Positions 1 through 18,350 of a stretch of DNA of 18,350 nt are shown here, piece by piece. The notes beneath the pieces were generated by a model that worked only from the letters and a program-made list of their open reading frames with translations, had not been told where the DNA came from and did no database searches. The position numbers and the translations under genes are program-made. Source of the DNA: Bdellovibrionia bacterium (lineage in GTDB: Bacteria; Bdellovibrionota; UBA1018). The stretch lies in contig JBMSSC010000045.1 in NCBI GenBank assembly GCA_049424145.1, forward strand, positions 1-18,350. The letters are read 5' to 3'. How positions within the stretch are numbered: position 1 is the first letter of the stretch; every line of letters starts with the position of its first letter.

Positions 1-1926
1 TTGCAGAGGTTGAATCGGGTGAAGGACAAGACCCGATCGACTTACCGCTACTTAATGGCTCGCAATCCCCTGCGTCCGCGTCTTCAGTTGATCGCTGGCG
101 TGCTCCTGATGTTAGTTGGCCTGGGCTTCGAGCGCTTGCTTTGGCCGTGGGTGGGTTCGCACAACTTGATTGTTCTAATTCCCTGGGTCATCCTTGCAGC
201 TTGGTTTGTGGGGGGGAGTCTAGCGGGTTTGACCGCTTTGGGGGTGGGTCTTCTGGGATGGTTCATCATCTTTAGACCTCTTGTGGCTACAGAAGTCAGG
301 CCTGCTCACATGGAGTGGGCAGCTGTTGTGGCCTATCTGCTCACGGGGCTTGCTTTTTCTCTTCTGGGGAGTCAGTGGCTTGTGGGACTCACGGTTCGGG
401 CGGATCAACTGGAGCGACTTGAATATGCTGTGCTTGCTGCGAAAGTGGGGATTTGGGAATGGGACATCGTTCATGACACGATTCAGTGGGATGATCAGAT
501 GCTTCACCTTTACGGTTTGACCCGCGAGCAGTTTGGAGGAAATTATAGGGCTTGGGCTCAAGGCCTTCATCCGGAGGACGTGGAACGCTCCAATCAAGCC
601 ATTCAAGGCGCTCTTTTGGGCAAAGCAGCGTTTGACCTGAATTTCCGAGTGGTTTGGCCAGACGGAACGATTCGTCATTTGCATGCCAGCGCATTTGTGA
701 GGCGGGATGCACGGGGAAAACCCATTGTCATGTACGGACTCAATCGTGACATCACTGATGAGGTGCTCACCTTGTCCAAGCTTCATGAGGTGAACGCTTT
801 TTTTCAAGCTGCGATGGACCAAAGTCCTGTGGGTATTGTGATCGTGGACGCGCCCTCTGGTTTGATTCGATTTGCAAACGACGCAGCACTTGCCATCCGT
901 GGTGGGACCCGAAATCAGCTCGTAGAGGGCGTGGCCTTAGGTGAGTACCAAGCCTGGCAGACCGTATCGCTGGACGGAATTCCTTTGCCCAACGAGCAGA
1001 CTCCTTTGGCCCGATCCTTCTTGACAGGAGAAAAAATGAGTCAAGAGGTGGGGATGATCAATGCTCGGGGAGAGCTCCGGGTGCTTTTAACCAATACGGC
1101 TCCGATTCGTAGGCAGGATGGAACCATTGGAGCTGGAATTGCCGTTTTTTTTGATCACACGGAGCGCCATCAGCTGCTGGAGCAAATTCAGGCTGCACGG
1201 GAGTCGGCTGAGCGTGCTTTGGGAGCTAAGTCTCGATTTCTCGATATTGCAGCGCATGAACTCAGGACCCCCGTGACGGCCTTCTCTCTTTTACTTCAAA
1301 TCACTCAAAAGCGGCTTGCTGAGGGGTGTCCAGTCAGTGCCGACGTCCTCGTTCGGTTGCGTGCCCAGGTGGATCGGCTCTCCAGACTCGTGGTCGATCT
1401 TCTTGAGGTCTCGCGGCTGGACCGCGGAATGGTGATCCTCAAGAAGGAATCACGTGACCTTGGACAAATCTTAGGAGAGTGCCTTTCTAGTTTTGAGCTT
1501 CAGTATCCTGATCGGAAGTTCATGTTCCGGGGAAATCATCGGAGCATCGTTTGCAAGGTGGATCCTGTGAGAATTTATGAGGTGATTTCTAATCTGATCG
1601 ACAATGCTCTGAAGTACAGCCCAGCGTCTTCGCCGATTGAGATTGAGCTAGCGGTTCCCTCAAGTCACACGGTTCGGGTCTCCATTGGTGATCAGGGGCC
1701 TGGGATCCCAGCTGAGCGATGGCAAGCTCTTTTTCAGCCCTTTGAGCGCGGGAGCTCCGCAGGGGAGTCGGCGCATGCGGGTTTGGGCTTGGGACTTTAC
1801 ATTTGTAAAAAGATTATTGAACTTCATGAGGGAATCATTGGTCTTGAAAGCACCGTGGGGCAGGGGAGTACGTTTTTCTTTGAACTCCCAGTTGAAGCAG
1901 TCATTCCGGGCGCGGTCTCCCAATGA
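1..1926 (+). CDS. Membrane-bound PAS-domain sensor histidine kinase (DUF4118-like TM region, two PAS/PAC, HisKA, HATPase_c); start uncertain (window edge, or ATG at 55)
   Basis: About 4 hydrophobic helices (VILAAWFVGGSLAG, DUF4118-like); PAS_3 signature GIWEWDI...W...LHPEDVE...FRVVWPDGTIRHL...G.NRDIT; second PAS (QSPVGIVIVD...FFDHTER); H-box AAHELRTPV; N-box NLIDNALKYS; G1 DQGPGI; F FQPFER; G2 GLGLGLYI; G3 GQGSTFFF. Confidence 0.95.
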   Translation: MQRLNRVKDKTRSTYRYLMARNPLRPRLQLIAGVLLMLVGLGFERLLWPWVGSHNLIVLIPWVILAAWFVGGSLAGLTALGVGLLGWFIIFRPLVATEVRPAHMEWAAVVAYLLTGLAFSLLGSQWLVGLTVRADQLERLEYAVLAAKVGIWEWDIVHDTIQWDDQMLHLYGLTREQFGGNYRAWAQGLHPEDVERSNQAIQGALLGKAAFDLNFRVVWPDGTIRHLHASAFVRRDARGKPIVMYGLNRDITDEVLTLSKLHEVNAFFQAAMDQSPVGIVIVDAPSGLIRFANDAALAIRGGTRNQLVEGVALGEYQAWQTVSLDGIPLPNEQTPLARSFLTGEKMSQEVGMINARGELRVLLTNTAPIRRQDGTIGAGIAVFFDHTERHQLLEQIQAARESAERALGAKSRFLDIAAHELRTPVTAFSLLLQITQKRLAEGCPVSADVLVRLRAQVDRLSRLVVDLLEVSRLDRGMVILKKESRDLGQILGECLSSFELQYPDRKFMFRGNHRSIVCKVDPVRIYEVISNLIDNALKYSPASSPIEIELAVPSSHTVRVSIGDQGPGIPAERWQALFQPFERGSSAGESAHAGLGLGLYICKKIIELHEGIIGLESTVGQGSTFFFELPVEAVIPGAVSQ

Positions 1927-2300
1927 GCGACAGACGCGTGAACACCATTTTAGTTGTGGAGGATGAACAGGACATTCGAATGGCTTTGCAGCTCTACTTG
2001 GAGTCGGAGGGGTATCAGGTTCAAACCGCCTCAAACGGGCAGGAGGCCCTGGAGGCTTTAACCAAACAGGGGCTACCGAATTTGATCCTGCTGGATATGA
2101 AAATGCCCGTCATGAATGGATGGGAGTTTGCCAAAGTTTTCAATGCCCATTACGACCATCAAGTCCCGATCGTCGTGATGAGTGCTGCGGTCGATGCCGA
2201 AAGTCGCGCTTCTGAAATTCAGGCAGAAGGCTGGATGGGAAAGCCCTTTGAGCTCGACGATTTGAAACAAAAAATTCAGTCCTTAACTCAGGGGCACTAA
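1923..2300 (+). CDS. Single-domain response regulator (CheY-like receiver)
   Basis: ILVVEDE acidic pocket, LILLDMKMPVMNGWEF phospho-Asp motif, VVMSA, GKPF Lys. ATGA overlap with the kinase stop suggests translational coupling. Confidence 0.95.
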   Translation: MSDRRVNTILVVEDEQDIRMALQLYLESEGYQVQTASNGQEALEALTKQGLPNLILLDMKMPVMNGWEFAKVFNAHYDHQVPIVVMSAAVDAESRASEIQAEGWMGKPFELDDLKQKIQSLTQGH

Positions 2301-3982
2301 GCCTTTCTCTCAGGAGCTGTTTTGAGAAACTGGAGAGTCTTATAATTTTCCTCAGCATATCTCAGTCCCCAATCCGACTTAAAGAGGATCACGGGTAGGC
2401 CATCCCGATCTTCTAAGCAGCGGGTGTCCTCCCTGCGCTCGAAGTAATCGGGATCTAAGCCCGTACCCGCAACCCATCGGGCATGAATGTAGGGGAGTTT
2501 CTCAATGTGGGTGTCAACGGCGTATTCGGATTTCAATCTTTGTTGGAGGACTTCAAACTGCAGGGCTCCAACGGCGCCCAAAATGGGATCTTTATCTCCA
2601 AATCCTCTTTGCCGATAGACTTGAATGACCCCTTCTTCGGCCAGTTGGTCTAAGCCTTTTTTTAACTGCTTTCGTTTCATGGGATCCAAGATTCGAAGGC
2701 CTGCAAAGTGTTCGGGTGAGAACCGGGGTACGCCTTCGTACTGAAAGTTCTTCTTCTCGCTTAAGGTGTCTCCAATGCGGAGCTCTCCACTGGTGTCGAG
2801 CAGTCCGATGATGTCTCCGGGCCATGCTTCATCAATCATGACGCGCTCTTGAGCAAAAAAGTGCAAAGGCTTGGAGAGCTTAATCTCTTTACCTAATCTC
2901 ACATGTTTGACTTGCATATTTCTGGTGAATTTACCGGAGCACACTCGCATGAAGGCTACTCGGTCTCGATGAGAGGGGTCCATGTTGGCTTGGATCTTAA
3001 AGATAAAGCCTGAGAGCTCAGGCGAGTTGGGATCGATGAATCCTTGATTCGTGTTTCGAGCCACGGGAGATGGAGCAATTTCGATGAACTGCTCTAAAAA
3101 GCGCTCCACGCCGAAGTTGTTCATCGCACTTCCAAAGAAGATGGGGGTGAGTTGTCCGGCGAGTACTTTTTCCAAGTCAAAAGGGTCTCCGGCATGCTCA
3201 AGGAGCTCCAGTTCAGCTTGCAGGGTCTCATAGATCAGTTTCCCCTCATCTGCGTCTCCGCCTCCTAAGAGGTTGAGAAGTTCGGGGTCTGCCGCAGGAT
3301 TTTTGGCGCCATTGAGTAAACCTTGGAGCTTTCTTGGGGCTAAGCGGCCCTTGACGTTGGCCTCTCCTTCGGTTTGAAACGCAAGCATTTCTTCTCGTCT
3401 CCGATCATAAACACCGCGGAAGCGATCTCCTTGACCAATCGGCCAGCTCATGGGACACGAGCGAATTCCTAAAACTTTTTCGAGCTCATCAATCAGATCC
3501 AGCGGCTCTCGTCCCGGGCGATCCATTTTGTTGATAAACGTAAAGATCGGGATCCCCCTCATGCGGCAGACTTCAAAGAGCTTTCGGGTCTGCGCCTCGA
3601 CCCCTTTGGCCGCATCAATGAGCATCACCGCTGCATCGGCAGCCGTGAGTGTTCGGTAGGTGTCTTCTGAGAAGTCCTTGTGGCCAGGCGTATCTAAGAG
3701 GTTGATTTGTGCCCCTTGGTACTCAAACTGTAAGACGCTCGAGCTCACTGAGATTCCGCGTTGCTTTTCAATCTCCATCCAATCGGAGGTGGTGTGCCGC
3801 TGGTTGGCTTTAGCACGCACGGCTCCGGCTAAGTGAATCGCTCCGCCGTAAAGCAGGAGCTTTTCAGTGAGGGTGGTTTTCCCCGCGTCGGGATGCGAAA
3901 TGATGGCAAATGTTCTTCTACGAGCCACTTGCTTGGCCAATTGAGAGGCTTCAGCGGGCTTTTCTAAGGGGGTGGAATCCAT
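2297..3982 (-). CDS. prfC: Peptide chain release factor 3 (GTPase); likely start ATG at 3982 rather than 4030
   Basis: RRRTFAIISHPDAGKTTLTEKLLL, SDWMEIEKQRGISVSSS, DTPGHKDFSEDTYRTLTA, NKMDR, FFGSAMNNFGV, FKIQANMDPSHRDRVAF, GAVGALQFEVL: all RF3 signatures. Confidence 0.98.
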   Translation of the reverse strand: MDSTPLEKPAEASQLAKQVARRRTFAIISHPDAGKTTLTEKLLLYGGAIHLAGAVRAKANQRHTTSDWMEIEKQRGISVSSSVLQFEYQGAQINLLDTPGHKDFSEDTYRTLTAADAAVMLIDAAKGVEAQTRKLFEVCRMRGIPIFTFINKMDRPGREPLDLIDELEKVLGIRSCPMSWPIGQGDRFRGVYDRRREEMLAFQTEGEANVKGRLAPRKLQGLLNGAKNPAADPELLNLLGGGDADEGKLIYETLQAELELLEHAGDPFDLEKVLAGQLTPIFFGSAMNNFGVERFLEQFIEIAPSPVARNTNQGFIDPNSPELSGFIFKIQANMDPSHRDRVAFMRVCSGKFTRNMQVKHVRLGKEIKLSKPLHFFAQERVMIDEAWPGDIIGLLDTSGELRIGDTLSEKKNFQYEGVPRFSPEHFAGLRILDPMKRKQLKKGLDQLAEEGVIQVYRQRGFGDKDPILGAVGALQFEVLQQRLKSEYAVDTHIEKLPYIHARWVAGTGLDPDYFERREDTRCLEDRDGLPVILFKSDWGLRYAEENYKTLQFLKTAPERKA

Positions 3983-4086
3983 GGCGAAAAGTTTTGCCTG
4001 AAGATCGAAGTTTAAGCAATAAAAACTCACCTGCGGCAGCCGCTCATGGGGAGAGAAGGCCTCTGGCGGCCCGGAGGAAAACCCGT

Positions 4087-4107
4087 GAGAGAACCTGAGG
4101 TTCTCTC
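4087..4107. promoter_or_regulatory. Perfect 9-bp inverted repeat (GAGAGAACC-tga-GGTTCTCTC) in the divergent intergenic region between prfC and the hypothetical gene
   Basis: Seen directly. Function (operator or RNA hairpin) unknown; no U-tract follows. Confidence 0.4.
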
Positions 4108-4184
4108 CAATTGTTAAGGCAGTGAAGAAGAAGGTTCATGCTTCCGATGAGAAGAGAGGCGCAAAAAAGGGGAGTGAAATTCGA

Positions 4185-4634
4185 ATGAAAACCACAACTC
4201 TTGCGCTTTGTATTGCCTTTGAATCAGGCGAGCCGCTCTGTGTGGATGCCTTGACCCAGGAATCTGAAATCCAACTGTTGGAGCGGTTAATCCTTCAAAA
4301 CGCTCCGGATCCTTTGGCTCAACTCAATCAGTTTCGTTCTGAACAAGCCCAGCGTGAAGAGGAGTTTGGCGACTCTGCCGAGCAGCAGTTGTGCAATCCT
4401 TTCGTTCGTGAACCGCTTCGCAGTCAAGCCATTCAGTGGTTTCGGGCTCAGATTCAAGTTGAACAGTTTCAGAAGAGAGAAAAGGAAGCAGTTGAAGTTT
4501 TGAGCCGTTTTGCTTTTGATTTTTGGAGGGCACATCCTGCTCAGACCCAGTTTTTGATCCAAAACGACCGCGCCCAAGTCAAAGTGCGGGTGTTTATTGT
4601 GCACTCTTTGGGTTCAGGACGAGTCCGTGCTTGA
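4185..4634 (+). CDS. Hypothetical protein (~149 aa, helical, Q/E-rich); first gene of a putative operon with rnd and the MFS transporter
   Basis: Fills the gap before rnd on the same strand; GGGGAG SD-like element just upstream of ATG 4185; no recognisable motif. Confidence 0.7.
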   Translation: MKTTTLALCIAFESGEPLCVDALTQESEIQLLERLILQNAPDPLAQLNQFRSEQAQREEEFGDSAEQQLCNPFVREPLRSQAIQWFRAQIQVEQFQKREKEAVEVLSRFAFDFWRAHPAQTQFLIQNDRAQVKVRVFIVHSLGSGRVRA

Positions 4635-4666
4635 TTTCTTCGGAAACGCACGCTAACTGAGTCAGG

Positions 4667-5893
4667 GTGAATTATCCAGAACTCATCTCCACGTCAAAGC
4701 AAGTCATCGACATGACCGAGGCTTTAAAAGAAAGCTCGATCATTGCCTTTGATACGGAGTTCATCCGCGAATCGACTTTTTTCCCGATTGTCGAAATCAT
4801 TCAAGTGGCCAATGAGACGGATTCGTGGCTCGTGGACGCTCAAGCCTTTAAGAAGAACTCTAAGGACCGAAGCACCCCGACCTATGATCCAGGGATTCAG
4901 CCTCTGTTAGATTTATTGAAGGACCCCAACGTATTAAAGATCGTTCACGCCGCACCGGGTGATCAGGAGTGTCTTTACACAGCGTTTGGTACGGTGGCCT
5001 CGCCGTCATTAGATACGGCAGTGGCAGCCTCCCTTTGTGGGTACGGCGATGGGATTGGCCTAGGCAAGCTCGTCAGCCAAGTCCTGGGGATCACCTTGCA
5101 AAAGGGTCATGCCCGGACCAATTGGTCTGTGCGACCCCTGCCCAAGCAGCTCATGGAGTATGCTCACTCCGATGTGGTCCATTTAGTGGCTTTAGGAAAG
5201 AGGCTGCTTGAGATGTTAGAGAAGCTCGGGAGAAAGTCCTGGGCCCTTGAGCTTTCTGCCAAGTCTGAAAACGAGGCCCTCTATCAGATGGATGTTGAGG
5301 GAATGACTCGTAAATTGGCTCGGGGCGGGAGATTAGATAAGAAAGCACTTCAGGCTCTGCGAGGCTTAGTCAGTTGGCGCGAGCATCGCGTGAGGCAGTT
5401 GAATATCCCCAGGCGTTGGGTTGCCGATGACCATGTTCTCATTGATTTGGCTCAAGTGAGACCGAAGGATTTAGAGCACTTACAGACTTTCCGTGGATTA
5501 AATAAGGGAGAGCTGAAAGTGAGTGGTGAGGCTATTTTAAAAGCCATCTGTGAATCCCAAGGTCAGGAGCCCATGGCGGGGGTAAAGCCTGAAAAACCTC
5601 CGACTGCAACCCCTCAGGAATCCCAAGTTTTAGAGCTTTTGGGAGTTTTTTTAAGTTTTCTTGCGGATCGGCATCAAGTGGCCGCCAAGCACTTGTTGCT
5701 CTCCAGTCAATTCTTACCTTTGCTCAGGAGTCGGACTCAGGATCCCTCCCAGTGGGTGTCCGCTGGGATCTTAACTGAAGAAGCCTCTCAGATGATCGGG
5801 CAAGACCTCGTGGATTTTCTCCAAGGCAAGCGGGCTTTGGCTGTGAAAAATAACCAGGTCCAATTTATTTCATTGGAAGACCAGTCTTTATGA
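4667..5893 (+). CDS. rnd: Ribonuclease D (DEDDy 3'-5' exonuclease + HRDC)
   Basis: ExoI AFDTEFIRESTFFP, ExoII KIVHAAPGDQECL, SLDTAVAA, KGHARTNWSVRPL, ExoIII YAHSDV; HRDC WREHRVRQLNIPRRWVADD. Confidence 0.93.
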   Translation: MNYPELISTSKQVIDMTEALKESSIIAFDTEFIRESTFFPIVEIIQVANETDSWLVDAQAFKKNSKDRSTPTYDPGIQPLLDLLKDPNVLKIVHAAPGDQECLYTAFGTVASPSLDTAVAASLCGYGDGIGLGKLVSQVLGITLQKGHARTNWSVRPLPKQLMEYAHSDVVHLVALGKRLLEMLEKLGRKSWALELSAKSENEALYQMDVEGMTRKLARGGRLDKKALQALRGLVSWREHRVRQLNIPRRWVADDHVLIDLAQVRPKDLEHLQTFRGLNKGELKVSGEAILKAICESQGQEPMAGVKPEKPPTATPQESQVLELLGVFLSFLADRHQVAAKHLLLSSQFLPLLRSRTQDPSQWVSAGILTEEASQMIGQDLVDFLQGKRALAVKNNQVQFISLEDQSL

Positions 5894-7239
5894 TTCCCCA
5901 TTCTCGAGAGTTTAGAAAACGTCGTGGGATGAATTGGCTCGTTTTGGGCTTAACCTACTCGACGATGTACATGGGTCGTTACAATTTAGCTTTGGTTAAT
6001 CCCCTTCTGTCCAAGACCTATGGGTGGGATAAAACACAAATCGGTGGCATCATCACACCGGCTCTTTTGGCCTATGGCATCTTTGCCGTGTTCAATGGAC
6101 CGATTGCCGATCGCATTGGCGGACGAAAAGCCATCTTGTGGGGAGCCTTTGGAACGGTTTGTTGCAACATTGCCTTCGGATTGGGTTCGTACTTTGATTT
6201 CTTAGGCACCGGGGGATTGCTCTTAGGGTATTTCGCCACCGTTTGGATGATGAATGCGTATTTCCAGTCGTTTGGCGCCGTGTCCTTAATTAAGGTCAAC
6301 TCCGCATGGTTTCACCTTCGCGAGCGTGGGGTGTTTTCGGCGGTCTTTGGCTCGATGATTCAGTTGGGCCGCACGTTGATCTACTTTTTAGGCCCCTTGG
6401 TGATGGCTGCGTTTTCTTGGAAATGGGTGTTTTTTATTCCCTCCATGCTGATTGCTTGCATGGCGCTGATGAGTTTTTTTGTGGTGCAAGATGCTCCGGA
6501 GAATTGTGGTCTGCCTGAGTTAGTTGTGCAGGAAGAGTTAGACGAATCCGGTTCAGCAGTCTCGATTCGCGTGCTGTTAAAGAGGATCTTCACTCACCCA
6601 GTGACTTTGGCCATTGCGGTGGCGGAGTTTTGCACGGGGTTCGTCCGCCAGGGGTTTGAGCAATGGTTTCCTCGCTACATGATGGAAGTCCAGCATTTGC
6701 CCTTTGAATCGGGAGCGTTTCAAAAAAATGCGCTGGCCATTGTGGCGGCTGGAATCTTAGGTTCCCTCATTGCGGGAACGTTATCCGATTGGGTCTTTCA
6801 AGGTCGAAGGACTCCAGTTGCGTTTTTAGGCTACATGCTTCAACTGTGCTCATTGACGGTGGTTTGGAGAGCTCCCGGCTTAAACACCGTGATCGCCGCT
6901 TTTATTCTCAATTCCTGCGCCATCAGTATGGTTCAATCCATGCTCTCGGGCACTGCATCGATGGACTTTGGTGGGAAGAAGGCCTCGGCCACTGCCGCAG
7001 GGTTATTTGATGGGATGCAGTACATTGGAGGTTCATTCGTGGGCTTTGCCATGGGCTGGATCTTGGAGCATTGGGGATGGACGTACTGGGGTCCCAGCAT
7101 GATGGGGTTTTCAGCCGTGGGTGCTCTTTTGATGCTGAGTTTTTGGCGAGCCCGGCCGGATGCTCCTCGACAAGCCCGAGTTCAAAAGCGGGCCAAACAG
7201 ACGGTGGCAGCCACCGTGGAAGCTTCAGCCTCCTCCTAG
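5890..7239 (+). CDS. MFS transporter, organophosphate:Pi antiporter (GlpT/UhpC-like) family
   Basis: About 12 TM helices; YMGRYNL and GFVRQG carry the two Arg residues equivalent to the GlpT substrate-binding arginines; motif A NGPIADRIGGR; WFHLRERG; GTLSDWVFQGRR; ATAAGLFDGMQYIG. ATGA overlap with rnd. Confidence 0.88.
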   Translation: MIPHSREFRKRRGMNWLVLGLTYSTMYMGRYNLALVNPLLSKTYGWDKTQIGGIITPALLAYGIFAVFNGPIADRIGGRKAILWGAFGTVCCNIAFGLGSYFDFLGTGGLLLGYFATVWMMNAYFQSFGAVSLIKVNSAWFHLRERGVFSAVFGSMIQLGRTLIYFLGPLVMAAFSWKWVFFIPSMLIACMALMSFFVVQDAPENCGLPELVVQEELDESGSAVSIRVLLKRIFTHPVTLAIAVAEFCTGFVRQGFEQWFPRYMMEVQHLPFESGAFQKNALAIVAAGILGSLIAGTLSDWVFQGRRTPVAFLGYMLQLCSLTVVWRAPGLNTVIAAFILNSCAISMVQSMLSGTASMDFGGKKASATAAGLFDGMQYIGGSFVGFAMGWILEHWGWTYWGPSMMGFSAVGALLMLSFWRARPDAPRQARVQKRAKQTVAATVEASASS

Positions 7240-7271
7240 GAGAGTATCTCGGGTTTCTGCGAGAGTTTTTT

Positions 7272-8801
7272 CTAGGCTTGAGGTCTTTTTCTTAATGAGA
7301 GAAAGAGGTTCTCCTGAGGACCTCGACGGATGTAGAGGATGTGGGCCTCGTTGGGTTTCAGCTGATTGAGTTGAGTGATGAGCTCCTGAGCGTTTTGGAT
7401 CGGATGATCATTGAGGCTTAACACGATATCTCCTCGAGTGAATCCAGCTTGCTCAGCTGAGCTGCCGACTTGAACATGGGCAATCAGAGCTCCTCCTGCA
7501 GAGGGGATTCCAAAGAGTTTGAACAGAGGCTCGGGAAGGTTCTCTAACGAGAGTCCGAGCGGGTGGGTTCGATCCGTTTCGGAGTGAGAGGGGCTCAACG
7601 CTCGTGCCCAAAAGGGAAGCAAAGCGGATGAAGGGGGGGCTTCGGGGTGTTCTTGAATCTTGAACTGGAGAGTTTTCTCCACACCCTTCCTAAAAACCGT
7701 GAGGGGAAGTTGAGCGGGAGGAGAGGTTTGTCTGACGCGGGTTTTGAAGTCCTCTGCGTTTTGAATCGGAGTATGTCCTAATCGAAGCACAATATCTCCT
7801 ACTTTTAGGCCGCAGTGAGCGGCTGGACCTTCGGGATCCATCTTGCTGATGAGAGCTCCTTTTTTTGAGGGGAATTGAAAGAATCGGGCTAAATCTTCAT
7901 TGAGATCCTGAGCGACCAGTCCGGCCCAGCCGCGGATCACTCGGTGATGCTGGAGGATCTCCTCAAACACTTTCTGGGCTGTTTGTGCTGGAATCGCAAA
8001 GCCCACGCCAATGGAGCCTCCCGATTGCGAAAAAATTGCTGTGGTGATTCCGATGATTTCTCCCCGTGCATTGAGGAGAGGACCTCCTGAGTTTCCTGGG
8101 TTAATGGCCGCATCCGTTTGAAGAAGATCTTCAAGCTCCAGCTGGCCTAAGTGTTTTCTTCCTACCGCACTGATAATTCCCGAGCTCACGCTGCGACTGA
8201 GTCCAAAGGGATTTCCAATGGCAAGGACCCCGTCGCCCACTTGGACCTGACGGGAGTCTCCAAACGGGAGCGGAGAGATTTTTCTCTCAGGCAGTTGATT
8301 CACCTGAATCACGGCAAGATCGGTGGCGGGATCAACGCCCACCACGTGGGCTGGAACTTTTTTGGTCTCATCGATTTGAACGCTTAGAGTCAAGGCGCCT
8401 TCAATCACATGGTAGTTCGTTAAGATCATGCCATCGGAGCGAACCCAGATCCCGGTTCCAATCCCCACGGTGGGTTCGTTGGTCTGGGGCGTTTCACTGG
8501 GTTCGTGAGGAGTGGTTAAATCGGGGGTCTCAGGCTCAAGATGAGCTGGCTTTAAGACACGAATTCCAAAGACGGCAGGTGAGGCCTTGCGAACCACTTC
8601 GCGCATGGCTTGAGAAATCGTCTGCAGAGGGTTGGGCGTTGCTCTTTTCTTGGGTCGGAAGCTTGGGGTCTCAGGTGGCGGGAAGGCGGCAAAAGAGGGC
8701 AGTGGACTTCCCGGAAGTCCAAGCACGCTTGCTCCTAAAAGAGAAAAGATCGTTCGGCAGCAAGCGTGTGAAATCCAGGGGATCCCGTTTTTTTTTGCCA
8801 T
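7272..8801 (-). CDS. Do/DegP/DegQ (HtrA) family periplasmic serine protease with two PDZ domains
   Basis: N-terminal signal-like segment; triad ILTNYHVI, DPATDLAV, AINPGNSGGPL; AIGNPFGL; PDZ1 RGWAGL...GPAAHCGLKVGDIV; PDZ2 LGLSL...SSAEQAGFTRGDIV. Confidence 0.95.
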   Translation of the reverse strand: MAKKNGIPWISHACCRTIFSLLGASVLGLPGSPLPSFAAFPPPETPSFRPKKRATPNPLQTISQAMREVVRKASPAVFGIRVLKPAHLEPETPDLTTPHEPSETPQTNEPTVGIGTGIWVRSDGMILTNYHVIEGALTLSVQIDETKKVPAHVVGVDPATDLAVIQVNQLPERKISPLPFGDSRQVQVGDGVLAIGNPFGLSRSVSSGIISAVGRKHLGQLELEDLLQTDAAINPGNSGGPLLNARGEIIGITTAIFSQSGGSIGVGFAIPAQTAQKVFEEILQHHRVIRGWAGLVAQDLNEDLARFFQFPSKKGALISKMDPEGPAAHCGLKVGDIVLRLGHTPIQNAEDFKTRVRQTSPPAQLPLTVFRKGVEKTLQFKIQEHPEAPPSSALLPFWARALSPSHSETDRTHPLGLSLENLPEPLFKLFGIPSAGGALIAHVQVGSSAEQAGFTRGDIVLSLNDHPIQNAQELITQLNQLKPNEAHILYIRRGPQENLFLSLRKRPQA

Positions 8802-8866
8802 ACCCCTTTTGTGTTGCAGGGGTCGGGCCTAAAGGGAGCAGGAGGCTTGTCCGGATCTTAGGCGTT

Positions 8867-9364
8867 CTATTTGCCGCAGCACTTTTTATACTTCTTGGTG
8901 CTCCCACAGGGGCAAAGATCGTTTCGTCCAATCTTAGGCTCGCTTCTCTGATAAGTCCCCGTGTGAATGCCTTGAGCGTCGAGAAATTTCCACTGTCCGT
9001 CTTCTTTTTCAAAGATGCTTTTTTCCCAGTGTTCTTGTTTTTTGCCTTGCTCCTCGTAGTGAGCCGAGAAAATGAGGGTTCCTGTGGAGTCTTCTTTTTT
9101 GCCGGCCTCGGTTTGAACGATCTGAAGGCCAAGCCAAGTGGAGTTTTGAGCCCATTGCTCAATCTCTTCGCGCTTGACTTCGTCTCGGGTGCGCGAGTGA
9201 TGGGAGCTTAAAATAAAATCAATTTCATGCAAGGTGAACGCCGTGTATCGAGCTCTGAGCAGTTCTTCGGCGGTTTCAGCAGATTTCTTTCCGCGGATGA
9301 TCGGCAAGCAACACTGTTCTAACTTCAATTTTGAGCCACAAGGGCAGAGGTTTGTATCAGACAT
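8867..9364 (-). CDS. ychJ: YchJ-family protein with N- and C-terminal SEC-C metal-binding motifs
   Basis: N-terminal CPCGS...[38 protein letters not shown]-terminal [21 protein letters not shown]. Confidence 0.92.
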
Positions 9365-9407
9365 GCTTTCGTGGTATCCCCAATCCTGAAGTCGAGGTCA
9401 AGGAATT

Positions 9408-9734
9408 ATGGAACTAGAATTTAGAAAAAAAATTGATGAGCTTTTTCACCGAGTGGAAAAAGCGTTTGATACGGTGGATCCCGATGTGGCGGAGTGTGAG
9501 CAGGGTTTAGGAACTTTGACCATCACTTTATCGGACCAGTCGCGCTGTATCTTAAGCACTCAACCCTCCGTCAAGCAGTTGTGGCTCGCCTTGGCCTCTC
9601 AAGGGATTGCTTATCATTTTAACTTTGATGCTCAGGCGCAGGCCTGGATGGATGACAAGGGTCGCGGTATTGAGCTACTCAGTTTTTTAAGCCGCTTTTT
9701 CAAGCAAGAGGTCGGCCTTGAGCTCCGATTTTAA
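9408..9734 (+). CDS. cyaY: Frataxin-like iron donor protein CyaY
   Basis: Acidic N-terminal helix, GTLTITL.D.SRCILSTQPSVKQLWLA...AYHF...W.D motif; AAGGAA SD upstream; 108 aa. Confidence 0.9.
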   Translation: MELEFRKKIDELFHRVEKAFDTVDPDVAECEQGLGTLTITLSDQSRCILSTQPSVKQLWLALASQGIAYHFNFDAQAQAWMDDKGRGIELLSFLSRFFKQEVGLELRF

Positions 9735-10923
9735 CTCGAGCCCCTTTCTTTGGGTGACCTGTCAGCGGGGAGCTGAGCCGGCATTAAAAAAAGAAATGCT
9801 CAGGGAGCACCCTGAGTTTCGCTTTGCCTACTCGCAGCCAGGATTTTTAACTTTCAAAAAAATCGAAGGAATCGTGCCGTGGGATTTTGTCCTGCGCTCC
9901 GTGTTTGCCAGAGCCTATGGGGTCTCCCTGGGGGCTCTCCCCAAGCTGAGCGATCTGCCTTTGGCTTCAGACCTGGAGCCTGCTGAACCGCTTGCGGAAT
10001 GGGATTTCACGCCCTTGCAAAAATGGGTGGGGGCCTTTGACGGAGGAGAGAAGCAAGCGGGGCGCCTGAGGATTCACCTTTGGGAAAAAGAACTCTTTGC
10101 GCCCTCGGAAGCTCCGTTGGGGTTTGATCCAAAACCCAGGTTGCTTAAAGTCTTAGCTCAGATTCAAAGGCGTCATCCGGAGTTGTTTTTGCGATACTTT
10201 GGGAAATCCCCCGATGAGTTCCCTCTGCAAGAGGCTGCTCAGGCCAACGATGTCGTGGTGGATATGATCCTCCTGGGTTCCGATCAACTGTGGTGGGGCA
10301 CCCATTTGCATTCCGCTTCGCATTCTCCCTGGCCCGGGGGGAACGCTCCGGTCAGTTTGCCGCCCGAGTCCCCCTCGCGAGCCTATCTGAAGTGCGAGGA
10401 AACCGTGGATTGGGCGGGAAATCCCCTGAAATCTGCAGACACCGCTCTTGAGATTGGAAGCGCCCCTGGGGGAACGAGTTTTGCCCTTTTAAAGCGTGGC
10501 TTGCGCGTCATTGGCATTGACCCGGCTCAGATGGATGAGTCCGTACTTCAGCACCCGCAGTTTCTGCACATTCAAAAGCCCGTGGCTTCGGTCATGAGGG
10601 AGTCTTTACCTGAATCCATCCAATGGATTTTTTTAGACATGAACGTGGAGCCCCGAATTACGCTCTTTGCCGTGGATCGGCTCGCTTCAAGAATGAAGGA
10701 TAGTTTGCTGGGTGTTTTCTTGACCATTAAGTTAAATCGCTGGGAGATTGCCGAGGAGATTCCTGCGTTCATGGAGCATGTTCGAGCCATGGGCATGGTG
10801 AGAGTGAAGGCTGCACAGCTTTCTCACCATCGTCAGGAGATCGCCATGGTCGGATTCACTCGCTTAGGTGAGTCTCGAGTGCTGCGGGGAGGCATGATTC
10901 GAAGGCGCGCTTCGAGGGGATGA
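9718..10923 (+). CDS. RlmM-like (FtsJ/RrmJ-fold) rRNA 2'-O-methyltransferase
   Basis: PSRAYLKCEE, ALEIGSAPGGTSFALLKRGLRVIGIDPA SAM-binding motif, WIFLDMN, LTIKL, HRQEI give the K-D-K-E tetrad. N-terminus TCQRGAEPALKKEM resembles RlmM. TTG start overlaps the cyaY 3' end. Confidence 0.85.
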   Translation: MSSDFNSSPFLWVTCQRGAEPALKKEMLREHPEFRFAYSQPGFLTFKKIEGIVPWDFVLRSVFARAYGVSLGALPKLSDLPLASDLEPAEPLAEWDFTPLQKWVGAFDGGEKQAGRLRIHLWEKELFAPSEAPLGFDPKPRLLKVLAQIQRRHPELFLRYFGKSPDEFPLQEAAQANDVVVDMILLGSDQLWWGTHLHSASHSPWPGGNAPVSLPPESPSRAYLKCEETVDWAGNPLKSADTALEIGSAPGGTSFALLKRGLRVIGIDPAQMDESVLQHPQFLHIQKPVASVMRESLPESIQWIFLDMNVEPRITLFAVDRLASRMKDSLLGVFLTIKLNRWEIAEEIPAFMEHVRAMGMVRVKAAQLSHHRQEIAMVGFTRLGESRVLRGGMIRRRASRG

Positions 10924-11003
10924 TGGCGGTGAAATTGAGTCTTTTTTTATCTAGTTTTTTCGAACGATGATCCAAGTGGATCCAATGGAAAGGATATTTT
11001 TCT

Positions 11004-11282
11004 ATGGTAGATGCTCATCAAATCGGAGTCACGGTTTACACGATGCGTTTTTGTCCCTACTGTGATCGGGCAAAAAAACTGCTTTCCGATCGCAAGATTC
11101 CTTATCGAGAAATTCTCGTGGAGGAGGAGGATGATGCTCAGTGGGATGCATTGTTCCAGCGCTCGGGCATGCGCACGATGCCTCAGATCTTTGCCCACGA
11201 TCGATTGATTGGGGGCTACACGGAGCTGGCTCAGTTGGATCAAAAAGACGGATTGGCCTCAATTCGCATATCCTCAAGCTGA
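11004..11282 (+). CDS. grxC: Dithiol glutaredoxin (Grx3/GrxC-like)
   Basis: VYTMRFCPYCDRAKKLL, RTMPQIF (cis-Pro), IGGYTEL; AAGGA SD upstream. Confidence 0.92.
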   Translation: MVDAHQIGVTVYTMRFCPYCDRAKKLLSDRKIPYREILVEEEDDAQWDALFQRSGMRTMPQIFAHDRLIGGYTELAQLDQKDGLASIRISSS

Positions 11283-13075
11283 GTTTTTTCTCGTGCCCGG
11301 ATCTTCTCGCCTTCTGGGTGGGCGAGTGTGGGCAGGACGCTGTCCCGGGGAGGCGGTGAGGTTTGGTGGCCTAGGTCCTCCAATTGCTGAGCCGATATCC
11401 CCAGAGGAGGAAGGTGGGGGATTCTCTGGAACTGATGGGAGAGGAGTTTTTCTACAGTCGAGCGGCTCAGGGATTGAAGCAAGTGACTGGGGCAGCGGTA
11501 CCAGGTGCTGGCGTGGTAGTTCGATTTGAGCACCCAGGGAATCCAAGCGGTGGGGAGGAATCTTAAGAAACCCGAGGGCAGAAGCTCACATCCTTGTTCT
11601 TGCCAGAAGGGATGGGCTCGCACGGCGTGCAAGAGGATGCTTTGATCCGCTCGACAGTTCGGCTCTCTTTCGAGCCATTGAACGGACGAGTGCTGGAGTG
11701 AGGGGAGGTGAGTGGGGCTTTGCTGAAAAGAGAAGAGACCCACTGCGGGCTCAGGAACTTGCTTGGGGTCTGTAAAAGGGAGTAAAAGAGACTGAAAAGG
11801 GGAAAAAGGGGGGGACGTCAGCACAGCACAGGGGGGTGACTCGGATTTGGATTTTTGAAGGTGAGTGCCCAGTTCTCGGAAGGTGCCCTCTTTTTTTCCC
11901 AGATCCCCTTTTAAGTGATGCAGAAAAACAAAAGCATTGATGACGACGGTGAGAATCAATCCCTGACTGAGCAGCGTTCGGACTCTTTTGGAGCGGATCT
12001 TGGGATAAAGCAAAACACAGCCCGTGAATCCCGCCCAAAGCAGGAGTTTTTCAAGCGGGATCATGAAGCGCCCCTCTTTATGACCAATGAGGCTGTGTCC
12101 GATCGCATAAGGAAGAAGGCACCCAGCCCAAAGACAACCTCTTTTGAGGCCGTGAATGATTCCGATCCCACTTCCCACAAGCAGGGTGAGTCCCAGGGGA
12201 ATTAAGGCCCAGCTCGTCGTCCAATTCCAACGAAACAACTCTGTGTACTCGATGAGGGATTGACGCCCAAAAACCAATTGACTGGAGTGGGTCAAAAGAT
12301 TGTACTGAGCATACATCCAGAGGCTTTCCCATGGTCTTCCATAAACCTGGGCATCGGCCAGACCCAAGATGAGAACCCCAAACAATAGACCCAGAAGAAA
12401 ACGAGGCACTGAGGGCTTGTCGTTTGAGTCCACCCGTCTTAGTTTCCATGCCGAAACCAGAGGGAGCGCCACTAAGCTCACACTGAGCAAAGCAGAAGGG
12501 TATCGGAACGCTGCAATGGCTACGGTAAAAAAACCCGAGGCGATCCAAAACTGGCGCGTCATGCACCCCAAGGCGATCCAAAAGGCCACTTCCGAGAGGT
12601 GCTCTGCTCTGGGGCTCACCGAAGGATAAATTGTGAACCAGGGCAAGAGCAGGAGGGCCAAACCCCACTGCTTGACTCCTTGGGATTGGTTTTGAATGAG
12701 CGGGTCGTGATGCAAAAGTTGAATCCATCCCCAGAGGATGCCTAGGTCCAGGAGTCCACAAAGCGCGTTTACGCAAAAGATTCGTAGATCAATGGAGAGC
12801 GGATCCAGAGCGTAAGCCAGTTTCAAAGCTCCCGCCAGCAGGGAGGGCGCGGTTAAGTTTCTTAAATGAAGACCGATCTCTTGACTGTGGATCCCAAATC
12901 CATGCGCGAGAATCATGGCAGGCTCAAAGGTTTGGCACCATTCATCCAGATGAAACCAATGGGATTGGGTGAGGCTTGCCAGGAGTCGAACCAAAATGGC
13001 AAATCCCCATGCCATTTTTTCTGTAAAAAAAAGCCTTCGAGTGAAAAAGGAATTCAATTGAGGTGCCTGGGGCAT
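11240..13075 (-). CDS. Polytopic membrane glycosyltransferase, GT22 (PIG-B/Alg9-like mannosyltransferase, GT-C fold), with a Cys/Pro-rich C-terminal extracytoplasmic domain; start probably 13075 or 13015
   Basis: First loop HLDEWCQTFEPA...GFG...E...LRNL matches the PIG-B pattern PDEYWQSLEVA...GYG..TWEW...IRS; late loop HSLIGHKEGRFMIPL matches GT22 HKE.RF..P; D..VYG...YNL...FG.Q; ~10 hydrophobic segments. Confidence 0.8.
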   Translation of the reverse strand: MPQAPQLNSFFTRRLFFTEKMAWGFAILVRLLASLTQSHWFHLDEWCQTFEPAMILAHGFGIHSQEIGLHLRNLTAPSLLAGALKLAYALDPLSIDLRIFCVNALCGLLDLGILWGWIQLLHHDPLIQNQSQGVKQWGLALLLLPWFTIYPSVSPRAEHLSEVAFWIALGCMTRQFWIASGFFTVAIAAFRYPSALLSVSLVALPLVSAWKLRRVDSNDKPSVPRFLLGLLFGVLILGLADAQVYGRPWESLWMYAQYNLLTHSSQLVFGRQSLIEYTELFRWNWTTSWALIPLGLTLLVGSGIGIIHGLKRGCLWAGCLLPYAIGHSLIGHKEGRFMIPLEKLLLWAGFTGCVLLYPKIRSKRVRTLLSQGLILTVVINAFVFLHHLKGDLGKKEGTFRELGTHLQKSKSESPPCAVLTSPPFSPFQSLLLPFTDPKQVPEPAVGLFSFQQSPTHLPSLQHSSVQWLEREPNCRADQSILLHAVRAHPFWQEQGCELLPSGFLRFLPTAWIPWVLKSNYHASTWYRCPSHLLQSLSRSTVEKLLSHQFQRIPHLPPLGISAQQLEDLGHQTSPPPRDSVLPTLAHPEGEKIRAREKTQLEDMRIEANPSF

Positions 13076-13124
13076 GACCGCAGAATAAATCTTGCAAGAG
13101 GACGGGGCCAGGAGAATCTTCATC

Positions 13125-13718
13125 ATGCTTCAAACAAAAAATGACCTCTCAGAACTCGATCGCAGCCACCTTGTGGAGCTCCTCAATCAGCGTTTAGCGG
13201 ATACTCTGGATTTGGTTTATCATGCCAAGCAAGCCCATTGGAATGTTCGAGGGCCTCACTTTCGTTCCCTTCATAAACTGTTTGATGTCATTGCTGAGGG
13301 GATTTTAGAAGGAGTGGATTTGATGGCTGAAAGGCTCGTGCAGTTGGGCGGGATTGCTCAAGGAACTCTTCAGGCCGTAGTTCAGCGAACCTCTCTGTCG
13401 CCTTATCCTCTCCAGATCATTCATGAAAAAAATCACTTAGAAGCGCTCAGCTCTTCTCTGGCTCAGTGCGCTAAAAGCATGAGACAGTCCATTGATCATG
13501 CTCAGGATTGGAATGACCAGGATACGGCGGATCTTCTGGTTCAATTGTCCCAGAGTCTCGATAAGTTTTTGTGGATGGTGGAGTCTCACCTCTTTGAGCG
13601 CGAGGAAGAGCGACAGGAGCAAACTCAGGATCCAAAGCTTAGGGCGGGATTAGAAAGTCGACTTTTTCATTCTGATCTAAGCTCCGGTGCTTCGTCGGAG
13701 GGGAAAAAAACGAGCTGA
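13125..13718 (+). CDS. dps: DNA starvation/stationary-phase protection protein Dps with a ~40-aa C-terminal extension
   Basis: AKQAHWNVRGPHFRSLHKLFD, VDLMAERLVQLGG, DQDTADLL...LDKFLWMVESHL; AGGAGA SD 9 nt before ATG 13125. Confidence 0.95.
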   Translation: MLQTKNDLSELDRSHLVELLNQRLADTLDLVYHAKQAHWNVRGPHFRSLHKLFDVIAEGILEGVDLMAERLVQLGGIAQGTLQAVVQRTSLSPYPLQIIHEKNHLEALSSSLAQCAKSMRQSIDHAQDWNDQDTADLLVQLSQSLDKFLWMVESHLFEREEERQEQTQDPKLRAGLESRLFHSDLSSGASSEGKKTS

Positions 13719-13732
13719 GTGAGCCCCTAGGT

Positions 13733-14173
13733 CTAACGGATTTGGCTTTTTTTTCTCAAGCTAGCTACCTTTTTTCTGAGTCGGAGGAGTGAGGCTTCAA
13801 GCGCCTTTGGGTTAGGCTTGGACTTTTGAGCCAGCGCAATTAAGTGGGCGCACTCCTGGAGCAGGCTGCTGCTGCCGCGTGGAGTCTTGCTTTGAGCTTC
13901 AGGGGCTTGCTGGGAGGAGCGGGCGTGAGGATCGAAGGACCGATCCTGATTGGGCTGGGAGAGCGGGCCCGGATTGATTTGAATCTGTGTGAAATCTCCA
14001 TGCCCATGAATGGACCTTAAATCCTCGAGGCTGGAATAAAAACAGAGGCTAGGTTTTGAAGAAATCCATCGAAGAGCGCACCATCCATTGGTGAACTCCA
14101 CACCCTCTGCTACAATTCCGGTTCCGCTGACGCCTGAGGGGTCCTTTTTTCGATAAAAAATAAAGAGCTTCAT
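13733..14173 (-). CDS. Conserved hypothetical protein (SGVSGTG-x2-AEG...RW...HGHG domain plus helical tail); likely start ATG 14173
   Basis: Compact ~65-aa N-terminal domain MKLFIFYRKKDPSGVSGTGIVAEGVEFTNGWCALRW...LRSIHGHGDFTQI, which resembles a recalled family of small uncharacterised actinobacterial/phage proteins. Confidence 0.75.
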   Translation of the reverse strand: MKLFIFYRKKDPSGVSGTGIVAEGVEFTNGWCALRWISSKPSLCFYSSLEDLRSIHGHGDFTQIQINPGPLSQPNQDRSFDPHARSSQQAPEAQSKTPRGSSSLLQECAHLIALAQKSKPNPKALEASLLRLRKKVASLRKKSQIR

Positions 14174-14443
14174 AAGTCGCTTCAAGCAACGGGGGGGCCA
14201 ATCATGAAAAGAGATTTGAGAAAAAACAGAGGCGAGTTTCATTTTTTTAAGAGAACCAAGAGATCGTCTTGCAAATCCTTCAATCATCTAAGAGGATGGA
14301 AAAGAGGTAGTCAAAAGGGTGGCTCATGAACAATTTCTTGGGGTTTCAGTGCTGAGGGGTTTGCTGATGCTCCAAGGCAAGAGGTGTTGCAGAGGGAAGA
14401 CGACACGTCTTGCAAAATGGCTCCACGAGCAAAAGCAGGGGAA

Positions 14444-16696
14444 ATGGAAAACGAACAACTCAAAAGTGCTCCCAATCATCCGCATTTAAACCAGTTCATT
14501 AGTCAGCTGGAGGCTCCCGTGGGTGCTTCCGGGCGGTCTTTGTATCAGATTCTCTCGGAGTACTTGAGCTTAAAGGGGAGTCAGCCTGAGTTGGCTTGGG
14601 ATCTAGAGGATCTGCTAATTGCCGATGCCGCAAGTATCGATTTGGCTCAGAGGAAAGCCAATCAAGAACTGCTTGCTCAACTGCAGACTCTTAAAAAGCA
14701 GGCAGCCATGAAGCCCTCTGATCCCTCCTCTTCCGAGGGCAATCCGTGGAGATTTCTTGCTCACGCGGATCATCAGCCCCAGGACTTAGATCCCCTCTTA
14801 AGAACCATTCGGTTTGCTCAGATTCAAATTCACAAGTTTTGGATTGAGCTGCAATCCTGTCCTCTGTTTTTTAACTCCCTCAATCAGTCCTCGGTCAATC
14901 AGATTGAGGAGATCTTGCTTTGGATCCAGGCCAGCCCCAGTTGGAATGAGATCGCCTCTCAGAGTAGGCTTGTGCCTGCGCTGGTGCAGCCCAACTCCAG
15001 AAAAGTCCTCTTGGAGTTTATGCGGGATGTGCGCTGTGCTCAGGTGTTAAAAGACCAACTCAAAGCTCAGGTGGAAAACTACGAGGATCGCTCTTTGCTG
15101 GCTCAGGCCGTTGCTCTGGTTCAAAAGCATCAGTGCTCTGGCCTTGAAAAGCGGGATCTGGAAAAGCAAATTTACTCTGGAAATGTGAAGTTGGCCCAAG
15201 TGCAAGGGGTCTTCGACTTTTTCAAGAAGCTTCATGCCTACGGCGGGTTTCCAAAAGTCAGTACGTTTCAGGAAATGAAGCAGGTTTTCAAAGCCTTAAA
15301 GTGGATCCGAGAGATTCCGCAGGAGCTCAGGGCTTGGCGCAGACCTTTGGTCTTAGCCTCAGGTCAGGCCATTCGCCTTCAAAGCTGGGAGGAGAGAGCA
15401 AGGCCTATTCGAGACATGCGAAAAAGGCTCCATGCTCACTTCATCCTGGGGCGTATTTCCGATTCTGAAAAGCTCCGGGATCTTTCCGAAGCCTTGATCT
15501 CAGGCGGAGTGTTTCGGAAGTTTAAGGCAGGGTATAAAGAAGCTCAGCGCGATTACCTCGATCTTCTTTTGGATCCGGTGAACCCAAAAGGAGGAGCGCA
15601 TGAAACGCCCCTTCAAAAATCCGAGCGCCTGATTGAATGGGCCAATTACTTGGATCAACTCAAGGCCTTTGGCGAGAACTCCGATCTCAATGCCGTTTTT
15701 GGCTCCGCCTTTCAAGGCATTGATACCCCGTTTGATTCGGCCTTAAAGGCCAATACGTGGGCCAATCATTTAAGACAGGACCTACAGGCGAATCCCTTTG
15801 GAAAAGCATTGGTCGACTTCATTTGCGCCGCTCCGGAAGTGGATTTCCAAAAAGTCTTTGAAGTGGCCTGCAGTGCTGAGGCCCAGGAGATTGAATCTCA
15901 AATGGCCTCCTTGGATTTGCAAAATGCGACGTTGCAAAGTGCTATTTCTGAGTGGAGTGCTTACGAAGGCTTAAGACTTGCGGAACTCAGCGCTCTGTTG
16001 AGTGCACTGGAACAGTTGAAGCTGGCCTCAGGCCTTCCTCTGTCTTCTCTGTTTGAGTTGCATCAAATGAGTGAGGAGTGGGGCTTTTTAGAGTCTCGCA
16101 TGGAGGCTTGCTCGGAGCTTAAAATTTGGCTCAAAGGCTTTTATCAAGGTTCCAATACGGATATCTCCATCATTGAGCAGGGCTTAAGCTACGTGCGTTT
16201 TGTCGAGGAGGCACCCGTTCCTGAGACGATTAAGATTTCCTTCCTCTCGCTTCATGGTCCTCAGCGCTTTCATGAGAGTAAGGTTTTAGTGGCAGGTGTG
16301 ATTTCTTCGCTTCCGGCTTTAAAAGAGCACCTTCAAAAGTTGGAACACGCGACCTTAAATCAGGTTCTGCCCCTGGAGCGAGGGCCCTTGGTTCAGCTGA
16401 TGATCAAACTTCAAGAAGCGCTCAAGCAGCCTGCCTTGTTAGAGGGCTGCGTTGCTTATTTGAAGCTTGAGCGAGAAGCTCGGGCCCAGGGGTTAGGCGG
16501 AATTTTGGATTACTTTGAGGCCCATGTTCCCGCTTCAGTTCCTTGGGATGTGGCCTATCAACTGGCTTTAGATGCTTCAGTTCTCAAGTCCCAAATGACC
16601 GGTCCTCTGATGGACTCCTTGGGCGGAAGCTTGGGGGAGTCTCTGAGGAGAAGTCTGGGAACCTCCTTAGGTCTGAGTTCCGCAGCCAATCACTAA
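14444..16696 (+). CDS. Large helical protein (~750 aa) resembling the central insert of DUF4011/DUF3320 SF1 helicases, lacking catalytic motifs
   Basis: Long uninterrupted ORF with AGGGGA SD before ATG 14444; motifs LNQFISQL..P...SGRSLYQIL, NPWRFL, GGVFRKF...YKEA, two F/Y-QG-x-D/N-T repeats, and Y..LERE....GLGGIL...Y..AL...L; no Walker A/B seen. Confidence 0.75.
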   Translation: MENEQLKSAPNHPHLNQFISQLEAPVGASGRSLYQILSEYLSLKGSQPELAWDLEDLLIADAASIDLAQRKANQELLAQLQTLKKQAAMKPSDPSSSEGNPWRFLAHADHQPQDLDPLLRTIRFAQIQIHKFWIELQSCPLFFNSLNQSSVNQIEEILLWIQASPSWNEIASQSRLVPALVQPNSRKVLLEFMRDVRCAQVLKDQLKAQVENYEDRSLLAQAVALVQKHQCSGLEKRDLEKQIYSGNVKLAQVQGVFDFFKKLHAYGGFPKVSTFQEMKQVFKALKWIREIPQELRAWRRPLVLASGQAIRLQSWEERARPIRDMRKRLHAHFILGRISDSEKLRDLSEALISGGVFRKFKAGYKEAQRDYLDLLLDPVNPKGGAHETPLQKSERLIEWANYLDQLKAFGENSDLNAVFGSAFQGIDTPFDSALKANTWANHLRQDLQANPFGKALVDFICAAPEVDFQKVFEVACSAEAQEIESQMASLDLQNATLQSAISEWSAYEGLRLAELSALLSALEQLKLASGLPLSSLFELHQMSEEWGFLESRMEACSELKIWLKGFYQGSNTDISIIEQGLSYVRFVEEAPVPETIKISFLSLHGPQRFHESKVLVAGVISSLPALKEHLQKLEHATLNQVLPLERGPLVQLMIKLQEALKQPALLEGCVAYLKLEREARAQGLGGILDYFEAHVPASVPWDVAYQLALDASVLKSQMTGPLMDSLGGSLGESLRRSLGTSLGLSSAANH
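16616..16675 (+). repeat. Five tandem S-L-(G/R)-x tetrapeptide units at the C-terminus of the 750-aa protein
   Basis: SLGG-SLGE-SLRR-SLGT-SLGL, encoded by degenerate 12-nt units. Confidence 0.7.
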
Positions 16697-17184
16697 GCTA
16701 GGATGAAGAAAGGTTCCTCAGAGAGGGTCTTCTTCTTTGGGTCGGAAGCACCGAGTAAGCGGATATTTTTACAAAACAAGGAGAGCATTTTTTTGATGGC
16801 TCGTGGATCCGAGAAGGGTTTCCCCTCGCGAGCTTTTTCAAATAAGAGTAAAAGGCTATCGATGGATTCTTGGGATTCATCGACTTGTGCTAAACCCATG
16901 CTCCAGTCAGGCATGAAACGCTCACCTAGGCTCATCTCGGCTTGAGTGATGATCTGCGTGTGTCTTTCATCTTTTTGAATCCGCCGGTAGCAAGCTTGGA
17001 CCCGATTTTTTTCTCCTTCAAGGAACTGCAGAAAGTAACCGGTTCTTGCAGCAAGAAAACCTGTGATTTGATCTTTTTCGTTTCGTTCTCGAGCCTGACA
17101 TAAAATCTCATTTAAGAGCTTTTCAGTGACGGGGCTACGGGCTTGACTCGTATAAACAATCGCAAATAGGGGGTTTTTCATCAT
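16693..17184 (-). CDS. Stand-alone BLUF (blue-light sensing using flavin) domain protein
   Basis: IVYTSQA (Tyr), ILCQARERN...ITGFL, FLQFLEG (Gln), RIQKDERH, RFMPDWSMG (Trp/Met), followed by a two-helix cap; no output domain. Confidence 0.93.
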   Translation of the reverse strand: MMKNPLFAIVYTSQARSPVTEKLLNEILCQARERNEKDQITGFLAARTGYFLQFLEGEKNRVQACYRRIQKDERHTQIITQAEMSLGERFMPDWSMGLAQVDESQESIDSLLLLFEKAREGKPFSDPRAIKKMLSLFCKNIRLLGASDPKKKTLSEEPFFILA

Positions 17185-17249
17185 ACGACCAATCGTTTCA
17201 GTGAATCCTGTTTTGGTTTAAATGTTTTGTTTTTTAAAAAATTGAATGA

Positions 17250-17440
17250 ATCGGAGGAGGTGAGCGCCTGAGTTCCTTCACTTGAGATTTCAACTCGAGA
17301 GGAGTAGCCCGGTCTCGGGTGAATTCTATTTTTCTCTTGAAATCAAACGGCAAGCAAGCCTCCAGTCGATCCTGCTTTTTGACTCCCCTTAGGAAAGGTC
17401 AAAAAACAGGGTGCGATCACGCCCTGATCTTTGGTTTTTT
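17250..17440 (+). ncRNA. Candidate structured non-coding RNA (long imperfect hairpin, second hairpin, terminator-like stem with U-rich tail); no known family recognised
   Basis: Hand-folded stems: 17286-93/17337-44 (8 bp perfect), 17297-307/17326-36 (11 bp incl. 3 G-U), 17308-11/17316-19, GGAGG/CCTCC outer stem, 17376-83/17398-405, 17407-13/17420-26 followed by a T-rich run. Confidence 0.35.
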
Positions 17441-17527
17441 ATTCTGTTCTTTTGTAGCTTTTTCTCTATTACTTCAAACTAGTTTTGAGGTGCGTGTTGA
17501 GGAGGGGTTTTTGCGTTAGTTTAAAAT

Positions 17528-17572
17528 AATCTAGATTTTTGCCTATTATACTCCAAGATTTTAATCTTTCTA
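17528..17572 (-). promoter_or_regulatory. Putative sigma70-type promoter (TATAAT at 17550-17545, TAGAAA -35-like) pointing toward BLUF, overlapped by two AATCT/AGATT palindromes
   Basis: Perfect -10 hexamer on the minus strand; palindromes AATCTAGATT (17528-37) and AAGATT-tt-AATCTT (17555-68); AT-rich context. Confidence 0.4.
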
Positions 17573-17674
17573 TTTCTAAATTTTAAAAAATTGAACTTTA
17601 TTTCAGATGAAGGGCATGGGGAACTAAAAATAAGTCCGATTTTAGGTCGCATCCCTCTGGGGCCGTCCCTGAGC

Positions 17675-18350
17675 TTAAGCCTGCTTCGGTAAACTCATCA
17701 CAAATCGAGTATTTTTGCATCGGCCATCGATTCGAATCTGTCCCCCGTGCTGCTGGATAATTCGTTGGCATAAGCTTAAACCTAAACCTAAATTGGTGTT
17801 TTGATCCGAAGCCTTGGTTGAATAAAAGGGCTCAAAAACCTTCTGATGAAGGGATTGACCAAGCCCGGGGCCGCTGTCGGTTACTGAAATTTGAACCTGC
17901 TTTCCTCGTGCAGTGATGTCGATTTGAACCCACTTTTCTCGCCCATCAGCCACTGCATCGCAGGCGTTGTGGATCAGATTCACCAGGGCCTGAGTTAATT
18001 GGACAAAGTTTCCTTTAAACTGAAGCGGGTCTTTGGGGAGCTTCCATCGAAGCTCAACGCCTGCTTCTTTCACACGTTTTTGCGAGAGGCGTGTTGCCTC
18101 CTCAGACAGTCGCTCAGCGGAGAGGAGGGCAGGGGCGCTCGGTGGAGCGTTCCCGTACAGAGACCTTAAGTTCTGAAGGATCTGCTCCACTTGAAACGCC
18201 GTGGTTTCGATTTGACGGGCGTGAGATTTCATCACGTCTCGCTCGAGCGTTGGCTCGTCTAAAAGATCCTGAAGACTTGAGGCCAGGGTCGTGATGACGC
18301 TCAAAGGGGTTCGAATCTCGTGGATGAGGCTGAGGCTCATTTCTCCAAGC
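17675..18350 (-). CDS. Sensor histidine kinase, C-terminal HisKA + HATPase_c (NtrB/DctB-like); 5' part lies outside the window
   Basis: Frame is open to the window edge (LGEMSLSLIHEIRTPL H-box); LTQALVNLIHNACDA, DSGPG, FEPFYSTK, LGLGLSLCQRIIQQHGG. Confidence 0.93.
   Translation of the reverse strand, partial: LGEMSLSLIHEIRTPLSVITTLASSLQDLLDEPTLERDVMKSHARQIETTAFQVEQILQNLRSLYGNAPPSAPALLSAERLSEEATRLSQKRVKEAGVELRWKLPKDPLQFKGNFVQLTQALVNLIHNACDAVADGREKWVQIDITARGKQVQISVTDSGPGLGQSLHQKVFEPFYSTKASDQNTNLGLGLSLCQRIIQQHGGQIRIDGRCKNTRFVMSLPKQA

Follow-up and report, generated by a model that had tools for sequence, protein, structure and literature searches.

The window, meaning the whole 18,350-nucleotide stretch of Bdellovibrionia DNA analyzed here, carries a 750 aa open frame that very probably originated from the helical insert of Hhe-type anti-phage helicases and became an independent protein. 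To judge from its sequence, it is the ~700 aa insert that lies between Walker A and Walker B in DUF4011-helicase-MTES_1575 proteins (the parents), with homology far beyond chance. We tentatively propose that this lineage-restricted descendant of the insert was kept without the parent helicase as a non-catalytic, cytoplasmic, rod-shaped adaptor, a role suggested by its anatomy. The features discussed below are collected in Table 1.

Table 1. Features of the stand-alone insert gene and its flanks, with positions in the window.
Feature	Position	Strand	Remarks
Divergent upstream neighbor, 184 aa frame matching phrog_7499 (unknown function)	13733..14287	-	No helicase remnant
SD-like AGGGG, G-rich	14437..14441	+	Sequence; 2 nt before ATG, weak spacing
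Intact 750 aa ORF, stand-alone homologue of the Hhe/Prometheus/PDC-S37 helical insert (domain-1C position)	14444..16696	+	Profiles, BLASTP
Outermost (helicase-proximal) module, N-terminal half, aa 13-90	14480..14713	+	Absent from short class
Module 1, outgoing half, aa 95-170	14726..14953	+	PW motif common to parents
Modules 2 and 3, outgoing halves, aa 171-295	14954..15328	+	Presumed pairing with ~535-565 and ~501-520
Tip domain, aa 296-450	15329..15793	+	W298/R299/W315/R318/P321/W399
Basic-aromatic tip helix G-G-x-F-R-x-F-x-x-x-Y-K/R-x-A, aa 354-375	15503..15568	+	Common to parents
First G..F.G.DTxF unit, aa 420-430	15701..15733	+	G425 and F430 invariant in 38 rows
Second unit, degenerate Y.G..TD, aa 564-574	16133..16165	+	Sequence, alignments
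Module 1, returning half, aa 581-665	16184..16438	+	Family-specific Y583 and GPQ605-607; R608 shared with parents
Outermost module, C-terminal half, aa 666-720	16439..16603	+	Absent from short class
Convergent BLUF-domain gene	16693..17184	-	End overlaps ORF stop by 4 nt

The open frame and its homology to the helicase insert

The frame is intact. Alternative in-frame starts exist upstream (ATG at 14417, giving 759 aa, and GTG at 14384, giving 770 aa), and the start at 14444 matches the aligned starts of homologues. The preliminary description had credited the gene with its own Shine-Dalgarno sequence; the AGGGG is present, but it ends very close to the ATG. A promoter scan detected no sigma-70-like site upstream of the frame, and the terminator count was at shuffle level. 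Codon use was typical of the genome (73rd percentile among 983 long frames).

None of the motifs GPPGTGKS, DEASQ, HYR, and QG.ER was found in the protein. A Pfam scan returned nothing below E 0.06, and thus no DUF4011 (PF13195), AAA_11/AAA_12, MTES_1575/Vsr, or DUF3320, nor was an ABC-type ATPase head of the SMC/Rad50 kind matched; across 38 family members, Pfam gave no consistent match. A PHROGs search with the protein found none, the ESM Atlas contained no usable match, and no transmembrane stretch was detected (maximum hydropathy 1.08). Together with the AlphaFold model described below, these checks confirmed the earlier account of an intact, helical frame of ~750 aa without helicase or nuclease motifs.

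Residues 13-697 aligned with positions 443-1149 of the 1797-position NCBIfam Hhe profile NF042953 (E 2.8e-25), scoring 88 bits and not reaching the whole-protein cut-off of 2000 bits. The PADLOC profiles for PDC-S37 and Hhe matched at E 2.5e-25 and E 5.4e-5, respectively; the Hhe and PDC-S37 profiles had been built without this protein. In a BLASTP alignment with the full-length parent P0043, residues 15-715 were paired with residues 485-1188 (22% identity, 6% gaps), which fall between Walker A (388) and DEASQ (1308). The Prometheus ProA model NF058533 (cut-off 1500 bits) did not match the protein at E <= 0.01, and it matched family member P0006 at E 1e-12. The significant alignments were colinear and confined to the inter-motif insert of the parents, and the ends of the frame coincided with the insert boundaries in the P0043 and Hhe alignments, supporting the original assignment of the ORF to the insert of DUF4011/Hhe-type helicases. 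Word-indexed homologue searches each returned just 3 near-length proteins and no longer forms, and the relatives came from a full HMMER scan.

Most of the insert landmarks proposed initially were also found in order. LN15-16, P25, G30, and SLY32-34 mark the N-terminal end, with F instead of Y at position 18, and NPW100-102 and G355-F357-F360-Y364-A367 are present. The repeated unit G..F.G.DT occurs at 420-428, its second copy at 564-573 is degenerate, and the C-terminal landmark is only partial (C669 replaces W; Y672, GL683-684, and L688 are retained).

Predicted structure and module map

The AlphaFold model consisted of helices only (pLDDT 88.4), in line with the mostly helical protein described earlier, and the segment 270-465, which contains the tip, folded alone (pLDDT 94.5, pTM 0.85). 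VIA alignment ranges in the model were nested (110..666, 183..565, 235..520, and 303..425), so the protein apparently forms an out-and-back arm of nested modules, with module pairings (e.g., 95-170 with ~605-666) deduced from these ranges rather than from coordinates. Fold searches of the whole model with Foldseek and VIA gave only generic helical-bundle matches (best VIA Z 6.6). The tip model likewise gave nothing beyond generic helical bundles, the best match being the PARP3 helical domain (Z 6.4, rmsd 5.4, 117 aligned), and a PDB sequence search with the family profile found no match. This absence of a fold match does not imply a new fold.

Motifs common to the parents were concentrated in the tip. 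The segment 95-170 carries the family-specific residues R120, R123, K131-F132-W133, E135, S138, F142, W160, and W167 and accounts for 12/37 newly conserved columns; module 1 as a whole, with 23% of the length, holds 17 of the 37. Such new conservation is in part an effect of the shallower clade. The helicase-proximal module has lost W38 and R42, which are conserved in the parents. The tip is basic, with a median net charge of +4 over residues 296-340 versus 0 in the parents. In MinD-type membrane targeting, an exposed basic-aromatic amphipathic helix binds anionic lipid. The tip helix was less hydrophobic than that of the parents (17% vs 80% at column 359; 9% vs 53% at column 370), and the membrane-targeting pattern was present, though attenuated relative to theirs, the tip window of the query having a moment of 0.64, outside the top 12 windows.

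Distribution, inheritance, and selection

A scan of 101 related genomes recovered relatives from 19, each with one locus and all members of family f1. Besides the genome of the window, 18/60 f1 genomes carried the gene, a patchy distribution in which only the absence from G059 could be traced to a contig end; the genomes are MAGs of 56-97% completeness, that of the window being 95% complete. In a 401-genome sample of the phylum, the stand-alone gene was absent from other families. One branch separated 47 stand-alone from 49 parent rows (FastTree 1.00), and 23 stand-alone and 20 parent rows were split in the same manner (SH-aLRT 100). A single origin and mostly vertical inheritance are strongly indicated. 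Gene distances correlated with those of rpoB (Spearman 0.59, p 0.001, 18 genomes), and gene order tracked the gene tree: the arrangement seen at the genus-g10 loci is preserved at L141, glnS is downstream at both L142 and L028, and three genera have fadBA upstream. The gene and rpoB trees conflicted in places, since the copies of G039 and G057 (same genus) were not sisters and the placement of G000 differed. The parents P0043/P0047/P0066 were considered as sister group or donor; FastTree support was 0.98 but IQ-TREE support only 54, and we therefore claim no donor.

For G017/G054, the sole unsaturated pair, dN/dS was 0.068, and pN was far below pS in 14/14 of the closest pairs. Most carriers maintain an open frame at 25-57% identity, the copy in G024 being split across two frames. 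The family members fall into a long and a short size class, both with sharp boundaries; the short one lacks both outer ends, which were lost together. As first suggested, the gene thus encodes an independent protein and not a random fragment: it forms a single clade with bounded size classes and no helicase remnants in its flanks, and its purifying selection excludes a decaying fragment. The P0065 cluster and P0128 were rejected as independent stand-alone inserts, as they appear to derive from parents that were broken or truncated; in P0065 and P0131-P0134 the sequence begins within the insert, and the match ends where the insert does.

Proposed role

In our preferred interpretation, the helicase was dismantled once in Bdellovibrionota and its arm was domesticated as an autonomous modular tether with a docking tip and a new partner site at its base, which we regard as plausible and hold with some reserve. 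The ~700-residue insert of an Hhe/Prometheus-type helicase would have been retained as a stand-alone gene while the enzymes were lost, and the outer module is predicted to have been shed as one unit in the short class. Because no parent helicase was found in the carrier genomes, the arm likely acts alone as a non-enzymatic adaptor. The basic-aromatic tip may keep an ancestral docking function on an anionic surface, either the inner membrane or nucleic acid; the membrane-anchor variant is weakened by the lower hydrophobicity of the tip helix. A new surface on module 1 (KFW131-133, S138, F142, and GPQ605-607) may bind a host partner that replaces the helicase head, and the putative arm would tether or space this partner within a resident cellular process.

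The protein could still serve immunity, as a phage-sensing arm that passes a signal in trans to some unrelated effector or directly blocks a component of the phage, although we consider this unlikely. It descends from anti-phage proteins, as the Hhe and PDC-S37 profiles attest, and PMC13700489 (citing van den Berg 2024) calls the insertion in the DNA2-like domain of Prometheus characteristic and all domains essential; phage triggers of Hhe are likewise reported in 10.1101/2024.10.10.617714. In addition, the gene has a patchy distribution and diverges more rapidly than its neighbors (56% vs 73% median identity to G038). However, named neighbors of the family loci were mostly housekeeping genes, and only 5/89 neighbors matched PADLOC at 1e-10, the identifiable ones being generic (RmuC, E1/ThiF-like). 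No effector gene traveled with the family loci, and inheritance was mostly vertical, with a single locus per genome. The phrog_7499-like neighbor was rejected as a partner, not being common to other loci. This context favors a resident chromosomal protein over a defense-island gene.

It is improbable that the protein is a decoy or dominant-negative factor, absorbing phage anti-Hhe proteins or poisoning incoming Hhe/Prometheus by mimicry of the arm. Phages possess anti-hhe genes, according to 10.1101/2024.04.14.589459, the motifs shared with parents lie mainly in the tip, and DUF4011 proteins occurred in 0/61 genomes of the family. Nevertheless, parents are rare in the phylum anyway (3/343 genomes outside the family in the phylum sample), which makes their absence from the family unsurprising, and a decoy would have nothing to protect, as the carrier genomes have no Hhe. 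No copy was found in annotated phages or viral contigs; a plasmid search returned only Hhe/AAA genes (29 Klebsiella records).

Equally doubtful is a structural role in which the protein would assemble with itself into a filament or scaffold and need no other partner. A long, all-helical, modular rod is predicted, it has no catalytic motif, and its length varies by whole modules. However, the conserved polar and aromatic residues clustered on one module go beyond the needs of a plain filament, and the distribution is patchy.

The preliminary description had also suggested a split defense system with a helicase partner at another locus; in this reading, the arm would cooperate with a DUF4011 helicase-nuclease that lacks the insert. 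One Asgard genome reportedly has a two-gene Prometheus (PMC13700489), the long class keeps its helicase-proximal module, and the genomes are incomplete MAGs. This very improbable arrangement was nonetheless largely refuted. DUF4011 was detected in 0/101 related genomes, that of the window included, AAA_12 in 2/19 carriers, and MTES_1575 in 1/19; the 95% complete genome of the window yielded no helicase of this kind. The single AAA_12 and MTES protein (in G017) has its own insert of ~600 aa, the two AAA_12 proteins of G019 are distant and carry neither DUF4011 nor MTES, and five parent-segment HMMs gave only generic P-loop noise in G000 (E >= 0.0036). The loss of W38/R42, and of the whole helicase-proximal module in the short class, also argues against it.

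A decaying relic of an Hhe gene, for which true broken-parent fragments in databases and the split G024 copy might speak, is refuted by the purifying selection, open frames, and sharp size classes described above, and no helicase remnants were found in 19 flanking loci or 4 further loci, the overlapping BLUF gene leaving no room for a C-terminal one in the window.

Significance

The insert makes up about 40% (~700 residues) of Hhe/Prometheus-type defense proteins and has no Pfam model. No account of its function and no description of a stand-alone form surfaced in the literature searched; the primary Hhe and Prometheus papers or their supplements could bear on its role. On the evidence of its genes, this family shows that the insert can exist as a protein by itself. 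Two natural truncation classes mark its module boundaries, and the family offers small constructs for structural and binding work; this makes the role of the insert accessible to direct tests. The family also illustrates cleanly how part of a defense gene can stay under selection after all its enzymes were lost. If our interpretation is true, the family would amount to a natural dissection of Hhe/Prometheus and show the role of their unexplained insert, and part of an immune protein would have been converted into a resident adaptor of the cell or an effector-free sensor.

Comparison with known systems

Between its Walker A and Walker B motifs, the parent resembles SMC/Rad50/SbcC proteins in having a putative out-and-back helical arm. 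Such proteins recurred among weak Foldseek rows at noise level (TM-score <= 0.16); unlike them, the predicted arm links short helical bundles in series rather than forming a continuous coiled coil, and the stand-alone protein has no ATPase head. The parent insert lies between stretches aligned to residues 190-253 and 320-409 of IGHMBP2 (4b3f), a position that we take to be domain 1C of Upf1-like helicases (IGHMBP2, Upf1/NAM7, and Sen1). It is occupied by ~65 residues in IGHMBP2 versus ~800 in the parent, and the searches run found no solved structure matching the insert by sequence or fold. Prometheus ProA is matched by family member P0006, and the ORF lacks all four enzymatic or known ProA domains. 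Hhe (NF042953; PADLOC PDLC02194) and PDC-S37 (PDLC05009) are single-gene systems with the order DUF4011, Upf1-like SF1 helicase, MTES_1575/Vsr REase, and, in some cases, DUF3320. The ORF shares with them a colinear insert and the PW, tip-helix, and G..F.G.DT motifs. Unlike them, it lacks DUF4011, the RecA1/RecA2 motifs, the nuclease, and DUF3320, and its family has its own conserved residues, is family-restricted and mostly vertically inherited, and resides among housekeeping genes.

The open reading frame and its relation to Hhe-type helicases

The frame at 14444-16696 is open, and its codon use is ordinary for its genome. Further in-frame starts lie upstream of 14444, yet the starts of homologues coincide with it. 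The preliminary description gave the gene its own Shine-Dalgarno sequence; an SD-like AGGGG does exist, but only 2 nt before the ATG. Searches of the 750-aa product for Pfam domains and transmembrane stretches found none, and a motif search found no helicase motifs, as had been claimed. The listed landmarks of the helicase insert follow the stated order, apart from slight differences such as F instead of Y at 18 and C instead of W at 669. Because a divergent 184-aa frame lies on one side and an overlapping BLUF gene on the other (see the table), a helicase half cannot flank the ORF. The 184-aa frame, a small phage-like gene, was absent beside other family members in the neighbourhood comparison.

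Coordinates of the features discussed (ORF, the frame under study; L, loci; G, genomes, G000 being that of the window)
Feature	Location	Strand	Remarks
ORF	14444-16696	+	750 aa
C-terminal His of ORF	16682-16693		also L023, L024, L025, L026, L028, L042
184-aa frame	13733-14287	-	divergent; residues 36-103 match phrog_7499 (function unknown), E 1.8e-20
BLUF blue-light sensor	16693-17184	-	convergent; overlaps ORF stop
Dps/ferritin-like protein	13092-13718	+	ordinary neighbour
Alg9-like mannosyltransferase	11240-13126	-	ordinary neighbour
Full-length Hhe-type helicase	L068:6584-11953	+	G322; 1790 aa
Full-length Hhe-type helicase	L069		2117 aa
Full-length Hhe-type helicase	L070		1684 aa
Upf1-like helicase with MTES_1575 nuclease	L145:257-5167	-	G017; 1636 aa; no DUF4011 match; own different ~600-aa insert
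AAA_12 helicase	L146:2355-5789	+	G019; 1145 aa
AAA_12 helicase	L147:2305-5898	+	G019; 1198 aa
DNA topoisomerase VI subunit A, archaeal-type	L034:6124-7287		G047; close to family member
Split family copy	L038, G024:C55:6563-8636		two frames
Split rpoB	L094, G000:C3:43066-47132		two frames

Residues 13-697 matched positions 443-1149 of 1797 in the NCBIfam Hhe profile NF042953 (E 2.8e-25), and among the PADLOC profiles PDC-S37 matched at E 2.5e-25 and Hhe at 5.4e-5; the window protein was not used in building these profiles. A full HMMER scan gave 126 matches, the best 42 of which (E <= 5e-27) were 290-805 aa long and without helicase motifs, while many ranking after them measured ~1550-2090 aa. 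All 11 long matches scanned contained DUF4011, AAA_11 and AAA_12, and 10 contained MTES_1575. The best of them, P0043, aligned colinearly with the ORF (485-1188 to 15-715; 22% identity, 6% gaps) between its Walker A (388) and DEASQ (1308) motifs. The P0043 stretches on both sides of its insert align with IGHMBP2 (367-429 to 190-253; 1250-1344 to 320-409), so that on Upf1-family domain maps the insert would occupy the 1C position. A custom parent-insert HMM covered the ORF at positions 4-701 of 710 (E 1e-110, inflated because its 46 parents were chosen for similarity to the query). In 10.1101/2024.02.29.582594, Hhe is placed in the SF1_Upf1 class. The independent profiles and the colinear alignment bear out the proposal that the ORF equals the insert of these helicases.

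A single stand-alone family

Matches occurred in 19 of 101 related genomes: G000 and 18 of 60 from its taxonomic family, with 0 of 40 in other families. By their record titles, relatives come from Bdellovibrionota MAGs. Each carrier has a single locus and the distribution is patchy; the G015 copy sits at a contig edge, and the G059 absence reflects a contig end. Outside the family, a phylum sample of 401 genomes yielded only three matches, all full-length frames (1684-2117 aa) from three other Bdellovibrionota families, none sister to the stand-alone clade. FastTree placed all 47 stand-alone rows, a few of them near-duplicates, on one side of a branch from 49 parent inserts (support 1.00), and IQ-TREE, with 23 of the 47 and 20 of the 49, gave the same split (SH-aLRT 100); support for the closest parent lineage differed (0.98 versus 54). 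The dN/dS of G017/G054 was 0.068; synonymous sites were saturated in the other 13 of 14 closest pairs (pN 0.18-0.43 versus pS 0.78-0.87).

The rows fall into a long class (21 of 47, starting at profile positions 3-12, 20 ending at 701-710, one being the first piece of the split G024 copy) and a short class (22 of 47, spanning 62-117 to 615-674), with 4 apparently truncated; the short class has lost both ends together. Open frames, selection, a single clade and two size classes indicate a real, independent gene family, in line with the earlier view that this is no random fragment. A C-terminal His, often FH or VH, ended 11 of 24 long-class rows versus 43 of 1223 long frames of the genome; it is possibly a recognition motif, and shared descent accounts for part of the excess. 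A separate database cluster (P0065, P0131-P0134; 560-662 aa, several contigs) starts mid-insert, its matching ending at the insert's end, and probably comprises pieces of a broken Hhe-type gene.

Distances between family copies correlated with rpoB distances among the 18 carriers compared (Spearman 0.59; p 0.001 in a permutation test), with the caveat that kin are not independent. G038 was nearest to G000 in its copy (56%) and flanking genes (median 73%, 4 genes), whereas the copies of G039 and G057, of one genus, were not sisters. G000, represented in the rpoB tree by a partial sequence, takes a different position there; the split of its rpoB is probably a MAG assembly error. Neighbourhoods vary, but locally gene order tracks the gene tree: L141 retains the order of genus g10 at ~37% target identity, downstream glnS is common to L142 and L028, and loci from three genera have fadB-fadA upstream. 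Trees and gene order strongly indicate a single origin and largely vertical inheritance.

Predicted structure and possible function

AlphaFold2 (38 rows) predicted helices only (pLDDT 88.4, pTM 0.61), and segment 270-465 alone gave pLDDT 94.5 and pTM 0.85. Fold searches against solved and viral structures returned only generic bundles. Because their match ranges are nested (110..666, 183..565, 235..520, 303..425), the model indicates a modular, out-and-back arm of stacked helical modules, in agreement with the symmetric short-class truncation. The tip (296-450) is basic, with a median net charge over 296-340 of +4 versus 0 in parents. Its helix G-G-x-F-R-x-F-x-x-x-Y-K/R-x-A, common to both groups and presumably similar to MinD-type membrane-targeting helices, is more hydrophobic in parents (column 359: 80% versus 17%). 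The helicase-proximal module has lost W38 and R42, which parents conserve. Module 1 (residues 95-170 together with 581-665) makes up 23% of the length and holds 17 of the 37 columns that are conserved only in the stand-alone family, an excess partly due to the shallower divergence of this clade. We tentatively favour, at somewhat less than even chances, a non-catalytic adaptor or spacer whose tip would dock on an anionic surface while module 1 would bind a new partner.

A phage sensor, trans-acting or effector-free, is less probable. Of the 89 genes up to about three positions away from family members, only 5 matched PADLOC at 1e-10, and RmuC and an E1/ThiF-like protein, the identifiable ones, are generic. 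FadA, GlnRS, AhpC, MsrB and TopoVI-A were among the products named for the 45 neighbours scanned, and no family copy was found in the phages and viral contigs searched. However, 10.1101/2022.11.11.516204 reports a DUF4011 gene in every P. aeruginosa isolate examined, so stable presence does not exclude defence. A decoy or inhibitor of Hhe-type proteins and a self-assembling scaffold are both doubtful, to a similar degree.

A split system, in which the ORF partners a helicase encoded elsewhere, is very improbable. PMC13700489 describes a two-gene Prometheus in one Asgard genome, a kind rejected here: searches for DUF4011 found none in G000 (95% complete) or the 101 related genomes (control positive in 3 of 14), and among the 19 carriers AAA_12 occurred in 2 and MTES_1575 in 1. 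The latter, in G017, belongs to another Hhe-like architecture; the distant G019 helicases have long N-terminal regions, short Walker A-B spacing and no MTES. HMMs of five non-insert parent segments gave only P-loop noise in G000 (E >= 0.0036). A relic is scarcely credible: the G024 copy is split (recent decay or assembly error), but its close relative P0039 reads through the same point, and the frameshifted helicase remnants expected of a pseudogene were not seen, the same HMMs giving weak matches only in 19 flanking loci (E >= 0.0067) and none in 4 further loci.

Relation to known systems

The gene is intact, under purifying selection and equal to the insert, with the parent helicase not found. 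In the literature searched, with most subscription journals outside its scope, no report of a stand-alone insert surfaced. For Hhe, PDC-S37 and Prometheus the comparison draws on secondary papers (PMC3710099, PMC13700489, 10.1101/2024.10.26.620412, 10.1101/2024.10.10.617714, 10.1101/2024.04.14.589459, 10.1101/2024.02.29.582594). The ORF is not a member of these families, every enzymatic feature tested being absent from it; it belongs to a new, unnamed protein family of putative function and known ancestry, descended from them.
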